DNA of 64,000 nucleotides from IMG/VR virus record IMGVR_UViG_3300033067_000616, positions 150 through 64,149 of that record; one strand, given 5' to 3'. The stretch is from a virus. Its lineage: Duplodnaviria; Caudoviricetes. Shown one piece after another: positions 1 to 64,000 of this stretch. Numbering within the stretch: position 1 is the stretch's first letter; every line of letters starts with the position of its first letter. Below the pieces are notes generated by a model. It was not told the DNA's origin. It was given only the letters and a program-made list of their open reading frames with translations, and did no database searches. A program made the position numbers and the translations under genes.

Positions 1-28
1 TGATACGCCTATATAAATGCCGATCATC

Positions 29-295
29 TTACCAGAGAGCTAAAATGTTTGTAGCCGTAGTGTTTGTAGCAAATACTCTGGTCACCTGAACAGGTATAAA
101 TGTTCCAGCTAACACGTTATTAAACACCACGTCGTCACCACCGGCTGTTAACACTCGAATATTACCAGCTCCCCCAATATAAAGGACGCAAGGCCATGAT
201 GGAGTTGTACCATCACCACCAATGTATGGTATGTCTACAGTATTACTTGGTGTAACTAATGCAGCTCGTTCTACTTGTAATTTTTGATATGCCAT
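29..295 (-). CDS. Hypothetical protein, probably a small virion/decoration protein
   Basis: 88-aa beta-rich ORF at the distal end of the late (-) operon. Confidence 0.5.
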   Translation of the reverse strand: MAYQKLQVERAALVTPSNTVDIPYIGGDGTTPSWPCVLYIGGAGNIRVLTAGGDDVVFNNVLAGTFIPVQVTRVFATNTTATNILALW

Positions 296-298
296 GTC

Positions 299-559
299 TT
301 ATTTTTTTACTGACCGACCGTTCGCTCCATTGCGCGCCCGGTTGGTACTTGGGTTTTCTTTTACAAATTTACCACTTTTTGTGGAACTCATGTCAGGGCC
401 ACCCTTGCCGTCGATGCCATTGGCGCGACGAGCTTTTGTGTGTTCAGCCCGGTATTTCTTGCGCTCCTCAGTAGAGTTCAACTCGCGCTGATACTCACGC
501 CTCTTCTCCGCTGCCTTCGGATTGGCCGCGTAATACTTCGATGTCTTGCTTTGTCCCAT
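299..559 (-). CDS. Small basic protein, possibly a degenerate HNH-like fold
   Basis: K/R-rich, ends in D-x-S...NRARN; the His expected at 'SH' is absent (DMSST). Confidence 0.45.
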   Translation of the reverse strand: MGQSKTSKYYAANPKAAEKRREYQRELNSTEERKKYRAEHTKARRANGIDGKGGPDMSSTKSGKFVKENPSTNRARNGANGRSVKK

Positions 560-707
560 AGAACATTTTATTTATTAATAGATCAGGATTATTCCAAGCT
601 TCTTGTCTCTCAGCACATCCACAGTTCTCAGTCTTCTCAATGCCAATAGCAGAAGCCACTGCAGCGACAGTGTCACCAAATCCCTTATGACGTTTGAGAA
701 TAATCAT
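495..707 (-). CDS. Hypothetical protein (GDTVA...CGCAERQ type)
   Basis: ORF track; CGC motif typical of a small conserved phage protein family. Confidence 0.45.
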   Translation of the reverse strand: MIILKRHKGFGDTVAAVASAIGIEKTENCGCAERQEAWNNPDLLINKMFYGTKQDIEVLRGQSEGSGEEA

Positions 708-735
708 TTTTTACCTTTCAATATAATCAATCACT

Positions 736-1095
736 CTACCACTTCACGGTAGAACTCCACCAAGCAGCCGACATTTTACCTTTGGCAATATTCTTAGCGT
801 GACGAGCTTTAAAGCTTTCTCTTCTTTTTCTATCAGAATCAGACTCTCCACTTTTTCTTGGAGATCCTTTAACATTTTGCTGACCAAAACGAATCAACTT
901 CACCTGATCACCTTCTTTGGCGACAACGACATGACTCTTAGTCGGGTGACTAGGAGTGCGTTTGGGATGATTATAGCCACTAACGCCCGCTTTTTCTAGT
1001 CTTGGATCCTTTGCCATCTTTTGCTGTTTTAGCGGCCTCTTTGAAAGCTTGAGCTGTAGGAGCTCCTTTCTGGCCAGGTTTACGCATCTTTTCAC
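736..1095 (-). CDS. Basic conserved phage protein (DUF6321-like); true start probably the internal MAKDPRL
   Basis: KDPRL..GVSGYN.PKRTP.HPTKSHVVVAK.G..VKLIRFGQQ...SFKARH motif. Confidence 0.55.
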   Translation of the reverse strand: MKRCVNLARKELLQLKLSKRPLKQQKMAKDPRLEKAGVSGYNHPKRTPSHPTKSHVVVAKEGDQVKLIRFGQQNVKGSPRKSGESDSDRKRRESFKARHAKNIAKGKMSAAWWSSTVKW

Positions 1096-1156
1096 CAGAG
1101 CCCTCTTTAATGCGCTCTCTTTTTGCGTGAATGTTGCTATATAGTCCCATTATCAA

Positions 1157-1174
1157 TATATTTGTACAAATATA
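1157..1174. promoter_or_regulatory. Perfect 18-bp palindrome carrying back-to-back TAnnTTTG (Bacteroidota -7) elements
   Basis: tatatttgtacaaatata is self-complementary and lies between divergent ORFs 736..1095(-) and 1175..1669(+). Confidence 0.55.
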
Positions 1175-1669
1175 ATGAAAATCAAACGAAGATATAAAAA
1201 AGATAAGGCCTATGAACGTAGACCTTTAACTTACGACTTTTTGGCCGAATGGGCGATCGTTCGTAAGTGGGCTAAGATTAACTATGATCTTAGTACTGCA
1301 GATTTAGAGATGCTGCTCTTCTTACATAAACAAAAATTATTCACAAGGGCAGACTTTGCAGAATATGCCAACTTTATGTCATGGGATAGAGATCGTTTTG
1401 AGAGACTTCTCAGAGAGGATTGGATTTATATATGGCGTAAACGTGGGTTTGGAGAAGCCAATATGTATGAGGTATCATTTAAGTGTAAGAAAATGATTAC
1501 GTCAATTTATAAGAAGTTAGTCGGATTAGAACCGATTCCAGTATCACCAAGACGCAATAAGGTCTTCAGACAGAACGCTCCATTCCATCAGAAGACCCTT
1601 GCTCACGCGATTAATAACTTTAACGACAGATTTAAAGAACGCAAACAACGTCCTTCTCCTGAATTATAG
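1175..1669 (+). CDS. Putative winged-helix DNA-binding protein/regulator, antisense to the late operon
   Basis: LSTADLEMLLFL...FTRADF...FERLLREDWI..wing pattern resembles a MarR-like wHTH. Confidence 0.45.
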   Translation: MKIKRRYKKDKAYERRPLTYDFLAEWAIVRKWAKINYDLSTADLEMLLFLHKQKLFTRADFAEYANFMSWDRDRFERLLREDWIYIWRKRGFGEANMYEVSFKCKKMITSIYKKLVGLEPIPVSPRRNKVFRQNAPFHQKTLAHAINNFNDRFKERKQRPSPEL

Positions 1670-1889
1670 TCATCCTTTCATTATCAAGGATGATGTCATG
1701 ACTTTGCACCTTGTCGTATAGGACTGTATCTCCATGTGCTATGCCTATAATATTATCGCCTACTTTGTAGACGATAGCCTTATGGTAACGCATGTCGTTT
1801 GAATCAGCACCGGTTAATAATAAACCGGTGCTAGTCTGCTTTTGCTCTCTTACTCGTTGAACGAGCAAGTATTTACTTAATACTCTCAT
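1632..1889 (-). CDS. groES: Co-chaperonin GroES (Cpn10)
   Basis: LLVQRV...TSTGLLL mobile loop, VYKVG, GDTVLY, I+.EKDV; directly downstream of GroEL. Confidence 0.85.
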   Translation of the reverse strand: MRVLSKYLLVQRVREQKQTSTGLLLTGADSNDMRYHKAIVYKVGDNIIGIAHGDTVLYDKVQSHDIILDNERMTIIQEKDVVCVL

Positions 1890-3441
1890 CTGCTCTGATA
1901 TTTGTAATAATTGCGTTTGTGCTCATTATTGTCGTCGCTACCGACACAGCGTTCAATAAGGCGTTCTTAGTGACCTTAGCCGGGTCAATGATACCAAGCT
2001 TAATCATGTCACCATACTGCTCTCCCTTGACGTCATAACCCTCATTAGGGAACGGCAGGATGCCGTCCATAATAAACTGAGCGTCCTTGCCAGCGTTGTC
2101 AAGTATCTGACGCATTGGAGACGTTAACGCTTTGTGCATGATCTGAGCCGATGCAGAGCTGAGGCCGGTTAAGTGGTTCTTGGCATACTCAAACAAAGCA
2201 ACACCGCCGCCAGGGAGAATACCCTCCTCTAGTGCTGCCTCAACTGCACACACAGCGTCGTCAATGCGGTCACGCTTCTCCTTCTGCTCAATGTCACTCA
2301 ACGCACCTACATAGATCACAGCAACACCACCAGACAAGTTGGCTACTCGCTCCTTGCGGTTGTCCATCTCCTCCTTAGTTATGCCATCGAATATGGTGTC
2401 GTTGATGTCGGCAATGCGATTATCAATAGCAGTTTGTGAACTGCTATAGGGCATAAAAATAGTACTATCCTTACCAACGATAACCTTAGCGCAACGACCA
2501 AGGTGAGCAACATCAATGAGCGACAAGTCGTCACCAGTGTCCTCACTGAAGTATGTACCGTCCAATGCGATTGCCAGATCTTCAAGCAAGTCCTTCTGAC
2601 GATACCCAAAGCTTGGAGGTAAAATGTTACACGCTTTTATTTTGCCCTGAGCAACGTTAATGTTCAATGTGTTTAATGCTGCTGGTGTCATCTCACCAAT
2701 GATGAGCAGAGGCTTATTGTTGGCTACTACATGTTGTAAGATACGCTCAATATTAAGCAAGTTATTGATTTCTTGGTCAGTGATTAAGACATATGGGTTC
2801 TCTAGAACACACTCTTGACGCTTGTAGTCAGTGATAAAGTGACGGCTAGTCCAACCTCTGTCAGCCTTAATACCCTTAATCACCTCGACATACGTGTTGT
2901 GGTCCTTACTGTTCTCAACAGACACCATCTTTACCTCACTAAACGCGTCAGCGATCATACCACCGATAGTGGTGTCATTGTTGGCACTGATTGAAGCCAC
3001 GTCTTTAAGCTTCTTGCCTGAAAGTTTCTTGGCTCGTTTCGACAGGTGGTTCACGACATCTGTCGTGATACTATTAATCTCACGGATTACCTCAGTTACG
3101 TTGTCAGCTTCAGACAGTATGTCTGTAGCTGCATCAACAATAGCCTCGGCAATGACAATTGACGTAGTGGTTCCATCACCAGCAACAGTGGCAGTCTTCT
3201 CAGCAGCCTGTCGCATCATCATAACAGCCAAATTTTCAACCGGATCATACAGATTGATCGACTTAGCGACCGTCACGCCGTCCTTTGTGACTGTAATACC
3301 ACCGACGTGATGTTCTGATTCAATCAACACAGTTCGGCCTCGCGCACCTAATGTGCTTTTTACAGCTCCAGCGATCGTTTTGATGCCTTTAATGAGCTTT
3401 TTGCGACCTTCGTCGCCTAAATGTACATGTTTTACTACCAT
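1873..3441 (-). CDS. groEL: Chaperonin GroEL (Cpn60)
   Basis: STLGARGR, VTKDGVTVAK, AGDGTTT, RVANLSGGVAV, EEGILPGGG, GIIDPAKVT motifs; no GGM tail. Confidence 0.97.
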   Translation of the reverse strand: MVVKHVHLGDEGRKKLIKGIKTIAGAVKSTLGARGRTVLIESEHHVGGITVTKDGVTVAKSINLYDPVENLAVMMMRQAAEKTATVAGDGTTTSIVIAEAIVDAATDILSEADNVTEVIREINSITTDVVNHLSKRAKKLSGKKLKDVASISANNDTTIGGMIADAFSEVKMVSVENSKDHNTYVEVIKGIKADRGWTSRHFITDYKRQECVLENPYVLITDQEINNLLNIERILQHVVANNKPLLIIGEMTPAALNTLNINVAQGKIKACNILPPSFGYRQKDLLEDLAIALDGTYFSEDTGDDLSLIDVAHLGRCAKVIVGKDSTIFMPYSSSQTAIDNRIADINDTIFDGITKEEMDNRKERVANLSGGVAVIYVGALSDIEQKEKRDRIDDAVCAVEAALEEGILPGGGVALFEYAKNHLTGLSSASAQIMHKALTSPMRQILDNAGKDAQFIMDGILPFPNEGYDVKGEQYGDMIKLGIIDPAKVTKNALLNAVSVATTIMSTNAIITNIRADESIK

Positions 3442-3466
3442 TTTATTAGATTTATTGCCAAAAATA

Positions 3467-3685
3467 CTACTTTTTTGGCAATCTAGAGAATGTTATGTTG
3501 CTTTTTACTCTTATATCTTTATGAGTAAACTGCCACATCTCCCCGCTTTCACTTAAAATGATAGTATAAATAGTATCAGTCTCATGACCATAGTCAGTAA
3601 CTAGCCAAATTGCACCGTCACCTCTTGGAGTGGTGACATCAATCCTGTTCGATGGTTCGAATATAGTAGGACTCATCCCTATCAA
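3467..3685 (-). CDS. Hypothetical protein
   Basis: 72-aa ORF, in operon between the transferase and GroEL. Confidence 0.55.
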   Translation of the reverse strand: MIGMSPTIFEPSNRIDVTTPRGDGAIWLVTDYGHETDTIYTIILSESGEMWQFTHKDIRVKSNITFSRLPKK

Positions 3686-4298
3686 TTAATTTATTATACA
3701 ATTCAGTGTCTCTAGACCATTCATGCCCAGTCCAAAACTCAAATCCATGGTAGTTTGCCTTATATCTGCAGCAATTTTCATAACCAGCCATTAAGTACAC
3801 ATAATTACAACCAAGCTCCTTGGCATATAAGCACTCAAACATCTGAGCAACTGTACCTAATGATAGTTTTGTATCACTATAGTCTGTTATAAACTGATAT
3901 GCCACAAACTCGCCTCCAAATATACGGTAAATACTAACCCCAATCAAGCGATCTGTATAATATTCAATGACATTGCAGTCACTATAGTCATAAATATCTC
4001 TTTTAAAGCCGTTATACTCGCAGTATTTTTCATACATCTCAGAGTAATCACCAAAAGTAGAATGCTTAACTGTTACCTTATTAGACAGTCTTTTGGTTGT
4101 TTTAGACGGCCTGTAGTCTTTTAGATCTATACGAGTGCTCCTCTCATTATACCACCTTCCTTTCCATGGTACCCATCCATTAGATAATGCAGATGACTCA
4201 GACTCATTAGGCTCTAATATACCGTATGCGCAATTAACAATCAGCTCGTAGTCACTGACCTTACCGAATCCATTTAAGTGATCGAAGTATATCTTCAT
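3639..4298 (-). CDS. ATE1/Bpt-like aminoacyl-tRNA--protein transferase
   Basis: GW...WY..RSTRI.L..Y.PSKT.KR (ATE N-part) and YY.D.LIGV...SLGT...E...AKELG.NYVYL..GY....YK (ATE C GNAT part). Confidence 0.7.
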   Translation of the reverse strand: MKIYFDHLNGFGKVSDYELIVNCAYGILEPNESESSALSNGWVPWKGRWYNERSTRIDLKDYRPSKTTKRLSNKVTVKHSTFGDYSEMYEKYCEYNGFKRDIYDYSDCNVIEYYTDRLIGVSIYRIFGGEFVAYQFITDYSDTKLSLGTVAQMFECLYAKELGCNYVYLMAGYENCCRYKANYHGFEFWTGHEWSRDTELYNKLIDRDESYYIRTIEQD

Positions 4299-4324
4299 AA
4301 AAAAAGCCCTCTCTTGGAGGGCTT
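4299..4324 (-). terminator. Rho-independent terminator
   Basis: aagccctc/gagggctt stem followed by a U-run on the - strand. Confidence 0.7.
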
Positions 4325-4327
4325 ATG

Positions 4328-5014
4328 TTAGTATTTTCTACCGAATCCTTTTAAAGTCTTGACTTGCTGCTTGATTGTATTTCGATTTGCAGCATTGTCT
4401 TGTGCAGCTCTATAACCTGTAGCCATCCCTGGCACATCAAGAGGATTATTTGACGCAGTGAACTTGGCAGCACTTCTGGCTTGACGAATGTCAGCAGTTG
4501 TGGCCTTAATGCCGGCAATGTTGCCCTCCTTAATGTACTGACGACGCTGACCTTTCATCTCATTTTTGTACTGATCAATGGCAGACTTCGGCTTTGCAAT
4601 GAAGCTCTCACCTAAATTGGTCTTAGATGCATAAGATGCAAACTGCTTTAACTGCTTGTTGGATACGCCACTGGTGTGTGGAACGATGTCACCAAACCAA
4701 CCCTCAGTCGTCTTTTTGGTTTCTTTTGGCTGTCTAAGCTTACCACTTGGAGCATTAAATGAAGCCTTCTTGGTTGCCATCTTAGCCATTGGTTCACTTG
4801 ACTCAAACATAGTAGGACGCTCTGGTTCTTTCGGAGCAGCCTCAAAGTTGTATGGGTTAATTGACCCACCACTTATATTATTGGCCTTATTCCAACGAGC
4901 AGTGTATTCAGCCTTGTCTTTGTCATAGGCAGACTTTGCTGTCAAGTAGTTACCATATGCCTTTTCTTTGGCGGCAAATTCAGACTTACTGATTCTTTTC
5001 TTAGGCGTTTGCAT
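4328..5014 (-). CDS. Hypothetical basic low-complexity protein
   Basis: 228-aa K/A-rich ORF. Confidence 0.6.
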   Translation of the reverse strand: MQTPKKRISKSEFAAKEKAYGNYLTAKSAYDKDKAEYTARWNKANNISGGSINPYNFEAAPKEPERPTMFESSEPMAKMATKKASFNAPSGKLRQPKETKKTTEGWFGDIVPHTSGVSNKQLKQFASYASKTNLGESFIAKPKSAIDQYKNEMKGQRRQYIKEGNIAGIKATTADIRQARSAAKFTASNNPLDVPGMATGYRAAQDNAANRNTIKQQVKTLKGFGRKY

Positions 5015-5135
5015 GTGTTATAGATATTTTAAAAATTAACAAATGTATGATCAATTCTGGAACCATGTCATCCTCTGCCGGTAGGTATTCAATACCAACC
5101 GATAGGCCGAGCGTTGGGTAGATGGTGATGATCAT
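5001..5135 (-). CDS. Small protein (44 aa) absent from the ORF track
   Basis: MIITIYPTLGLSVGIEYLPAEDDMVPELIIHLLIFKISITHANA; TAtaTTTG element ends 4 nt before the ATG. Confidence 0.55.
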   Translation of the reverse strand: MIITIYPTLGLSVGIEYLPAEDDMVPELIIHLLIFKISITHANA

Positions 5136-5184
5136 AGTGCAAATATACTAATTTTTAGATGTATAGAGGTGTTGGGTAATACCC

Positions 5185-5490
5185 CCATCTGACGCGAGCC
5201 GGGCCGAAAGGAAAACCGATCTGATTTCACCCCGGGGGGTCTGCTTTCCCAACTTTTCGGCCGGATTTTTTGGCTTTTTGGTAGGCCTGTCCGTTTGTCG
5301 TCAATACCAATACAGACGGCCTACAGGGCGCGCTGCCGTTTGACATTTCGCGCGCTAGGCCTGTCATATAATTAGCATTATGTTAAATAGAATGACATTC
5401 AGACCAATCGGCGCACCTGTCTGTCGGCCTATCTATCGGCCGGCCTGCCGTTACGTTTCGCGTGTTGGTTGCAGGCCTGAAGGGAGGGGG
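5185..5490. repeat. GC-rich non-coding block with six GGCCT repeats; candidate packaging/terminus region
   Basis: GGCCT at 5284, 5318, 5358, 5426, 5442, 5474; ccccgggggg; located at the divergence point of the two transcription arms. Confidence 0.4.
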
Positions 5491-5654
5491 TTACACCAAC
5501 TACAAAAAATAATACCAAAACCAATTTACCACACTTTGTGCCTTATACGTATCTAACTCGCTATAAATCAACACTTTACACGCAAGACAAACCTGTCTCT
5601 TATTTAGAATGATTATAAATTAGCATGAAAAGTGAAAATAATGTCAAAAAAGTA

Positions 5655-5684
5655 TTGACAATTTAAAAACTTGCCTTATATTTG
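5655..5684 (+). promoter_or_regulatory. Major early promoter (host sigma70-type, Bacteroidota)
   Basis: TTGACA (5655-5660), 16 nt, TATATTTG (5677-5684), with an AT-rich UP-like region upstream. Confidence 0.75.
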
Positions 5685-5690
5685 TATCAA

Positions 5691-6090
5691 GCAAACGAGC
5701 TAACAACGACACTTCTTACTAGCAAGCCTTCAGGCGTTACGATGACGAATCAGTATACTAAAGGTGACCGAAACGATAAAGCCTTACTAAGCCCCTTTCG
5801 AGGACACGGCCGCGGTAAGTCGGTTCAAAGGTAGGTCCGCTACACTAGCTCTAAGCTCAGTTCTTTGACATACGATACTATTTGAGGCCATAAGCGGTGC
5901 TGAGGCCAATACGATAGCACAAAGCTAGGACGAACCTAGGGCATGCGATACATTACTCAGGTGGTCGCATGTCGGAACCACAGCTCAGGCTGTAGGGAAT
6001 AAAAGAGGTCTAGCAGTTTCACGTGGCTAGAAAACATTAGGTGCAGTTAGAATGACTAATTAATGAGAGCAATACTCACTGCACCACAAA
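5691..6090 (+). ncRNA. Long, highly structured 5' leader RNA of the early operon
   Basis: No ORF; many stems: gagcta/tagctc, gcct-tca-ggc, cct-ttcg-agg, gtgct/agcac, ctagg/cctag, gcatgcga/tcgcatgt, acagc/gctgt, ctagc/gctag, ggtgcagt/actgcacc. Confidence 0.5.
5859..5870 (+). promoter_or_regulatory. boxA-like antitermination site
   Basis: AGTTCTTTGACA resembles rrn/nut boxA (TGCTCTTTAACA) and follows a closed multibranch structure. Confidence 0.55.
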
Positions 6091-6110
6091 CCAATTAACA
6101 CACAAACACA

Positions 6111-6221
6111 ATGGAAACTAGAGTAATTAGAATCGAAGGCCGTTATGAGATAATCGGCTTTTTTCAGGAAGGCGTACTAATCAAGACACGCAAATTATTA
6201 ATCCCATTCAGATACAGATGA
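6111..6221 (+). CDS. First early small protein (36 aa)
   Basis: METRVIRIEGRYEIIGFFQEGVLIKTRKLLIPFRYR; A-rich leader; ATGA overlap with the next ORF. Confidence 0.55.
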   Translation: METRVIRIEGRYEIIGFFQEGVLIKTRKLLIPFRYR

Positions 6222-6424
6222 CAACACTACAAACATTCAAAGCTATCATCAACGGGACGTTGGTGGTAGTTGACCAACTCAAAGGCAACAACGGACGTCA
6301 AGACATCCGCTACAAATTGCATCGCACACAATACACCAACAAAGGTGGTTATGTGGTTACTTATGATGAGGCCATCGTAAGTGCGGATGACTTTTGGAGA
6401 TTGCATCCACAGAAGGTTAACTGA
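6218..6424 (+). CDS. Early hypothetical protein
   Basis: 68-aa ORF; its stop TGA lies inside the hammerhead CUGAUGA core. Confidence 0.6.
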   Translation: MTTLQTFKAIINGTLVVVDQLKGNNGRQDIRYKLHRTQYTNKGGYVVTYDEAIVSADDFWRLHPQKVN

Positions 6425-6471
6425 TGAGCACTTCAATAGTCGAAACATGGGCTCCGGCCCATGTCTTAACC
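6415..6471 (+). ncRNA. Type I hammerhead ribozyme
   Basis: Stem I ggttaa/ttaacc; core CUGAUGA 6421-6427; stem II G-C plus act/agt; GAAA 6442-6445; stem III catggg/cccatg; GUC cleavage triplet 6463-6465. Confidence 0.88.
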
Positions 6472-6488
6472 AATTAAAACAAACAATC

Positions 6489-6611
6489 ATGAAAGCACTA
6501 ATCGTTATCGCAAAAGCCATCCAAATATGCATGGCAAGTTCAGTAGGCATTGCAATCGCATTCGCCTTGTACAAAGTAGCAACAGGTCAAACTTCAGGAA
6601 TGTCAATATGA
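6489..6611 (+). CDS. Small membrane peptide downstream of the hammerhead
   Basis: MKALIVIAKAIQICMASSVGIAIAFALYKVATGQTSGMSI; hydrophobic; A-rich leader. Confidence 0.55.
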   Translation: MKALIVIAKAIQICMASSVGIAIAFALYKVATGQTSGMSI

Positions 6612-6757
6612 ACTATAGAATCAAGTTCCTTAACAGATGGCTAAAGGTCATCTACGTCGACAAAACGTTTGTTGATGAGTCTCATTTTAATAACTACCTG
6701 AACTTCATGTTCGTAAACTACGGTTACGAATTAGATGAGGTTTGGAATAATAACTAG
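6608..6757 (+). CDS. Early hypothetical protein
   Basis: MNYRIKF... start overlaps the previous stop (ATGA). Confidence 0.5.
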   Translation: MNYRIKFLNRWLKVIYVDKTFVDESHFNNYLNFMFVNYGYELDEVWNNN

Positions 6758-6762
6758 AAATC

Positions 6763-7047
6763 ATGAAAAAATTTGCAAGAAGGTGTGATGCTACCGGTAA
6801 AGGCATCAACGAAGGTTATGTAGTAGGGGATGGCGAACTTTACTTCGCTGAAAAAGAACATTTATTAGAGCACCTAAGGGAACTTGATTGGGTAGATTGC
6901 AATGGCAACAAGTCAACCGATTGCGTAACTGATGACGCCTTAATGAAGTACTTCTACAACGAAGACTACTACTACTACACCGAATGGGAAGAATTAGACG
7001 ACGACGTATACTACGACGAAAACGGAAACGAGTATGAAACTGAATAA
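6763..7047 (+). CDS. Early hypothetical acidic protein
   Basis: 94-aa ORF (R.CD.TG.G+NEGY...DGE.YF type). Confidence 0.6.
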   Translation: MKKFARRCDATGKGINEGYVVGDGELYFAEKEHLLEHLRELDWVDCNGNKSTDCVTDDALMKYFYNEDYYYYTEWEELDDDVYYDENGNEYETE

Positions 7048-7200
7048 CAAACCAACAGTACTGATTGACGGGATGCAGTCAGTACTTACCGGGAAATATG
7101 AGTTAGTTGGTCAGGTAGCCGGGACATCAAACAAGTACATTGTGCGATGTCCTGATACCGGAGCACTACACATTGTTGAACTTAATTTAATTGATACACT

Positions 7201-7404
7201 ATGACACTTTACGAAGCATGCGCGATTGCTGAAGGATTCAGCGAGAACGAAGTAACAATCCAAGACCAATTAAATGCTTGGTCATTTTTAATCAAGACAA
7301 AGTCAGTAAACCAATTGCAAGGATGGTACGGAAGAACTGCCGCCCAATTGATCGACCAAGGAGTTTTTGACCAGTCAGGCAATATCACATACCATGAGCA
7401 GTAG
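7201..7404 (+). CDS. Early hypothetical protein
   Basis: 67-aa ORF with AW..LI......LQGWYGRTA..LI motif. Confidence 0.6.
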   Translation: MTLYEACAIAEGFSENEVTIQDQLNAWSFLIKTKSVNQLQGWYGRTAAQLIDQGVFDQSGNITYHEQ

Positions 7405-7533
7405 ATTAAAAGAATGGCTTGCCGATGGCAATGTCACAATCATCGATGGCTTCTACGCCACTCAATGCAGTCAATATACCAACCGATTGACCTTACGCCA
7501 ACTAGTAGCATATTTTATCAAAGAATACGGCTT

Positions 7534-7858
7534 ATGACGCTACAACCCTTGTAAATACTACGTTCATGACGAAATCTAATGATTTATGACAAAATAAAAT
7601 GACCGAAAAACGCTACAACCATTATTCTATATAGGTTTATGACAATATGACGAAAATTCAACCTTATACTAGAGAAATATATTATATATATAAATAGTAT
7701 AACTTATAAGTTATACTCTTTTTTTTATTTCTAATAAATAAGACTAAAAGTCGTCATTTCGTCATAAAGTCAATAGCAGTAATGGATACAGAAAATAATT
7801 TCGTCATATTTCCGTCATATTGTTAATAATTTCGTCATATATTAACAGGTTTCGTCAT
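7534..7858. repeat. Putative replication origin: inverted ATGAC(GAAA) iteron arrays around an AT-rich core
   Basis: 6 forward ATGAC (7534, 7566, 7586, 7599, 7639, 7647) and 6 reverse CGTCAT (7751-7858); perfect 22-bp palindrome 7696-7717. Confidence 0.65.
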
Positions 7859-7926
7859 GCTTTTCTGCCAAAAAACAAATTAATCAAAAAAAATAGTAGT
7901 ACTTTTATCGCATTAAAAGTTACACT

Positions 7927-8256
7927 ATGCAAAAAATCAAAACACGTTATCGTCAGTTATTAAATGACGCAATTCATTCAAACCGATGGAACAAGAACTC
8001 AACTGTCCGACAATTAGTCGGTCTACCTCGAGAGAAATTCCGCATGTATTTAGAGTCCCAGTTCACCGACGAGATGACATGGGACAACTTCGGTACCTGT
8101 TGGTATCTTAAATTCCGCACTCCGCTCAAGGAAGCTAAAAGCGAGTCTGAGCTAGTGCAATTGTTTCACTTTTTAAATATCTATCCACATGAAACTATTC
8201 GAGCTAAAAAAAATCCAGTCGGACTTCCCGACAGAGAAGATAACCTCATCGAATGA
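7927..8256 (+). CDS. Degenerate HNH-like protein
   Basis: YLESQF...MTWDNFG..W matches the viral HNH family ending WHIDH.IP, but here reads WYLKFRTP. Confidence 0.5.
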   Translation: MQKIKTRYRQLLNDAIHSNRWNKNSTVRQLVGLPREKFRMYLESQFTDEMTWDNFGTCWYLKFRTPLKEAKSESELVQLFHFLNIYPHETIRAKKNPVGLPDREDNLIE

Positions 8257-8617
8257 CGCTCAGTTGTTCATCCGTCAGTTCTATGGCGATGACATTGAGG
8301 TATTCGAGAGCGCGTTCATTTTGTTGCTCAATCGGCAGAACAAAACAATCGGATACGCCAAGATAAGCCAAGGTGGTATTGCTGGCACATATGTTGACCC
8401 AAAGATAGTCGCGAAGTATGCTGTTGACAGCCTAGCGAGCGGTGTAATCTTTTGTCACAATCATCCATCAGGGAATCTTCAACCTAGTGTTGAAGACATT
8501 CAACTGAGCAAAAAACTAAAGCAAGGCCTCAACTTGTTAGATATCAACCTATTAGACAGCATTATATTAACCCCTACTTCAGCTTACACATCATTAGCTG
8601 ACCTAGGACAAATCTAA
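8189..8617 (+). CDS. RadC-like JAB domain protein
   Basis: E.F.+LLLN..N..IG...IS.GGI.GT.VDP..+ ... HNHPSG...PS..D. Confidence 0.9.
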   Translation: MKLFELKKIQSDFPTEKITSSNDAQLFIRQFYGDDIEVFESAFILLLNRQNKTIGYAKISQGGIAGTYVDPKIVAKYAVDSLASGVIFCHNHPSGNLQPSVEDIQLSKKLKQGLNLLDINLLDSIILTPTSAYTSLADLGQI

Positions 8618-8622
8618 AAACC

Positions 8623-9186
8623 ATGAACGCAGTAATCCAATCCTTCCTAGAAGGCAAAAAGAAAAAACAAGGGAACGGCCAAACGGATGGCCGCTCATTA
8701 TTTCTATTCGGCAACCTAATCGCCGAGCACCGAACCGACGGCCTGTATGTCACCAATGCAGGATGGCCGACAAGGACGACCAACAAATGGCTAAATACAC
8801 TTCCGAACGTAAGTGTATACATGCATAAGAAAAAACCAATCCTAAACGGCAACCAATGGGACGGCGAGATGACAAAGGTCAACAGCAACCCACAGCCTAT
8901 CTCCAACAATGTTGGAGAATGTTTCGATGAAAGCCAAGAGTACGTCCGCTTGGATGGTTGGAGAGGTTATGCCAAGCCTAAGTATTCAGTTCACTGTGAG
9001 CCTGACACCGGTCAATGGGACGACAGCCCGTATCCAAATGCTGAGCGCAACATCAAAGCAAAACTCGCTGAGCTCAAGGCTCGTAACATTCCATCCAAAG
9101 TAATTACTTTGGAGACATCGAACGTTTTCTGTGTAAACCATTTCATTATTGTACCACCTAAATTTTACGACCATGTCACCAGTTGA
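8623..9186 (+). CDS. Early hypothetical protein, possibly two domains
   Basis: 187-aa ORF; GW.T.TT...LN motif in the N-half, DGWRGY in the C-half. Confidence 0.6.
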   Translation: MNAVIQSFLEGKKKKQGNGQTDGRSLFLFGNLIAEHRTDGLYVTNAGWPTRTTNKWLNTLPNVSVYMHKKKPILNGNQWDGEMTKVNSNPQPISNNVGECFDESQEYVRLDGWRGYAKPKYSVHCEPDTGQWDDSPYPNAERNIKAKLAELKARNIPSKVITLETSNVFCVNHFIIVPPKFYDHVTS

Positions 9187-9538
9187 ATTTTTAAAACGAA
9201 TGGTAGATATACCATCACCGATTCTAGCTCAGGCTCTAGAGATGGAACAAGAGTACAGGCAGAATGCCTACATGGAAGGCATGGTAAGGGCAACACCTCA
9301 CAAGTCATTCACTCACTACAAAGACCTTGACTTCAGTTCATGGCAAGAGTTGTATGAGTACATCTTAGAGTCCAAGATGAACGGCCAACACAAACAAAGC
9401 AAAGAGCTATACAAAGGCCTATCTGAGAGACGTCAGGTCGAGTACATTGATTGGCTACGTGAGACGTTATTCTACGACGACATGCCTGATGGAAAATTAA
9501 AAGAGTACCAACAAATAATCAACTATTATGATCACTAA
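9149..9538 (+). CDS. Early hypothetical protein
   Basis: ORF track, coupled overlaps. Confidence 0.55.
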   Translation: MYHLNFTTMSPVEFLKRMVDIPSPILAQALEMEQEYRQNAYMEGMVRATPHKSFTHYKDLDFSSWQELYEYILESKMNGQHKQSKELYKGLSERRQVEYIDWLRETLFYDDMPDGKLKEYQQIINYYDH

Positions 9539-9731
9539 ACACGACCTTGAATATGTTGGCTACGATAGTATCCAACAATACTTCGAAGAGATTGCTCAAC
9601 AGATTGAGCAGAACAATTTATCAACCGCCGAGGAGATGAAGTCCAGGCTGAGCCGTCAACAGCTCAGGGACTTCGAGGACTTCATCAGTGAGGCATATTA
9701 CTATGAAAGCTATGACAATCAGATTCACTGA
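9528..9731 (+). CDS. Early hypothetical protein
   Basis: ORF track; weak likeness to the C-half of the previous ORF. Confidence 0.55.
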   Translation: MITKHDLEYVGYDSIQQYFEEIAQQIEQNNLSTAEEMKSRLSRQQLRDFEDFISEAYYYESYDNQIH

Positions 9732-9837
9732 AAGTTGGCCGGCCGGTAGGACTATCGGTCTGTCAGTATCCCTGAGTTTGGATGACAGGGAGATTCTCAT
9801 CCATTTTTTATTACACGGTATAAGTATAAAGTTATGA
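9712..9837 (+). CDS. Small protein (41 aa) absent from the ORF track
   Basis: MTIRFTESWPAGRTIGLSVSLSLDDREILIHFLLHGISIKL; overlaps the flanking ORFs. Confidence 0.45.
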   Translation: MTIRFTESWPAGRTIGLSVSLSLDDREILIHFLLHGISIKL

Positions 9838-10132
9838 TGAAATTCCACATCTGCTATCACCTGAGTCCAATCCTCTGCTCAGGTGTAACGATAGAGGCAG
9901 ACAGCGTTAAAGAGGCAATAGACAAATCAAACATACCTGAACATGAAATCATCTATGTCGCCAATCTTAAAGAGGTACATCGTGACCTATGAGAGTGGCA
10001 AGTCGCTTAAGTTATTTGCAACAAATCCGATGACTGCACTCACTCTTGGGTCTATTGTTAGTGATCAGATTGTCACCGAGGTAACCCAAGCTGTAGTTCA
10101 AATTAGTATTAACAAAGTAAATCCAAATTAAC

Positions 10133-10606
10133 ATGTATGCAACACTTTTTATCGCAACAATGCTCGGAATGGGCCTTGTTGCACGAATCAAGAACGATAT
10201 CCTTCGTGCTTCCATCGGAATCCCAATGGTAGTCGCAATGTTTATGTTTGGCATGCTAACCTTTGCATCAGCCATAAGCGCCCAATGGATTCCTGATCGT
10301 CCTGAATATGAGTTTGTTAGAGATGGAAACTTCTACATGCTTGAGCAGTCAAGACGAAAGGCGACTAACATCTGTTTGGAGACCTTAAAAAATAATGGCG
10401 TCAACATGTACACCATTGAGGTTGATGAGTCTGATACGATAACTCCAATCAACACTCACCTAAACAGAGAGCCAGGATTTGTCTACATTGCGTATGTAAC
10501 CAAGAGAAAGTCAGGTGACTACGTCATCTGTTTTAGATACCTTGAGGACAAGCCATGGGATTTTGAAGAAGACTTTGTAACACTTGAGTATGAAGGCATG
10601 GAATGA
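10133..10606 (+). CDS. Membrane-anchored hypothetical protein
   Basis: Two N-terminal hydrophobic segments. Confidence 0.55.
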   Translation: MYATLFIATMLGMGLVARIKNDILRASIGIPMVVAMFMFGMLTFASAISAQWIPDRPEYEFVRDGNFYMLEQSRRKATNICLETLKNNGVNMYTIEVDESDTITPINTHLNREPGFVYIAYVTKRKSGDYVICFRYLEDKPWDFEEDFVTLEYEGME

Positions 10607-10919
10607 CATCACCGAGCAACACACACCATGGTTAACAGGTGAAGGCGAGTACTTCATTGACATGGGTGTAAAGATAGAGAGGCTCTGGGATGGGTCGTTT
10701 CGAATTTACAATGCGAACAATGCTAACTTCGAAGAGGTTAGCTCTGAACAATACGACATCTTTGAGCGCCATGGTTTCAAGCCTGGCGCTTATCGAGTCA
10801 TGATGGATCATTTAGTTGATGAGGTTCGTAAGTCAAGATATAATCTTGACAAGCGGAAAAAAATTATTGAAAAATATTTGCAATTCAAGAAGAAATATAT
10901 TAGCTTTGTTCAAATTTAA
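10584..10919 (+). CDS. Hypothetical protein
   Basis: ORF track. Confidence 0.55.
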   Translation: MSMKAWNDITEQHTPWLTGEGEYFIDMGVKIERLWDGSFRIYNANNANFEEVSSEQYDIFERHGFKPGAYRVMMDHLVDEVRKSRYNLDKRKKIIEKYLQFKKKYISFVQI

Positions 10920-10927
10920 TTAACAAT

Positions 10928-11407
10928 ATGTCGCACTGGAGAAATTTAATGAAAGACAACAAGTACCTAGGGAGTTGGGACTTGGAGGTCGACGGCAAGT
11001 ATGAGCCGAGAGTAGTAACAATCGAGAAGGTATTTCAGGACGTTATGGTCGGAGAGATGGGTAAGGAGGACAAGGTGTTCATCAAGCTCAAAGAATTTCC
11101 AAAGAGCATGGTGGCCAACCGGACAAACTTTAAGAGACTTGAGACGTTCTTTCAGTCCTTCGACTTCAACGAATACGTAGGCAAGCAGATTGTCTTGGGC
11201 GTTGAGAAGGTAAAGAGTCCACAAGGTATGACTGATGCGTTGCGTTTCAGCACACGTCCGCTACCAAAGAAGGAGAAGCCAAGCATCACACCTGATCGCT
11301 TTGCTAAGGCATTGCAGGCTATCGCTGATGGCAAGACAACGGCTGAGAAATTAATCGCTGATTTTAATCTAACACCTGAGCAGCATGCTGAAGTTACGGG
11401 CAAGTAA
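10928..11407 (+). CDS. Putative ssDNA-binding/annealing protein of the recombination module
   Basis: HW+...YLG.WDL...VTI.KV...K.MV.N.TN.K.+ family motif; directly upstream of the exonuclease. Confidence 0.5.
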   Translation: MSHWRNLMKDNKYLGSWDLEVDGKYEPRVVTIEKVFQDVMVGEMGKEDKVFIKLKEFPKSMVANRTNFKRLETFFQSFDFNEYVGKQIVLGVEKVKSPQGMTDALRFSTRPLPKKEKPSITPDRFAKALQAIADGKTTAEKLIADFNLTPEQHAEVTGK

Positions 11408-12170
11408 GTGTGCACCGCTATTCAACAGCGGCACACCAGGACTGACGCCATTGCAGGCAGCAACGCTTGCCGGCTTACTCAGTAAGATTGAGCTGACGGC
11501 CGCTCAGGCTAAGAAGCGCGACGAGTTGGTTGCTAAGCGAGACACTAAGCCTGATCTAAGTCAGGGTGCCAAGACGTTGATCGAGGAGATCATTGACGAG
11601 AAGGTATACCAATACAAAGATCACTTCTGGAGCAAGGAGACTGATAAGGGTACAGCTGTTGAGGACGAAGCGATTGAGTTGTATAACCGCATCTTCTTCA
11701 CCAACTACAGCAAGACTGTTGACGGTGACAAGTACGCATACCTCAACACACCACTCATGCATGGACATCCTGATATAGTTGACGCTGAGCGACTCAAGGT
11801 GCTTGACATAAAGTCATCATACACCAAGAAGACATTCCCTAAGACTGAGGAGAAGGCCGCTAAGAAGGTCAAGGAGTCAGGGTATGACTGGCAAGTGAAG
11901 GCATACTTATGGATGCTACGTCAGATGACCGGGCTTGATTGGCGTGATGGTGAGGTGGCATACATGCTGTGCAACACACCTGAGGAATTGTTAGGTGAGT
12001 GGGATGAGCCAACGTTGCACTACATGGATGACATTGATGACAACATGAGGGCCACCATAGTTAAGGTGACTCTCACAGACGACGACATCGCAACGATCGA
12101 GAATTGGCTTAAGGTGGCTAATGAGTACGCTGATAAGTATATCAGCATACTAAAAACAAAGAACCTATGA
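11385..12170 (+). CDS. YqaJ/lambda-type PD-(D/E)XK exonuclease
   Basis: KG...EDEAI..Y, GHPD, LDIKSS, Y.WQ..AY..L motifs. Confidence 0.8.
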   Translation: MLKLRASKCAPLFNSGTPGLTPLQAATLAGLLSKIELTAAQAKKRDELVAKRDTKPDLSQGAKTLIEEIIDEKVYQYKDHFWSKETDKGTAVEDEAIELYNRIFFTNYSKTVDGDKYAYLNTPLMHGHPDIVDAERLKVLDIKSSYTKKTFPKTEEKAAKKVKESGYDWQVKAYLWMLRQMTGLDWRDGEVAYMLCNTPEELLGEWDEPTLHYMDDIDDNMRATIVKVTLTDDDIATIENWLKVANEYADKYISILKTKNL

Positions 12171-12424
12171 GAGTCCGGTTATTGACAGATGGTGGATACC
12201 ATAGCCTGATCGATGACGTAGGTGAGGTGTACAAAGCTCGTAAGGAGGGTCACTACTACTTGGTCATGATTAAGGGCAATGAGTATGTGTTCTATTCAGA
12301 TGAGCTTGAGATATTTAGTACTTTTGAGCAAGCAGCAGAAGACAATGCTGCTATAAAAATTATTGTCGTATCAATTATTGCAGCCCTGCTATGCATGGCC
12401 GCTATCATTTATGTAATCTTTTAA
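12167..12424 (+). CDS. Hypothetical protein with a C-terminal TM helix
   Basis: ORF track; hydrophobic C-terminus. Confidence 0.5.
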   Translation: MRVRLLTDGGYHSLIDDVGEVYKARKEGHYYLVMIKGNEYVFYSDELEIFSTFEQAAEDNAAIKIIVVSIIAALLCMAAIIYVIF

Positions 12425-12427
12425 TAT

Positions 12428-12790
12428 ATGTTTAAATACAAAGGCGTTGTCTATAAGGTAGGCAACTTGGAGGTAATCTCCGAAAAATTTAGCAAGCGTG
12501 AGTTAGTGTTAACCGATGGCGCTGAGCAGTATCCACAATTTATTTCTTTCACGTTTGTGAAGGAAAAGTGCGCGTTACTTGACAGCGTTGGTTCAGGCCA
12601 AGAGGTTGAGGTGTCGTTCAGTTTGAAAGGCCGTGAGTGGGTCAATCCGAAGGATGGCCAAGTCAAGTTCTTCAACACTGTAGAAGGCAGTTGGATCAAT
12701 TATGTTGGTAATCCTGCTTTTGCCCCTGGTGCAGCACCTAGCGCTCCGGGATCAGGTCACACTGACGATTCGGGAGATCTTCCTTTTTAA
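12428..12790 (+). CDS. ssb: Single-stranded DNA-binding protein (DUF3127 type)
   Basis: SEKF.KRE.V.......YPQ.I.F......C.LLD......V.V.F.L.GREW...KFFN; acidic DDLPF-type C-terminus. Confidence 0.8.
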   Translation: MFKYKGVVYKVGNLEVISEKFSKRELVLTDGAEQYPQFISFTFVKEKCALLDSVGSGQEVEVSFSLKGREWVNPKDGQVKFFNTVEGSWINYVGNPAFAPGAAPSAPGSGHTDDSGDLPF

Positions 12791-12831
12791 GAAGTTGTTT
12801 GACCCACTAGTCTGGGTGGTTTTATTGGTTC

Positions 12832-12860
12832 AATGGGTGTAGGCTAGTGCACCCATTTTT
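12832..12860 (+). terminator. Rho-independent terminator
   Basis: aatgggtgt/gcacccatt stem followed by a T-run. Confidence 0.6.
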
Positions 12861-12873
12861 AATCTAATGTAAT

Positions 12874-13263
12874 ATGTGGCATAGTACATCTACGGCTGAT
12901 CAGCAGACCGACCCTGTTGTTGATAGGGTAATCAAGAAATATCATGATAGATCCCAAACAGGTATCAAGAAGTACGGGACGATGCTAACGCGTGACGATC
13001 TAAGTGAGCTTGAATGGCTGAAGCATTTGCAGGAAGAATTACAGGACGCAACTCTCTACATTGAGAGATTGATGATTGTGAGAGAGCCGTCTGACTATTA
13101 CGACAAAGCGGCTCAAATAGTTAGTAAAGAGATTAATCGTTTAGAGCCAGTGTTAAAGTTCATGGAAGCTCTCAACATAAACATGGATAGCATATTCCAG
13201 ATAACAGACGTGTATGGTAATCCAGTTGAGATAAAAGTATCAGACGTATTCAATAACCTTTAA
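12874..13263 (+). CDS. All-alpha NTP-pyrophosphatase-like (MazG-like) protein
   Basis: RS..G.KKYG..L.R.DL...EWL.HLQEEL.DA.LY motif. Confidence 0.55.
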   Translation: MWHSTSTADQQTDPVVDRVIKKYHDRSQTGIKKYGTMLTRDDLSELEWLKHLQEELQDATLYIERLMIVREPSDYYDKAAQIVSKEINRLEPVLKFMEALNINMDSIFQITDVYGNPVEIKVSDVFNNL

Positions 13264-13274
13264 ATCAGAATAAG

Positions 13275-13499
13275 ATGAAAGCACCTAAAGAAAAGGCAGA
13301 AGAACTAATTGAAAAACATTTAGATAAAATGTTTGAATTAAGAGATGGATATAATTCAACTGAAATTTATGAAGCAGCCAAAGAATCTGCAAAAAATACA
13401 GTTGATGAGATACTATCATTTGTTGAAGATGATAGGCAAGGGTTTAATTGGAAAACCTATTATAAGCAAGTAAAACACGAACTAAATAAATCAGAATGA
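13275..13499 (+). CDS. Cassette protein (paralog of 19274..19480)
   Basis: M.PKEKA.EL...; ends KSE*. Confidence 0.6.
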   Translation: MKAPKEKAEELIEKHLDKMFELRDGYNSTEIYEAAKESAKNTVDEILSFVEDDRQGFNWKTYYKQVKHELNKSE

Positions 13500-13747
13500 C
13501 AGCAGTAGAACATTTTTTAGATGATTTAGTAAAACGCAGAATGATTAGTTTAAACAATAGTCAAATTAATTATTCTGAACTAGAAAATATAATTCAAAAG
13601 AATTTAGAACTCGAAAAAGAACAAGCTAAACATATTTGTATTATAGTAATGGAAACTGATGATATTCCAAGAAAAGGAACATTAGATGATTATTTTAAAG
13701 AAGTATTTGAGTTAGCGATAAACAAACGAAGCAATGAAAATCATTAA
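13496..13747 (+). CDS. Cassette protein (MTAVE family)
   Basis: MTAVE start, shared with 14554..14766. Confidence 0.6.
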   Translation: MTAVEHFLDDLVKRRMISLNNSQINYSELENIIQKNLELEKEQAKHICIIVMETDDIPRKGTLDDYFKEVFELAINKRSNENH

Positions 13748-13934
13748 AACATTAATTGCAATATCAGTGATTAGTATATCATCGTTATTATTTCCAATTT
13801 TTGGTCAATGGTACGAACAAAAAACAGAAATGACACCCGTATTATTTTACGCTTTTTCATTTATTGGAGGATGCGCAGGATTAATACTTACATTGACGGC
13901 AATATGGGATGACAAATTTAGAAATAACCTTTAA
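13734..13934 (+). CDS. Small membrane protein
   Basis: Two TM-like segments. Confidence 0.5.
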   Translation: MKIIKTLIAISVISISSLLFPIFGQWYEQKTEMTPVLFYAFSFIGGCAGLILTLTAIWDDKFRNNL

Positions 13935-14068
13935 ACAAGAAGAACAATGAAACTAAACAAAGACGATAGACGAGAAGAGATGGCTGCTTATGGAACTATC
14001 TTACTCACTTCAGTAGTAGTTATCTATGTAATTTACGCAATATTCAGTAACCTATAAATAAAAAACAA

Positions 14069-14196
14069 ATGGAAAACAAAACAAACACGGGCGCTATTTT
14101 CAAGAACGACAAAAAGACGAAGCAGTAATCGAGCAGATAAAAGAGAAGATTGAACTTGCTCGTGAGTATTATAACGCACTAATCCAAATGCTATGA
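14069..14196 (+). pseudogene. Fused remnants of two genes (deletion/recombination scar)
   Basis: MENKTNTGAIFKNDKKT gene start joined out of frame to DEAVIEQIKEKIELAREYYNALIQML*, which resembles an exonuclease C-terminus. Confidence 0.5.
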
Positions 14197-14450
14197 ACCA
14201 AGAAATAAAAGACCAAGTAGTTTTATCCGTAATGGCAAAGTATGCAGAACGCTCAGCTACTGGCTTACGTAAATACGGAACTACATTAGACCGAGAAGAC
14301 CTGACTATCTTTGATTGGATAAATCACGCTCAGAAGGAAGCTATGGATTTCACGTTGTACCTTGAGCGAATCCGTAAAGAGATAAGCATTGAGAAAGTAA
14401 AGAGCTTCAGCGAGGGCTACCGCGAAGCAAGTAAAACACGAACTAAATAA
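14193..14450 (+). CDS. Second MazG-like/NTP-PPase-like protein
   Basis: RS.TG.RKYGTTLDR.DL...DWI.HAQ.EAMD..LYLERI. Confidence 0.55.
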   Translation: MNQEIKDQVVLSVMAKYAERSATGLRKYGTTLDREDLTIFDWINHAQKEAMDFTLYLERIRKEISIEKVKSFSEGYREASKTRTK

Positions 14451-14553
14451 ATCAGAATAAGATGATAATCATAATAGAAAACCAACCAGTAAAGAAACCG
14501 AAAACATCTCCAAACACAGCTGAGGAGATGGGAGTTAAAAAACCTAAATCAGA

Positions 14554-14766
14554 ATGACAGCAGTAGAATTTTTAGAAGAGGAACTAAAAGCAAATCTCAA
14601 GAAAGTAATATTAGAAGGCGACTCTGAATTTATGGAAAGTTTATTTGAACAAGCCAAAGAACTAGAAGAAAAGCGCATGCTAGAGTTTGCAGGTATAGTA
14701 AGTGTAGCTGCTGTAGCTAGAGGCACAGGGTGGAGTATTAGAGACTTGTATAACGAATACAAATGA
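14554..14766 (+). CDS. Cassette protein (MTAVE family)
   Basis: MTAVEFL...FEQAKE.E.K. Confidence 0.6.
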   Translation: MTAVEFLEEELKANLKKVILEGDSEFMESLFEQAKELEEKRMLEFAGIVSVAAVARGTGWSIRDLYNEYK

Positions 14767-14963
14767 AAAGAGACATTATAATTGCAGCCGCGCTAATTGG
14801 ATTAGGCGTGCTGATTGGCTACTTCTTATTTAGTAAGGAGCCAGAGAAAGAATTTCATGTCATTGAGGTACCAAAGACCAGTGACATTACAGACGGATTG
14901 ACCGGACGTAAATTAACTTATTATGAAAACTTGTATGCTAGATCAAATAAAAGAATGGATTAA
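14763..14963 (+). CDS. Small membrane-anchored protein
   Basis: N-terminal TM helix. Confidence 0.5.
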   Translation: MKRDIIIAAALIGLGVLIGYFLFSKEPEKEFHVIEVPKTSDITDGLTGRKLTYYENLYARSNKRMD

Positions 14964-15357
14964 GAGGGATGGCCTTGACGGCCCGAGTCAGCGCGTTGAC
15001 TTGGTATACAAGCGCAACTATTTGTTCAGTATACTTCGAGAAAACATGACACTTCAAGAGATCGGTAGGTTGTTCAATAGGAGACACTCATTGGTCATTC
15101 ATGGTATCAAGACGCATGAGAAGATGATGTCTGAGACCTATGAGTACAATGGTATGGAAATCAAGGGAAACCTTGCTTATTTGGCGGTGATTAACGAATA
15201 TAAAAAAGAATATGATAACCTATTTTCAAACGGTGATAAACACCAGCAAGCCGTTCTACGTGTCTTTAGAGACAGCTCTACAGAGGATCAGGGAGGGAAA
15301 ATCGCAGCAGATAGTGGAGCAAGTGAGAGCCCTTACTCAAAAGGATGCGCGCAATGA
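14923..15357 (+). CDS. DnaA C-terminal-like HTH protein
   Basis: R...V.KR......LRE.MTLQEIG.LF.R.HS.VIHG. Confidence 0.55.
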   Translation: MKTCMLDQIKEWIKRDGLDGPSQRVDLVYKRNYLFSILRENMTLQEIGRLFNRRHSLVIHGIKTHEKMMSETYEYNGMEIKGNLAYLAVINEYKKEYDNLFSNGDKHQQAVLRVFRDSSTEDQGGKIAADSGASESPYSKGCAQ

Positions 15358-17545
15358 AAAGAAGAAGTTACTCCCAGCCATTTGCTTTAGCGGTAGGTTT
15401 GAGAAACGTGCAGACACTGCATGCATAGATCACAGCGGAGTCATCTGCTTGGACTTTGATGGATTTGACAGCGACCAAGAGCTAGAGGACTTTAAGTTTG
15501 ATTTGATGCTCGATAAGTTTACCTTATCGGTTTTCCTATCCCCGTCAGGTGATGGCCTCAAGGTGTTGGTCAAGATACCAAAAGACATTGAGAACCATAA
15601 GCTATACTTCAAAGGCCTAGAAAAATACTACAACCGCAAGGAGTTTGACACCACTAGTCAGAACCTCAGCCGTGTATGCTATGAGAGCTATGACCCTGAG
15701 TTGTACTACAACGCTGACGCTGAGCTGTTTACTGAGATGGTTAGGCCAACGGTTGCGCAGCAACGTGTTGCGCAAACAACAACCATCCGACTCAACGACT
15801 ACAATGAGATAGCCAGACGACTACTCACATGGTGGGGCAAGAGTTATGGCATGGTTCCAGGACATCGCAACAACAACCTATATGTGCTAGGCGTAGCGCT
15901 CAAGGAGTATGGCATCGACAAGACAATGGCCCACTCAATCATGAACGATCAGGATCAGGATGGTGAGATGGCGTCAGAGATAGTGACGATTGTGAACAGC
16001 GCATACAAGGACATGTCGACGTTTGGCACCAAGTTTTACGACGAGTTTGAGAACGTAAAGAACGAGCTAAAGAGAGGTGTTCCTGCAGAGGAGGTTGCTG
16101 AGAAGTACCAGATCGAGGAGCTGCCTGAGATCACTGAGTTCTGGACCAAGTCAAGCAAAGGTAAGGTTGAGGTGGTGCCGCACTTATTTAGATTGTTTCT
16201 AAATAACAACGGATTCTTTAAGTACTATCCACCCGGATCAAGGACGTTTGTGTTTGTTAGGGTGCTCGACAACTTGATGAGCGATGTGACTGACGACATG
16301 ATTAAGGACTTTGTGTTGGACTATCTGATGGACATTGATGACATGATGGTGTACAACTACTTCGCCATGAACACCAAGTTCTTTCAGGAGACGTTCTTAA
16401 ACTTTGTCCCCAAGATTGACGCTGTGTTCAAAGAGGATACCATCGACAGCGCTTACTTGTACTACTTGAACTGCGCTGTACAGATAACTAAGGATGGAGT
16501 TAATGTAATCGACTACAAGGACCTAGGTGGCCACGTATGGGAGATGCAGCGTATCAATCGTGAGTTTGTGTTCACAGATGATATCGGTGAAAACGAATTC
16601 GAGAGATTTGTTCACAACATCTCAGGAGACGACGAGTCACGCAAGCGATCGATGGAGTCAACTCTTGGTTACATGATGCACAGCTACAAGCCAGCAAGCT
16701 ATTGTCCGGCTGTCATTCTAAACGATGAGGTCATCAGCTCCAACCCAGAGGGTGGTACTGGTAAGGGTATCTTTGTCAACTCAATCAACCATATGAAAAA
16801 GATGGTCAAGATTGACGGTAAGGGGTTCAGCTTCCAAAAGTCATTCCCATACCAACGCGTGCAGGTTGACACTCAGGTGTTGGTCTTTGATGACGTGTCT
16901 AAGGGGTTTGCCTTTGAGAACTTATTCTCAGTGATCACCGAGGGTATAACACTAGAGAAAAAGAATAAGGATGAGATTCACATTCCTTTTGAGCGATCTC
17001 CAAAGATATTCATCACCACAAACTACGCCATCAAGGGCGCAGGGAACTCATTTGAGCGACGCAAATGGGACTTAGAGTTCAGACAGTACTACACCAAAGA
17101 AAAGACGCCTGAGGATGAGTTTGGTCACATGCTCTACAGCGGATGGGACGATGGTGAATGGGTGAAGTTCGATAACTACATGATCCGTAACCTTCAGTTG
17201 TATCTGAAGAAGGGATTGGTTGAGACTGAATTCAAGAACCTAAAGGTACGCAAGCTGATCGCTGAGACATCACCTGAGTTTTGGGAGTGGGCTACAGCTA
17301 GAGACAACATGGACACCAAGCCAAATGCCAAGTCAGTAGGCCAGGACATGCTCAATCGATTTGTTGCTGACTATCCAGACTACGACCGCTATGGTAGATA
17401 TAAGTTGTCAAACGCTAAGTTTTACCATTGGCTTGATGCGTATGGTGAGTATGCGTTCGGTCAGAAGCCAAGGGCATACAAGGGCATGAACGGCAAGGAG
17501 ATTCATTTTATTGTTAAAAATCCAATACAAACAAAGTTATGTTAG
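15212..17545 (+). CDS. Primase-helicase (BT4734/VirE-N primase domain, primase C-terminal domain, P-loop helicase)
   Basis: K..LPAICFSG.F..R.......HSG.ICLDFD; SPSGDGLK.LV; DQNLSR.CYESYDP; G.RNN; GGTGKG Walker A; FDD Walker B. Confidence 0.85.
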   Translation: MITYFQTVINTSKPFYVSLETALQRIREGKSQQIVEQVRALTQKDARNEKKKLLPAICFSGRFEKRADTACIDHSGVICLDFDGFDSDQELEDFKFDLMLDKFTLSVFLSPSGDGLKVLVKIPKDIENHKLYFKGLEKYYNRKEFDTTSQNLSRVCYESYDPELYYNADAELFTEMVRPTVAQQRVAQTTTIRLNDYNEIARRLLTWWGKSYGMVPGHRNNNLYVLGVALKEYGIDKTMAHSIMNDQDQDGEMASEIVTIVNSAYKDMSTFGTKFYDEFENVKNELKRGVPAEEVAEKYQIEELPEITEFWTKSSKGKVEVVPHLFRLFLNNNGFFKYYPPGSRTFVFVRVLDNLMSDVTDDMIKDFVLDYLMDIDDMMVYNYFAMNTKFFQETFLNFVPKIDAVFKEDTIDSAYLYYLNCAVQITKDGVNVIDYKDLGGHVWEMQRINREFVFTDDIGENEFERFVHNISGDDESRKRSMESTLGYMMHSYKPASYCPAVILNDEVISSNPEGGTGKGIFVNSINHMKKMVKIDGKGFSFQKSFPYQRVQVDTQVLVFDDVSKGFAFENLFSVITEGITLEKKNKDEIHIPFERSPKIFITTNYAIKGAGNSFERRKWDLEFRQYYTKEKTPEDEFGHMLYSGWDDGEWVKFDNYMIRNLQLYLKKGLVETEFKNLKVRKLIAETSPEFWEWATARDNMDTKPNAKSVGQDMLNRFVADYPDYDRYGRYKLSNAKFYHWLDAYGEYAFGQKPRAYKGMNGKEIHFIVKNPIQTKLC

Positions 17546-17793
17546 AAGAAATTTTAGAATGCTACCCGGACGATACCTTCTTAAAGGCTGATGGGTTTGA
17601 TGACGCCGTGATTGGCGTTGAGATAGCTGAGCCTATGCGGCTAGTCTATTCAGTTAAAAGAGTAATTGAGATACTTATTACTGAAGACGAGATGTCAATG
17701 GAAGATGCGATTGAGCACTTTGAGTTTAACATTCGCGGTAGCTATGTAGGTGAGCAAACACCTATCTGGTGCGATGACATGTATGAGTTATGA
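17539..17793 (+). CDS. Conserved hypothetical protein
   Basis: ADGFDDA.IG...RLVYS...M..EDA.E.FEFNI.G.Y.GE.TP. Confidence 0.6.
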   Translation: MLEEILECYPDDTFLKADGFDDAVIGVEIAEPMRLVYSVKRVIEILITEDEMSMEDAIEHFEFNIRGSYVGEQTPIWCDDMYEL

Positions 17794-18083
17794 ATCTGCC
17801 ATTAGTTATACTCCACAAGAGAATGGAGGCCACCATCGAGGTGATGAACATGAACAAAAGTAAAAAGATAAGCAAGGAGCTTGGAGATATGCTTAATTCG
17901 TATCTAAATGCCATAGGCTTAATCAGAGGCTTTCACATGGAGTGGTATGCTGACCCGTATTATGCCATCATGGCATTACGAAGAGAGTTATCATCGGTTA
18001 GTCAGTCAAAAGAGCTTACTGATGAATTGAATGCTGCAATTAAATTATTAAGAGATGAAGACGCTAAGAAGCTATCAAAGTGA
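17790..18083 (+). CDS. Hypothetical protein
   Basis: ORF track, coupled. Confidence 0.5.
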   Translation: MNLPLVILHKRMEATIEVMNMNKSKKISKELGDMLNSYLNAIGLIRGFHMEWYADPYYAIMALRRELSSVSQSKELTDELNAAIKLLRDEDAKKLSK

Positions 18084-19308
18084 TATCGCATCTAGGGGTG
18101 TAGAGATGCTAAAGAAGTACAATATCTTGTACTTAGCTATGGAGGTGCGAACCGGTAAGACGGCCACCTCCTTGGAGATAGCCAATATGTTTGGCGCTAA
18201 GAAGGTGTTGTTCCTTACAAAAAAGAAGGCCGTTGGATCAATCATGTTGGACTACGCAGAGTTTGGTCATGACTTTATGATTGAGGTAATTAACGATGAG
18301 TCTATGCATAAGGCACAGATGACTGACCCTGATCTAATCATTCACGATGAGCACCACAGGTTTGGTGCCTTCCCAAAGCCAGGGTTGTACACCAAGATGT
18401 ACAAGAAGATGTACAGCCACTTGCCAATGATATTCTTATCAGGCACACCATGCCCAGAGTCATACAGTCAGATGTACCATCAGTTCTGGGTAAGCGACCA
18501 TTCTCCATTCAAGGAGTACAAGAACTTCTACCGATGGGCCGATGACTACGTCAATAAGTTCGACCGGGTGATCAATGGATTCAAGGTAACTGACTACTCA
18601 AGTGGAATGGAGCTCAAGATCATGTCAAATGTGGCTCATCTGATGATCAGCTTCACGCAGTCACAGGCTGGCTTTGAGACATCGATCGAGGAGGAAGTTC
18701 TTTATGTCGACATGTCGGAGAAGACAAAGATGATTGTGAAGAAGTTGGAGCGCGACTTGGTTGTTGAAGGGAAGGACGAGGTGATACTTGGCGACACGCC
18801 GGTCAAGTTGATGCAGAAGCTCCATCAGTTGTGGAGTGGTACGGTGAAGTTTGAGAGTGGTAACAGCATGACGATTGACAACACCAAGTCTGAGTTTATC
18901 AGGGATCGATTCGATACCTTTAAGATTGGCGTCTTCTACAAGTTTAAGGAAGAGCTGAGCGCACTTAAGTCTGTCTTTGGCAAAGATTTGACTGAGAATT
19001 TGGAAGACTTTGATACCGGTCAGTATAAAGTAATTGCGCTGCAGATTGTATCAGGTCGCGAGGGTATATCGTTAAAGAACGCTGACTATGTGGTGTTCTA
19101 TAACATTGACTTCAGCGCGACGTCGTACTTTCAAGCAAAAGATAGAATGACCACTATGGATCGTAAGTTCAATAAGGTCTACTGGATATTCAGCGCAGGC
19201 GGCATTGAGGATAAGATCTACAAGGCGGTGAAGAGTAAGAAAAGCTATACATTAAATATTTTTAAGAAGGATTATGACACCAAAAAAGAAAGCGCAAGAA
19301 CTATTTGA
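18055..19308 (+). CDS. SF2 (SNF2-like) helicase
   Basis: LR.YQ, RTGKT Walker A, DEHH, LSGTP, SGREG+.L, QA.DR motifs. Confidence 0.85.
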   Translation: MKTLRSYQSDIASRGVEMLKKYNILYLAMEVRTGKTATSLEIANMFGAKKVLFLTKKKAVGSIMLDYAEFGHDFMIEVINDESMHKAQMTDPDLIIHDEHHRFGAFPKPGLYTKMYKKMYSHLPMIFLSGTPCPESYSQMYHQFWVSDHSPFKEYKNFYRWADDYVNKFDRVINGFKVTDYSSGMELKIMSNVAHLMISFTQSQAGFETSIEEEVLYVDMSEKTKMIVKKLERDLVVEGKDEVILGDTPVKLMQKLHQLWSGTVKFESGNSMTIDNTKSEFIRDRFDTFKIGVFYKFKEELSALKSVFGKDLTENLEDFDTGQYKVIALQIVSGREGISLKNADYVVFYNIDFSATSYFQAKDRMTTMDRKFNKVYWIFSAGGIEDKIYKAVKSKKSYTLNIFKKDYDTKKESARTI

Positions 19309-19480
19309 TAAATACTACATCATTTGTCAAGAGTTCACAGAGGAAATTCAGTGCAGCATACAAGCCGAGCAATGTGCATTGATTGCAGTTGATGAGATAT
19401 TATCAATGAAAATAGTTAGAAAAGATGATTTAACAGATGAATATTGGCAACAAGTTAAACAAGAAATAGAAAAGCTATGA
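19274..19480 (+). CDS. Cassette protein (paralog of 13275..13499)
   Basis: MTPK.KA.EL..KY...A..AVDEIL......YW..VK.EIEKL. Confidence 0.6.
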   Translation: MTPKKKAQELFDKYYIICQEFTEEIQCSIQAEQCALIAVDEILSMKIVRKDDLTDEYWQQVKQEIEKL

Positions 19481-19689
19481 ATATAAAGGAAATCACAAAC
19501 GAAAAATTAAAAAATATACCAGAAACACTTATAGCTTGTTTCTATGGAAATTTTGATCAAGGAGAGTTAGTCTTTTTTAATGATGAATTATATAAAATTG
19601 AAAAAACAGAGTATGTTTGGGCTTCTGAAAAAGTCAAAAAAGGATATAATATACTTACTATGAAAAAAGCAATAATCGAAAAGCTATGA
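19477..19689 (+). CDS. Hypothetical protein
   Basis: AT-rich; ends IEKL* like the previous ORF. Confidence 0.5.
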   Translation: MNIKEITNEKLKNIPETLIACFYGNFDQGELVFFNDELYKIEKTEYVWASEKVKKGYNILTMKKAIIEKL

Positions 19690-20057
19690 GCAAATTTGAA
19701 ATAGACTTCTTCGAGCTGGCATTCCTAGCCGAAGCATGTATACCACAGGTGCCAATCGCTAGGGCAATGTTCTGGCAAAGCCTTACTGACAAGTATTGGG
19801 AGCAGATGACAGATGAGCAGAGATATCGGTTGTTTGATTGGATGAACAGAAATGAGCGTTATAAGGAAAGCCTTACTAAGCATGATGACACCAAGGTATT
19901 CCATGCAAGGTTTGATCCTGACAACCAGTATAAGGTTTACACAACATTCAATAGAAAGGATACAAGCCACCGCGCGTTTAGAATGGACGGCCTGTATTAC
20001 ACCAAGCGCAATCAGTGGATTGATCCGGAGTATATAACCAAAGTTGAGAAGATATGA
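19686..20057 (+). CDS. Hypothetical protein
   Basis: ORF track. Confidence 0.55.
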   Translation: MSKFEIDFFELAFLAEACIPQVPIARAMFWQSLTDKYWEQMTDEQRYRLFDWMNRNERYKESLTKHDDTKVFHARFDPDNQYKVYTTFNRKDTSHRAFRMDGLYYTKRNQWIDPEYITKVEKI

Positions 20058-20518
20058 ACAGACTAGCATTAATACATGACTTTATTGAGATTCATGGACT
20101 TAAGAACAAATTAAGAAAAAGAGAGTTAGTATACAAGAGATACTACATCTACAACGAGCTTCGAGAGGCAGGCTTAAATCTAATGCAGACAGCTGAAGTA
20201 TTTGGAAAAAATCATGCAAGTATATTCCATGGACTTCGCGTGCATAGCGACATGCTTAGGTTTAGAGATGTTGTATACGCATCTGAAACCAAGTGTGTGG
20301 CTGATTACCTAGGAGATAGCAAGTTCATGCACAACCGAGGTATATATAGAAGAAAAATAGAGTATAATTTAAATGAAGATATATTAAATGCCAAAAGGAT
20401 AGAAGATTTTTTAAGAATAAAACGTAGGTTGAAGTTGGGTGTTTACGAAAAAACATCTACATTTGTAGGTGACCGAGCAGCAGATACAGTCGAAACTGAT
20501 CAAAAAGTTGGAGAGTGA
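20054..20518 (+). CDS. Second DnaA C-terminal-like HTH protein
   Basis: RKRELVYKR......LRE.G......A..FGKNHASI.HG. Confidence 0.55.
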   Translation: MNRLALIHDFIEIHGLKNKLRKRELVYKRYYIYNELREAGLNLMQTAEVFGKNHASIFHGLRVHSDMLRFRDVVYASETKCVADYLGDSKFMHNRGIYRRKIEYNLNEDILNAKRIEDFLRIKRRLKLGVYEKTSTFVGDRAADTVETDQKVGE

Positions 20519-20726
20519 GGGCTTTTATGTGCTCAAGCTATCGGTTACAAATAAGCCGGGGATCCCTGACTTGATAGCCATACCAAAGAACTCAGATGTT
20601 AAATTTATAGAAGTAAAACGTCCAGGACACAAGCCGAGACCTCTGCAGGTTTATAGAATTAAGGAGCTACAGAACCACGGAGTATCGGCTACCTGGTATA
20701 ATGGTGAGTATTATGATATCGAATGA
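20469..20726 (+). CDS. VRR-NUC domain nuclease (Holliday junction resolvase-like)
   Basis: EQQIQ.K+.K.LE..G..V.KL......G.PDL........FIEVK......PLQ. Confidence 0.85.
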   Translation: MTEQQIQSKLIKKLESEGFYVLKLSVTNKPGIPDLIAIPKNSDVKFIEVKRPGHKPRPLQVYRIKELQNHGVSATWYNGEYYDIE

Positions 20727-20979
20727 AAAGAAATTAGCTGCTGTTATTGGCATTCTTCCAGTCATGATGGACTTCATGGAAGACATCAGAGAAGATTATC
20801 CACACGTATATGACAAGAGAATAAAAAAGTCGGGCAATGATTTCATTGAGGCTGTTGAAAAGTCGATCAACCATTTGTACAAGAAGATGGATCATGAGCA
20901 GGAGAAAGATGTGCATGAATTTTACTATGAACTTGTCAACATGGGTAACTACTTCAGACAATGGCTAGAGGATTTATAA
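20701..20979 (+). CDS. Hypothetical protein
   Basis: ORF track. Confidence 0.5.
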   Translation: MVSIMISNEKKLAAVIGILPVMMDFMEDIREDYPHVYDKRIKKSGNDFIEAVEKSINHLYKKMDHEQEKDVHEFYYELVNMGNYFRQWLEDL

Positions 20980-21149
20980 AGTTCACAATCATCTGGATCA
21001 GCCAAAATTTGGCCATTCCTTTTTGGGTGGTTGGGCATGTGCACTTGAGCTTGAATGTGTATAGGGACATACATGAGATACTCATGTCTGTCGGCATGAA
21101 CATCATTGTAGCGATAGGATTTTATTTAGATTACAAGAGGGGAGTTTAG
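20961..21149 (+). CDS. Small membrane protein
   Basis: WISQNL.IPFW.VGH.HLS...EI..S.GMN.IV..GF. Confidence 0.55.
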   Translation: MARGFIKFTIIWISQNLAIPFWVVGHVHLSLNVYRDIHEILMSVGMNIIVAIGFYLDYKRGV

Positions 21150-21329
21150 TTTAATATTAACCTTTAAAACAAAAGGCAGATTTTAGATTAAGTCAGGAGC
21201 CTCCCCTCTTTTTAATATTGAACCTCGTAGTCTCTCAACGATGCGCACTATCGAGAGTACGATGGACAGGGCAGCTGACTGATTCCATCTAGCTGTGTAA
21301 GGCAGGAGGCCCCTTCGCTTACACACGCC

Positions 21330-21356
21330 ACCAAGCTAGAGTCGGGTGGTTTTTGT
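21330..21356 (+). terminator. Terminator-like hairpin
   Basis: ccacc...ggtgg followed by ttttt. Confidence 0.45.
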
Positions 21357-21391
21357 TCACGTATCGTGAACGGTTGGAATAAATGAACAAT

Positions 21392-21557
21392 GGTCAGGTG
21401 GCGGAATGGTGTTGATGTGACACGGCAGTGTACGAAGCCCAAGGTAGACGCTAATAGACGAAAAATAGGTTTCATGCTGTGAGGTCGACTTAATCAGCAT
21501 GCCTAGAAGTAGAAAAGAGGGATAAGCTCCATGCCCGTTCGAATCGGGCCCTGACCG
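21392..21557 (+). ncRNA. tRNA-like RNA with an expanded D-loop and a replaced anticodon/variable arm
   Basis: Acceptor ggtcagg/cctgacc; TGGCGGAATGGT..AGACGC D-arm of type II tRNAs; T-arm gcccg-TTCGAAT-cgggc; 35-nt D-loop insert; about 80 nt in place of the anticodon arm. Confidence 0.7.
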
Positions 21558-21724
21558 CACTAGCGGTGCTGTTATTGGTTGAGCAAACCGATTGAACCGT
21601 ACCCCACTCGACTGCTCACTTAGGTGAACACCGAGGACCCCCCGGTGATACGTTGCCGGGGTAATTTACTTAAACCACGCCAAAACCACTTAATATTAAG
21701 CACATTTGGCGAAATATAGATAAC

Positions 21725-22024
21725 ATGAGAAAGTTAGGACAACGTAAGATACCAATCAGCATTACTAAGTACACGTTAGCTAGATACAACGATTGGAAGA
21801 CGATGCGCGGAGCGAACATCGGTTGGGTGGAGTGGAGCGATGACGGAAAATTTAAATATCTTCATCAGAAGCCAGCCGTTGGTCTATCGCTCATCTTAGA
21901 CCCACACAGTTGGGTATACACATGGCTTACTACTCCTGTAACCGAGATAGTAGAGCAGGGTGATAGCCACATAGTATTCAAGACAGAGAACTCAAACTAC
22001 GAATTGACATGGATAGACAAATAG
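21725..22024 (+). CDS. Conserved hypothetical protein
   Basis: GW.EW..DG.FK..H..P.VG.SLILDP....YTWLTT.VTEI. Confidence 0.55.
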   Translation: MRKLGQRKIPISITKYTLARYNDWKTMRGANIGWVEWSDDGKFKYLHQKPAVGLSLILDPHSWVYTWLTTPVTEIVEQGDSHIVFKTENSNYELTWIDK

Positions 22025-22497
22025 TTTACAACTCAGTGACCTGCCTAGAGTGCAACGATACCATCGTTAGTTATCATCGTCATGACTACGACACCTGTAG
22101 TTGCCCTAACGAGGCCATGGTGGACGGAGGAACAGCCTACCTCAGATACGGTGCTAAAGACATGAGCAAGATTAAGCTCTTCACTGTTTACGCTGACGAT
22201 GACTACGAGATAGTGCGTAAGTACGCAACGAGAGGGAGCCGTGGTAAGGATGGCAAGCAGCCACTAACATGGATTGCGATATGCGATATGGAAGATGACC
22301 ACTTGGAGGCTGTGTTAGACTACGGTGGAGCTGACTGGCACATGGAGCTTATCCGCAAGGAGATTGAGTACAGGGAATTTAAAACCCATCAAAAGGAAAA
22401 CATCATTGAGCTAATGAACATGGATAGCTACGAAGACGAGCCAAAATTATGCGCCTGCTACGGCAGTAATGAAATCCACGAGTGCAATTGTAAATAG
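22009..22497 (+). CDS. Zn-ribbon hypothetical protein
   Basis: C..C.D.I.S.HRHD...C.C.....VDGG..YLR. Confidence 0.6.
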   Translation: MDRQIVYNSVTCLECNDTIVSYHRHDYDTCSCPNEAMVDGGTAYLRYGAKDMSKIKLFTVYADDDYEIVRKYATRGSRGKDGKQPLTWIAICDMEDDHLEAVLDYGGADWHMELIRKEIEYREFKTHQKENIIELMNMDSYEDEPKLCACYGSNEIHECNCK

Positions 22498-22605
22498 GGA
22501 CAATTTGTCCCCAAGTAAACCAAAAAATGCTACGCTAAACACGGTTAGTTTATTGTAGCAAAAATAAGCCACTAAATGCCGTTTGGTGGTTAAAATTAGA
22601 AACCT

Positions 22606-23322
22606 AAATCAGAATAATATGAAAGTAAAATGGAGCGAAGTAATGAAAGCTGCTCATGAAAGCGGATTTACCGATGAAGAATACGGATTAATTTATGTTA
22701 AATCTCCGTTGGATGAAACCATAGGTGTTGAGGAGTATTCTATTGGCGAAAGTTTGAAAAAACTACTTGAGAAAATTGGTGTCGAAGTTGAAGTTGATGT
22801 AACCTTTAAATCAGAATAACATGAAGACAGTAATGCAAGAGTTTGCCGATAAATTAGAACAAATGGCAATAGCAAAAGAGCAAGAAGGTAGTGCTTGCGC
22901 AGGAGTATGGAATACTATTCATCATTGGGCAACTCAAATGATTGACAAAGAAAAGGAGCAGATGATTAATTTTGGATTCAAGATAGCAGAGGAGGCTAAT
23001 AATTTAATTGAACCAACTGTAGAACCTTATGAAAAATCAGAAATTGAGGAGAGATTCTACAACCAAATCTTTAAATCAGAATAAGATGGGACTAATCAAA
23101 GACAAAGCCAATAGTCTAAAAAAAGGCCCTTGGTATAAGAAATTAAGAAGGTGGATAAAGTTTAAACTATGGCTATGGAAAAACGGAATAAGATGAAGGA
23201 AACCAAGAAGATAACCGTATGGGTTAAGAATAAGCTATGGGGTCGCTATCTATTAGCAATCAGAAAGAAATTGTACAAGAATAGCTTTGAGATGTTCTGC
23301 AAACAAAAATTTAAATCAGAAT
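22606..23322 (+). repeat. Cassette array 2: ORFs ending FKSE* delimited by AAATCAGAAT
   Basis: Motif at 22606, 22808, 23073, 23313, each just before an ATG (ORFs 22619..22819, 22821..23084, a short pair 23087-23323, 23326..23565). Confidence 0.7.
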
Positions 23323-23590
23323 AATATGAACGAAGTAGAGATATTCATCAACAGACTAAAGAAGATTGGCATCGAGTTGGAGCTTGTTGGTAACGTCCCT
23401 TGGATATACCTAGAGAGCGTTAACGGGAACAAGGTAAGACCTGAGGACTACAGCGCTAATCACGGCTACACCATCGCTTGGTATCCTATTTGGCACAACG
23501 ACACCGTTAAGCTAGATTCGGATTTAAACCGAACTTTTGACATCATTAGAAAGTATAAGGGGTAATTATTGCCACATAAATTAAATAGAA

Positions 23591-24268
23591 ATGAAGAACA
23601 CTGTAGAATTATTAGGCCACTACGGATCAGACAGTATCCACGCTCAGTCGGCTTGGACGTCAACATCAAGAGACTTAACAGATGATAAGCTTGAGCGCAT
23701 CCCAAAATTACTAGAGATGTTGGCATCAGAAGGTCACCACACGCCATTTGAGAAGTCCTCGCTGCACTTCTTAGTCACGGTGGACCAAGCTTCACACATC
23801 CATCTTCTAAAGCATAGGATTGGATGTAGTATCAACGGTGAGTCTGCCCGCTACAAGGAGCTGAAGGAAGATAAAGCATACTACCCAACGGATTGGAGTG
23901 GGGTCTATAATAAATCAGGTAATGGTGGTGAAGATTGGATTCAAACTCTTGAAAGATATACTGAATTAGGTAATCACTTTTACCATAAATGCCTTGAAGA
24001 CCTAACACCTGTCTTAGGCCGCAAGCGCGCTAAGGAGTCGGCTCGGTTCTTTAAGACCTTCAACTCGCAAATCACCATGGACGTGATGTTCAATTGGAGA
24101 AGCTTCTATCACTTCCAGCAGCTCCGCAACAGCGAGCACGCTCAAAAAGAGATTAAAACTTTGGCAAATACTATGTTATATTTAGTAGAAAATATACCAA
24201 ATAACCCATTTAAAGATACTTTAGCTGCTTTTAATTTAATATCTGATAAAGATAATTTGCTTATTTAA
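23591..24268 (+). CDS. thyX: Flavin-dependent thymidylate synthase
   Basis: GH.TPFE, HLLKHRIG.SIN.ESARY, E.AR, N.RS..HF..LR...HAQ.EI. Confidence 0.92.
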   Translation: MKNTVELLGHYGSDSIHAQSAWTSTSRDLTDDKLERIPKLLEMLASEGHHTPFEKSSLHFLVTVDQASHIHLLKHRIGCSINGESARYKELKEDKAYYPTDWSGVYNKSGNGGEDWIQTLERYTELGNHFYHKCLEDLTPVLGRKRAKESARFFKTFNSQITMDVMFNWRSFYHFQQLRNSEHAQKEIKTLANTMLYLVENIPNNPFKDTLAAFNLISDKDNLLI

Positions 24269-24318
24269 GATATATTACTTACTTTTATAATTAGTTAAGT
24301 TAATAAAACATCTTAAAT

Positions 24319-24936
24319 ATGAAAGTATATGAAAACAGAATTAAGCACTCATCTTTTATTGGGACTATTATAGGAAAAGTAACAATTATAGAATTTGATA
24401 GGGTTGAAGAAGGTAAGGGTCGTAATATTTATTATTATAAGTATAAATGTATTTGTGGAAATATTGAAACTGCCCCTAAATACTCCCTTAGTCAATCTAA
24501 AAAATCTAGAAATACTTATTGTTGCTCTGCGTGTAGGAAAGATAAAATATCAGAATGGGCAAAAACAGCAAGTGTTAAATATAAAGACCCTATAGAAGGA
24601 AAATGTTCTATATTATTTTCTAATTATAGATCTAAATGCAAAAAAAAATCATGGGTATTTAATCTAACTTTTGATCAATTCAAACAGATGGTTACTAGTA
24701 ATTGTCATTATTGTAACCTAGAACCAAACAAATGTAGAAAAGATAGATCTAAATCTAGATTGGGATTATCGAGAGTATATTTTAATGGCGTAGATAGAAT
24801 AGATTCTTCAATAGGGTATAATATTAATAATGTTGTTTCTTGTTGTGAAGATTGCAATAAAGCAAAAAGAAACTTAAGTTATACTCAGTTTTTAAATTTA
24901 ATAAAAAGAATATATGAATTTAAGATTAAAGAATAA
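24319..24936 (+). CDS. Free-standing HNH homing endonuclease
   Basis: C.CG..., CC..C, C.YC, NG+DR+DS..GY...NVVSCC..CN.AK; strongly AT-rich. Confidence 0.85.
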   Translation: MKVYENRIKHSSFIGTIIGKVTIIEFDRVEEGKGRNIYYYKYKCICGNIETAPKYSLSQSKKSRNTYCCSACRKDKISEWAKTASVKYKDPIEGKCSILFSNYRSKCKKKSWVFNLTFDQFKQMVTSNCHYCNLEPNKCRKDRSKSRLGLSRVYFNGVDRIDSSIGYNINNVVSCCEDCNKAKRNLSYTQFLNLIKRIYEFKIKE

Positions 24937-25030
24937 AGAGACAAGAGAGTTAGCTCAGCAGATGCTGGACTTAGTGAAAAATATTGAAGGCAATCCATTC
25001 AAGGAAACAATTAAAGCATTTGGATTATGA
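24935..25030 (+). pseudogene. Stranded original 3' end of thyX
   Basis: KETRELAQQMLDLVKNIEGNPFKETIKAFGL* aligns with the current ThyX end KEIKTLANTMLYLVENIPNNPFKDTLAAFNL. Confidence 0.85.
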
Positions 25031-25287
25031 CAAAGGAAGATAAAGTAGTAGCAGACCTCATCAACAAGATGTTTGAGATTGCGGGTCACGAGGTGACGTA
25101 TGAGGATATCATCAACCGTAAGGATGCTTGGTATACCGATTGGACGATGACCGTTGAGCAGAACGAGCAGTGGAAGAAGTGGGGGGTTGAGTACCTAAGA
25201 AAGGCGCTTAGATTGAAAAAAATAGCAGCAGAAAAGCAGATGGGTTGGTTTTCTATGAACTACGGATTAAAGTTTAGCGATCTATGA
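25027..25287 (+). CDS. Conserved hypothetical protein
   Basis: LINKMFEIAGH.VTYEDI..RKD.WY..WTMT. Confidence 0.6.
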   Translation: MTKEDKVVADLINKMFEIAGHEVTYEDIINRKDAWYTDWTMTVEQNEQWKKWGVEYLRKALRLKKIAAEKQMGWFSMNYGLKFSDL

Positions 25288-25526
25288 AGCCAGGAGTATA
25301 CGCCGCTAATATAACCATAAAGGCAGTCCCACTTAAGAGTGGGACTAGGCTATACCCTATAAATAGGGTACTAGAGAAATGGCCAGTCGGAATAAAAGAA
25401 GATGGGTCAATTGTCAGTGATTACTTCATCGCAAAAAATATCAAACGAGAGAACATTAATAAATATCGGATAACTTATCAAGTAAATCCAATAAAATATT
25501 TATCAACGTTCAACTATGTTGTCTAA
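25284..25526 (+). CDS. Hypothetical protein
   Basis: ORF track. Confidence 0.5.
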   Translation: MKPGVYAANITIKAVPLKSGTRLYPINRVLEKWPVGIKEDGSIVSDYFIAKNIKRENINKYRITYQVNPIKYLSTFNYVV

Positions 25527-25550
25527 TTTATTTGTACATTAGCTCGCGTA

Positions 25551-25760
25551 ATGCAGAATGTAAACTATGTCAACTCAGTTATGCTCGAAATCAACGAGCT
25601 TACTGATAGTATCTATGAGCAACTCATGGACGAAGACTACGACACTCTCATCCCCACTATTCAAAATCTAATCCTGGTCCTTAAGGATCTACACAAATCC
25701 CATTACGATGAAGCAGTACATGGACAGAATTCTCGAGCTCCTAAACTCGGGAATGACTAA
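25551..25760 (+). CDS. Hypothetical helical protein
   Basis: ORF track. Confidence 0.5.
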   Translation: MQNVNYVNSVMLEINELTDSIYEQLMDEDYDTLIPTIQNLILVLKDLHKSHYDEAVHGQNSRAPKLGND

Positions 25761-26868
25761 GGCTGATATAGCCAGACAAATAATCTCAGAGAACAACCTT
25801 ACAACCAACCCAGAGACGATGCGTATCTACGTGTCTCGCGCTGTATCTAAACACAACGATAAGGGTGTTAAAGACGCATGCGACGACGTTCAGGTTGCAC
25901 CATCAAATGTACCATATCTTTGGCTTAAGACCAAGCAGGCATCTCTTTTCATAAAGAACCCGGCCTACCGAGTTGATGAGGTGGACTATGAGTCAATCAT
26001 CTCAAAGTGTATTGAAGGCAAGGCGCCAGTTCCTAAGGGCGATTGGAAGCCCGGCAAGACGATCGATCGCTTGGTATGGACTGACGTCCACGTTGGTATG
26101 GATGCCAGCCGTAAGGGATTGGCGTTGTATGCTGCTGAATGGAATGAGTCTGAGCTCATCAAACGAGTTAAAGAGATGGCAGAGTTCGTATTGGCTAATA
26201 AGTCGTCAGATAGCCTTGTTATAGACGATCTAGGAGACTTTATGGATGGTTGGGATGGTGAGACAACTCGCAAGGGTCATAAGCTCCCACAGAACATGAC
26301 AAACGAAGAGGCATTTGAATCTGGCCTCAAGGCTAAGGTGATGCTGATTGATTACCTAGCGCCACAATATAAGCACATCATGTGTAACAACATCTGTGAG
26401 GACAACCACTCAGGTGCCTTTGGTTACATTGTTAACTCAGCATTTAAGCATGTCATTGATCGCAAGTACAGCAACGTGCATGTCGTCAACCACAAGCGCT
26501 TTATAAACCACTACATAATTGGAAAACATGGGTTTATCATCAGCCATGGCAAAGACTCTCGCAACCTTAAGTTCGGCTTCAAGGTCCAACTTGATCCGAG
26601 AAGTGTTGAGAAAATATCTCAGTACATTAGACACGCCCAAGACATAAGGTCATGCGACTACGTTGAGTTCAGTAAGGGTGACTCACACCAGATGCTGTTT
26701 GACTACAGCTCGTCTGATGAGTTTGACTACTTTAACTTCCCAGCATTCTCGCCAAGTTCAGAGTGGGTTCAGACCAACTTTAAGAAAGGCCGATCAGGAT
26801 TTGTATTCTTCCAGATCGACCTTGATTCCAATCGTAAGGTTGTTATGCCTTACTTCTTTAATATCTGA
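25708..26868 (+). CDS. Calcineurin-like metallophosphoesterase with an N-terminal HTH
   Basis: WTDVHVG, LGDFMDG, DNH, SHG, GDSH motifs. Confidence 0.8.
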   Translation: MKQYMDRILELLNSGMTKADIARQIISENNLTTNPETMRIYVSRAVSKHNDKGVKDACDDVQVAPSNVPYLWLKTKQASLFIKNPAYRVDEVDYESIISKCIEGKAPVPKGDWKPGKTIDRLVWTDVHVGMDASRKGLALYAAEWNESELIKRVKEMAEFVLANKSSDSLVIDDLGDFMDGWDGETTRKGHKLPQNMTNEEAFESGLKAKVMLIDYLAPQYKHIMCNNICEDNHSGAFGYIVNSAFKHVIDRKYSNVHVVNHKRFINHYIIGKHGFIISHGKDSRNLKFGFKVQLDPRSVEKISQYIRHAQDIRSCDYVEFSKGDSHQMLFDYSSSDEFDYFNFPAFSPSSEWVQTNFKKGRSGFVFFQIDLDSNRKVVMPYFFNI

Positions 26869-29800
26869 TCGGCTGTTTCGCCATCTTCAATTCTTTTTAA
26901 GTCTAGATAGTTGTAATCTCCTGTCTTCATAAAATACTTAGCATATTCTTTTTCTTCACTTTCTGTGAGCTTAGCCCATTTTTCGGCAAATTTAATAGCC
27001 TCAACAATTGTAGGCACCTTCTTGGTGGTATTCATCACCAAGCTTTCCTCCCATTCTTTTGGCTTACGGCCAAGCTCAGTCTTCAGCTCACTAGTGTTCT
27101 TAAATTTAGTCTCGCTAATTGATCTCTTCTTTACTGTAGCTACAACTTTTCTTGATACCACACCGGCATCCTTTGGCACAAGCCCTGTTGAGTATAGTAC
27201 CATTGGTAACAATGTCCATTTGACAAGTTCTTGGTCTTTCTTACTGATGTACTTTTTCTTTGGGCCAAATCCCATGTCATCATCAAACTCACCTGTGTAG
27301 GCTAGTTGTGCCATTTCCGCAAGCTCGGTGTATGTGTCAAATGCAATACCGGGTACACCATACTGACGGCCTAAGCTTTCTTTTTGGAATGTAACCTTAT
27401 ATGTATTCTTGTCTTTAAGATTCTTGATGAGATTAGCTTCCTGCTCAGCATTCATTGGTTCATCACCTTTAAGTACTCTTGCATCGTTTTGATCTTGAAT
27501 AGCTTTATCGATATCTTCTTTTGATATCATTGGAAAATTACTCATTAACTCATCAAAACCAAATACCACAGCGTCATCAAATAATGGGAATGGAGATATA
27601 ACGTCAGACACTAAACTTTTCACAGGGAACTTAGTCGCGTTCCATTGTTTATTAGTCATTTTAAATAAACCAAAGAATGAGCGATCTTTTTTCTCTTCCT
27701 CATCGTCTTCGCCGGTAATCATAGAAGCAATGTTGTCGTATATCATTGTCTTGATAAAGTATGCAATACCCTGGTATGCCAACATTTCAGAAGCTAATCC
27801 AGCTAATGATCTCCATGCTTTCTTTTTATCCTCAAGGCTAGTACCTGCCTTTATTCCAAAAATTGCAATCAAGTCATTATGCATACGATTCTTCTGGTTG
27901 ATGATGAACGTAGCAAATGGGAGTATGACTTTTCTAGTTACGCTTTTCCATGGATCAGGTGAGTTCATGAATGAACCAGCCAACTTCTCATCTGAAATGT
28001 TTTGCTGACGGTCGACCATCATCTGTGCATAGTTCATCGCATCTTGATTCCACTCATGTGTTTCCCAGTCGATGTCAGTTGACATGCCGTTTGTCTTCAA
28101 GTAATTCTTGTAGTAAGAAATAAATGACGAGCGAGCAACCCATACATCTGGCTTAGATAATAAAGCCTTCATGTACATCTGACTAACCTTCTCAATAGCC
28201 TTAGCTATCTCAGCAGCTTTTGCACCTTTCTTGTCTATCAATGCATCAACAGACTCAACACCTGCTATGGCCTCAATACCACGGTTAGCAATTGGCATAC
28301 CTGATCGGTTGATAGCTGCATTCATTTCAAGATTAAGACCATCAAAGCGCCCGGCATTAATCAATGTGTTGATGATAACCGGAGCCGTCTGCTTGATTGT
28401 TTGGTCTAATCCACCTAACGCTTTACCAACACCAAGGCTTCCTAAGAAGTTAGCTAAACGCTCAACTGACTTCATTGTGTCACGATTGAAGGCATTCTTT
28501 CCTTTAACAGCAATGATATAGTTATTGATACGACGAGTAAGAATTTTTCTGTCGTCACCGTTGACAATTTTCTTGTATCCATCTGACTTAATAAACCCAT
28601 CGACCTGACGAATAGCAGGAGCTGTTTCAATATCAATCATGGCCCCCTTGAGACTAGAGAAATTGTTGACGTCAAAATCAAGGCTAACAAATCTTCCTTG
28701 TGGTAAGGTTTTTGGTCTAGTTGTCTCGATCAATACACCTGACTTATTTTTATCAGTGTACTCAAGGCCACCCATAAACGCGCTACCTTTCTGTAGTAAG
28801 TTTTCATCTAGCTCAATATCAGACTCGTCAAGTCCTTTGTATCTATCCGGAGTATAGTTGGTATCACTTCCAAGTATTGCGTTGTATACAGACAAACTAA
28901 TGTCAGATAGGTCGCTGTACTTCTCAGCCCATTGCTGTGTCATCCAGTTAACAGCATCAATGTTCATCTGCTCAGCATTGGCTTTGATGACGTCAAGATC
29001 CTGGCTATCAACTTTCAGCTTGTCATATACTTTCTGATAAGCTTCACCCATTTTTCTTTCTGTCTCTGATCCAGTCATTAAGGCATTGATAGATTCCTCA
29101 ACCATCTTGATGCGACGTAAGAATTCGTTACGCATTTCTGTTTTGGTTCCGGCCAAATTTCTACTTAAGAAGGCAATCATACCTCTCTCGTATACATTCT
29201 CAGCCTTCATAAAGCCTTTACCATTATAGAACTCCTGACTAGTATAGTCTTTTACGATCATCTTATGCTCTCTGTCAGCTTTAGATGTGCCTCTGATTAC
29301 ATCAGTAAGACCCATCTCTGACATAAAGTTAAGACCCTTCTTCATTCCTGGGAACATTCTCTCAATGAGCAATGGTAATGAAACGAACTGCTCACCAAAG
29401 AAACGGCCAACAGCTTTATTCCAATACATTTTAATCGGTCTTGACTTAAGGCCAGATGCAGCTAGTTTGTTAGCGTTCTCATTTCCAATGTATCCTTTCA
29501 CCACAGCTTCTAAACCACTAGTGATTCCGTTGTTGATGAAGTTATCCATCGCCTCGAGAACTTGAGCGGCTTGCTTAACTGACAGCTTATCGATGTCGAA
29601 CTTAAGAACCTCACTCATTAGTTGTTTTTCGTTCTGAGTTATGTAAAGAGGCTCATCTGTAAACACATCTCTGTTATTCACAATCATCTCTTCTATTATA
29701 CCAGACATAAAATCAAAACGATTTTTCAAAAAGTTGAGCTTCTTGTCAGCATCTTCAACCTCATACTCTTCAGCTGCAATGATGTCGATCATCTCTTGTA

Positions 29801-32800
29801 TCTCCTTGGCAGTCATGTCGTCAGTAATGATGCCAGCTTCAACTAAGTACTTATTCAACGCAAGTAATTCAGCTTTTTTATTTGCCTCTTGACGTTCAAT
29901 CTGAGCTGTCGCATATTCGTTAATCTCGTATATATCAGTAGCTTGTCGAAGCGGCACCTCTGTCTCTCTGACAGGTCTGACGGCATTCAACATTTTCTCA
30001 GCTGTCTCAATGTACTGATCAATATCCTCAACCATAAACGGATCAACACCAGAAAATCTCTTAGCTACACCAGCCACCTCAGCCTGCAAGTCTTTTGACT
30101 TCATGGCTTTTTTGATTGACTTTCTGATCTTGGCTGCCTTGCTCAATGTCTCTTGGTAGTCAGCTCTGTCAAACACTCTCTCGGCATAGCTGATCAATCG
30201 ATCAACCATCACAGGGTTGTCAAGGTTAACTCTGCTTACCTTATTGATAATGCTTCTGGCTTGAACGGCTGTAATCTTGCCCTGTCTTACCATACTAGTG
30301 ATCGCAGCTGCAAGTGCTTTTCTTTTTGCATTAAGATCACCTTTAGCTTCACGAGCGGCCTTAGCTTCAAGTCTAATTTGTGACTTGAGTGCTGTCATCT
30401 CTTCCACCTGTATTTTAGTTGGCTTAATAGCCATTACTTTTTTGATAGAAGGAGCGGCTTTCATTTTCTCACCGAAGAACTTCTTGAGCTCTCTTTCGGC
30501 TTCTTCTCTCATTAAGTCATCAGCCTCATTATACCATTCTGACTTTCTCAAGTCTTCGAGTGCTGAAGTGACACCCTGTTCTGGTGTGTTACCTCTTTCC
30601 TTTACAGATAGTACATATTTTTCTTTGGCCTTTCTAATGGCCTCCTGCTTGCTGAATCCTTTTTGTTTCTTTACCTCTGGTACTCGCTTTACCTTTTTAA
30701 GGCCAATGCCATAAGGAGCAACTACTTGTTGTTGTTGAGCTCTATCTAGATCATCTCTATATTTATTACGAACCTCTTCAGGCATAATGTCGTATGAGTT
30801 TACAATGATATTAGGAACGCCAATTACTTCACCTAATATATCATTCTCATATGTAGAGTGCTTAGATTTTCCACCTATAGCTGTAGGTTTTAGAACAAGC
30901 ATCACATCGCCCATTTTAAAATCATTGTCTTTAAAGAAACCATCTCTTAGTTCATTTGTTTCTAAGAATGCATCATAAGACTCAAGTAATTTTTTAACTG
31001 CAGTGCCTTTTAGTTTTTGCTCATTGATGGCAATAATAAATTTCTTTCTATCAGCACCAAGGAAAACTTCGTCGTAAGAGTTATACTTCTCTAGTATTTC
31101 TTTAATCGCTTTAGTTGGTTTAGCCTCTAGTATAGATGATTTAAACTTATTAAAGTCTACTTTGGCTTCTATTTTACTTTTAACCAAACTAGATACAGTC
31201 TTATTAAATAACTTTGATTGCTGAGGCGATCCACTAATTATGAATATATAATCGCTATTATTGATATTCTTTTCAAGAGTTGACTTATTTGCGCCTGAAG
31301 CCCATATAACTCCATTCTTTCTGTTCTCAGGATCTAAAGCAAATGATGGCCCAGCATCTAAATAGTGATTGCCATTTAACTCAGAGTCAAAGTAAACACC
31401 ACGCCCAAGTTGATCAGCTACCCAGAACCAAACTGTTTGGTCTTTAGATATAATGTCATCAACAAGCGACTTGAAATCTATAATATCAGATTGCTTAACA
31501 AATGTAAGCTTTTGACCTTCAGATACTTTTACTTGTTTTTTAGGAGCTAAATCAGCCGGTACAATCCTTGTTTGGAATCCATTAGCAAATATCTGATCAC
31601 CAGTAACCAACCGCTTGCTTATGGTATTAATAAAATCAATTGCGTCTTGTCTTGTAGATGCTGCTGTAAATATAGCCGGTAGGCCAATTGCTTTTGCAAT
31701 CTTATTGATTAACGCTTTGAATTTTTGTAACGCACTTGTGCTTAATTGTCCTTTTGCTGCACCCATAATGGCGCCTAATTCTGAAATATACTCCTCTGGT
31801 TGGTTTTCTGCAGAGTACTTTTTAGTCAAATCATCAAGACGCTTAATCGCTTTTTCATCTTTGATAATAGATTTAAGTGACTTTGCCCAACCATTTAGAA
31901 CTTTTGCATCTATTCCTTTATTCAGTATAACATAATGGAATGCCTCATGTAGCAAGGTATGAGAAGTAGCTTCCTCCATGTTAACATGGATAGCCATATC
32001 AGTTCCAATAAATCTTCCGTTCTCTTTGCCTTCAGTTTGCTCACCTACGGCGGCATCATATTCAGCTGTATTATTATGAAGATAGATTTTTGCTTCAGGA
32101 ATAGCTCTCATTATAAGCTTGGCGCTCTTAGCTATTTTTTGTCTAGTCTCTATCTCTTGACTATCAATTATATCATTGATGTTGTCATTAGTTACTAGAT
32201 TTTCTTGATAAGTCATGTCACCTGCACGGCCTTCAGACCAAGTCCACTCAGGCATAAGGCCAATCTTCTGGTCAGCAAATACAGTGTCTTCTACTTTTGC
32301 TGTTCTATTGGTTTCTCCAAAAGGACCATAATTTAACCAAGAGTTCTGGCCTCTAGTCTCACTAGTAATAGCTCCGACTGCAGGTCCTGTAAACAATCTG
32401 ACGTGAGCTTGCCATGCATTCTCCTCGCCTCTTGCTCTAAACCCAGCGCCCTCAAGACCATGCCCAAACGCATCATGAACTGCTCTGAACAAGTCATTTG
32501 CAAGAACTGGTTTCATTTCTCCATCTAGTCCACCTACAGGCCATTTGATGCCTGTGTCAGCTAGTAGTGGGTTTGCATTAATTTGTTCTTGTGTTATTTC
32601 ACCTTCTCCGTATCCATCAGTAGTTGGGAATACACCCATCTCCTTATTCTGTCTTAAATCTCTTAGAGCATTGTATGGGCTTGCTGCATACTCTTCATTG
32701 CTTGGAATATTTAGGTCCATAAACCAAAACTTATATCCGGCATCAACTAATGCTTGATACTGAGAAATTGTTTGATTTATAAGATCTTGGTATGCTTCTT

Positions 32801-35800
32801 TTACTTTTGGATCCTGAGGATTATCAGCCATCTGCTCGTAAGCATCGGCTATTCTTTTAGCTCTTTGCTCGTCTACTTCGACGTACTCTGACTGTCTTTT
32901 AAGCTCGATGCCATTGTCTGCTGCGTATTTTTCTGCGACTGCAACAAGTTGTGGGTCCGGCCCGTTAATGCCTGGAACTGCTGGCGCGCCCTCAAGAGGC
33001 GTAAGTTTCCTGCTCTCAGTCCGTCCTCTTCCGTCTCCGGTGCGTTCGGGTTGTATGTTTCCTGTTTCATTTTGTACAAAGTTAGTTTCTTTTTGGTTGT
33101 CCTGCAATAAGTTGGCATATGTATTTTTAAATATACCATAAGTATTACTCATTTCACCATCTCTTACTACTGCTTCCTTTTGAATAACACCGTCAAAACC
33201 TAATGCTTGAACTGCTTTTGAGAAAGCTTCATTAGCTTCCGGTTTGTTTAATTTAGTTGTAAATAATTCTAAATTATTGCCTGCTTTAGATTCAAAATCA
33301 GATATTAATTCTAGTGCTTTTGATATATTTTCTTTTGGTAGTTTGCCTGATTTTTTTAATTCAGCAGCTACGCTTCTTAAGTTATTAGCAATGTCAGATC
33401 CTCTAACATCTGTGGCTAATTTATAAGGCATTTCAATTGGGTTAGAAGGTTTATCAACCTCTAAGCTTTCAATATTTAACGTTCCATCTTCTGATATGCC
33501 AGCATAATTTTTTGCCACATCTTCATTCTCTGCAACCCATAATGTAGATGAGTTATCTCCACTCATTACATTATTTCCTACACCTCTAAATACAGTTATT
33601 TTTTCTTTAGAAGCAGGTTGTCTCTGTAATGAGTTTAATAAATCAGTATGTGGAGTCTCTCCTTCAAATTCTGTAATACCTGCCTTATTTTCAGCATATG
33701 CAACAGGGTCAGATTCTAATTCCTGTATTCTCTGTTGCTTTTCTTCTTGACTTATTACAGTTGCACCATTTATAAATTCAGTCTGACTTTTAACGTAATC
33801 ATCTATAAGCGCCTGATTCTCTTCTGACTGAACTATTTCTTGGGCTTGGCCACCTTCTTGGGTAACTTCTTGAGATCCTGTTTCGGGTTTTCCTTGCGCC
33901 ATTTCTCCGCCACTTTCGGCTCCTGGCTGTACAGATACTTCACTTGTTGCTTGCTCTTGAACGGCATAACTTAATTGTTTTAATTCATCATTAATAGCAC
34001 TGACGCGCTCAGTCTGAGCAGCGACAAGAGCAGGGTCTTTCCCTGCAATTTCTTTTTGTAATTCGTCTCTCTCGGTGATCAACTTGAACGCCTCAAACTT
34101 ATCAACCTTAGCTGGTATCTTATTGAGCACACCCTCAACTTGGTTGATTTTATCGATCTGTCTTTTGGCCTCTTCTTTTGATATTTCACCTGAGATAATC
34201 TGATCCTTAAGGTGTAACTTAAAAGTATCCTTAAGCTCAGGGTTTTCAATTAAATCAGTGATGTTGTTGATCTGTGCTTTGTTTAGCTCATTAAGACCAA
34301 CCTGAGTTGCCTGTGTAATAGACTGCATACCCGCACCTCCAGCAAAACCAAGGATAAAAGATTGCCCTAATCTGTCAGCAACCTCAGTCCATGTCTTTGG
34401 ATTTTGGAAGTACTCTTTGCCAGCCATTCTATTGAACACATCCTTGTAGACCATGTCAGCTGCCTCTTGAGCAAGCTCTGTTGATCCCTCAACCATACCG
34501 GCTGATGTTACTTGAATGAGTCCATTTGTTATAGCAACGCCAAGATTTTTCTTGATAGCTAAGTCAATTGCTTCAGCACTAGCATCCTCACCTAACTCAT
34601 TTACAGTTCTTTTTAGAATCCAGTTTGTCAAGCCTTTACCTGCAGGAGTCTTTGTAAACCACTTGCTTACACCATACTTCTCAAGCACACCAACAGTGGC
34701 GCCATAGACACCAGACATTAATATCTTTTGGTATTCAGGTACGTCCTTAAATTCAGGCGTACTCATTTGGTCTTTCATATTAACATATGAAGACGCATAT
34801 AAGCCAAGTCCAGGGGATCCTACGGCAGCACCAACTAACGCTGAGCCACCTGAGTTAGCAAGACCAAATACAATCTGCTCAAAAGCATTTCTACCCTCAG
34901 CTGATGTATACACATCACTGACTGATCCGGGAGCTGCTTCAGTAAGTAATCCCTTAAACTCACCATCCTTAAAGTCACCTGTCTCAAGTAAGAATCTCAA
35001 TGAGTTCTCAGCGCCTTGTAGGAATGAGTAAGTTGCGCCTGACAATACGTTACCTTTCTCAGCCTGAATAGCATATTGATTGGCAGCTATATTATCAATA
35101 GATACACTCTTATCTTTTGTTTGAATAACCTGCTCACTGATTTTATTTCTTTCATCAATAAGCATATTCTTCTCAGCTGCTAACTTTGGAGCATACTCTG
35201 TGTTGTATTGCTCTTCAGTAATAGTGCCTTTTTTTCTTGCCTCATTTACAGTGGCATTCCACTCGTTGTAGCTTTTAGCTTTCTCAGAGTAGTCAATAGT
35301 TTGTAGTTGAATCTTAGCAAAATCAGTCTTAATGTTTTCCTTTGCATTCTTATCATAGATAGCAGCAGCCTTATACTTATCGTTCTTAGCGTAGTTATAT
35401 CGACCGGTTGATAGCTCATTGAGCTTAGCCTTCTCTTCTAACATCTTTTGAGATAGCTCAATACGTTGAGTAGGCGTGGCTGTCTGCATCTGTGCTTGCA
35501 ACTTGTCAACCTTTTGCTTTTGCTCAACATAAGCCTTGGAGTTCATTTGAACGTCCAAGAAACCTTTCAATATGTTGGCCTCTTCTTTATCTCTACTACT
35601 TGACCAGTTCTCCAAATTGACTATAGCGTCTTCACCAGTGACTTTGTTCACGATACGAAGCTCATCATAACCACGTCCTGATTCAGCAACTTCAAGATAT
35701 GGGTAGTCTTTAATAATCTGCTGAACTACTGGTACAACATCTCCTTCATTGTCATTAACAAAGTCAGGTGTTACCAATGAAAGCGACTTATCTATTTTGT

Positions 35801-36452
35801 CAGACTGAGCTTTTCTCCTTAAGTACTCTGGATCATTTACATCTAACGCATCAAATGATTTTTTGAATAACTCTTGCTCTGCCTTTTGAGCGGCTGTTTG
35901 CTTTGGCTTTGGAGCGGCTGCTTTAATAACTGCTTGACCAAAATCAGAAGACGCAATTCTTTCTGCGTGGTAATCGTAAATCTTTTTATCTATTTTACCG
36001 GCTGCTAGTAGCTTGTCCCAATATTGAATGGTATTTCTGTCACCTTGTAGTTCTTTTGGAACCTCAGGAATCTTGGGCTCAGGCTTTTCAAAGCTATAGT
36101 TTTCTAAAGAGACAGCGTTTTTCTCAAGTGATTGAAGGCGATTTTGAACGTCACCTTTTGTAATTGGATAGTACTTATACTCACCCTTAAATGACTTAAA
36201 CCACTGCCCATTCTCTTTCTTATAGATGGCGTTATCTTCACCCGGAAAAGAATATGTTCCGTCAGCCTTTCCTTTTGAAGACGAAGATACCGTAGGCTTG
36301 ATAGTTGTTGTGGTCGATGATCTTACCAATGAAGGTTTTGCCGATCCAGATGCCGTAAGATCTTTTTTTTTTACACCCAAAACTTGTTCTGGAGATGGTA
36401 ATCTAGAACCTTTTCCTAATACTTCTTCTGGTGATGGTAATCCGTTTGACAT
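26850..36452 (-). CDS. Giant virion ejection/polyvalent protein (3200 aa)
   Basis: Follows the tail and pilot genes; contains an ART-like segment (VFRG...W...VAKNYA...GFDG), an HDAFGH domain, an HEAFH zincin motif and a long helical C-terminus. Confidence 0.7.
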   Translation of the reverse strand: MSNGLPSPEEVLGKGSRLPSPEQVLGVKKKDLTASGSAKPSLVRSSTTTTIKPTVSSSSKGKADGTYSFPGEDNAIYKKENGQWFKSFKGEYKYYPITKGDVQNRLQSLEKNAVSLENYSFEKPEPKIPEVPKELQGDRNTIQYWDKLLAAGKIDKKIYDYHAERIASSDFGQAVIKAAAPKPKQTAAQKAEQELFKKSFDALDVNDPEYLRRKAQSDKIDKSLSLVTPDFVNDNEGDVVPVVQQIIKDYPYLEVAESGRGYDELRIVNKVTGEDAIVNLENWSSSRDKEEANILKGFLDVQMNSKAYVEQKQKVDKLQAQMQTATPTQRIELSQKMLEEKAKLNELSTGRYNYAKNDKYKAAAIYDKNAKENIKTDFAKIQLQTIDYSEKAKSYNEWNATVNEARKKGTITEEQYNTEYAPKLAAEKNMLIDERNKISEQVIQTKDKSVSIDNIAANQYAIQAEKGNVLSGATYSFLQGAENSLRFLLETGDFKDGEFKGLLTEAAPGSVSDVYTSAEGRNAFEQIVFGLANSGGSALVGAAVGSPGLGLYASSYVNMKDQMSTPEFKDVPEYQKILMSGVYGATVGVLEKYGVSKWFTKTPAGKGLTNWILKRTVNELGEDASAEAIDLAIKKNLGVAITNGLIQVTSAGMVEGSTELAQEAADMVYKDVFNRMAGKEYFQNPKTWTEVADRLGQSFILGFAGGAGMQSITQATQVGLNELNKAQINNITDLIENPELKDTFKLHLKDQIISGEISKEEAKRQIDKINQVEGVLNKIPAKVDKFEAFKLITERDELQKEIAGKDPALVAAQTERVSAINDELKQLSYAVQEQATSEVSVQPGAESGGEMAQGKPETGSQEVTQEGGQAQEIVQSEENQALIDDYVKSQTEFINGATVISQEEKQQRIQELESDPVAYAENKAGITEFEGETPHTDLLNSLQRQPASKEKITVFRGVGNNVMSGDNSSTLWVAENEDVAKNYAGISEDGTLNIESLEVDKPSNPIEMPYKLATDVRGSDIANNLRSVAAELKKSGKLPKENISKALELISDFESKAGNNLELFTTKLNKPEANEAFSKAVQALGFDGVIQKEAVVRDGEMSNTYGIFKNTYANLLQDNQKETNFVQNETGNIQPERTGDGRGRTESRKLTPLEGAPAVPGINGPDPQLVAVAEKYAADNGIELKRQSEYVEVDEQRAKRIADAYEQMADNPQDPKVKEAYQDLINQTISQYQALVDAGYKFWFMDLNIPSNEEYAASPYNALRDLRQNKEMGVFPTTDGYGEGEITQEQINANPLLADTGIKWPVGGLDGEMKPVLANDLFRAVHDAFGHGLEGAGFRARGEENAWQAHVRLFTGPAVGAITSETRGQNSWLNYGPFGETNRTAKVEDTVFADQKIGLMPEWTWSEGRAGDMTYQENLVTNDNINDIIDSQEIETRQKIAKSAKLIMRAIPEAKIYLHNNTAEYDAAVGEQTEGKENGRFIGTDMAIHVNMEEATSHTLLHEAFHYVILNKGIDAKVLNGWAKSLKSIIKDEKAIKRLDDLTKKYSAENQPEEYISELGAIMGAAKGQLSTSALQKFKALINKIAKAIGLPAIFTAASTRQDAIDFINTISKRLVTGDQIFANGFQTRIVPADLAPKKQVKVSEGQKLTFVKQSDIIDFKSLVDDIISKDQTVWFWVADQLGRGVYFDSELNGNHYLDAGPSFALDPENRKNGVIWASGANKSTLEKNINNSDYIFIISGSPQQSKLFNKTVSSLVKSKIEAKVDFNKFKSSILEAKPTKAIKEILEKYNSYDEVFLGADRKKFIIAINEQKLKGTAVKKLLESYDAFLETNELRDGFFKDNDFKMGDVMLVLKPTAIGGKSKHSTYENDILGEVIGVPNIIVNSYDIMPEEVRNKYRDDLDRAQQQQVVAPYGIGLKKVKRVPEVKKQKGFSKQEAIRKAKEKYVLSVKERGNTPEQGVTSALEDLRKSEWYNEADDLMREEAERELKKFFGEKMKAAPSIKKVMAIKPTKIQVEEMTALKSQIRLEAKAAREAKGDLNAKRKALAAAITSMVRQGKITAVQARSIINKVSRVNLDNPVMVDRLISYAERVFDRADYQETLSKAAKIRKSIKKAMKSKDLQAEVAGVAKRFSGVDPFMVEDIDQYIETAEKMLNAVRPVRETEVPLRQATDIYEINEYATAQIERQEANKKAELLALNKYLVEAGIITDDMTAKEIQEMIDIIAAEEYEVEDADKKLNFLKNRFDFMSGIIEEMIVNNRDVFTDEPLYITQNEKQLMSEVLKFDIDKLSVKQAAQVLEAMDNFINNGITSGLEAVVKGYIGNENANKLAASGLKSRPIKMYWNKAVGRFFGEQFVSLPLLIERMFPGMKKGLNFMSEMGLTDVIRGTSKADREHKMIVKDYTSQEFYNGKGFMKAENVYERGMIAFLSRNLAGTKTEMRNEFLRRIKMVEESINALMTGSETERKMGEAYQKVYDKLKVDSQDLDVIKANAEQMNIDAVNWMTQQWAEKYSDLSDISLSVYNAILGSDTNYTPDRYKGLDESDIELDENLLQKGSAFMGGLEYTDKNKSGVLIETTRPKTLPQGRFVSLDFDVNNFSSLKGAMIDIETAPAIRQVDGFIKSDGYKKIVNGDDRKILTRRINNYIIAVKGKNAFNRDTMKSVERLANFLGSLGVGKALGGLDQTIKQTAPVIINTLINAGRFDGLNLEMNAAINRSGMPIANRGIEAIAGVESVDALIDKKGAKAAEIAKAIEKVSQMYMKALLSKPDVWVARSSFISYYKNYLKTNGMSTDIDWETHEWNQDAMNYAQMMVDRQQNISDEKLAGSFMNSPDPWKSVTRKVILPFATFIINQKNRMHNDLIAIFGIKAGTSLEDKKKAWRSLAGLASEMLAYQGIAYFIKTMIYDNIASMITGEDDEEEKKDRSFFGLFKMTNKQWNATKFPVKSLVSDVISPFPLFDDAVVFGFDELMSNFPMISKEDIDKAIQDQNDARVLKGDEPMNAEQEANLIKNLKDKNTYKVTFQKESLGRQYGVPGIAFDTYTELAEMAQLAYTGEFDDDMGFGPKKKYISKKDQELVKWTLLPMVLYSTGLVPKDAGVVSRKVVATVKKRSISETKFKNTSELKTELGRKPKEWEESLVMNTTKKVPTIVEAIKFAEKWAKLTESEEKEYAKYFMKTGDYNYLDLKRIEDGETADQILKK

Positions 36453-36453
36453 A

Positions 36454-37932
36454 TTATATAACTTTTATACTTCCGTTTTTAACACCTTCATTTATTTGAG
36501 CATCTGACCAGCCTGCTTTTTTCCAATCTGCTCTTGTTCCTGACAGAACACTAGATTGCGCTGGTGTTTTAGAAGCGGCCGACCTAGCCTTACCCATTTT
36601 CTTAGTCCATGTGTCTCTAGCGCTGACACCAAAGAAACTACCTACATCATCTAATTTATAGAATGGGCCCTTTACATCTTTTGGATTCGATGCGTTAATA
36701 ATTAAGTATGTATTTTCACCCTTTTTTTCAAACAGGTACTTACCTCCAGATAAACTGCTTAATGCATTTACATCTCCATTTATCCAAGCGGTTCTAACAT
36801 CAGCAGCTGTTTTATAGTAATCAGGTTTGTCTTCATTCTTTACAGTAGTAGATCCACTAATTGCTTTAGGCTCATCTTGCAATGACTTAAATCCAAGCTG
36901 AAGTTCTATAGATGCCTCAATAGCTTTTTTAGCCCTTTCTTTTTGCTCTTCTGATATCATTGGTTGATAAACACCTGAGGCGTCCTTTTGCATTGGAATC
37001 AGTTTCTTTTCAGCTTCTTGAACAAAAGCTTCAAAGTCTTCTCCAGACAATTCTGGTTTATCTTGATATCTTCTAGCTTCATTCTCTTTCTGAATCATTC
37101 CCATCAATATTTGGTCACGATCTTGAGAAGTGTAATATGTAGTATATCCCTCATCCATATTATCCTGAAGAATACTTAATGTCATTCGATTATTACTTGT
37201 CAAAGCTCCTGTAAGATCAGCCATCTTATTAGCAAATCCAGGCCGTTTAGTTAAATCTGTTAAAGTAGTAACTCCATTTTCAATAACATAATCTTTCCAA
37301 AGCTTTGTTGTTTCATTAACAGCCTTATCAAGTTCTACTTTATCAAAAACAGCATTACTTGGATCAGCCATTGTTTTAGCTGACTCTATAGTATCTGGAA
37401 TAACCTGGCCTGTTTTTGGATCAAGTCTTCCAGTACTTACAGTTCCTGTTGATGGGTCGATAAATACTTTCATATTTTTAATGTCACCCATTCTAGCAAA
37501 ATACTCAGCAGCCTCAACGGATGCTTTTGATGCGGTTCCGTCTTGTAGTCTTTTTTGAAGCTCTGCGTTTTTAGAATCAAAACTCTTAATACTGTTGCCC
37601 AAAGTTCCCCAACTTTCCATGAGATTGTTCATGTTCTGCTTGTATTGCTTTGGATCTAGTTCACCTCTCTTTAAAGCATCATTCCAGGCCTTAATAGTAC
37701 TAACCCCTTCTTGAGAAGAAGCAAGCATCATCTGTCCAAAATTTTGACTAGAAAAAGCATCAGACGTCTGAATGGTTTTTATATTATCAGTCTTTAACTG
37801 ATCTAAATATTCTTTCTCTTTTTCACGACGCTCATCAATACCAGATATGGTGCCTGACAGGCTATTCATTTGCTTTGCCCAGTCGATAGATTCGACCGGC
37901 ATGTAACCGAATATGTTTTGATTAACTGCCAT
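36454..37932 (-). CDS. Internal virion/ejection protein
   Basis: 492-aa helical ORF at the podovirus core-protein position. Confidence 0.55.
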   Translation of the reverse strand: MAVNQNIFGYMPVESIDWAKQMNSLSGTISGIDERREKEKEYLDQLKTDNIKTIQTSDAFSSQNFGQMMLASSQEGVSTIKAWNDALKRGELDPKQYKQNMNNLMESWGTLGNSIKSFDSKNAELQKRLQDGTASKASVEAAEYFARMGDIKNMKVFIDPSTGTVSTGRLDPKTGQVIPDTIESAKTMADPSNAVFDKVELDKAVNETTKLWKDYVIENGVTTLTDLTKRPGFANKMADLTGALTSNNRMTLSILQDNMDEGYTTYYTSQDRDQILMGMIQKENEARRYQDKPELSGEDFEAFVQEAEKKLIPMQKDASGVYQPMISEEQKERAKKAIEASIELQLGFKSLQDEPKAISGSTTVKNEDKPDYYKTAADVRTAWINGDVNALSSLSGGKYLFEKKGENTYLIINASNPKDVKGPFYKLDDVGSFFGVSARDTWTKKMGKARSAASKTPAQSSVLSGTRADWKKAGWSDAQINEGVKNGSIKVI

Positions 37933-37937
37933 ATTAA

Positions 37938-38630
37938 TTAAGGAAATTGAAGACCACTTAATAGACTTTGGCCATATTTAGCCTGATCCTCTTTAGTCAT
38001 AGGCCCACTTGGCGCACTAAATGAAGATGTTGCTATTTGATTATTCCATGCTTTTTGAGCATCTGTTAGTGATTTCTTGTTGCCATAAAGATCAACCATC
38101 TTATCAACACCTAAAGCAGCTGTACCTAAAGAACTAAACGCTCCCTCAATAGCTGCGTTTCTATTGGCGGCTGCTTCTGCTCGTCTCATGTTCTGCTCTT
38201 GAATATCACCAATACCAGCCGTCCAATCTCTTTCAGCTTTGCGAGCTTGAATACCCGACTCAGCCTCAGCTTGTGCCATATCTCTTTGGAATTGCGTTTG
38301 ATTGGCTTGAGCGGCTAATTGCATGTCCTGCTCGTTACCTGCTTGAGCTAACTGACCAATGCCACCTATAACACCTTCAGCCCCTGTTCCTTGTAAAGCA
38401 TTAACCATCTGAGCCTCTCTTTGTGATTGCTGTTGTTGAGCTAATTCAAAACCAAGCATTGGTGTTTGCACAGCTTTGAATGGATTTGTCTCTTTAATTT
38501 GCTTAAGCTGTTGTTTAGCTAAATCAGCTGCTGATGCAGCTTGCTTCATGTCTTTGTTTGCCTTAATGGCTTGTGCAGCACTGAGGCCAACGCCTCCTAA
38601 TGCCACTAATGTTGATGTTACTGCTGCCAT
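37938..38630 (-). CDS. Internal virion (pilot/ejection) protein
   Basis: A/G/Q-rich with a hydrophobic N-terminus, like T7 gp14/P22 gp7-type proteins. Confidence 0.6.
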   Translation of the reverse strand: MAAVTSTLVALGGVGLSAAQAIKANKDMKQAASAADLAKQQLKQIKETNPFKAVQTPMLGFELAQQQQSQREAQMVNALQGTGAEGVIGGIGQLAQAGNEQDMQLAAQANQTQFQRDMAQAEAESGIQARKAERDWTAGIGDIQEQNMRRAEAAANRNAAIEGAFSSLGTAALGVDKMVDLYGNKKSLTDAQKAWNNQIATSSFSAPSGPMTKEDQAKYGQSLLSGLQFP

Positions 38631-39022
38631 ATCTTTATCATTTCAGTGCAGTTATCAGATCCTTTTTGAAATCCACATTCTGCATAGTAGTTTATTAAGC
38701 TTTGGTTTTTAAGTGATGTGTATACATACTTGCATCCATTCTCCTTAGCAACCTCCGATAGTGCGTTAATCAAAATTAGAATAGCGTCCTTTCGGTCTTT
38801 ATTTTTATATTGAAAGTTAGACACAATAAACTCAACCCATGCTGTAGAGGAGTTAGTGAAATATATAAATCCAGCGCATATATCTACACCGTCTTTTGTA
38901 ATCATTAGACCTCCACGGCCATCTTGAGGTAGCATATCTTTTGGAGGCGGAGTCCATCTCCAATCTTTCCACCATGACGCCAAAACATCGTAGTCGCGGT
39001 CATCAAGATACCTAACTTCCAT
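38618..39022 (-). CDS. GNAT-fold acetyltransferase-like protein
   Basis: GG++......ICAGF.Y.TNS..AW.EF+.S...; position typical of T7 gp13-like genes. Confidence 0.6.
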   Translation of the reverse strand: MEVRYLDDRDYDVLASWWKDWRWTPPPKDMLPQDGRGGLMITKDGVDICAGFIYFTNSSTAWVEFIVSNFQYKNKDRKDAILILINALSEVAKENGCKYVYTSLKNQSLINYYAECGFQKGSDNCTEMIKIWQQ

Positions 39023-39031
39023 GTAACAAAT

Positions 39032-39790
39032 TTAAGGAAAACTTTTGAATACTGAGGCACTCACAGCAAACAACTCATGCTCTGTTTCGGCTTCATTGTT
39101 TATTAAGCCAAGAGTTAAATTTAAATACCTACCTCTTGCTCCATACGATTCAGCTACAGCTCCTTTTACAATATATAAATAGTCACCCGGCACAGGTATG
39201 TTTGTAAATGAAACAACTGTAATTGTATTTGATGTGGCATCACTAACCAAGCCTACTTCTTGTTCAGATGTAATAGTATACTCTCCAGTGGATGGGTTAA
39301 ACGATAGTGCTGCTTTTATTACCTTGTCACCTACCGAAACATTTGTTATGTTAGTTGCCATCGTTATCTCAAGACCAGAGACTGAGTCTACATTGCCAAG
39401 CCCCTGTGCTGATAAAAAATGAAGATTATTATCTCCTGATGTTCTTCTAATGTATGCAAAAAAGTCGCCTTCTTTTTTTGAGAACTGAGATGCGCTTATA
39501 CTCATTTGGTCCATATCCGTAGAACCTACAACATTTAAAGCAACATCGCAGTCTAGCATCAATGTCTTAAACATCTTAGTTTCAACCGGGGATTGGTTTA
39601 TTATAGTGCTAATTGAAAAGATAGCGTTTTCACCATAAAATCTAGTTCTAGCTTGATTTGCATCATGCTTATATAGCTTACCGTCTTTAAACGAATAAAA
39701 TCTACTATTAAGACCAACCATCCACTCGGGACGATAGGTCCATCTAGATGTCCATCCCTGAGACTTGTTAGAAAATGTAAGCGTATCCAT
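39032..39790 (-). CDS. Tail tubular/stabilization protein, C-terminal module
   Basis: TL.FS....GW.S...Y.PE.M..LN..FY.FK.G.LY.H..N..R..FYG...FKT+.L. Confidence 0.55.
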   Translation of the reverse strand: MDTLTFSNKSQGWTSRWTYRPEWMVGLNSRFYSFKDGKLYKHDANQARTRFYGENAIFSISTIINQSPVETKMFKTLMLDCDVALNVVGSTDMDQMSISASQFSKKEGDFFAYIRRTSGDNNLHFLSAQGLGNVDSVSGLEITMATNITNVSVGDKVIKAALSFNPSTGEYTITSEQEVGLVSDATSNTITVVSFTNIPVPGDYLYIVKGAVAESYGARGRYLNLTLGLINNEAETEHELFAVSASVFKSFP

Positions 39791-39808
39791 ACAACAAAGT
39801 TACGAATT

Positions 39809-40725
39809 TTAGACCAAGCAGCTTTTCATGCTTTTAATCATATCGTAGTACTTTGATGAGCATCTGTTTGGATCTAACTGTAGGTCTGTTTGAAATGGTA
39901 GCTCGTTCATGTATGATGCCTTATGGAACATCCCTTGTGTCGAGTTCATAACACCTGCGTTATGAAAGAAGTACACATCATCCCATCGATCGGCCTGGCA
40001 GGTGGCCCAGGCGAAATCAAAATTTCTAGGCACCTCAACATGATGACCAAAAAACCAAGCGTTCCATAGTTCAGCCCACATACTTGCTGTCCATGCTTGT
40101 ATTCCATTTGGATCTCCTTCCTTCTTAATATGTTGCATATCAGTCAGAAGGTTATATAAAGCTTTGCTATCCTGTTCAACTTTTTTCCAATAGTGAGCTG
40201 TTAAGTTCTTCATTAACTTCTGCGCTCCTCCACTTCTATGCTTATTAAATTCTACTAGTTTTTTGGATATCCCAACTTGATTGCACATAGCTTTTAAGAT
40301 CTCTTCTCCCTTGCTCATGATATAGTCATATCCAATGTATGAGATAGTGTCTGAAAAGTACCATATGTCGTCATTAAGATATGGAGTAAAGTCCATGTAT
40401 TTGGTGAATACAAAGTCAGCGTCATGAAAAAAGAACGCGTCATTTATTAGATCAGGATGCTTCTTGAAATGCTTCTGAAGTAAGTGTGCTTGAATAGCAG
40501 GTGGATAATTACATTCACCCATTGTATCCTTATAGAAAAAGAACCTAGCTATATCAGAGTATGTCTGATATATTTTGTTCCACGACTCTGGTATCTCATC
40601 TTGATACCCAGCTACAATATCTATGTTCTTATAACCAAGTGATGCAAAGTTATGTATACATACCTCAATCTGCCAAGCATAGTAGTCAATCGCAGGTTGC
40701 GCTGACAACATTCTAAGTGTCTTCA
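39809..40725 (-). CDS. GT-A fold glycosyltransferase, resembling HPAT/SRGT-type peptide O-glycosyltransferases
   Basis: YY.WQ.EV...NF; Y.P.I..H; F+.DAD.+F (DxD); GGAQ.+; W...MWA.LW; start MKTLRM at 40725 coupled to the upstream stop (TAATG). Confidence 0.65.
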
Positions 40726-43368
40726 TTAACAAGTTTTGGTTGCGCCGGTCCAGTCTGACCCGTCCCATTCATGCGCAACATTAGTAATTAAATTTAAATA
40801 CCATCCAGCAGGTGCAGGATCTGTACCTGATAGGTTTGTAAAGATAGCATTTCCTGGAACCCCTATTACACCATTAACATAATAATTATCAATATCAAGT
40901 ACAGAGCAAACTGTTGATTGTGAAGAAGAGTATGACATCGTGATCATTGTCAATGGAGGTGCCGTAGTTGTAGTAGTCGTAGTGGTTGTCGTAGTCGTAG
41001 TCGTAGTTGTCGTAGTCGTAGTCGTAGTTGTCGTTGCAGCGCACTCTGAACAGCTATTGTATACGTAATAGATATCTCCATTATGAACACCTGGTGATGC
41101 TACTGACGTGATTGTAATACAGTCTCCGTTACTATCTTTAACGTAATTAGGTAGAGATAGCGGAGCATATCCCTGGTACCTCATCAATACAGAAGCCCCT
41201 CCAATACACTTAGTGCCGTTGTAGTAATAAGTGGGAATTGTTGTAGTTGTAGTTGTGGTAGTTACACCAGAGCAGGCGGTTAGTTGTAATACCTGACCTG
41301 TGTCTGCGATTAAACAAGCATATGGAAGTCCGGATATTCTAACTAAATACCACAAGAAGCCACCATCAAATAATGTAGTTGCTCCTGAATCGGTGTAAAC
41401 AAATTCGTTTACTGCAAGATTAGATCCTGTGTGATAGTACGTTATGTATGTAGGTGTAGAGACACATGCCGATCTAGCTGTAGTAAATGAGCTAATATCT
41501 ATATCAAATCCAATAACAGGTGTTGCGGTTGTGGTTGTAGTAGTTGTAGTCGTTGTAGTAGTTCCTGTGCATGCGGTACAATCTGCATATGTAACCACAG
41601 GTGTTACAATGTCATAATATGGATATGCAGCTGATATTGAAGCCGTTATACGCCAACAATTCCCATCAGTTGTTTTTACTACTAGTCCAGTTGTTATCCC
41701 GGTTGCTAGTGAATTTCTAAGAATAACCTCTATAGATGAATCGCTACATGATGTTGCACTGAAATATGTTCCGGATGGTAGTGTTGTAGTTGTTGTGGTT
41801 GTGGTTGTAGTTGTAGTTCCTGCACATGTGCTTCTACCCACAATAGTTCCATTCTCGTCAATTTTTATACTATAATCAGAGTTATTTATATGATACCACT
41901 TACCGCCTCCCATGAATGGCTTCTCGCCCATTGAGTCGTAGAATACTTGGTCAACAAGCCCTGGTATGTAGTTGTCACCCTCAAAATACATCAATGTATA
42001 TGTTGGAATAACTAAGCATGCATCATCTCCAGATTCTTTAAATTGCTCAACGTCAATTAAAAAAGGCTTCATATTACCTGTATCTGAAACCAATACGGGG
42101 ACTATAGTTGATGAACTAGATCCAAAGCAATTTGCAGCCCTAAGTGTTACTGAGTAGCTACCTGCGGGACAGTTTTCAAAATATATAACTCCATTCGAAA
42201 AAGTTGCTTGATTAGGCAACGTGCTAGCGAGTAGATCCCATGATGTTGGATTATTTATTGCCTCAATAGCAGCAGATGTTTGTGTATTTGAATCTACTGT
42301 TATCGTATCTTCAATAATAAAAGGAACAGCATATTCAGAGCATGTGCAACTTTCTTTTGATAAAACTTCTCCAGAAGAGCTAACAGTTATGTATTCTGTG
42401 GCTGATGACACAACAGGAGAATCTATTAAGTGTAAATATTCATCTCCAATATAGGACTCTAAACCATCGCTATCCGTAAATAATTGATCTCCAACATTTG
42501 GAAGTAAATCAACTCCGTTATGCCATAATTCATCTGCAGGTGATTGGGCACATACATCTGAAGGTATACCTGCTGCTAGATCTATAAGCATTCTAGTTAG
42601 ATATGGATTTATCTTATTGACTATCCAAGTAGATCCGCTAAATGGTGATGATACAATTAAATTAGCATCAGAAATATTTAGATTCTTGTAAAACTCTATA
42701 ACACCATTTCCATTATTTACAAGACCATCATATGGAAATACAAGTCCGATATCTTCTGGCGAAACTCCTGCTGCAATTAACGCATCATAATTTGTGGTTG
42801 AATTGACACCGACATACTTTGTATCAGCAACAATTTCACCATTCCACTCAATCTGATATCTAGTTGGCTGATCAGGATCAATGGTATTAAAACCAATACC
42901 GGCTCGACCAATATTTGATCCAAATGTCATATCAATAGATCTACTTTCTGTTGCACCCTTATAAGAAGCAACGTTCTCCATTGAATCCTCATAATCCCAA
43001 AGTAAATAGACATACTCGTAGTTATTTGGATTTAAAAATGTAAACTGACCAGTAAATACACCTCCAGAATAAACAACAGGTATTTCAGTCGCAAGGCTGA
43101 GTATGGTTGACTTTTGATCAGCAGTGTATGCCACATCAGAAACCAAATAGTAAAGCTTATTATTTAAAGTAGGAGCTAGTTTTCTATAAGCAGCTGATGC
43201 ATCGCCAGCTACTACATTTACAATAGCTCCATTGTAAGGTATATAGTCAATACCACCAACGCCGGTTGTCGAGTCAAATAGAGCTATAGCGCTGTCACTT
43301 AATATGACATTGTCAATTGTATATGTTGAACTTCCTATGTAGCTAAATGACTGCTTTGTTTTACTCAT
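40726..43368 (-). CDS. Poly-Thr, Cys-rich multidomain virion surface/tail protein
   Basis: Thr runs of 12, 12, 8 and 24; repeated C...Y......VG..+Y.DS.G...F.GG..WY modules; Ig/cadherin-like segment; likely start MSKTKQ at 43368. Confidence 0.7.
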   Translation of the reverse strand: MSKTKQSFSYIGSSTYTIDNVILSDSAIALFDSTTGVGGIDYIPYNGAIVNVVAGDASAAYRKLAPTLNNKLYYLVSDVAYTADQKSTILSLATEIPVVYSGGVFTGQFTFLNPNNYEYVYLLWDYEDSMENVASYKGATESRSIDMTFGSNIGRAGIGFNTIDPDQPTRYQIEWNGEIVADTKYVGVNSTTNYDALIAAGVSPEDIGLVFPYDGLVNNGNGVIEFYKNLNISDANLIVSSPFSGSTWIVNKINPYLTRMLIDLAAGIPSDVCAQSPADELWHNGVDLLPNVGDQLFTDSDGLESYIGDEYLHLIDSPVVSSATEYITVSSSGEVLSKESCTCSEYAVPFIIEDTITVDSNTQTSAAIEAINNPTSWDLLASTLPNQATFSNGVIYFENCPAGSYSVTLRAANCFGSSSSTIVPVLVSDTGNMKPFLIDVEQFKESGDDACLVIPTYTLMYFEGDNYIPGLVDQVFYDSMGEKPFMGGGKWYHINNSDYSIKIDENGTIVGRSTCAGTTTTTTTTTTTTLPSGTYFSATSCSDSSIEVILRNSLATGITTGLVVKTTDGNCWRITASISAAYPYYDIVTPVVTYADCTACTGTTTTTTTTTTTTATPVIGFDIDISSFTTARSACVSTPTYITYYHTGSNLAVNEFVYTDSGATTLFDGGFLWYLVRISGLPYACLIADTGQVLQLTACSGVTTTTTTTTIPTYYYNGTKCIGGASVLMRYQGYAPLSLPNYVKDSNGDCITITSVASPGVHNGDIYYVYNSCSECAATTTTTTTTTTTTTTTTTTTTTTTTAPPLTMITMSYSSSQSTVCSVLDIDNYYVNGVIGVPGNAIFTNLSGTDPAPAGWYLNLITNVAHEWDGSDWTGATKTC

Positions 43369-46300
43369 TTCTTCCAAATGTTACAATATTAAAATCTATT
43401 TTTTGATCTCTTCCTTGAGTTAATGTGAAGTCAACGTATTGAGTACAAAAATGAACTCTAAACTTAACAGATCTAGGTGATGTGCTTATGTTGTTTTGAA
43501 CTCTAGCATAAACATCTTGAGCTCCTACACCTGATTGACAATACGTTGGTATCTCAACCCAGTTAGTACCAGATCCGAGATTTATAAGCTCAATACTCCA
43601 AGCTGATGTTCCAGATATAGAAAACATAAACTCAAGCTCCCCTTGCGTATTAAAAGGAACACTACTATTTTTCGGATTTATAACAATATCGCAAGGTGTA
43701 TTTCTTCTCTCAGTTGTCGCAATTACATAATTCTGATTATATGGGTCATATGCGCCAAGTTTTGCAAAATTTGGAGTAGTTCTCAACTCATCTCTAAAAT
43801 AATCAGACATACCCATTCTGGATATTTCCATAACCTGATCTCCAACCATTTCAAGCACAACACCGCGTCTAGCGTCTGTAAAATATATCTCATTTCCCCA
43901 CGCAGCAAAACTCTCTGGATTTGTAGATATTCCAAACTCATAAGGGAGTGCAATTTGAGTTCCAAGTACTTCTGGAACAGAAGCCACTGAGCTGCCGCCT
44001 ACTGCATCAACCAATAAGTTTTTTCCATATAAAACAGACGTAATCTTATCCTGATGTAATACTAGTAAGTCAGTTGTTCTAGCATATAGCTTTTGCACAG
44101 AGCCAAAGTTCTTATCTAAATTCTTAAAGTTAGCGAGCGATAAGTTGAACTCATTTAATCTGTTAATTGATGAGTCCCAACGATAAAGTCCGCTATATGT
44201 GAGTGACGCGTCTTTAACTTGTTGCTCGTAATCTTCAATAACAGCACTAGCGCGTAGACTATATTTAAGCCATGGCTCATTAAACGTATCAAGTATTCTA
44301 TTTGACTCAACACCATTTCCATAGGCGTATGCGTTGTAGTCTGAATTCTTATTACCAGGGTTATTTATTTTAATAACCGCTGAGTTTAATGCACCTGTTT
44401 GGTCTTTATCTAATATATTATTGGATACGCCTCCAGAATCATTAGTTGGCGCAACCGTGTCAATATATATAGTGTATCTATCTGGTGTGGCAGTTACTGT
44501 AAAAGGCGTGTTAGCCGGTAAGTTTGTAGATGTAATGTAGACAGTATCACCAACAGAAAAATAATGTGGATGTTTATTGCCATTTTGAACTAGCTTAGTG
44601 TTCAATCCAATAACAATAGACTCGTCATAATGCCAAAGTGATAAGTGATTCCCGGCTTCAATTGGATAAGTTCTACTCATCTCATAGAAGATATCTACAT
44701 CGTCATTAGCTGGAACTGTTTCAGCTGTTAATCTATTATTTAAAGGCGTCTGAGTGACTTTTAAAGATGCTTTTATTTCGTTTCTTTGAGTGGATATAAA
44801 ACTTCCATCTCCAAAACCTTGTATACACATATACAGTTTAGATCCCGGTATGGATGTAAAAACTTGACCAATTTGATTTGAAATTGGGTTTCCATTATTT
44901 ACATATAGCACTCCATTTCTAAATGTAACACCTTTTGAGCCTATATTATTGGTTGAGTTTTGATCTTTCCATTGAACGAAATTAGCATACTCACCAGACT
45001 CATAAAACCATTCCTCTAAATTGACATAATAATCAGAAGAAGTAAATGTATTACTAGATGATCTATACCCATCATTAGGGGCACTATCATAATCAATATT
45101 TATATCTATTTGAGCTCCTGGAAATATTTCACTACCTGTTGGCTCTTCAAGAAAAACAGTGCCTCCATATCCATCATTTGGCTGAAATAAATCTATATTA
45201 GCCGGAAGACCGAATCCATTGTTATTTCTTGCAGTTGGAGTCCCTGCTAATGAACCTACACCTCTTATATTAAACACAAATCTATCTCCAGCAGTATAGT
45301 TACCAGATTGGAAAACAAGCTCTACTGTTTGAGATGGAGTAGTTGCAACTGAAATTAATATAGGTGATGTAACTATATTTGATTCAGCGCTCCAAGTTGT
45401 TTGAGCTAGATTGAATGTATACTTGTATTTATTACCAGGCGTAATCATTACAACAAGCCTTGCATCAGTTAAGCAATCTATGTTTTGCAATGAAACTGAA
45501 GGACCTGTATTTTGTATGGAATTATCACCAGAGAAATTATAATAAGCTTTTGTATATGCTATATCTGCATTAACACCCCTATCATAAATAGGCTGAATAG
45601 TTTGTTGAAATTCTAATGCGAATTTAGGACCTCTTCCTGACCCATTAAATCCATATACTGACTGACTTGTAGAGCTGATAAATGTATCACTTGCGTCAGC
45701 TTTAATTTTAAAATAAAGGCCTTCTAGTGAACCGCTATATATTGAATTAGCAGCTTTATAATCTAGCTCAAGTACTTTAAATCTTTTGTTTGAATTGGTA
45801 GGTCCAGATCCAGAAGACTTAAATATAATATAGCCGTTTACTTTTATCTTATCTCTATCAGATTCATTTATTAAAAAATACCTATATGATCCTGATACTA
45901 AATAAGTTGTTGGGAAAATATTGTAGTATTCAGTCTTTGATTGCTTTATAAAAAATCTATATCCGGTTGCCCATTCAGGTGCTTGGTTTTTAATACTAAC
46001 TATTAATGAATTCGCAGCACTCGATTTTGCAGGTGGTATATAAACAGAATTTGATTGATTATTACCGGGTATTGATTGAGTTGACGTACCATCTATTGGT
46101 GTAAGAACAGTAGTCATACGACCATAGTCATCTAGATAGGCAATACCTATCTCATAATCTCTATCACTTCTCCATGTTTGCTTTGGTGTTGATGTTACCG
46201 GCTCATCAACAAAACCAACATTAAAATTGACATCAATAAAATCTCCATTACTTAATACCAAGTCATTGAATTGGGTATAGTTACCCATAACTAGTCTGTT

Positions 46301-47302
46301 GCCAATTATCTCTTGAGCTAGTGCTTTAATTGGCACGTTATCAAATAATCTAGTCACCTGATCAGAAGGAAGCGCTGCATACGTTTTATTGTTCATGAAA
46401 AAGAACGAATACGTAGCGTTATCAGGTATACTTAACTCATCCTTATTTATAGTCTCTATAATTTTTACATTGAGTGTTCTAGACTCCCATACTAATAATT
46501 GTATTTCTTTTACAAACTGACTACCAGTTTCAAATACTATCTCAACTTGATTAAACTTATTGAGCATTCCTTTATTCTCTCCAGTATCACTATCAATAAA
46601 AAGATCTTTAGGATCAAATGCCACAGCTGATAGCGGAGACATTGCGGAATACTCATTATCTAAATACTTATACCTATAACTGAAATAAACAAATTTGTCC
46701 TCAATATTATTTGGGGCAAGTGTTGGAGTAGATACAGTGCTCAGTGATATATATGGCGAATTCAGTGGAGGAGCTGTAATTAGATTGATGTCCTCGTTTA
46801 TTCTAGGATCATCAATGCTATATGATTTAGCTCTACTAATATTGATCTTTCGAGGCTCATTCAAATTATCATTCCAGATTAAAAAACCACCTCCTTTACC
46901 GTCAGTTATGTAATTTGCACCTGTTATTAAATTGTTAGCGCTTAGACCTAATTGATTTGTAGTGGATCCTAAAACTATCTGACCTATATTTGTGACGTCA
47001 TTGTACTCAAATATACCCTCAAAATCAGGCCCTACAACCCACCAATAAATTAAATTTAAAGGCTCATATGATATAGCTCCAACAGTTGTAAGAGGGCCAG
47101 ATGTTATACCTATAGAATCTAATATTATAGATGGCTCAACGATAGCAATATTACCAAGTGCATTCTGAACTGCACCAATATTAGAGCCTTCAGATGTATC
47201 AATAGTAACGTTAACCGCATCACGATATTCGCCATCAGGTAGTAATCTCTCATCGAGATCCTTATTCATTCTACCTGCAAGAAATGTTCTTTGAAGTTCC
47301 AT
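43361..47302 (-). CDS. Tail tubular B/stabilization protein
   Basis: F.AG.MNKDLDERL+P.GEYRDA.N; F.YRYKY.D.E.S; GNRL+.GNY; R.YE.GI.Y.D.YGR; N.LNEFN....NFK; YG.S.NPESF. Confidence 0.75.
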   Translation of the reverse strand: MELQRTFLAGRMNKDLDERLLPDGEYRDAVNVTIDTSEGSNIGAVQNALGNIAIVEPSIILDSIGITSGPLTTVGAISYEPLNLIYWWVVGPDFEGIFEYNDVTNIGQIVLGSTTNQLGLSANNLITGANYITDGKGGGFLIWNDNLNEPRKINISRAKSYSIDDPRINEDINLITAPPLNSPYISLSTVSTPTLAPNNIEDKFVYFSYRYKYLDNEYSAMSPLSAVAFDPKDLFIDSDTGENKGMLNKFNQVEIVFETGSQFVKEIQLLVWESRTLNVKIIETINKDELSIPDNATYSFFFMNNKTYAALPSDQVTRLFDNVPIKALAQEIIGNRLVMGNYTQFNDLVLSNGDFIDVNFNVGFVDEPVTSTPKQTWRSDRDYEIGIAYLDDYGRMTTVLTPIDGTSTQSIPGNNQSNSVYIPPAKSSAANSLIVSIKNQAPEWATGYRFFIKQSKTEYYNIFPTTYLVSGSYRYFLINESDRDKIKVNGYIIFKSSGSGPTNSNKRFKVLELDYKAANSIYSGSLEGLYFKIKADASDTFISSTSQSVYGFNGSGRGPKFALEFQQTIQPIYDRGVNADIAYTKAYYNFSGDNSIQNTGPSVSLQNIDCLTDARLVVMITPGNKYKYTFNLAQTTWSAESNIVTSPILISVATTPSQTVELVFQSGNYTAGDRFVFNIRGVGSLAGTPTARNNNGFGLPANIDLFQPNDGYGGTVFLEEPTGSEIFPGAQIDINIDYDSAPNDGYRSSSNTFTSSDYYVNLEEWFYESGEYANFVQWKDQNSTNNIGSKGVTFRNGVLYVNNGNPISNQIGQVFTSIPGSKLYMCIQGFGDGSFISTQRNEIKASLKVTQTPLNNRLTAETVPANDDVDIFYEMSRTYPIEAGNHLSLWHYDESIVIGLNTKLVQNGNKHPHYFSVGDTVYITSTNLPANTPFTVTATPDRYTIYIDTVAPTNDSGGVSNNILDKDQTGALNSAVIKINNPGNKNSDYNAYAYGNGVESNRILDTFNEPWLKYSLRASAVIEDYEQQVKDASLTYSGLYRWDSSINRLNEFNLSLANFKNLDKNFGSVQKLYARTTDLLVLHQDKITSVLYGKNLLVDAVGGSSVASVPEVLGTQIALPYEFGISTNPESFAAWGNEIYFTDARRGVVLEMVGDQVMEISRMGMSDYFRDELRTTPNFAKLGAYDPYNQNYVIATTERRNTPCDIVINPKNSSVPFNTQGELEFMFSISGTSAWSIELINLGSGTNWVEIPTYCQSGVGAQDVYARVQNNISTSPRSVKFRVHFCTQYVDFTLTQGRDQKIDFNIVTFGRNE

Positions 47303-48211
47303 TTACTTAATCCATTTATCCTTGCCTCGCATAGCCATAAGCAATCGACCTGGATGCATGTTACTCAATCTAATTTTAGTATTTCTCAATGTAGAGGTCT
47401 TTTCTTTTTTAACTCTGTTTATTACATATTCCTGAATACCAAACTTATTATTAAGAAGGGCCCATTTTAGATATGAATAAACATATTCTTCTGCGAGTTT
47501 GTTGATTGTGATAAGAGAGTCATCACCATTCTCCATTCCATCTGAAATGTATTCAAGAACAATAAATGAATTCTCAACACCGGATGTAAAATCAATTACA
47601 CCAGCTGCTTTGTTGATGTAGTATTTTGGATTGATGTTTGCGTCAGCTGTATTCAATCCGAAATTTTGAGCTATTGGATATCCAAAATACCACTCCCCCT
47701 CATATTCCCAACCCCATTGGTTGTAATATGGACCAGGGCCTACATATAGTTTGTTCTCTTGACGGAGTATATCTAACTTAGCCTCACCTATAACTACCTC
47801 TCCATTTGAGTCAAACACAATATCACCTGTATTATCTTGAAGATATGCAGTAGCTGTTATGCTTTGACGAGCCTCTGTTAATGGGTATAGCACGCCATTT
47901 CGAAGCATTGAAATCCTAACATAGTTTACATAGTCAGGCGGTAATACCATTTTCAACTGATTGCCTAATTCAAACTCAAGAACCTTTATATTTCTAAGTG
48001 CATCGTAGTTTAACTCTTGAATAGCTCTCTTTGTGTGAAATAGTACAGTATATCGATCGACATTGTTAACCAACTTATCGTTGCCAACATACATCAACAT
48101 AAAGTTGTTTACAATATCAGCTAGGCTGACATACTGGTAAGATCCCCAATTAGCATCTTCAGGGACATTACCATTATTAGTATAGTACTGATAGTTAGTG
48201 ATATATGCCAT
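47303..48211 (-). CDS. Head-tail adaptor/tail tubular A-like protein
   Basis: YQY.SL.DI+NNF...YVG..K+.....R..V.FH.KR.+QEL.YD; +.LEYISDG. Confidence 0.65.
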   Translation of the reverse strand: MAYITNYQYYTNNGNVPEDANWGSYQYVSLADIVNNFMLMYVGNDKLVNNVDRYTVLFHTKRAIQELNYDALRNIKVLEFELGNQLKMVLPPDYVNYVRISMLRNGVLYPLTEARQSITATAYLQDNTGDIVFDSNGEVVIGEAKLDILRQENKLYVGPGPYYNQWGWEYEGEWYFGYPIAQNFGLNTADANINPKYYINKAAGVIDFTSGVENSFIVLEYISDGMENGDDSLITINKLAEEYVYSYLKWALLNNKFGIQEYVINRVKKEKTSTLRNTKIRLSNMHPGRLLMAMRGKDKWIK

Positions 48212-48927
48212 TATTGTTTAGTTTGAATATCTTGTACTTCTTCAGATTTAGCAGCCGACACAACATCCTGTTCTCTAATTGATATGCCAGAATATTGAAG
48301 AATCTTAACAACCAAATTAGCAAAATCATCTAACGGCAATTCAAAATCTTGATATGTTGGAAGTGATGCATCAAACAACGGATCACCTAATGGTGTTGTT
48401 GTAAACGTCCATTGCGGGTCCTTTGGATATCTTAAGTATTGTGTAGTTATGTTTGTATTAATTGAAGTAGGATACACTATAATCCCGGCTTGATCCATTG
48501 TATATACAGGGTAAGAAGCTGTAGGTGCCGTGAGATTTGAATTCACTAAGTTCAATATTTTACGATGGCTTACTTTTTCTACTTCAGTACTATTATTATA
48601 AATTACTTTTTCTAGAAAATAGTAATCCGGTGGTAAATTAAACTTACTAGTACCAACATTGTAAGTTAAACCTGTAAATACAGAAAAAGTATCAATAACC
48701 TCAGCCATATTTTTTGGAATATCAGTATATCCCTCACCATGCATTCGAGCATTCTGCTTATTGATTGCATTGCTATAATTAAAGACGTATTGCCCAAAAA
48801 TTTCAAGCTGAGCTTGTTTAGCAAATAGGTTAAACTCAAACGGAGTAATGTATCCGCGATTATCCTTACTAATTATAGAGAGTACTGTATTTCGAACGTC
48901 ATTGATCATCTGACTGCTTTTGTACAA
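48211..48927 (-). CDS. Head-tail connector protein; likely start MINDVR at 48909
   Basis: +N.V..TVL.I..K..RGY+TP.EFN..A.Q.QLEIF; Y+R.P..P.W. Confidence 0.65.
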   Translation of the reverse strand: MYKSSQMINDVRNTVLSIISKDNRGYITPFEFNLFAKQAQLEIFGQYVFNYSNAINKQNARMHGEGYTDIPKNMAEVIDTFSVFTGLTYNVGTSKFNLPPDYYFLEKVIYNNSTEVEKVSHRKILNLVNSNLTAPTASYPVYTMDQAGIIVYPTSINTNITTQYLRYPKDPQWTFTTTPLGDPLFDASLPTYQDFELPLDDFANLVVKILQYSGISIREQDVVSAAKSEEVQDIQTKQ

Positions 48928-48935
48928 AGATAAAT

Positions 48936-48965
48936 AAAAAAAGGCACTCCATAAGAAGTGCCCTT
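48936..48965 (-). terminator. Rho-independent terminator
   Basis: ggcact/agtgcc stem followed by a U7 run on the - strand. Confidence 0.7.
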
Positions 48966-48986
48966 TCAGTAGTAGTTAGCTTTAGA

Positions 48987-49268
48987 TTAAGCGATAGCAA
49001 TACCAGATACAGCGTAAGGTAAGTTTGTTACAGCATAAGCTGGACGAGTCCAAGCTGTTTGTAATGCAGCGATAACTGCGGTTTCAATTGCATCGCGCTC
49101 TAGTTCGTCGCCTGCACCAGCAGTAGCATGAGTAAGGGTTACAATTTTACCGCCACCGTAAGTGATAGTAACTGTAGTTGTAGAAGCCTGCTCAATTAAC
49201 TTGATGTCAGTGCAGGATACCAATTGGTTTTGCTCATCGGTAACCGGGATAGATAAAAACTTTTCCAT
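48987..49268 (-). CDS. Small capsid-associated protein
   Basis: 93-aa ORF two genes after the MCP. Confidence 0.5.
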   Translation of the reverse strand: MEKFLSIPVTDEQNQLVSCTDIKLIEQASTTTVTITYGGGKIVTLTHATAGAGDELERDAIETAVIAALQTAWTRPAYAVTNLPYAVSGIAIA

Positions 49269-49303
49269 TTTGTAAAAATTAATGGGTTAAACAATGCTCA
49301 AAG

Positions 49304-50068
49304 TTAATCATTTCCTGAGAACTTTTCTTCAAGGAATTTGTATAGCTCTAAACCTTCGTCTGATTGTAAGTATGATGCAAGCGCATGGATATGATCATGA
49401 CCAAATGGAACCGTCATTAAACGCTTCTTATTGTCCTTCAGGTTAAAGTGAATGTCTTTATTCCCACGGAATGTAAAGTACCCAGCCGTAAATGCTCTAG
49501 CTGCAAAATTATTGATCTTAAGAAGTGGATCAGATGCTGCTTCCATGAAATCTTGAGGGTATCGTTTAGCAAATAACATCATGTCACGCTTAATCTCTGT
49601 AGAACTCATGTTGTCAACATTTGAGCTTAATACCAATCTAGCTACAGCCTCAAGAGTATTAAAATCATTATCTGCTAAATCACGGGCAAGTAATAAAGCA
49701 TCAATTTCAGAGAATAGCTCTTGAACATCTTCTTGAGCGTCTTTTTCTGGATCAAACTCATAAAATTCAGACCCATTATTAGGATGATAATATAAGAACT
49801 CTTGCAGCACTGGATTATTTTTTGGTACTTTTAAAATACCATCTTCAAATACAATTGGCTCTACAATTACATTAGCATCCTGCTCGTCTTGAAATGGGCT
49901 TTTTGAATTTCGCGCATAGCGAAGTGGGTGATTCGTATTTGTTTCTTCATCATAATAAAGTAAACGTTTACGAGGAGTGTCTTTGTGTGCAATAAAATAG
50001 CTCAATGGAGCTTCTTGCATATTTAATAAATAAGTCCTATCCTTAGGCTCTAGTTTTACTCTTTTCAT
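49304..50068 (-). CDS. Conserved structural/assembly protein
   Basis: LRYA.N..SPF.DEQ.....+.PI.F.DG.L.V......LQ.FL..HP. Confidence 0.6.
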   Translation of the reverse strand: MKRVKLEPKDRTYLLNMQEAPLSYFIAHKDTPRKRLLYYDEETNTNHPLRYARNSKSPFQDEQDANVIVEPIVFEDGILKVPKNNPVLQEFLYYHPNNGSEFYEFDPEKDAQEDVQELFSEIDALLLARDLADNDFNTLEAVARLVLSSNVDNMSSTEIKRDMMLFAKRYPQDFMEAASDPLLKINNFAARAFTAGYFTFRGNKDIHFNLKDNKKRLMTVPFGHDHIHALASYLQSDEGLELYKFLEEKFSGND

Positions 50069-50088
50069 TTGATATAATTTAAATTATT

Positions 50089-50123
50089 AAAAAAAATAGA
50101 GAGGGACATTACTGTCCCTCTCG
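50089..50123 (-). terminator. Rho-independent terminator after the MCP
   Basis: gagagggac/gtccctctc 9-bp stem followed by a U-run on the - strand. Confidence 0.8.
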
Positions 50124-50137
50124 TATTATTGGTCTTC

Positions 50138-51553
50138 TTATCCTTTGAAGATAAAGAAGTTGTTAGCACCTAGTGTACAAAGAGCACGCTCAGACAAGAA
50201 GTTAACTTCCATTGCATCGAGTGAACTTGTAGCAGCACCACCAGCTGACCCAGTCATCCAAGTTTTATAACGACGGTTTTCAGCTTCAGAAGCACGGTAA
50301 CGAACGTGAAGGAATGGACGTTTTGCATTCTTACCAAGTACTTGATCGTAAACGCTCATTGTACCAGCAGGAACCAAAACACCATTAACAGCACCACCAA
50401 CGATACCACCGCGAAGGGTTGCGTCGTTAAGGTATTTCCAATCTGTCTTGTAGAACTCATAACCACGACGGAATCCAGAGAAACCAAGGTTAAGGGCCAT
50501 TTCTTCGCTGTTGTCAAACAAGCCGTAAGAAGTACCACCAGCGCCGTAAGAGTTTTGAGCAGCCAACATATCGTCGATGTCAAAAGAGAACTGACGGTTT
50601 AAGAACAATACGTTCTCAGCGATAGCACCTTGCTTGTCAAGACGTTGTACGATTGTATCAAAGTCACCTAAAGAAGATGGGTTACCACCAGACCAAACGT
50701 TACCACGGCTTTCAATGGCATTGAACATACCTTGAGTACCAGCACCTGTAGTTGCAGGTGGTGTTGGAGATGAAACACCAAGAGCAGCAGCGGCACCTGA
50801 ATTATTAGCAGCAGGAACACCTTCAACCATCGCCATTTCGAGGTAGTCCTCAAAACGTAAACGAGTTTCGTGCTCAGACTTCATATACCAGTAGTACCCA
50901 GTAGCTCCGTTCTCAGTAGTTACTTCAACCCAACCAACTTGAGCCATGTCAGAACCAGATACGCGATATGTATCTTTAATAATAATTGGCTTGTTATCAA
51001 AGAAAAGATCTTGTGACTCTAAAGATCCGTCCATTCCGCTTGTACCTTTCTTAAATTCAGAACCATATACAAATGCAGTAACAGTTCCAGATGTAAATGG
51101 AGTTGATCCAAATGCAGAATAGTAAGCAACAGTAAATGTACTTGATGTTACATCTACAATAACACCTTTTGCAGATTGAGCTGAATTACTTTCAGATGAA
51201 AGGAATACAGTTTGACCATTACGGAAGTTACAAGTTCCAGAAGGAAGTGTAAATACTTGCTGACCAGCAGCAGGAGTTCCTAATGCACCATAAGTCAATC
51301 CGGTGTATTTGGTGTGAAGACGACCTTGTTCTGCCCATTTAATGAGGTCAGAGTTAGTAGGAAGTTCTGCACCTACCATACGCAAGAAAGATGCGATTGA
51401 ACGGTTACCGTAACGCTCAAATTCTTGCTCGTAAGTGTCAGGCAAATATTGATTCAAGAAATCAAAATTTGTGATGTAGTTTGTAGGCAATGTTGCCTTT
51501 ACAGCACTCGGGGTCAACAATGGACCCGGAGATACAGCTAATGTACCAGCCAT
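50138..51553 (-). CDS. Major capsid protein
   Basis: QYLPD.YE.EFERYGNR.+..FLR.VGAE.P..SD...W.EQGRLH; position after the scaffold; followed by a terminator. Confidence 0.85.
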   Translation of the reverse strand: MAGTLAVSPGPLLTPSAVKATLPTNYITNFDFLNQYLPDTYEQEFERYGNRSIASFLRMVGAELPTNSDLIKWAEQGRLHTKYTGLTYGALGTPAAGQQVFTLPSGTCNFRNGQTVFLSSESNSAQSAKGVIVDVTSSTFTVAYYSAFGSTPFTSGTVTAFVYGSEFKKGTSGMDGSLESQDLFFDNKPIIIKDTYRVSGSDMAQVGWVEVTTENGATGYYWYMKSEHETRLRFEDYLEMAMVEGVPAANNSGAAAALGVSSPTPPATTGAGTQGMFNAIESRGNVWSGGNPSSLGDFDTIVQRLDKQGAIAENVLFLNRQFSFDIDDMLAAQNSYGAGGTSYGLFDNSEEMALNLGFSGFRRGYEFYKTDWKYLNDATLRGGIVGGAVNGVLVPAGTMSVYDQVLGKNAKRPFLHVRYRASEAENRRYKTWMTGSAGGAATSSLDAMEVNFLSERALCTLGANNFFIFKG

Positions 51554-51558
51554 TTTTT

Positions 51559-52680
51559 CTAGTTTTTAGGTTTTTGTTTAATAACTAATCTGTTACCGTA
51601 ACTAGGTTCTATAGCTCTTACTTGAATACCACCGTCAGCTTTCTTAGTCACTTGAGTAGATTGGCGAACCATATCGATATTCTTTGACTCCTTGGAGACT
51701 GTATCAACTGTATCTGCCATTCCCTTCTCATAGAAGAATTTTGCAAACTTATCAGGATTCGAAGCAATCGCTATTGCTCGATGGAATAACTCAGCATCTT
51801 TAAGATATCCATCTTCGTTTAAGAACTTATTTACAAAGTTCTTTAGTGAAGACTGCTCCTCAAGAAGTGACTTAGCTTCTGCTGGCTTATAGGTAACTGC
51901 TTTGTTTTCATCAATCGCAAATTTGAAACCTTCAAATTTATCAGAAAACAACTCGTTAGTTTTTTCAGCAAAATACTGAGACCGCTTCGTTTGTTCCTCT
52001 TGCTCGCTAGTTGCGGCTTTTTTATATTGCTTATAAGATTCGTAAGCTTCTTTTTCTTCTGCCGGAACAAAGGACTCCCTTGACTCAAGCGGAACCTTAT
52101 ACTGTTCTTTTAGTTTATTAAAATACTCACGAGCCTTAGTCAGCTCTTTTTTACGTTCTAGCTTTACCTTTTTAATATGCTTATCATCATCAAAGTCTTC
52201 ATCGTATGAATACTTAGACTCAAGCTCAAACTTCACCTCGTCAGCATCAAGCTCGGGGTTCTGTTCTTTGTGGTATTGGTAAAGCAAAGAATCTTCATCC
52301 ATGGCGCTATAGTCGATATTCAATTTCATGAAGTCTTCAATACCACGCCCTGTTTCTTTCTTATACTTTAAGAACGCAGAGACATCTTCAGGTAGTTCTT
52401 CAGCTTGTGATCGCTGCTCAACTAATTCATCCAAAGATGTAATCTCTTTGTTCCATCTTTTACCTAGATATGAAAGAACTTTATTATCATCTAAATCCAC
52501 CTCTTGTGGTGGAGTTTCTTCTGTTACTGTTTCAACTGGTGGTTGAGTTTCCGTCAAGTCTACCTTGATGGTATCATTGTCACCAGAGTGATCTTCTAAT
52601 CCTTCAAGAAGCGCTGCTTCTTTTTCAGCTAAAGACTTCTCCTCGAATTCTACAGCTCTTACTTTAAATTCACCTTCCAT
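51559..52680 (-). CDS. Capsid scaffolding protein
   Basis: Acidic, helical; KYK.ETGRG+.DF..L; located between portal and MCP. Confidence 0.7.
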   Translation of the reverse strand: MEGEFKVRAVEFEEKSLAEKEAALLEGLEDHSGDNDTIKVDLTETQPPVETVTEETPPQEVDLDDNKVLSYLGKRWNKEITSLDELVEQRSQAEELPEDVSAFLKYKKETGRGIEDFMKLNIDYSAMDEDSLLYQYHKEQNPELDADEVKFELESKYSYDEDFDDDKHIKKVKLERKKELTKAREYFNKLKEQYKVPLESRESFVPAEEKEAYESYKQYKKAATSEQEEQTKRSQYFAEKTNELFSDKFEGFKFAIDENKAVTYKPAEAKSLLEEQSSLKNFVNKFLNEDGYLKDAELFHRAIAIASNPDKFAKFFYEKGMADTVDTVSKESKNIDMVRQSTQVTKKADGGIQVRAIEPSYGNRLVIKQKPKN

Positions 52681-52713
52681 TTAATTTAATTTTCAACAAA
52701 GTTAGTAATTATT

Positions 52714-55137
52714 TTATTTAGGCCCGAACGACTCTAAATCAAAGCCATCAAGTGAGTCGTCTTCAGATTCAAAATTCTTTGGCGGTAAATTGTTTTGACG
52801 TTGGTTGATTAGCTCAGACTGACGAGTTGCCTGTAGGTCTACTCTTTTATCTTTTGCCTTCTCTTTTTCAACCTCACGCTCTTTCAATGTCTGCATCTGC
52901 ATGCCATTAAGTTGCATGTTGTATTGGAACTCAATAGCCATCAACTCTTTCTTAAGCTCTGCCTCAGCTTGCATTTTCTGAATGTCGCCCTGAACTTCCA
53001 TTTGCTTGATCTGAGCTTTTGTTTGCCCCTCTAATTGGATAACCTGCGCCTTAGCCTCAGCAGCTGCTTGAGAAGATTGGATGTTTGTCTGCATTTGCAT
53101 TTGGAACTCCATCTCTTTCTCTTTCTGTTTCTGCTCCATACGCTTACGACGCTTCATCTTGAGCATCTCATTTGCAAGCTTAATGTTGTTGATCATGCGG
53201 ATATCAATGGCATCCTCCAAGTCAATTGTCTGTTGTTGAAGCGCCATCTGAATATTCTGCTCGAGCTGTGCTTTTTGCTCTTCATCTGGAGCAACCTCAA
53301 TAAAGATACCAAAGTCGTGTAAGTAAAGATCTTTAATATCATCAAGTATAGCCATGTTATACTTACCAATCTGCATAGCAAACTCTTCAGCAAAGTCAGC
53401 GTACTCAAGTATGTCAGCAATACGAATAGACAAACACTCAGCAATCCTCTTAGTAGCGTTAATACCAGCGTCTAATATGTGGCGAGTAGCTGTATTTGAG
53501 TTAAGTGCTGCAAGCTTCTGAACACCGACCAACGCATCTGGGTGTGGTGTAGATGCATCACGCACCTCATTTACACCCGTCACATCGCGGATCATATTTA
53601 AATAATGGTTGTAGTTGCCGATGAGGGCAGCCATCTTAGCTTGTCCACTATTTGAATTAAGTTCCTGGATTGGAATACGTGCGTTGTTAAACTCACCGTC
53701 CTGAGTGTATGAACGACCAACAACACTACCTGTTTGGAAGTATAGGTTAAGAGCGTCTTCAGGATTGTATGCAGCACCTGTTCCAAGGTCAACTTCATTA
53801 ATACCATCGGCATCAATAAACACACCATCAGGAACTACTCGAGCCATAACTTGCTGTAGTTTCAAGTGTGTTAATTGAATCTGATCTGCGAATGGAATCA
53901 TTCGACGAACGAGTGACTCAATGTTTCCTTTATAGTAACGTGGAGCGTAAGCAATATAATTTGGAAGAGCTTTCTGTGATGCAGATTTAGGACGAACCAT
54001 ATTCTTCATCATCTCCCATTTAATAATAATGTTTGATCCTCCAACCAACACACCTTCATACCAAACGTCACGAACTGCCTCAACTACTTCAAACATTTCG
54101 TTTGGTGGTGGGTTGAAGTTATCATCTTTTCGGATTACTCGCTCTCCTCCGTTCTCAAGTAATTTCTTTTTCCAAACAAACTTCTTGTGAGTCTTGTAGT
54201 TAAAGTATAACAACGTTACAACCTCATTCAAGAATGCGTCGTCTTGGTAGTTACGAATTATAGGGAAGTAGTCATACCAAGCTGAACCTGCATTCTTAAT
54301 CTCAGTCAACTCTTCATCAGTAAGGTTTGGATTCATTTTAAGCAGCTCAGTATAGTGAACTTGCTTAACCTCACCAAAGTAAAAACAATCAGAGAAGTCA
54401 CTCTTTTCAGTATAACTGTGAATCCAGTTTGCTGGATCTACATACTCAACCTTAACTCCGTCATTAATTAAAAACTCATGTTTTGCAACTCCAATGCCTA
54501 GTGTGGCTACATCATAGTAATAGTCTCTCAACACATCCTCATAGTCATTCATCTTAAGAAGTGTGTTGATGGCAATCTCTTCAGCTATCTCAATTGATGG
54601 CTTGTAGTTCATCTGCATGTAAAGAGAAAGCTCCTGATCATTTGCAGGTAACTCATCTGGATTCACATTAAATGCATCAATGCCGAGAGTTTCCTTTGTC
54701 ATCATTAAGAAATCCTTAGCGACCATATCAGCCTCAATCATGTCCTGGAATATGTTCTTCTTTTCAGCAGATAACACATCTTGGGCCTCAGCTTTAATGG
54801 TATAAGGTCTGTCTAACATTCCGTTAACAACAACGTCAACGAACTTAGGTATAATTGGTACTGGTGTCCAATCTAAGTTAAGCATGGAGATATCTCCATT
54901 GATAGCTAATTCATCCTTGTACTTTTGTACAGGCTGTTCTCCACGGGCATATAATCTCAAGCGGTGGAATTCACCCCACTGCTGATAAAATCTGCTTGAA
55001 TTAGACTTCCTCTTAAACCACTCCCCTTCGATGGCTTTTCCTACCTTTAATCCGTACTCATATGTCGCCTTGACTTCATCTGGCGCCATTTGGTCCGGAA
55101 AGGGTAATGAGGAGATAACAACTGATGGTTTATCCAT
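52714..55137 (-). CDS. Portal protein
   Basis: 807 aa immediately after TerL; RLYARGEQ...KYK.EL.+.GD.S.LNLDW.PVPI+PKFVD+VVNG. Confidence 0.85.
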   Translation of the reverse strand: MDKPSVVISSLPFPDQMAPDEVKATYEYGLKVGKAIEGEWFKRKSNSSRFYQQWGEFHRLRLYARGEQPVQKYKDELAINGDISMLNLDWTPVPIIPKFVDVVVNGMLDRPYTIKAEAQDVLSAEKKNIFQDMIEADMVAKDFLMMTKETLGIDAFNVNPDELPANDQELSLYMQMNYKPSIEIAEEIAINTLLKMNDYEDVLRDYYYDVATLGIGVAKHEFLINDGVKVEYVDPANWIHSYTEKSDFSDCFYFGEVKQVHYTELLKMNPNLTDEELTEIKNAGSAWYDYFPIIRNYQDDAFLNEVVTLLYFNYKTHKKFVWKKKLLENGGERVIRKDDNFNPPPNEMFEVVEAVRDVWYEGVLVGGSNIIIKWEMMKNMVRPKSASQKALPNYIAYAPRYYKGNIESLVRRMIPFADQIQLTHLKLQQVMARVVPDGVFIDADGINEVDLGTGAAYNPEDALNLYFQTGSVVGRSYTQDGEFNNARIPIQELNSNSGQAKMAALIGNYNHYLNMIRDVTGVNEVRDASTPHPDALVGVQKLAALNSNTATRHILDAGINATKRIAECLSIRIADILEYADFAEEFAMQIGKYNMAILDDIKDLYLHDFGIFIEVAPDEEQKAQLEQNIQMALQQQTIDLEDAIDIRMINNIKLANEMLKMKRRKRMEQKQKEKEMEFQMQMQTNIQSSQAAAEAKAQVIQLEGQTKAQIKQMEVQGDIQKMQAEAELKKELMAIEFQYNMQLNGMQMQTLKEREVEKEKAKDKRVDLQATRQSELINQRQNNLPPKNFESEDDSLDGFDLESFGPK

Positions 55138-58100
55138 TATTCGATAATTTCGCTTCTTATGCCAGTATTCTTATATCTTACAAATTTAACACTTATTTTA
55201 GATTCTTGTTTCTGAGGTATAAATAGGTGTCTTCTTGATGCCATTAATGCTAATCCTGAACTAATAGAGGCATCATGTTTAGTTCGGTTGTTGATATCAA
55301 ATCGGGCCCAATCATTCAATGTTCTAGTGAAATACATATCACCCATAGTATCTTTCTCTCTATAATTACCCTCTGCATCAATTCCAACGTACTCTTCGAT
55401 ATATGTGTTTATAGCATTAGCGTGAGCGTGCTTTACATCCTCACTAGAGTTTGGTATGCCGCCTAGCTCAAGCTCTGTCTTTGACAACTTTGACGTGTGC
55501 TTATCTGGCCTGTTCATTGAAAATGGTCTGTATCCTCTATTCTTAAAATGATATAAAAGTCGCTGTTTATTGTTCTCTACAAGTATAGGCATTCCATAGA
55601 AAAAACAAGCCATTAATACATCCTCAAAAAATATCTCTGCTGTCTGAGGACGCGCAATGTATTCCAAAAAGAAGTGATTTGTTGGAGCATTTTCCATGTG
55701 AAAGTTAGTTATACCGTGTAATGCGCCTGCTGACCCACCTCCACCAACTACGCCAGATATATCATATGGGTCACATCCAAACACTCCGATGTCTTTATTC
55801 CCAGGGTAAAACTTACCATCTTTCTTAATAACATTATTACGCATTCTAGCATCAGGAATCCAAGATACAATAAATCTACCCTTAGGGTCAGGAGTCCAGA
55901 TTACTTCGGTGTCTTTCTCGCCATTCTTCCAATGAAAGTAACCAGTTGTTAGGACTCGATCTTTAATCATTGCATCGTTGTAATCAATCTGCTGATATAT
56001 CTTTGTTAAGTTAAAAAGAGACGACTTACTTTCATCACGGAATGCGTGTGACTCAGTTCTTGGAAACTGACGATAGAACTCATTTAATGCATCTGAGTCT
56101 GACTTCATTGCGGCAACCTCATTATTCCAATAAGTTATCACTCCCATTGTAATTTCTTCGCCATCGATACCCATAATAGGCTTCTTTGGGTCCTCAAATA
56201 CAGGCCATCCAAACTCATCTATAAAACCCTCCATATTCCACTCCATTGGAATAAACAAAGCATATAGGCCCGATTTGGTTTGGCCATTGGCAGATCTCTT
56301 GTTTGGATCACTATCGTAGTATAGTTTCTTGAAGTTCTCTCCACCTTTGCTTAATGCATTCGACGTGGAACCCATCATGCACTTACCAATAATCTTACTA
56401 CCCAATCGCAGACATGTCTTGGTGACTCGCCAGTTATTTAATATATTCTCAGGCTTCTCCCATTTACCACTATTCATACTAACGGTAAAGTCTCCTAATA
56501 TTAATTTTCTTTCATTATCATTATCTGCATCCACTTGTATGCCAACGTACTCGCCTTTATCTAAATATTCTACAGATACTTTATTTCTTCTACCTCTAGT
56601 TTTAGGCATATAACCTTCAAATGATTTCTTTTTTGTGATTAAAGGTATAATTGATAAATCACCTGATATGCTTATGTTGTATGATTTTGTATTGAAATTA
56701 GTATCCTTTTCTTTAACATTGCTACAACTAAGTCCGCATGATAGAGATAAAAACCTTATTTGTTCTATAAGGTCTTTTCTACTCATGCCTAATGATATGA
56801 TGTTTTTATTCTTGTCAGAATATCCATCTGTTTCTATTATTCCAGCTAATAATTGCAGCCTGGTTTCCATAGATGAGCGCATATACTCAATTGGTATATG
56901 CTTGTTTTTATAAACACCTATCTTTTTTAATTCAGAATTAATTCCTTTGAATCTAAATTCTACGATTTTATCTGAAGTGCTTTTTATTAACTCAAATTGA
57001 ATATTCATTACAGTTGAAAGCTTTCCTAGATAATCAAGTATCTCTGGCTCTTCATATTTATTGACTAAAATAGTCATGGCATTACTTCTTCCATCTCCAA
57101 GCCAAAGCCCTAATAAAAATGGAGGTATTCCATCAAATAAATCAATCGATTCAATACCGGATGATACAACTCTAGTTAAATGCTGTTTTCTAAATTTAGA
57201 GCTATTAATATATTCTTCAGGATTCATTATAACCTCACCTTTTTTATATTCATTGAATACAAGCCTGTGATTTTTTGTCACAATATAATCCTCTCCGTAT
57301 GGCTGTTTTACTATATATCTATCCGTTATTCCTTCAGTTCTTTTTAATACTGTTTTTACAGTGCCTCCTTCAACTATTACCTTATCGCCAATGTTAATAT
57401 CTTTTATCTCTCTAAAAGTAAAGTCAGACATTAATATTTTTGTATTTGGAGCGTAGCACTCGTCATGTACAAGTAAAAGCAGCTTCTCACCGTCATAGCT
57501 GTTATCTGCTGTGTTTTTCCAGTCGATGGTAGTATCTAACCCTTCTATGTCATCATCGCGCTCCTCATCCATATTCTTACGAGTAATCTTACTCGCAGGA
57601 ACACGGAAGGCCAACTCCGTCTTCGGATTGTCCATACCATCTTGGATCGGCTTGAAAAAGAAGGGATAATTTCTTACAATAGGCACAACCTTATCGGTAA
57701 ACATCTTCTTAGCATCGGATCCGGTCTTTGATAGAATACCAAGGCGCGCATCTCTTACAATTGTACCTGTGTTTGACGTCTCTGCAGACGACATAAATGA
57801 GAATCCTGAACGACGGTTCTTTAGATAGCACATACCAAACGCGCGACTGTCTGCCTTACATGCCTCCCAAAATATATAGAATATCCGGTTGGACTCACGA
57901 AAGTCAGGAAGACCAACGTCAATCTTTGTCCACTGTAAGTACATATAGTGAGTACCGGTAACGTATGTAGGTTTACTATTGTTTATGAACCAAAAACCAT
58001 TCTCGCGCCTATCAAACTCAGTCTCTATCATGTCGACATACTTAGACTTGAATGCATTATCTTTTCGGTTCCAGTCAAATATTGACTTGATTTTCTGTAG

Positions 58101-58370
58101 CTCAGTTGGATACTCAATAGGCTCCCAGTGATTGTTTCTATTCTCAACAGTCTTTGGCTGTTGAGGCAAGGCAATCTTTAGTCCATTTATCTCATATATC
58201 TCACCGATAGTACCGTCTTTAGATATGACAATTAGGTCATACTCTTTATTGTAACCATACTCCCAAGACTTCTTACTATTCTTAGTGGTAACAGCAGTCC
58301 TGTTAACGTAATCGTTTACTATGGAGTATAACTTATTTTCCATTTTTTGCCTTTGCTCTTCCCTCTGCAA
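55137..58370 (-). CDS. terL: Terminase large subunit, intein-containing
   Basis: LKNRRSGFS, SKTG.DA, LL.HDE|SGKW Walker B, GST.N, FG.D.YD nuclease motif, C-terminal HDA.ISSGL. Confidence 0.92.
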   Translation of the reverse strand: MQREEQRQKMENKLYSIVNDYVNRTAVTTKNSKKSWEYGYNKEYDLIVISKDGTIGEIYEINGLKIALPQQPKTVENRNNHWEPIEYPTELQKIKSIFDWNRKDNAFKSKYVDMIETEFDRRENGFWFINNSKPTYVTGTHYMYLQWTKIDVGLPDFRESNRIFYIFWEACKADSRAFGMCYLKNRRSGFSFMSSAETSNTGTIVRDARLGILSKTGSDAKKMFTDKVVPIVRNYPFFFKPIQDGMDNPKTELAFRVPASKITRKNMDEERDDDIEGLDTTIDWKNTADNSYDGEKLLLLVHDECYAPNTKILMSDFTFREIKDINIGDKVIVEGGTVKTVLKRTEGITDRYIVKQPYGEDYIVTKNHRLVFNEYKKGEVIMNPEEYINSSKFRKQHLTRVVSSGIESIDLFDGIPPFLLGLWLGDGRSNAMTILVNKYEEPEILDYLGKLSTVMNIQFELIKSTSDKIVEFRFKGINSELKKIGVYKNKHIPIEYMRSSMETRLQLLAGIIETDGYSDKNKNIISLGMSRKDLIEQIRFLSLSCGLSCSNVKEKDTNFNTKSYNISISGDLSIIPLITKKKSFEGYMPKTRGRRNKVSVEYLDKGEYVGIQVDADNDNERKLILGDFTVSMNSGKWEKPENILNNWRVTKTCLRLGSKIIGKCMMGSTSNALSKGGENFKKLYYDSDPNKRSANGQTKSGLYALFIPMEWNMEGFIDEFGWPVFEDPKKPIMGIDGEEITMGVITYWNNEVAAMKSDSDALNEFYRQFPRTESHAFRDESKSSLFNLTKIYQQIDYNDAMIKDRVLTTGYFHWKNGEKDTEVIWTPDPKGRFIVSWIPDARMRNNVIKKDGKFYPGNKDIGVFGCDPYDISGVVGGGGSAGALHGITNFHMENAPTNHFFLEYIARPQTAEIFFEDVLMACFFYGMPILVENNKQRLLYHFKNRGYRPFSMNRPDKHTSKLSKTELELGGIPNSSEDVKHAHANAINTYIEEYVGIDAEGNYREKDTMGDMYFTRTLNDWARFDINNRTKHDASISSGLALMASRRHLFIPQKQESKISVKFVRYKNTGIRSEIIE
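56472..57458 (-). mobile_element. Intein (329 aa) with a LAGLIDADG homing endonuclease
   Basis: Begins CYAPNT right after HDE; block B TKNHRL; LGLWLGDG and LAGIIETDG; ends FTVSMN followed by +1 Ser; AT-rich. Confidence 0.9.
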
Positions 58371-58614
58371 ATCCTGACTTGCCGAGTGTTACTTCAGCAA
58401 TTGGAGTTTCAGATGCCTTATTTTCTTCCTCCTCAATCTTGTTGAGCATATACATGGCGTCCTCAAATGCCAAACGCTTAGCTGATGCTGCGTTCTTCAT
58501 CTTATCAGCAGATATGTCGTCCTCAGCGTGAGTAATAATAGGTGACTTAAGTACCTTAATCAACTCATCGATGGCCTGCTTTGCCGCCTCTACTATTTCT
58601 CCTTTTTTAGACAT
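58333..58614 (-). CDS. Putative terminase small subunit
   Basis: Helical 93-aa ORF overlapping the TerL start. Confidence 0.45.
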   Translation of the reverse strand: MSKKGEIVEAAKQAIDELIKVLKSPIITHAEDDISADKMKNAASAKRLAFEDAMYMLNKIEEEENKASETPIAEVTLGKSGFAEGRAKAKNGK

Positions 58615-59156
58615 ATATTCTTATTGTACATTCTATAGAGAGTCTCTCCATCTATTTGAAATTCATATTCACTGTCTGGTGTAAATGAGACTATATCTCC
58701 TACGTTTACGTTGGGTATAGTGTTTGTCTTATAAACAACCTCTCCCCATAAAGGCTCATGCGCACCAGTTGTACTAATCAACTTATCTTTATTTGGTATA
58801 GGTCTGATGAATATGAATGGATCAACTGCCTGCCAATCGGTGTCTCTTTTATATAAATATACCTGATCAACCTCAGCCAAGAATAGATCATCCATTATAT
58901 AGTTCCAACTACTTTTCTGACGACCCTTCATGTCGTAGTAGTATTTAAATACATTATGGTGAACTATTACAGTATCTCCTGGCTGAACTGGCCCATTATA
59001 GTAAATAGGAACTGAGACCACCTCGGCGTGGCGGTTAGATGTTTTGTGGTCTTCTTGAGAGGAACTGATATAGAATTCGGTATTTCCGAATTTCTTTATG
59101 TTATCGTACCGCCTCAGACCAACTGGTTTAATTATGAAGCAGTATGGTGATTTCAC
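58593..59156 (-). CDS. Tandem GroES-like fold protein
   Basis: FIIKP...AEVVSVP...VQPGD.V.. and FIFIRP...GEVV.......V.VGD.V.F.P..EYE....GE.LY.M. Confidence 0.6.
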   Translation of the reverse strand: MKSPYCFIIKPVGLRRYDNIKKFGNTEFYISSSQEDHKTSNRHAEVVSVPIYYNGPVQPGDTVIVHHNVFKYYYDMKGRQKSSWNYIMDDLFLAEVDQVYLYKRDTDWQAVDPFIFIRPIPNKDKLISTTGAHEPLWGEVVYKTNTIPNVNVGDIVSFTPDSEYEFQIDGETLYRMYNKNICLKKEK

Positions 59157-59377
59157 TAGTAATCTATTTTATATTCTATCGCAATAGGCATTGCGTTAGA
59201 AAATGATTTCCATCTTATAATCTCTCCGTTCTTTCTAATATAGATACGAATAGCGTTATCATCTTCGACTCTGATAGTATCAATAATCCAAGTGCGATCT
59301 AGAACCTCTTGACCAACCATGTAATGCATAGATTTCATGTAGTCAGGTCCAATGGAAATTTTTCTAATTATACTCAC
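59156..59377 (-). CDS. Conserved small protein
   Basis: IRKISIG.DY...MHY.VGQ.V. Confidence 0.6.
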   Translation of the reverse strand: MSIIRKISIGPDYMKSMHYMVGQEVLDRTWIIDTIRVEDDNAIRIYIRKNGEIIRWKSFSNAMPIAIEYKIDY

Positions 59378-59603
59378 CTGTTTGTAGATTTACACTGACA
59401 TCTCCATACTTATCAAGAATAGCTTGCTGCTCTTGCGTAAGGTTTGCTGCTGCAACTTCAAGTTGCTGCATCGTGAGCTCTTTCTGCTCGCCTAAACGAC
59501 GAACGCTCATCTCGATGTCTGCTAGATTAAATTTTAAGTCTCTGTAAACTCGGTTAGCGTTTACTAGCTTGTCGAGTTCTTCTTTTGTGATTTTTTTTGA
59601 CAT
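59364..59603 (-). CDS. Coiled-coil small protein
   Basis: KYG.V.VNL.TGEY ending. Confidence 0.55.
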   Translation of the reverse strand: MSKKITKEELDKLVNANRVYRDLKFNLADIEMSVRRLGEQKELTMQQLEVAAANLTQEQQAILDKYGDVSVNLQTGEYN

Positions 59604-59607
59604 ATGA

Positions 59608-60009
59608 TTAAATTGAAATATACCAGGTTGTATCGGCGTGGCTATATTGTAAGCACACCGGCGTGTTTGCTGTTAATGTAGCAGGAGCTCCTACGATTGA
59701 GGCACCTGATGATGCCCATGTTGTAGATGGTCTGTTAACCGTAGACATGACAACATACTTAACACCATCAAGATTTGAGTTTGATGCAGGAAGAGTTATT
59801 GCAAAAGACGCACCAGCTGTTCCGGTAAAGTATGTGTTTACGTTTGTAAGTGTAGTTAGTGTTAAATCATTAGTTGCATTTACACTAGGTGCTTGGTTCA
59901 AAGCTAATAAAGCAGGTACATCAAAGTTGACAGTAGATCCACTGGCATTAATACCAAATACTCTACATTGTGTGTTTGGAGTTTCTGTGATATAATCTTG
60001 TACCTTCAT
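59608..60009 (-). CDS. Small beta-rich virion protein
   Basis: T-rich; ITLPA...DG..Y motif of fibre/decoration domains. Confidence 0.5.
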   Translation of the reverse strand: MKVQDYITETPNTQCRVFGINASGSTVNFDVPALLALNQAPSVNATNDLTLTTLTNVNTYFTGTAGASFAITLPASNSNLDGVKYVVMSTVNRPSTTWASSGASIVGAPATLTANTPVCLQYSHADTTWYISI

Positions 60010-60143
60010 CGTCCTTGTCCTTTATATGACTTTTTATAATTCTTAGAAGACTTTAACTTTGATGTCTTGCATTTAGCATGAACGCCTGGGCGACTTACCT
60101 TAACCTTTACGATTGACGTAGACTCCGTTTTATTCTTCTTCAT
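60006..60143 (-). CDS. Very basic 45-aa peptide absent from the ORF track
   Basis: MKKNKTESTSIVKVKVSRPGVHAKCKTSKLKSSKNYKKSYKGQGR; TAaaTTTG 4 nt upstream. Confidence 0.6.
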   Translation of the reverse strand: MKKNKTESTSIVKVKVSRPGVHAKCKTSKLKSSKNYKKSYKGQGR

Positions 60144-60155
60144 TTGACAAATTTA

Positions 60156-60737
60156 CTAAAATTCTTTCAATAGGCAGTAAGACACAGATTTCTCTGTTTT
60201 GAGTAGCTTAATCATCTCTCTATACTTGTCCATGTCATTGACTACTTGACAACCTGCTGACCACCAACCGATGGTTGTGCCTGTGTTGTCTGCTGCTACA
60301 TCATAAGTATTAGGATGAAAATTAATGCCAAAATAACCAGTCTGAAGATCACCTTGTTCTTCTGACTTCTCATCTCGATCAGTGTCTCGATATACTTGCA
60401 CTGAATTTCCGATTTGCAACAAGGCGTCAATTTTACCGTTGTGCTTTCCATACTTCCATAAATTGTAATACCATGTGTCAGCCTTTAATACAGCTGCTCC
60501 ATTTTTGTTTACTTTTTGGAATTGCTTTAGCGTCGGTGTACCTGGATTAGTTGTTGCAGATGTGACTAAAATAAACTCCTCACATTTGAAAAGATAAATC
60601 TTATCGTCAAATCTATTGGGCGTGTCTTCGTTTGATCTTACGCCAAGTAGCCAGTATCCTTTTGGTAAACTTTTGAAGCTTGATAGAGATCTAACTTTAT
60701 CAAGTAGCTCATCGTCTTTGTAAGATCTTACCGCCAT
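60156..60737 (-). CDS. Putative endolysin with a YkuD/L,D-transpeptidase-like catalytic motif
   Basis: GIN.H...WSAGCQV His/Cys pair; adjacent to the holin and spanin. Confidence 0.6.
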   Translation of the reverse strand: MAVRSYKDDELLDKVRSLSSFKSLPKGYWLLGVRSNEDTPNRFDDKIYLFKCEEFILVTSATTNPGTPTLKQFQKVNKNGAAVLKADTWYYNLWKYGKHNGKIDALLQIGNSVQVYRDTDRDEKSEEQGDLQTGYFGINFHPNTYDVAADNTGTTIGWWSAGCQVVNDMDKYREMIKLLKTEKSVSYCLLKEF

Positions 60738-61171
60738 TTGTCGCTCTCTGATTTAAGCCCTGTAACGAACTTTCTGAATGAAGCTAGTATATCTTTACCT
60801 GTGACATCTTTGTAGCTCTCATTCATACTTTTAACCTCTATAAAAACAAAAAATAGAGCCACTGCCTTAGTCAGTAATAACTCTATTGATATGAAGTGTG
60901 ATATAATATCACCTGCAATGTATTTCTCTACTAGATAAAAGAAAACAATTGCTCCTGCGTATATAGCAGATTTAACAGCTGTTGCATATAATCTTTGACT
61001 CTGAACTACATCCCCAAATTTCGCCTTTTTATCTTCACGATTCTTGTATGATCTCCATACTCCGAAACAAACGTCTAGTCCTATTGATATTAAAGCTATA
61101 GTTAGCAACGGGCCTACCGGTGCAAGTATTGTAAAGATGCTAGACAAAATAATTATGGCGTTGGTTTTCAT
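60728..61171 (-). CDS. Holin
   Basis: Several TM segments; D...G+WRS; IE..S+.E motif. Confidence 0.7.
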   Translation of the reverse strand: MKTNAIIILSSIFTILAPVGPLLTIALISIGLDVCFGVWRSYKNREDKKAKFGDVVQSQRLYATAVKSAIYAGAIVFFYLVEKYIAGDIISHFISIELLLTKAVALFFVFIEVKSMNESYKDVTGKDILASFRKFVTGLKSESDKWR

Positions 61172-61593
61172 ACTAGTTTTTTGGATAGTCTATACAGTGT
61201 ATAGAGTATAACAAAGATAATAAAAATAGTCAAGAGGATGTTTATCAGCTTCTTCCACAGTGGGTACTTCTCATAGTAATAAACTGGCACCTTACGCTCT
61301 ATAATTTTTGTAATGTATATAGGGTCGCATTTGCCTTGTATGTATACCTTCTTTTCCTTTGGAACATACCATGTCTTTACAGTGACTCTATCTTTAGTTA
61401 GAGTTACTGTATCGATAAGCTCCTTAAGTGTGACAACAGTATCAGTTCTTACCTCAGGCACATATAAGGTGATGGTGTCGTAAATTAATAAGGTGTCTTG
61501 AACTAAAAGTTCAGGATGTTTTTCTATCAATCGATTGAACCGCTTAACTGGGCTGCATGATGCTAGTAGTAATATAATTAGTAAGTATCTCAT
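61168..61593 (-). CDS. Spanin-like lipoprotein
   Basis: Lipobox LLASC plus a C-terminal TM helix (u-spanin architecture). Confidence 0.65.
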   Translation of the reverse strand: MRYLLIILLLASCSPVKRFNRLIEKHPELLVQDTLLIYDTITLYVPEVRTDTVVTLKELIDTVTLTKDRVTVKTWYVPKEKKVYIQGKCDPIYITKIIERKVPVYYYEKYPLWKKLINILLTIFIIFVILYTLYRLSKKLV

Positions 61594-62192
61594 TAGTATA
61601 TCTTATTTAGTATAAAAACCTCGCTGTATATATTATTTGATGCGTTTGTAGATCCCCACTGAGCTGTAATGTCTAAAACATTTGACGTAGTTGTGTCAAA
61701 TGTGGTTGTGTTGACGGTGCTAAAGTCAGATCCTTCAAATGCATTTGATGCGTCCTTTGAGTATGTAAACTCGCCTGCCACGGCTATTGAGGCTGTGCCT
61801 GCTGCTCCAACCTGACGAACTGTAAAAACAATACGTAAATCAAAGTGCTTTACTGTTGTCTGCGGGAGTGTAATAAAACCGCTATCACCAAGTATAACTG
61901 ATCCTGACTTTACTTTAATTCGAATTGTCTCGTTGTTGGCTGAGCTAATTATACCGGTCATTGATGCCAAGAAGCTGTCGCCAACTGAAAACGCATTAGC
62001 TGGAACTGACAATGTGCCAACTCCACCATCTATTAGTGAACGTTCAGAAGTAGTAGCTGTTATTGGAGTGCTATTAGCTGTCTGAGCATAAAGGCCAAAA
62101 TTAGATGTACCGGGCTTAGGACGTCCATTTGGCCCTAAGATCTGTAAGTGATCCCGGCCGTACTCTAGACCTGTTGATGTAACTACTTGCAT
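61593..62192 (-). CDS. Virion/tail protein
   Basis: T/S-rich beta protein. Confidence 0.5.
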   Translation of the reverse strand: MQVVTSTGLEYGRDHLQILGPNGRPKPGTSNFGLYAQTANSTPITATTSERSLIDGGVGTLSVPANAFSVGDSFLASMTGIISSANNETIRIKVKSGSVILGDSGFITLPQTTVKHFDLRIVFTVRQVGAAGTASIAVAGEFTYSKDASNAFEGSDFSTVNTTTFDTTTSNVLDITAQWGSTNASNNIYSEVFILNKIY

Positions 62193-62587
62193 CTTACTCC
62201 TAGTGCTGGTCCGTTTTCAAATTCAACTGTAAAGCTCGCACCAGTTGGTGTTGATGTGGCTGTTATCTTGTCACCCTCATTTAGATAATAAGGGAATGTA
62301 TCAGTGAGTATATCTCCGGCTGCTAGACTTACCTGGTATATTGTCGTTGTGGTTGCTGCTGATGCATCGTAAAAAGAGAAGACCAACGTACATGCCGACA
62401 GATGATTTACGCGCATAGACATAATAACAGACTGGTTGTTATCAGCTCCTACGCATAGATCCGTAGATGTATTCAGTATGGTGCCGTGATTAGACCTCCT
62501 CTGTTGGTACATATTCTTCAGTTGTTGGGTAACCTGCGAATGCGTGTTTAGGATTCTTAGGCTCGATGAGGTGTGCACCGAAGTCAA
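62183..62587 (-). CDS. Virion/tail protein; likely start at the internal MYQQRR
   Basis: ORF track; L..GD.+..T motif. Confidence 0.45.
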   Translation of the reverse strand: MTSVHTSSSLRILNTHSQVTQQLKNMYQQRRSNHGTILNTSTDLCVGADNNQSVIMSMRVNHLSACTLVFSFYDASAATTTTIYQVSLAAGDILTDTFPYYLNEGDKITATSTPTGASFTVEFENGPALGVRCK

Positions 62588-62798
62588 TCACCTGCTCAGC
62601 CATCACATCGTAGTGGTAACCGTCTGCGTTCGTGTTTTCGTCCAAAGCAATGACCCCGATTTCAACAACTGCGTGAACTCCTATTCCGTAGCCTTCAGCG
62701 GTTAGTATTCCTTTGCTTTCGAGGTCAGCAACTGCGGCTTCCTTGTTTGGATAAGTGAGTTTGTAGATGTTCATTTTTACGTTGTTAAGGCTATACAT
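62490..62798 (-). CDS. Tail-fibre-associated small protein
   Basis: IYKL.Y.....A.ADL..KG...AVVE.G......GYHYDVM...P....H.FAG. Confidence 0.55.
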   Translation of the reverse strand: MYSLNNVKMNIYKLTYPNKEAAVADLESKGILTAEGYGIGVHAVVEIGVIALDENTNADGYHYDVMAEQVIDFGAHLIEPKNPKHAFAGYPTTEEYVPTEEV

Positions 62799-64000
62799 TG
62801 TGAGTCAGTAAGCGCAGTCGGGAATAGCGCCATTGAGTTGATGTTTGCTGGCTTGTGGCTTCCATCCATAATTATATTCTCCATTGCCGTAGGTGTGAAC
62901 GAAGCTGCCGCAACAACTTTCACTCCATTCACGAAAATGTCAGCGGTTGTGCCATTCCATTTGATGGCAATTTTTGCATTTGGTGTTGTTAACACGAACA
63001 TTGGTGTAAATACACCACCAACAAATCTACTAATTCCAAATCTTGTTGATGTGGAATCGGGGTTTCTAATTGAAAAACCATTTCCTGCATTTGATGTAGT
63101 ACCTGTATTTATAAAAATACCGCCCCCACTTTGCCCCCTTTGAGTCATAAAATCATTCCTCAAATCCACAAACCAAGTACCACCCGCAGCAGTTATCAGC
63201 CCATTGGTGAAGATGTTGTTTCGTGTTATTGAATCAGCGTTACGAGTAACACTTGCAGTTGTAGTCGGGATGTAAGAGGTTGCGTATGCGCCCGCTTCGT
63301 ACTGAACACCCCAAAGGAAGACGGAAGTGTTCAAGGTGTTTGTTTGACTTCTTGGTGCAGTTGCAGAATTTACAAGGCTAATAGATAAAACAGTTGATGT
63401 TGTAAAAGTAGCCGTTGCGGTCGTAGTGCAGCGATACCAACCATTACCAACTGCCGTAATTGTTGCAGTTGTAGACGCGCCAACCGAGCCAACTACTCCC
63501 GCATCAAGGTCAAAGTTTGCCCAGCCCGTAGTTCCAAAAGAAGCCGCTCCCGGGAAAAATTGAATAAAATTATTAGTCCCTTTCTTGGCATAAATAGAAA
63601 ATGTATATGCTACTCCATTTGTCACGCTAACGCTTTGTGTTACCTCGTGCCTATTGCTTGTCCCATCGCCCGTTAAAGTGTCAGCATCCACAATACCACT
63701 TGGGGATGTTGTTGAATTTGCCGTAATGCTTACCGCATTTTTACCCCAACTTGCACTATCAAAAGACGAACTCTGCAAAGCAAGGTTTGTTCTCTGCGGT
63801 TCTAATAGTATGTTAGGACAACCACCTAAAGAGTAGTCTAATCTCGGAATGTTCAAAGCTACACTTTCTACAAGTCCGCTTGAATTGATTCGTGTTGCAG
63901 TAGTCGCACGCGTTGCCGTGAAATCTCCGTTGCCATTCGACGGAATCACGGAATATAACTTCGATGCCTTGTAAGCGTTAGGCGTTAGTAAAAGGGAAGC
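62777..64000 (-). CDS. Tail fibre/head spike protein, 5' end outside the window
   Basis: Frame is open to the window edge (ASLLLTPNAYKASKLYSVIP); PRLDY....CP.+LLEPQRTNL; WG.Q.E.GAYATSYIPT...VTR.AD. Confidence 0.75.
   Translation of the reverse strand, partial: ASLLLTPNAYKASKLYSVIPSNGNGDFTATRATTATRINSSGLVESVALNIPRLDYSLGGCPNILLEPQRTNLALQSSSFDSASWGKNAVSITANSTTSPSGIVDADTLTGDGTSNRHEVTQSVSVTNGVAYTFSIYAKKGTNNFIQFFPGAASFGTTGWANFDLDAGVVGSVGASTTATITAVGNGWYRCTTTATATFTTSTVLSISLVNSATAPRSQTNTLNTSVFLWGVQYEAGAYATSYIPTTTASVTRNADSITRNNIFTNGLITAAGGTWFVDLRNDFMTQRGQSGGGIFINTGTTSNAGNGFSIRNPDSTSTRFGISRFVGGVFTPMFVLTTPNAKIAIKWNGTTADIFVNGVKVVAAASFTPTAMENIIMDGSHKPANINSMALFPTALTDSQCIALTT

What the first reader, a model, noticed from the sequence alone, without database searches (positions are those of the whole stretch)
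3639..4298. Phage-encoded ATE1/Bpt-like aminoacyl-tRNA-protein transferase beside GroEL: a viral N-degron/proteostasis module
The sequence carries both halves of the ATE/Bpt family. Established knowledge: these enzymes move Leu or Arg from aminoacyl-tRNA onto N-terminal Asp/Glu, creating ClpS/N-degron substrates. It is co-oriented and clustered with GroEL/GroES. Inference: the phage can tag host proteins (for example defence proteins) or its own scaffold for degradation, or can drain specific charged tRNAs. This is unusual for a phage.
Basis: partly seen in the sequence, partly recalled or inferred. Interest (0 to 1): 0.75.

Follow-up and report, generated by a model that had tools for sequence, protein, structure and literature searches.

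The report
Phage ATE1/Bpt-like aminoacyl-tRNA transferase gene
A 64-kb phage of (probably) Bacteroidota carries a stripped-down, virus-specific relative of the enzymes that move an amino acid from a charged tRNA onto protein ends; it is real and probably active, but it is an optional gene tied to a tiny 65-70-residue phage protein, not to the GroEL/GroES genes beside it.

Summary
The ORF at 3639-4298 (minus strand, 219 aa) is a real ATE1/Bpt-superfamily gene. It passes Pfam's ATE_C threshold. A family profile matches bacterial Bpt (hhalign 98%) and solved ATE1 structures. An AlphaFold model (pLDDT 95.5) aligns with ATE1 over 205 residues. The catalytic Lys and Tyr and the ATE1-type Glu of the amino-acid pocket are kept. 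The "both halves" claim holds only in part: there is no ATE_N hit, no metal-binding Cys cluster and no GFRRSG acceptor motif.

The protein belongs to a virus-specific clade (at least 562 IMG/VR contigs; none found in 50,697 deposited phage genomes). It splits from cellular Bpt-like proteins with 99% support.

The GroEL "module" fails. None of 81 related loci has GroEL/GroES, and a sister phage (82-86% nt identity) has the same GroEL/GroES but lacks exactly the ATE gene. The constant neighbour is an overlapping 69-aa gene (3467-3676), which often occurs without the ATE gene.

An N-degron role is plausible but unproven. Bacteroidota carry ClpS and Aat, and one related phage clade and one separate contig encode ClpS. 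This scan noted the family before on other DNA (e1-3287277).

The parts
3639..4298 (-). ATE1/Bpt-like aminoacyl-tRNA transferase homologue, 219 aa (P0001). It is a Cys-less minimal form. Codons: catalytic Lys180 at 3759-3761, Tyr179 at 3762-3764, pocket Glu155 at 3834-3836.
   Evidence: ORF and translation. Pfam ATE_C 29.4 bits, above the gathering score of 25. hhalign to Bpt 98.2%. PDB profile hits to ATE1 only. AF2 pLDDT 95.5. ATE1 aligned over 205 residues, Z 13-14. Residue conservation.
3467..3676 (-). Small conserved phage protein, 69 aa (MSPTIFEPSNR...). Its ATG lies 38 nt inside the 3' end of the ATE gene. It is the constant downstream neighbour of this ATE clade.
   Evidence: Present directly downstream in 78 of 81 related loci by tblastn and in 80 of 80 IMG/VR loci by HMM. 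The start overlaps or abuts the ATE stop. 24 invariant columns. 1880 metagenome clusters, no Pfam domain, clusters 95-100% viral. It also occurs without the ATE gene in 43 of 79 loci.
4299..4324 (-). Terminator-like hairpin (8 bp, 5 G-C) plus a T-run that ends the upstream gene. The ATE start codon follows the T-run at once.
   Evidence: and the sequence. The same hairpin, T-run and ATG are 95% identical in sister phage L117, where the ATG starts the small gene instead.
3650..4295 (-). Presence/absence segment (~646 nt, the ATE coding body) that is missing from the otherwise collinear sister phage IMGVR_UViG_3300033076_000601.
   Evidence: blastn: window 4333..4295 matches L117 2963..3001 (95%), and window 3649..1501 matches L117 3016..5164 (82%). 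No ATE-like gene anywhere in that 61,434-b record, which is 100% complete.
1632..3441 (-). GroEL (1873-3441) and GroES (1632-1889). They are adjacent and co-oriented but are not part of the conserved unit; listed as context only.
   Evidence: Pfam and PHROG hits. GroEL is shared with cultured relatives that lack the ATE gene. Absent from all 81 related ATE loci.

Best explanation
Identity. P0001 is an accessory phage gene. It encodes a compact, Cys-less member of the ATE1/Bpt aminoacyl-tRNA-protein transferase superfamily and belongs to a clade found almost only in viral sequence.

Proposed mechanism. The enzyme probably binds the 3' end of a charged host tRNA. Using the conserved Tyr179-Lys180 centre, as in ATE1 and FemX, it transfers the aminoacyl group to a free amino group, most likely the N-terminus of a protein. 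The pocket residue that makes ATE1 specific for Arg (Glu277; Gln in the Leu-specific Bpt) is Glu here and in 44 of 50 family members, so a basic donor (Arg, possibly Lys) is the best guess. The acceptor-recognising part has been remodelled, so acceptor specificity is probably not the classical Asp/Glu.

Likely consequence. In a Bacteroidota host that has Aat and ClpS, a new N-terminal Arg/Lys would be a secondary destabilising residue. It would be converted by Aat to a Leu/Phe N-degron and the protein delivered by ClpS to ClpAP. The phage would thereby add new proteins to the host's degradation list.

Gene context. The gene is translationally coupled to a 69-aa phage protein that may be a cofactor or a target. 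The GroEL/GroES adjacency is an accident of where that small gene sits in this lineage.

Shown versus inferred. Shown: family membership, fold, conserved centre, gene linkage, and the insertion/deletion difference from the sister phage. Inferred: activity, donor, acceptor and the degradation outcome.
For: Homology and fold:
- Pfam ATE_C above threshold; 41 of 50 relatives hit ATE_C.
- The profile hits only ATE1 among PDB sequences, E 7.6e-9.
- hhalign to canonical Bpt: 98.2%, E 4.8e-14, residues 54-198.
- AF2 pLDDT 95.5.
- Foldseek top hits are ATE1, then FemX, MprF and L/F-transferase.
- Only ATE1 aligns over the whole length (205-207 residues, Z 13-14).

Active centre (mapped onto residues tested by mutagenesis in PMC9351520):
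- Lys304 corresponds to K180, invariant in 50 of 50.
- Tyr303 corresponds to Y179 (42 Tyr, 6 Trp).
- Glu277 corresponds to E155 (44 of 50 Glu; Bpt has Gln).
- Trp260 is W in 42 of 50.

Real, selected gene:
- At least 562 IMG/VR contigs encode relatives, against 7 contigs, all in MAGs, among 185,579 species genomes.
- The family is separated from cellular forms with SH-aLRT 99.

Pathway available in the likely host:
- The closest cultured relatives infect Flavobacterium, Cellulophaga and Maribacter.
- The nearest cellular relatives are Bacteroidota.
- ClpS is in 146 of 151 and Aat in 57 of 61 Bacteroidota genomes; an ATE_C protein is in only 12-14 of 151.

Link to ClpS:
- 10 of 18 ATE-carrying viral records encode ClpS, against 0 of 12 related records that carry the small gene but no ATE gene.
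- An unrelated phage-like contig has ClpS 3.5 kb from a distant family member.
- ClpS homologues were found in only 3 of 50,697 deposited phage records.
Against: - No activity data exist for any member.
- The window's phage has no ClpS of its own.
- ClpS-positive relatives share one genome layout, with ClpS 10-13 kb from the ATE gene. They count as about one evolutionary event, so the Fisher p values (0.0016 and 0.015) overstate the support.
- 80 loci of more distant family members showed no ClpS within 10 kb, although the three-seed HMM used was weak.
- The acceptor half is not conserved: no ATE_N hit, no Cys cluster, and GW.P in place of GFRRSG. A protein N-terminus as acceptor therefore rests on homology alone.
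- In P0001 three of the four pocket residues are Bpt-like and small or hydrophobic (Ala133, Ala151, Val167), and Trp260 is Thr. The donor call is weak for this particular protein.
- NCBIfam arginyltransferase equivalog models score 20-32 bits against cut-offs of 170 or more.
- The gene is dispensable: the sister phage lacks it.
Confidence: 0.5

Rival explanations
1. Same enzyme chemistry, different acceptor. The transferase aminoacylates something other than general protein N-termini: the co-translated 69-aa phage protein itself, a cell-envelope precursor (as FemX does) or a lipid (as MprF does). The outcome would be altered function or surface chemistry, not proteolysis.
For: The acceptor-binding N-terminal part is the diverged part. 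By Z-score the GNAT core matches FemX (15.2) and MprF (13.9) as well as ATE1 (14.2). Five of 50 relatives also hit the FemAB-like Acetyltransf_6 model and one hits LPG_synthase_C. The enzyme of this clade is essentially never found without the small gene downstream, while the small gene is often alone. That asymmetry is expected if the small protein is the target or a required cofactor.
Against: Sequence profiles pick only ATE1/Bpt, not Fem or MprF. Only ATE1 aligns over the full length, N-terminal region included. There is no membrane segment or MprF flippase domain. No fusion of the small protein to the enzyme was found among longer forms. More distant family members lack the small gene (1 of 80 loci).
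Confidence: 0.2
2. The protein acts on the tRNA pool rather than on an acceptor. It would bind, sequester or discharge particular aminoacyl-tRNAs, to tune translation or to counter tRNA-directed host defences, with the small protein as its regulator (a toxin-antitoxin-like pair).
For: The fold binds aminoacyl-tRNA 3' ends. The two genes are tightly overlapping, enzyme plus small partner.
Against: The Lys that is invariant here in 50 of 50 is the one whose mutation in klAte1 was tested in arginylation assays, and it is needed for transfer, not for binding. There are no PADLOC hits. The small gene commonly stands alone among unrelated small ORFs, which is unlike an antitoxin. No relation to known GNAT toxins was seen in the Pfam scan.
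Confidence: 0.1
3. One reading: the transferase and GroEL/GroES form one viral proteostasis module that works together.
For: Same strand, and only 25 nt between the small gene and GroEL. Another first-stage note reports ATE-like genes near chaperone and protease genes in a different phage (e1-5858466; unchecked).
Against: GroEL/GroES is within 6 kb in 0 of 81 related ATE loci. Sister phage L117 and L152 have the small gene plus GroEL/GroES without the ATE gene. GroEL is present in cultured relatives that lack the ATE gene.
Confidence: 0.05
4. The protein is an inactive or structurally co-opted relic of the fold.
For: Loss of the metal-binding Cys cluster and of GFRRSG. The gene is dispensable in the sister phage.
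Against: The catalytic Lys is invariant, and Tyr, Glu and Trp are highly conserved across 50 diverse members at 24-84% identity. The model is very confident. Cellular Bacteroidota homologues are also Cys-less, so loss of the Cys cluster is not peculiar to a decaying gene.
Confidence: 0.05

Closest known systems
Eukaryotic arginyl-tRNA-protein transferase ATE1 (structures 7WG1/7WFX K. lactis, 7TIF/8E3S yeast, 8TZV human)
   Same: It is the best sequence-profile hit in the PDB and the best Foldseek hit. It is the only structure aligned over the whole protein (205-207 residues). Tyr303 and Lys304 are conserved, as is the acidic pocket residue Glu277; family-wide, Ser255, Ser273 and Trp260 are conserved too (PMC9351520).
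   Different: P0001 has 219 aa against ~500. It has no C-terminal domain, no Zn/Fe-S Cys cluster and no GFRRSG with the acidic-N-terminus-binding Arg80. It is viral rather than eukaryotic. Identity is 14-18%.
Bacterial Bpt, aspartate/glutamate leucyltransferase (ATE_N + ATE_C, ~240 aa)
   Same: Similar size and one-domain-pair layout. hhalign gives 98.2% over residues 54-198, including RI..L..YRPSK..KR matching PVRI..V..F.P.RSQRR and the YLG...YK...P.E..W end.
   Different: Bpt has CxYL, GFRRSG and CxxCxxC, all absent here. Bpt has Gln where this family has Glu. No Pfam ATE_N hit. NCBIfam equivalog cut-offs are missed by far. The tree separates the family from Bpt with 99% support.
Cys-less ATE_C proteins of Bacteroidota (uncharacterised cellular homologues, e.g. 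L096, L099)
   Same: 218-253 aa. They are also Cys-less, with the same G(W/F)... RI.L..F.PSK architecture. They are the nearest cellular clusters in the ESM Atlas.
   Different: Only ~22% identity (E 1e-5). They score 60-75 bits on ATE_C against 29 here. They lie on the other side of the 99%-supported split. Their function is untested as well.
FemX/FemABX, the MprF C-domain and L/F-transferase Aat (other aminoacyl-tRNA-dependent GNAT-fold transferases)
   Same: Shared catalytic GNAT core, Z 13-15 over ~140 residues.
   Different: There is no sequence-profile match to these families for P0001, and the N-terminal third does not align with them.

Membership tests
ATE1/Bpt aminoacyl-tRNA-protein transferases | ATE_C domain (PF04377) above Pfam's gathering score | tested here: met
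   29.4 bits against 25, residues 95-188. 30.2 bits in the genome scan. 41 of 50 relatives hit.
ATE1/Bpt aminoacyl-tRNA-protein transferases | ATE_N domain (PF04376) | tested here: not met
   No hit at E<=1 in the whole phage genome. 0 of 50 relatives hit. Only the last ~20 positions align by hhalign.
ATE1/Bpt aminoacyl-tRNA-protein transferases | N-terminal Cys cluster (CxxC...CC in ATE1, C..CxxCxxC in Bpt) that binds Zn or Fe-S | tested here: not met
   The only Cys in residues 1-92 is Cys23, which is not conserved. Bpt Cys16/60/63/66 are invariant in A3.
ATE1/Bpt aminoacyl-tRNA-protein transferases | GFRRSG motif with the Arg (klAte1 Arg80) that reads an acidic N-terminal residue | tested here: not met
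   P0001 has GWVPW; the family consensus is GW.P. Arg80's role is from PMC9351520. Whether the invariant Arg53 or Arg56 substitute could not be tested, because no model coordinates were available.
ATE1/Bpt aminoacyl-tRNA-protein transferases | Catalytic Tyr-Lys pair (klAte1 Tyr303-Lys304) | tested here: met
   Y179-K180. Lys is in 50 of 50; Tyr in 42 and Trp in 6 of 50.
ATE1/Bpt aminoacyl-tRNA-protein transferases | Bilobed ATE1-like fold over the full length | tested here: met
   Residues 1-211 align to human ATE1 and 1-209/210 to klAte1; 205-207 residues aligned, Z 13.0-14.2, rmsd 4.5-4.8. Foldseek E 2e-8.
ATE1 (Arg-specific) versus Bpt (Leu-specific) | Donor pocket: Ser255, Ser273, Glu277, Tyr289 in ATE1; Ala, Ala, Gln, Leu in Bpt | tested here: inconclusive
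   P0001 has Ala133, Ala151, Glu155, Val167. The family majority is Ser, Ser, Glu, Leu/Val. The Glu is ATE1-like; the rest are mixed.
NCBIfam arginyltransferase equivalogs (PRK01305 models) | Score above the curated cut-off | tested here: not met
   19.5-32.3 bits against cut-offs of 170-358.
ATE1/Bpt aminoacyl-tRNA-protein transferases | tRNA-dependent transfer of Arg or Leu to N-terminal Asp/Glu | not testable with these tools
   This needs an in vitro assay.
   0 of 81 related loci. The sister phage has GroEL/GroES without the gene.
FemABX / MprF aminoacyl-tRNA transferases | Family-specific sequence profile and full-length fold match | tested here: inconclusive
   No Pfam hit for P0001. 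The core-only structural match has Z 13-15. A few relatives hit Acetyltransf_6 or LPG_synthase_C weakly.

The most novel reading that the evidence does not exclude
This virus-only, Cys-less ATE-like enzyme would be a phage 'N-degron writer'. Together with its 65-70-aa partner, and in some phages their own N-extension-less ClpS, it would put a new N-terminal residue on chosen host proteins (for example defence proteins) so that the host's own Aat-ClpS-ClpAP pathway destroys them. [quoted passage not shown]
Probability: 0.25. Interest if true: 0.85.

Novelty: new variant of a known kind. Interest (0 to 1): 0.55.

Why it matters
Aminoacyl-tRNA-protein transferases are known as cellular enzymes that set protein half-life. 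I found no paper describing a phage version. The family is absent from 50,697 deposited phage genomes but is present on hundreds of viral metagenome contigs.

If it is active, it would give phages a way to rewrite protein N-termini with host charged tRNAs. Because the acceptor-recognition part is remodelled, it may follow a new N-terminal rule.

At 219 aa and without a metal cluster, it is also among the smallest ATE1-like proteins. That makes it a convenient model for the catalytic core and a possible tool for N-terminal protein labelling.

The near-isogenic natural pair (this phage and IMGVR_UViG_3300033076_000601, which lacks only this gene at the locus) makes the question testable.

Tried and rejected
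- GroEL linkage: tested by co-occurrence and rejected.
- Search for the gene in cultured or deposited phages: none found with P0001, the distant member P0118 or the small protein. megablast of the first 12 kb found nothing.
- PHROGs: no family for P0001, the small protein or P0002. PADLOC: none.
- Fusion ("Rosetta stone") search for the small protein: the longer forms are C-terminal extensions or unrelated N-terminal fusions, none to the transferase.
- Fold of the small protein: the AF2 model is poor (pLDDT 59). The best VIA Z is 5.0 (PH/Tudor/CarD-like small barrels), which is within noise. The PDB profile search found nothing meaningful. The Atlas shows only unnamed viral clusters.
- ClpS near distant family members: 0 of 80 loci, but the three-seed HMM was weak, so this is not evidence of absence.
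- tRNA-like element at 21392-21557 as a dedicated aminoacyl donor: ARAGORN and Rfam find no tRNA in the window. The sister phage shares only a 21-nt piece. The idea is left untested.
- Mapping the acceptor pocket in 3D: not possible, because model coordinates are not exposed to scripts.
- Locus L107 (unpublished genome G192) was fetched but not used.

Full report
**Setting.** The window is almost all of a 64,149-b IMG/VR virus record that CheckV rates as complete. It encodes a portal, a virion structural protein, tail proteins, a primase-helicase and a 3200-aa protein. Its major virion protein is 48-60% identical to those of podophages of Flavobacterium, Cellulophaga and Maribacter. A Bacteroidota host is therefore likely but not shown.

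**The observation.** ORF 3639-4298 (minus strand) is open and encodes 219 aa.
- It passes Pfam's curated threshold for ATE_C (29.4 bits against 25). NCBIfam arginyltransferase equivalogs score far below their cut-offs.
- A 50-member alignment of diverse relatives (A1) matches only ATE1 among all PDB sequences (E 7.6e-9).
- A1 matches six canonical Bpt proteins taken from betaproteobacterial genomes at 98.2% hhalign probability (A3).
- The AlphaFold model is very confident (pLDDT 95.5).
- Foldseek ranks human, yeast and K. lactis ATE1 first. FemX, the MprF C-domain and L/F-transferase follow, and all of these use aminoacyl-tRNA.
- In the VIA re-alignment only ATE1 covers the whole protein (205-207 of 219 residues, Z 13-14). 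The others cover the ~140-residue GNAT core.

**"Both halves" is only partly right.** ATE_N gives no hit at E<=1 in the whole genome or in any of the 50 relatives. The hhalign match starts at residue 54. There, RIDLKDYRPSKTTKRL corresponds to the Bpt PVRI..V..F.P.RSQRR stretch at the end of ATE_N. The Bpt and ATE1 hallmarks upstream of that point are missing. The invariant Cys residues are absent, and GFRRSG is replaced by GW.P. Cellular ATE_C proteins of Bacteroidota are also Cys-less and are the nearest cellular relatives, at about 22% identity.

**Catalytic centre.** I used the alignments and the mutagenesis in PMC9351520 to map residues across the 50-member family:
- klAte1 Lys304 corresponds to K180 (50 of 50).
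- Tyr303 corresponds to Y179 (42 Tyr, 6 Trp).
- Glu277 is the residue whose charge is needed for Arg transfer, and it is Gln in Leu-specific Bpt. It corresponds to E155 (44 of 50 Glu).
- Trp260 is Trp in 42 of 50, but Thr in P0001.
- The other pocket residues are mostly Ser, Ser and Leu/Val in the family, and Ala, Ala and Val in P0001.

This pattern argues for an active enzyme and, weakly, for a basic amino-acid donor.

**A virus-specific family.** Only 7 contigs among 185,579 species genomes do, and all are in MAGs. One is a 118-kb phage-like contig.
- 177 clusters at 50% identity match at E<=0.001. None of the ten distant hits checked carries ATE_N.
- A quick ML tree puts all 50 family members on one side of a branch with SH-aLRT 99. 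Bacteroidota cellular proteins and Bpt lie on the other side.
- Atlas neighbours are viral. BFVD holds one uncharacterised partial relative.
- No deposited phage genome has the gene.
- I found no paper on it.
- The scan has noted the family before on other DNA (e1-3287277, e1-5858451, e1-5858466).

**The GroEL module fails.** None of 81 related loci has GroEL, GroES or the upstream gene P0002 within 6 kb. In those phages the gene sits among DnaB, PolA and ribonucleotide reductase genes.

A sister phage (IMGVR_UViG_3300033076_000601, 61,434 b, complete) is collinear at 82-86% nt identity. The terminator hairpin, T-run and ATG at window 4333-4295 match it at 95%. In the sister that ATG opens the small gene (MIYEP...), which is followed by GroEL (92% aa) and GroES. 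The 646-nt ATE body is simply absent, and no ATE-like gene exists elsewhere in that genome. The gene is therefore optional. GroEL adjacency comes from the position of the small gene in this lineage.

**The real constant neighbour.** A 69-aa ORF (3467-3676) has its ATG 38 nt inside the ATE gene.
- Its homologue follows the ATE gene in 78 of 81 loci by tblastn and in 80 of 80 IMG/VR loci by HMM. The start overlaps or abuts the ATE stop. It is still present next to an ATE gene at only 40% identity.
- It is very conserved (24 invariant columns) and abundant (1880 clusters). Its nearest Atlas clusters are 95-100% viral. It has no known domain or fold.
- The link is asymmetric. Of the 79 best small-gene loci, 43 have no ATE gene, and the small gene then sits among varied small ORFs. 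More distant ATE-like genes lack it (1 of 80).
- It may be a cofactor, a target, or only a conserved landing site.

**N-degron plausibility.** In sampled Bacteroidota, ClpS is present in 146 of 151 genomes and Aat in 57 of 61, often side by side. An ATE_C protein is present in only 12-14 of 151. A phage transferase could therefore feed a pathway that the host already has.

Ten of 18 ATE-carrying viral records encode ClpS, against 0 of 12 related records that carry only the small gene. The Fisher p values are 0.0016, and 0.015 for near-complete records. ClpS-like genes were found in only 3 of 50,697 deposited phages.

The ClpS-positive phages share one layout, with ClpS 10-13 kb from the ATE gene, so this is roughly one event. 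One independent case is a UvsW-bearing contig with ClpS 3.5 kb from a distant family member. The window's phage has no ClpS.

**Verdict.** The gene is a real, probably active, virus-specific minimal ATE1/Bpt-like transferase with an unknown and probably non-classical acceptor. It is an accessory gene coupled to a small phage protein. The GroEL module is not supported. N-degron tagging is the leading hypothesis but remains unproven.

Noticed in passing
window 3467-3676 (-); loci L117-L195: The 65-70-aa small protein forms a very abundant family whose nearest Atlas clusters are 95-100% viral (1880 clusters at 90% identity). It has 24 invariant columns and no Pfam, PDB or fold match. It occurs with or without the ATE gene, among varied small ORFs.
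   Followed up: partly
L113:1492-1746 (+), L114, L110:1178-1465 (-); virus records G194, G196, G200-G204, G206, G220: Related 100-125-kb phages encode an 84-85-aa ClpS that starts at the conserved core (..LYNDD..). It appears to lack the N-terminal extension that cellular ClpS uses to hand substrates to ClpA. ClpS-like genes were found in only 3 of 50,697 deposited phage genomes.
   Followed up: partly
window 21392-21557 (+): A tRNA-like sequence (also first-stage note e1-5873150) has a 7-bp acceptor stem and a perfect T-arm, but a split D-arm and no anticodon arm. ARAGORN and Rfam do not call it. The sister phage shares only 21 nt of it. It could in principle be a non-decoding aminoacyl donor for the transferase, but this is untested.
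   Followed up: partly
window 4328-5014 (-): The upstream gene P0002 (228 aa, Lys/Ala-rich, no Pfam, PHROG or PADLOC hit) is a variable slot. The sister phage has a different 351-aa ORF there with only a 34% partial match.
   Followed up: partly
Bacteroidota genomes G004, G041, G045, G109: In several Bacteroidota genomes aat lies a few hundred bases from clpS. In G109 the cellular Cys-less ATE_C gene lies 3 kb from clpS. This hints that the uncharacterised cellular Cys-less ATE_C proteins also belong to the N-degron pathway.
   Followed up: no
window 26850-36452 (-): A 3200-aa ORF lies in the virion gene block. It was not examined here.
   Followed up: no
window 4287-4298 and 3653-3676 (-): The ATE gene begins MKIY (ATGAAGATATAC) and the small gene has ..TIFEP (ACTATATTCGAACC). 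The sister phage's small gene begins MIYEP (ATGATATACGAGCC). The ATATAC/ATATTC microhomology at both ends of the 646-nt segment may mark how the gene was gained or lost.
   Followed up: no
virus record G207 (L071), contig positions 107-790: The ATE-like match in this record contains one in-frame TGA, at the very start of the contig. It could be a sequencing or assembly error, a pseudogene or recoding.
   Followed up: no

Follow-up and report, generated by a model that had tools for sequence, protein, structure and literature searches.

The window analysed here is a stretch of 64,000 nucleotides, nearly the entire 64,149-bp IMG/VR virus record of an uncultured freshwater phage of 64 kb. Its early gene block is headed by a promoter-like site (Table 1), and every gene from position 6111 on lies on the + strand downstream of it. 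A non-coding leader of about 420 nt (5691-6090) extends from this site to the first ORF. The phage's genes are without Shine-Dalgarno sequences, and an A/T-rich stretch precedes most ORF starts (e.g. 6111, 6489, 15212 and 51553). The promoter-like site at 5655-5682 also holds TATATTTG, which would fit the TAnnTTTG -7 box of Bacteroidota. The occurrence of TATATTTG together with A/T-rich starts devoid of Shine-Dalgarno sequences may hint at a Bacteroidota-type host.

Two small genes of this block are separated by a hammerhead element. The upstream ORF of 68 codons is conserved as a protein, with a diversity of 0.124 at codon positions 1 and 2 versus 0.246 at position 3. The downstream gene encodes a hydrophobic peptide of 40 residues (…VGIAIAFALYKV…), which is highly conserved in the phage group and always found early in the + strand block. 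It is kept in nearly all relatives, with the ribozyme present or absent.

Table 1. Features of the ribozyme locus and of the divergent second copy. Coordinates are those of the window, or of the contig where one is named.
Feature	Coordinates	Strand	Remarks
Promoter-like site, TTGACA-16-TATATT, 11/12	5655..5682	+	Heads early gene block; consensus match alone
Upstream 68-aa ORF	6218..6424	+	UGA 6422-6424 in core; second in-frame UGA (U7-G8-A9) next
Stem I, 5' strand GGUUAA	6415..6420	+	Pairs with 6466-6471
Core C3-A9 (CUGAUGA)	6421..6427	+	Unchanged in 11/11 aligned relatives
Stem-loop II: G10.1-C11.1, bulged C6429, A-U, C-G, U-A, loop UCAAU	6428..6441	+	
Core G12 A13 A14	6442..6444	+	Invariant among aligned relatives
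Stem III hairpin: A15.1-U16.1 plus 7 bp, UCCG loop	6445..6464	+	
Predicted cleavage site C17 / U1.1	6465..6466	+	From hammerhead consensus
Stem I, 3' strand UUAACC	6466..6471	+	
A-rich spacer, 17 nt, without Shine-Dalgarno sequence	6472..6488	+	Precedes next start codon
Downstream gene, 40-aa hydrophobic peptide	6489..6611	+	
Second copy	L015:3561-3641; L016:3561-3641; L070:2012-2092		Found with lineage covariance model

The + strand reads GGUUAA/CUGAUGA/G-CACUUCAAUAGU-C/GAA/A-CAUGGGC-UCCG-GCCCAUG-U/C/UUAACC from 6415 to 6471. All the conserved core nucleotides of a hammerhead, C3 U4 G5 A6 N7 G8 A9 and G12 A13 A14, are present in this copy; the A15.1-U16.1 pair is formed by A6445 and U6464, and H17 (not G) is C6465. 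The original prediction had placed a type I hammerhead with a full core at 6415-6471; these coordinates are right, and the type I reading is supported by the core, the covariation and an independent model described below. Its 6-bp stem I is borne out by the pairing of GGUUAA with UUAACC, whereas the 6 bp attributed to stem III are in fact 8, seven plus A15.1-U16.1. Stem II had been described as closed by a G-C pair, which passes over the rest of the stem: taken in register, only the closing G and C pair with each other. Alignment with sibling ribozymes brings out four stem II pairs around a single bulged C, and C6429 is treated as an insertion in the covariance-model alignment. The stop codon of the upstream ORF does lie inside CUGAUGA, as had been noticed, its UGA (6422-6424) being U4-G5-A6. 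The geometry proposed for the site also holds: C17 is at 6465, and the predicted 3' product would start from U6466, with the AUG (6489) 23 nt further on. When the 57 nt are folded in isolation, the predicted structure of lowest energy has the core paired with loop II, at -19.5 versus -14.4 kcal/mol for the hammerhead secondary structure. Folding programs of this kind leave the hammerhead core unmodelled, and a minimum-energy fold that is not a hammerhead is usual for the class and not decisive.

The chance occurrence of such a motif was estimated with a loose descriptor that asked for 4 bp or more in each of stems I and III and for a single stem II pair. This site is its only match in the window, and 300 dinucleotide shuffles of the window gave 11 matches, or about 0.04 per window. 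When scaled to stems of 6 and 8 bp, which is our own extrapolation from the shuffles, the expectation falls to about 1e-4 per window. A rate of this order still counts when many windows are scanned, and it is the comparative evidence that decides. No other hammerhead copy was found within the window, either with the descriptor or with two covariance models; a 16.9-bit model match at 3632-3679 was discarded as a further copy, the core being absent.

The Rfam hammerhead covariance model had been put forward as a check of the prediction, and it did not give the expected result: there was no type I hit and nothing above the gathering threshold. At gathering, Rfam called nothing in the window or in nine related loci; in E-value mode over the whole window, the element was not listed; and profile searches of the window's own record with RF00163 and RF03152 returned no match. 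In a search of 201 nt, the best Rfam match of the window copy was the RAGATH-1 hammerhead RF03152, with 24 bits versus a cut-off of 56.3. Sibling ribozymes fare no better, since none was called at the gathering cut-offs in the 12 loci tested, and RF00163 gave one canonical sibling 25.5 bits versus a cut-off of 34 bits. As the siblings also fall below the Rfam cut-offs, the silence of Rfam is no evidence against the motif.

Relatives were gathered from viral and metagenome contigs with the 68-aa protein as the query, yielding about 60 loci. The element is found in 13 contigs besides the window, and these 14 contigs contain 12 distinct sequences. Across the 12 distinct copies, only 3 of the 45 columns that comprise the core, stem I, stem-loop II and the 3' flank vary, stem I being invariant within the lineage. 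The third codon positions of the adjacent ORF vary in 43 of 65 cases (Fisher, 9e-11 versus the columns of the ribozyme outside stem III). Stem III, in contrast to the core, occurs in three unrelated versions among the relatives, with six compensated pairs. The replacement stops exactly at the invariant A15.1-U16.1, and this pair and H17 are retained across all three versions. A core that stays fixed while stem III is swapped is the pattern expected of a hammerhead. When the window region was used as a DNA query against a phage collection, no match was obtained, and a search of viral contigs for the exact loop II pattern returned four known relatives and nothing else.

In the rest of the approximately 60 loci, the ribozyme is absent and the two genes abut or overlap. 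Compared with relatives in which the genes abut, the element is a discrete indel, the ends of which are those of stem I. In a phylogeny of the adjacent ORF, the ribozyme has a patchy distribution, and well-supported branches force at least three changes. Six contigs retain only GGTTAACTGATGAGCA; an insert of about 400-430 nt comes next, and then a decayed 3' remnant. Since some relatives are without the element and others have a disrupted copy, it is dispensable and not essential. At the disrupted loci (L003:419-850, also L018-L022 and L053), the ribozyme is reduced to its first 16 nt, and the non-coding insert is conserved, with at most five differences among five copies and an additional 34 nt in L003. 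The remnant after the insert reads AGTAGAAATAC...TGTAACC. The insert contains no long ORF on the + strand, no Rfam match and no tRNA detected by ARAGORN, and the insert of L003 had no match as a DNA query against the phage collection. A split hammerhead at these loci was considered and rejected, as the 3' remnant has A at 11.1 and G at H17, and stem III is absent.

A covariance model built from the window's lineage was used to seek further copies, and detected a divergent hammerhead in three contigs (L015, L016 and L070; Table 1). It consists of GAUUAG, CUGACGA, a 4-bp stem II with the loop UCAGU, a branched stem III, UC and CUAAUC. In comparison with the window copy, stem I has two compensatory pairs, the variable position 7 is C, and stem II is a clean helix of 4 bp. 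Alignment of the window with this second copy supports the register given above for stem II of the window, with C6429 bulged and UCAAU as the loop. The branched stem III is made of two hairpins, the second of which is compensated between L015 and L070. A different 68-aa ORF precedes the second copy, with its UAG inside stem I, and a homologue of the 40-aa peptide gene follows after 17 nt, a spacer that in L015 has AUUAAAAC in common with that of the window.

The stem-loop II pattern was also searched for in viral contigs, and more than 120 stretches were retrieved (loci L103-L219). Of the 128 matches listed, 126 show the stems of a type I hammerhead, the length of stem I is exactly 6 bp for 95 of the 98 distinct copies, and the commonest stem-loop II of the siblings is that of the window minus the extra C. 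In the same set, stem I is often GGUUAA/UUAACC, and several copies per contig are frequent. As judged from these sequences, the matches form a widespread phage subclass of predicted type I hammerheads, whose defining traits are 6 bp in stem I, 4 bp in stem II beneath a UCARU loop, and a stem III that varies. The window copy departs from the subclass by a single C that bulges out beside G10.1. Within the subclass, the constancy of the UCARU loop and of stem I length hints at a tertiary contact between stem I and loop II, of the kind on which fast cleavage at low Mg2+ depends. The genomic setting is also recurrent. Among the 98 members listed, the stop codon of the upstream ORF is usually inside or just before the ribozyme (as the core UGA in 12 members and within stem I in 23), 12-31 nt typically separate stem I from the following ATG, and the downstream genes are small. 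The window is typical of the subclass in all three respects.

A covariance model termed R2 was constructed from 22 copies of equal length from unrelated contigs, none of them from the window's lineage. In these copies, 99.1% of the cells are paired and compensation is seen at 11 of the 16 pairs, covarying pairs making up 5 of 6 in stem I and 2 of 4 in stem II; stems I and III were partly selected by the descriptor, while the inner stem II pairs were not. R2 gave the window copy a score of 52.5 bits (E 4.5e-13), the next-best hit reaching 13.6 bits.

In our view it is likely that the element is a genuine type I hammerhead of this widespread phage subclass, located between genes of the + strand early block and acting by the following mechanism. 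Once transcribed and free of ribosomes, the RNA would fold and cut itself between C6465 and U6466. The 5' piece, comprising the leader of about 420 nt and the ORFs of 36 and 68 codons, would have the stable stem III hairpin at its 3' end, terminated by a 2',3'-cyclic phosphate. The 3' piece would begin with a 5'-OH and an unstructured leader of 23 nt ahead of the gene for the 40-aa membrane peptide. Cleavage would thereby uncouple the stability or the translation of the two halves. The sequence, its conservation, the covariation and the subclass membership are observed, while the transcript carrying the ribozyme, its cleavage and any effect on expression are inferred. The window hammerhead is conserved and probably active; the bulged C next to G10.1-C11.1 could slow catalysis.

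It had been proposed that cleavage separates the leader and the first two genes from the rest of the early mRNA and that translation modulates folding. Both are plausible from the present analysis, and both repeat what has already been put forward in print for phage hammerheads (PMC3088659, PMC6765202). As a stop codon inside the core is common in the subclass, its presence here is no evidence of a switch. A bolder proposal, to which we give little credence, treats the hammerhead together with the A-rich AUUAAAAC leader and the gene of the 40-aa membrane peptide as a single expression cassette. Cleavage would then make the short unstructured 5'-OH leader needed for translation of the peptide in a host that dispenses with Shine-Dalgarno sequences, with the timing set by the ribosome that terminates on the core UGA. 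Such a cassette is suggested by the spacing of exactly 17 nt between each of two divergent ribozymes and its peptide gene, the two genes being homologous and their neighbourhoods different.

The element might instead be a crippled or very slow hammerhead which, because of its bulged C and with no clear tertiary contact, would be inactive at cellular Mg2+ and would be conserved as a structured spacer or hairpin, e.g. as a 3'-end protector or a ribosome-spacing element. The bulge is indeed rare in the subclass, relatives manage without the element, and an altered length of stem II can lower activity by orders of magnitude (Perreault et al., PMC3088659). This is nevertheless unlikely, given that the 13 core nucleotides are invariant despite the divergence of the neighbouring coding sequence, and that catalysis is their only known role. 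The bulge itself has changed from C to U in L039 while the rest of the element is intact, and among the 128 matches listed a bulge at the same place, beside G10.1-C11.1, is found in one other lineage (L129), in which the stem is compensated.

Ribosomes could also have a more direct role if those finishing at the core UGA decided folding and cutting, loop II (CUUCAAUAGU) being paired as a pseudoknot with the codons that close the upstream ORF (ACUUUUGGAG, 6390-6399), or else with the core. Positions 6390-6399 are complementary to 6431-6440 over 9-10 bp, and perfectly so in several relatives. In L005 the pairing amounts to -11.5 kcal/mol, with 5 of 1000 shuffled loops as good, and the minimum-energy fold of 6380-6490 includes it; a pseudoknot between stems I and II is present in about 40% of natural hammerheads (PMC3088659). 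In the window, however, 252 of 1000 shuffled loops pair as well, which places the match at chance level, and among relatives it is uncompensated and is broken twice in L029/L030. Loop II has the consensus of the subclass, also encountered in unrelated phages with other upstream genes, and thus has not evolved to fit the 68-aa ORF, while stops internal to the ribozyme are common in the subclass. Gating by translation through this pairing is therefore very improbable. That a hammerhead-like string arose by chance beside a conserved hairpin serving as a terminator or nuclease site can hardly be entertained. The rate of loose-descriptor matches in shuffles and the silence of Rfam speak for it, but it is effectively refuted by the invariance of the core across the swapped versions of stem III, the covariation in the subclass and the E-value obtained with the independent model. 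Stem III as a terminator was rejected, since no U-tract follows the hairpin and no terminator site is listed there.

With the locus read as a type I hammerhead of the phage subclass, the layout, in which a phage hammerhead lies between small genes, was already known, and the window copy illustrates it well without being exceptional. What phages gain from hammerheads between their genes has been asked since 2011, and the junction alone gives no answer. Two results go beyond routine: the Rfam cut-offs miss the subclass, and the same junction is found with, without and with a disrupted ribozyme in related phages. The related contigs display four states of the junction, namely a ribozyme with any of three versions of stem III, no ribozyme with genes that abut or overlap, a ribozyme destroyed by an insert of about 400-430 nt and, in distant relatives, a divergent second version. 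Because the same two genes occur in four states among close relatives, they offer an unusually clean natural comparison, which can be used to ask what effect cleavage has on the flanking genes. The finding of a widespread phage type I subclass below the Rfam cut-offs indicates that such ribozymes are probably under-annotated.

Among known families, RF00163 (Hammerhead_1, clan CL00010) has the same core as the window copy and the same topology, with stem I open and stems II and III capped. A canonical sibling aligns end to end with this model, and stem-loop II resembles the family consensus (GUCC-CAAAUA-GGAC against GAC-UUCAAUA-GUC). Unlike RF00163, the window copy carries a C that bulges out behind G10.1, and its stem III is longer. 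With RF03152 the window copy has the core and stem III in common; membership in RAGATH-1 was rejected on account of the low score and because the extra 5' hairpin (GGAUG...CAUCC) falls within coding sequence and is not preserved among the relatives. Perreault et al. 2011 (PMC3088659) demonstrated cleavage, both in vitro and in vivo, of gene-flanking hammerheads from prophages, and the role proposed for phage hammerheads is to cut long phage transcripts into gene-length mRNAs (PMC3088659). The splitting of a polycistronic phage transcript by self-cleavage into pieces with different fates is a published mechanism (PMC3088659, PMC6765202). Like these prophage and phage hammerheads, the window copy is intergenic and lies among small phage genes, and variants with a short or irregular stem II are documented for them (PMC3088659). 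The window differs from the arrays described there (PMC3088659) by its single copy, and a further difference is that among its close relatives the same junction occurs in three forms, carrying the ribozyme, lacking it, or holding a disrupted version.

Follow-up and report, generated by a model that had tools for sequence, protein, structure and literature searches.

Stable tRNA-like RNAs are already known from phages. The tRNA gene cluster of T4 encodes two of them, species 1 RNA (rnaC, 139 nt) and species 2 RNA (rnaD, 119 nt). Species 1 RNA combines a perfect T arm (CCGGG-UUCGAAU-CCCGG) and acceptor-like closing ends with a large middle that is not tRNA. For neither RNA do we know of a modular family with swappable cargo. 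A related architecture has been built in the laboratory: the engineered tRNA scaffold of Ponchon and Dardel keeps the acceptor, D and T arms and carries an RNA of interest at the anticodon arm, and cellular tRNA enzymes process and stabilise the RNA (PMC3753655). Lake phages also carry GOLLD RNA (RF02032), a large RNA that frequently accompanies tRNA genes. In a 2023 survey of structured RNAs of viruses, tRNA-like candidates are mentioned, but not the architecture discussed here (PMC10690425), and in the literature searched we found no description of a family with a tRNA-shaped chassis and variable cargo.

Here we describe an element of this kind at 21392-21557 (+) of the window, by which we mean the whole 64-kb stretch of DNA analysed, a complete record of an uncultured virus. 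The primase, helicase and other genes of this virus have their closest counterparts in phages of Flavobacterium, Cellulophaga, Nonlabens, Polaribacter and Bacteroides, and its host is probably a member of Bacteroidota. With rnaC the element shares its outline, the two being compared by architecture alone. They differ in that rnaC closes its acceptor-like ends with 5/7 pairs and shows no Leu-type D arm, while the element has no neighbouring tRNA genes; rnaD differs further in having no T arm. On these architectural grounds rnaC appears to be the closest natural precedent. The engineered scaffold follows the same design, but it is a laboratory construct that keeps the anticodon stem as a connector (PMC3753655), whereas the element is natural, has lost the anticodon stem, has its variable arm replaced and carries a second insert in the D loop. 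Compared with class II tRNA-Leu (RF00005), and with that insert set aside, its D arm GGCGGAAUGGUAGACGC equals that of canonical tRNA-Leu(UAA) genes on two contigs picked up by the same D-arm pattern (L138, L160), and the T loop, U8, A14, A15-U48 and G18G19 are kept; it differs by having neither an anticodon arm nor a regular variable arm, and by G73 in place of A73. Habitat and gene neighbourhood are reminiscent of GOLLD RNA, to which the element is unrelated in size and architecture.

Architecture of the element

The element is 166 nt long and is composed of the following parts.

21392-21398 (+): acceptor stem, 5' strand GGTCAGG, pairing 7/7 with 21550-21556
21399-21410 (+): U8, G9, D-stem 5' strand GCG(G) and D-loop start AAUGGU, equal to the Leu-type D arm GGCGGAAUGGUAGACGC of the family up to the insert
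21411-21445 (+): 35-nt insert in the alpha region of the D loop, a second cargo slot; predicted to fold as a hairpin, missing in sister copies
21446-21451 (+): AGA-CGC, the D-loop end with the D-stem 3' strand; no change at the three D-stem pairs in a 13-sequence alignment
21452-21532 (+): main cargo, in place of the anticodon and variable arms; motifs kept in 13 distinct sequences with two chassis variants
21466-21505 (+): cargo hairpin of UAGG, UUU bulge, CAUGCUG, 15-nt loop, CAGCAUG and CCUA in the MFE fold; C21473-G21501 is U-A in four sister sequences
21484-21489 (+): GUCGAC palindrome in the apical loop of the cargo hairpin, extending to a 10-bp self-duplex AGGUCGACUU
21533-21549 (+): T arm GCCCG-UUCGAAU-CGGGC by direct reading; two T-stem pairs compensated across the subfamily
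21550-21557 (+): acceptor 3' strand CCUGACC and discriminator G73 (G21557); CCA is not encoded

An earlier note on this DNA had described a 7-bp acceptor, a Leu/Ser-type D arm, a perfect T arm, a 35-nt D-loop insert flanked by GGT, and about 80 nt of non-tRNA sequence with a long hairpin in place of the anticodon and variable region. Its anatomy is correct in all details checked. Direct reading places U8 and G9 at 21399-21400, pairs the D stem GCG (21401-21403) with CGC (21449-21451), and finds the 7-bp acceptor together with a 5-bp T stem and its UUCRANY loop. The tertiary-core nucleotides U8, A14, A15-U48, G18G19 and U54-A58 are all kept. The D stem and the GG are present, but between AAUGGU at its start and AAGGUAGA at its end the D loop holds the 35-nt hairpin, with GGT repeats on both sides, and the GG at 21443-21444, inside the insert segment, is able to act as G18G19. 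The main cargo consists of a single-stranded motif UAGACGAAAA, the hairpin at 21466-21505, a purine-rich stretch GAAGUAGAAAAG, a short variable-arm-like hairpin GAGGGAUAAGCUC at 21517-21529, and U48 at 21532.

ARAGORN found no anticodon stem of 5 bp with a 7-nt loop and an anticodon, and brute-force deletions uncovered one no more readily than in shuffled controls. Run on the whole 64-kb window, ARAGORN calls neither a tRNA nor a tmRNA, and its silence on the element, a check that the earlier note had proposed, is consistent with the missing anticodon arm. At gathering score, Rfam has zero matches in the entire 64 kb, including no hammerhead at 6415-6471 and no GOLLD or ROOL RNA, and around the element it has zero matches at E<=10. 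Even at E<=10 both the element and a sister copy without the insert escape the tRNA model RF00005, whose gathering threshold is 29 bits. A tmRNA was also considered and rejected, as the ARAGORN tmRNA search and Rfam are negative and 166 nt is too short.

Sister copies and selection on structure

A metagenome scan with the cargo motif retrieved sister copies from other samples. In five of them (L229, L230, L236, L237, L241), which read GGCGGAATGGTAGACGC, the insert is absent and the sequence is otherwise almost identical to the window element; the insert is absent from L231 as well. Because the five copies read GGCGGAAUGGUAGACGC at the D arm, the insert measures exactly 35 nt between GGU repeats. 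They further carry A73 against G73 in the window, G2-U71 against G2-C71, and U-A for C21473-G21501, the first pair of the upper stem CAUGCUG/CAGCAUG, a replacement that bears out the long hairpin. A second sister group from the same phage lineage has the acceptor CACGGAG/CUCCGUG, in which 6/7 pairs are changed, all of them with compensation. Both groups share the cargo motif UAGACGAAAA, the hairpin base AUAGG/CCUAU and GAAGUAGA-A-GAGGGAUAAGCUCCAU.

Aligning 13 sequences of this subfamily shows that the structure is under selection: 99.1% of cells pair, as opposed to 28-44% with slid partners, and nine base pairs are changed on both sides. This compensation excludes erosion and, together with the missing anticodon arm, supports the idea of a tRNA-shaped RNA that is maintained and unable to decode. 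Among the same 13 sequences the acceptor sequence varies more than the single-stranded motifs of the cargo, an argument against regarding the cargo as filler. Strain variants are likewise neutral to structure: C21536T keeps a G-U pair, G21557A restores A73, and A21543T yields the T loop UUCGAUU, a loop found elsewhere in the family.

The RNA and population data consist of assembled contigs, and parts left uncovered in the RNA runs carry no meaning. From a freshwater metatranscriptome comes a 412-nt contig that spans 21136-21302, differing there by 13 substitutions and several indels; 21303-21389 is replaced in it by 45 unrelated letters, after which it matches 21390-21549 with 0 differences, insert and cargo included, and stops 7 nt short of the acceptor 3' end. 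It joins the element to its upstream flank with no 5' cleavage visible, and DNA contamination is possible. The insert form is also carried by a riverine DNA contig over 21217-21585 with 5 differences. The metatranscriptome contig gives a hint that the RNA exists in its unspliced form and that conservation is far stronger in the element than in its flank.

A family of tRNA-Leu chassis RNAs

Many genes that combine this D arm with a perfect T arm, a closed acceptor and a non-tRNA middle are present in loci surrounding the helicase gene of related viruses. A scan with the 21-nt D-arm pattern matched at least 120 viral contigs, ranging in size from 4 to 197 kb. Among the matches listed, only 2 of 104 distinct sequences are ordinary tRNA-Leu(UAA), and nearly all others combine a constant chassis with unrelated middles at a total length of 69-211 nt. 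The chassis consensus reads AGUCAGG-UG-GCGGAAUGGUAGACGC-UA ... ACAGG-UUCGAAU-CCUGU-CCUGACU-A. From this consensus the window copy departs by GGUCAGG, GCCCG/CGGGC and G73, which are compensated variants found in L161 and in the sisters too. With the insert set aside, its Leu-type D arm is GGCGGAAUGGUAGACGC, non-tRNA cargo fills the stretch from there to U48, and its acceptor closes 7/7 directly 3' of the perfect T arm. The element is a divergent member of this family, which is very large, is found in uncultured phages, mostly those of freshwater Bacteroidota, and derives from tRNA-Leu.

The acceptor can also be recognised when no stem is presupposed. With the site set by the first T-arm-like motif 3' of the D arm, 7/7 pairing was found in 82/94 family seeds and in 0/564 offset controls, a result that greatly exceeds chance. 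The family uses 21 different, fully compensated acceptor stems, and its discriminators comprise 71 A, 8 G, 2 U and 1 C.

In other phages real tRNA genes are usually found no more than 1 kb from a chassis RNA, and on several contigs there are two or three copies whose middles differ. One 114-kb viral contig has two chassis RNAs along with a GOLLD RNA (L133:1293-1710, 262 bits) in its tRNA cluster. The location inside tRNA gene clusters makes co-processing with tRNAs plausible. The window phage has no tRNA genes and its element sits in an RNA island, so this argument is not directly applicable here.

Some family members are probably annotated as weak tRNAs, since the Rfam tRNA model scores typical chassis RNAs elsewhere at 30-41 bits. 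A search of 185,579 species genomes with the 25-nt 3' half of the chassis matched 17 contigs of metagenome-assembled genomes, mostly from Chitinophagia, Sediminibacterium, Flavobacterium and Saprospiraceae. All 17 matches are chassis RNAs, none of them a host tRNA, and the one on a 214-kb contig adjoins terminase genes. An attP-like copy of a host tRNA 3' end was rejected as a candidate: the 25-nt 3' half has no match among ordinary host tRNAs, and the top neighbour clusters include no integrase. GenBank phages have no nucleotide match to the island or to a typical chassis RNA, and the family is therefore so far confined to uncultured viruses. When the neighbouring genes of 112 chassis-bearing loci were screened, no partner gene emerged; the commonest cluster, a terminase, is present in only 14 loci. 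As no protein gene is conserved beside the chassis RNAs, host enzymes are their likely handlers.

Several further tRNA-like genes were noticed alongside the family. Ser-type chassis RNAs with the D arm GGCUGAGUGGUCUAAGGC are present at L028:1165-1223 (59 nt) and L030:486-621 (136 nt), the former having nothing at the position of the anticodon and variable arm. Three type I tRNA-like genes (L006:8832-8913, L016:2762-2845, L049:1543-1613) have a good anticodon stem with an oversized loop of 20 nt (AAUUUAAUAUGGUG...) or 8 nt (GGUUUAAU), and ARAGORN labels them tRNA-??? with an anticodon of 2 nt. Within the same RNA island, related phages carry 124-nt tRNA-like genes (L007:9704-9827, L011:8679-8802, L032:8146-8269) that have the acceptor AGUGAGG/CCUCACU and a perfect T arm, and no Leu-type D arm.

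The RNA island and the exchange of cargo

The element lies in an ORF-free, strongly structured (z = -4.1) island of 600 nt (21130-21725) between a 62-aa gene and a 99-aa gene. Beside the element, the island contains the following features.

21136-21214 (+): long hairpin with a T run, from fold and sequence; not listed by the terminator scan, its loop being too long
21264-21352 (+): conserved structured RNA block 5' of the element, near-invariant in L004, L006, L010, L016 and L018
about 21558-21600 (+): nested hairpin directly 3' of the element, with compensatory changes in L231
21640-21661 (+): terminator-like hairpin, a predicted site

The first hairpin probably ends the upstream operon, as judged from its predicted fold. 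The block at 21264-21352 comprises three hairpins, one of them with a covarying pair, and a CCACC...GGUGG end that in some genomes is followed by a T run. It has no Rfam match; it could be a small RNA in its own right, or a leader that governs whether transcription reads through to the tRNA-like gene. In the nested hairpin, L231 changes GCGGU/ACCGC to GCAGU/ACUGC and its inner stem likewise, while L237 and L229 carry a tandem duplicate. A long-range helix between the upstream block and the sequence just 3' of the element was rejected because L231 breaks two of its pairs without compensation.

All carriers of the window's cargo type belong to one phage group and have it in the same slot, which is bounded by the 62-aa gene and the DUF7695 gene. 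The element is accessory and dispensable: in L003 and L025 this slot contains no RNA island, and in L004 the upstream and downstream blocks are joined directly. Between L004 and the filled sites of L237 and L230 the difference runs precisely from +1 to C74 of the RNA, a clean insertion or deletion of the mature-RNA segment alone; neither a target duplication nor microhomology was seen. At the same site L006 and L010 carry different chassis RNAs.

Cargo is swapped between phages. Two contigs (L134 and L193) are near-identical over 86 nt upstream, that is flank plus 5' chassis half, and over about 110 nt downstream, comprising the 3' chassis half and flank, and their cargos of 41 and 67 nt are unrelated. 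Elsewhere, a single upstream flank leads into four different elements in four contigs. Both observations indicate that cargo is exchanged as a cassette, and the chassis halves may serve as homology arms in this exchange.

A second slot in the D loop and a palindromic cargo loop

Hairpins in the D loop are not confined to the window copy. Between GGCGGAA and (G)UGGUAGACGC they occur in L011, L029, L124, L148, L151 and L220, of which L011 is a CACGGAG RNA plus a D-loop insert. A short type of D-loop hairpin is found in L124, L104, L021 and L029, with stems that differ by compensatory changes. In all members with a D-loop insert, GG stays beside the 3' side of the loop. This retention suggests that the insert leaves the elbow contact with the T loop intact, so that the hairpin would project from the variable alpha region. 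A mobile mini-element was considered for the insert and discarded: a second copy of its 35 nt was found neither in the window nor in the loci searched.

The apical loop of the cargo hairpin carries the palindrome GUCGAC, whose extension to a 10-bp self-duplex is computed at -14.1 kcal/mol. The CACGGAG sister group has 7-nt loops, UCAGCUG or UCGGCCG, which are both palindromic. Palindromic loops in the window copy and these sisters suggest that cargo hairpins of this type may dimerise through loop-loop contact. Kissing loops throughout the family were rejected, as a 6-nt palindrome occurs in 15/137 predicted loops, about the chance rate; at best, then, the palindrome characterises this type of cargo. 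Two further ideas were also rejected. Avoidance of a restriction site is not seen (GTCGAC occurs 7 times versus 8.9 expected), and as an antisense RNA the cargo has a best match to the phage genome of 13 nt (E 0.056) and the insert one of 11 nt, both at chance level.

A proposed role as a cargo-bearing RNA

In tRNAs, RNase P, RNase Z, the CCA-adding enzyme and elbow-binding factors recognise the acceptor stacked on the T arm and the elbow formed by the D and T loops. In the reading that we favour, and to which we attach about even confidence, the element is an accessory gene from which the phage makes a small, tRNA-shaped RNA that does not decode, with a class II tRNA-Leu chassis displaying cargo hairpins. 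The chassis is kept, and the part between positions 26 and 48 is replaced by folded cargo specific to the lineage. The RNA island between the 62-aa and DUF7695 genes would be transcribed, RNase P would cleave at 21391/21392, and RNase Z or exonucleases would trim after G21557, followed by CCA addition. The product would be an RNA of about 169 nt, presumably stable, that presents two hairpins, the D-loop insert and the one in the cargo slot. The cargo would be the effector; it probably binds a partner of host or phage and may pair with itself through the palindromic loop. At the DNA level, the two halves of the chassis would act as homology arms for the exchange of cargo between phages.

In its architecture, the tRNA part is consistent with a handle for processing by RNase P and RNase Z, as the earlier note had suggested among other roles. 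The 35-nt hairpin in the D loop could disturb recognition of the elbow by RNase P, and we count this against the favoured explanation.

A wider proposal would describe the whole family as a modular RNA cassette system, and we put it forward tentatively, as less likely than not. The chassis would hijack RNase P, RNase Z and the CCA enzyme for maturing and protecting whatever RNA is inserted, and offer homology arms, and the cargos in the two slots would be fast-evolving effectors of conflict. We hold with equal reserve that such a system would span phages of freshwater Bacteroidota and others, the conflict being between phage and host or between phages. Some cargos, including that of the window, may act in it as kissing-loop dimers.

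Alternative readings

Is the tRNA shape itself the active part? As a decoy or sponge, it would titrate a host factor that reads acceptor and elbow, for example a defence nuclease that targets tRNAs, or an enzyme for processing or modification. Conservation of the chassis far beyond that of the cargo, and the several copies that a phage often carries, agree with this, as does the position of these RNAs in variable, accessory regions, where counter-defence genes often lie. A decoy made of chassis alone would, however, have no need of the cargo conservation and compensation seen within subfamilies; the 25-nt 3' half matches no ordinary host tRNA gene in the 185,579 species genomes; and the anticodon-like stem-loop is missing. 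Absence of this stem-loop makes mimicry of an anticodon-nuclease target impossible, and with it falls the more specific decoy that the earlier note had put forward. On balance we consider a decoy rather unlikely.

An aminoacyl carrier is unlikely. A host synthetase would charge the RNA, and the amino acid would be donated outside the ribosome, for example to an ATE/Bpt-like transferase, a donor role also raised in the earlier note. LeuRS would charge the A73 copies, and perhaps another enzyme the G73 copy of the window. The phage indeed encodes an ATE_C-family protein (PF04377) at 3639-4298 (-), with 29.4 bits against a cut-off of 25; this arginyl/leucyl-tRNA-protein transferase-like gene adjoins a GroEL-type chaperonin gene at 1873-3441 (-). 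The family is moreover chargeable in principle, as bacterial LeuRS needs A73 and the tertiary core and can dispense with the anticodon arm, deletion of which cost 2.5-fold in affinity (PMC2377443); most members have A73 and the core nucleotides are kept. The window copy, however, has G73, and an A73G change lowered leucylation by bacterial LeuRS 143-fold (PMC2377443). The expected co-occurrence of RNA and transferase gene is not seen either: with the window genome as positive control, ATE_C was found in 0/8 related genomes, six of them complete and several carrying chassis RNAs, and about 140 chassis-bearing loci contain no ATE homologue. Conserved, covarying cargo motifs would also be needless for a mere carrier.

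If the element were only processing punctuation, RNase P and RNase Z would cut at its ends to free the flanking structured RNAs, and the element itself would be a by-product. Its position fits: the conserved structured blocks on either side of it adjoin one another in L004, and filled and empty sites differ by exactly +1 to C74. Most family members, however, lie in tRNA clusters without such blocks, L004 manages without the element, and punctuation needs neither 80 nt of conserved cargo nor a D-loop hairpin. We regard this reading as quite unlikely.

An intron-bearing pre-tRNA that is spliced into a functional tRNA would account for the intact chassis, and the GGT repeats around the D-loop insert make its excision conceivable. 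Around the element there is, however, no group I intron or other Rfam match, and no bulge-helix-bulge was seen in the predicted fold. In a deletion test the D-loop insert was removed and all 871 single deletions in the middle that leave 70-95 nt were scored with ARAGORN, which called 44 of them, with mixed isotypes; five shuffled middles gave 187-736 calls. The real middle thus resembles a tRNA less than random sequence does. In sister copies that lack the insert an anticodon arm is still missing and Rfam makes no call, and the one RNA-library contig carries the element unspliced. The intron-containing precursor that the earlier note had listed as a possibility is in our view very improbable.

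A decaying tRNA-Leu pseudogene, or a DNA-level site without RNA function, would explain the rejection by tRNA finders and the relatives that live without the element, and it is just as improbable, given stems that are all perfect and compensated rather than eroding, a very large family, and 100% identity between samples while the flank diverges.

Implications

The window copy adds three points to what the family can tell: the D loop is a second insertion slot, its insertion event is datable between sister genomes, and such an RNA is possible in a phage with no tRNA genes at all. Genes of this family escape standard annotation or are probably labelled as weak tRNAs. If the favoured reading is true, a hidden class of small RNAs that exploit the tRNA maturation machinery is present in hundreds of phages, as a natural counterpart of the laboratory tRNA scaffold. 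Hypervariable cargo, exchanged between near-identical genomes and located in accessory regions, is the pattern expected in an arms race, and the family could therefore be a large, unexplored set of RNA effectors.
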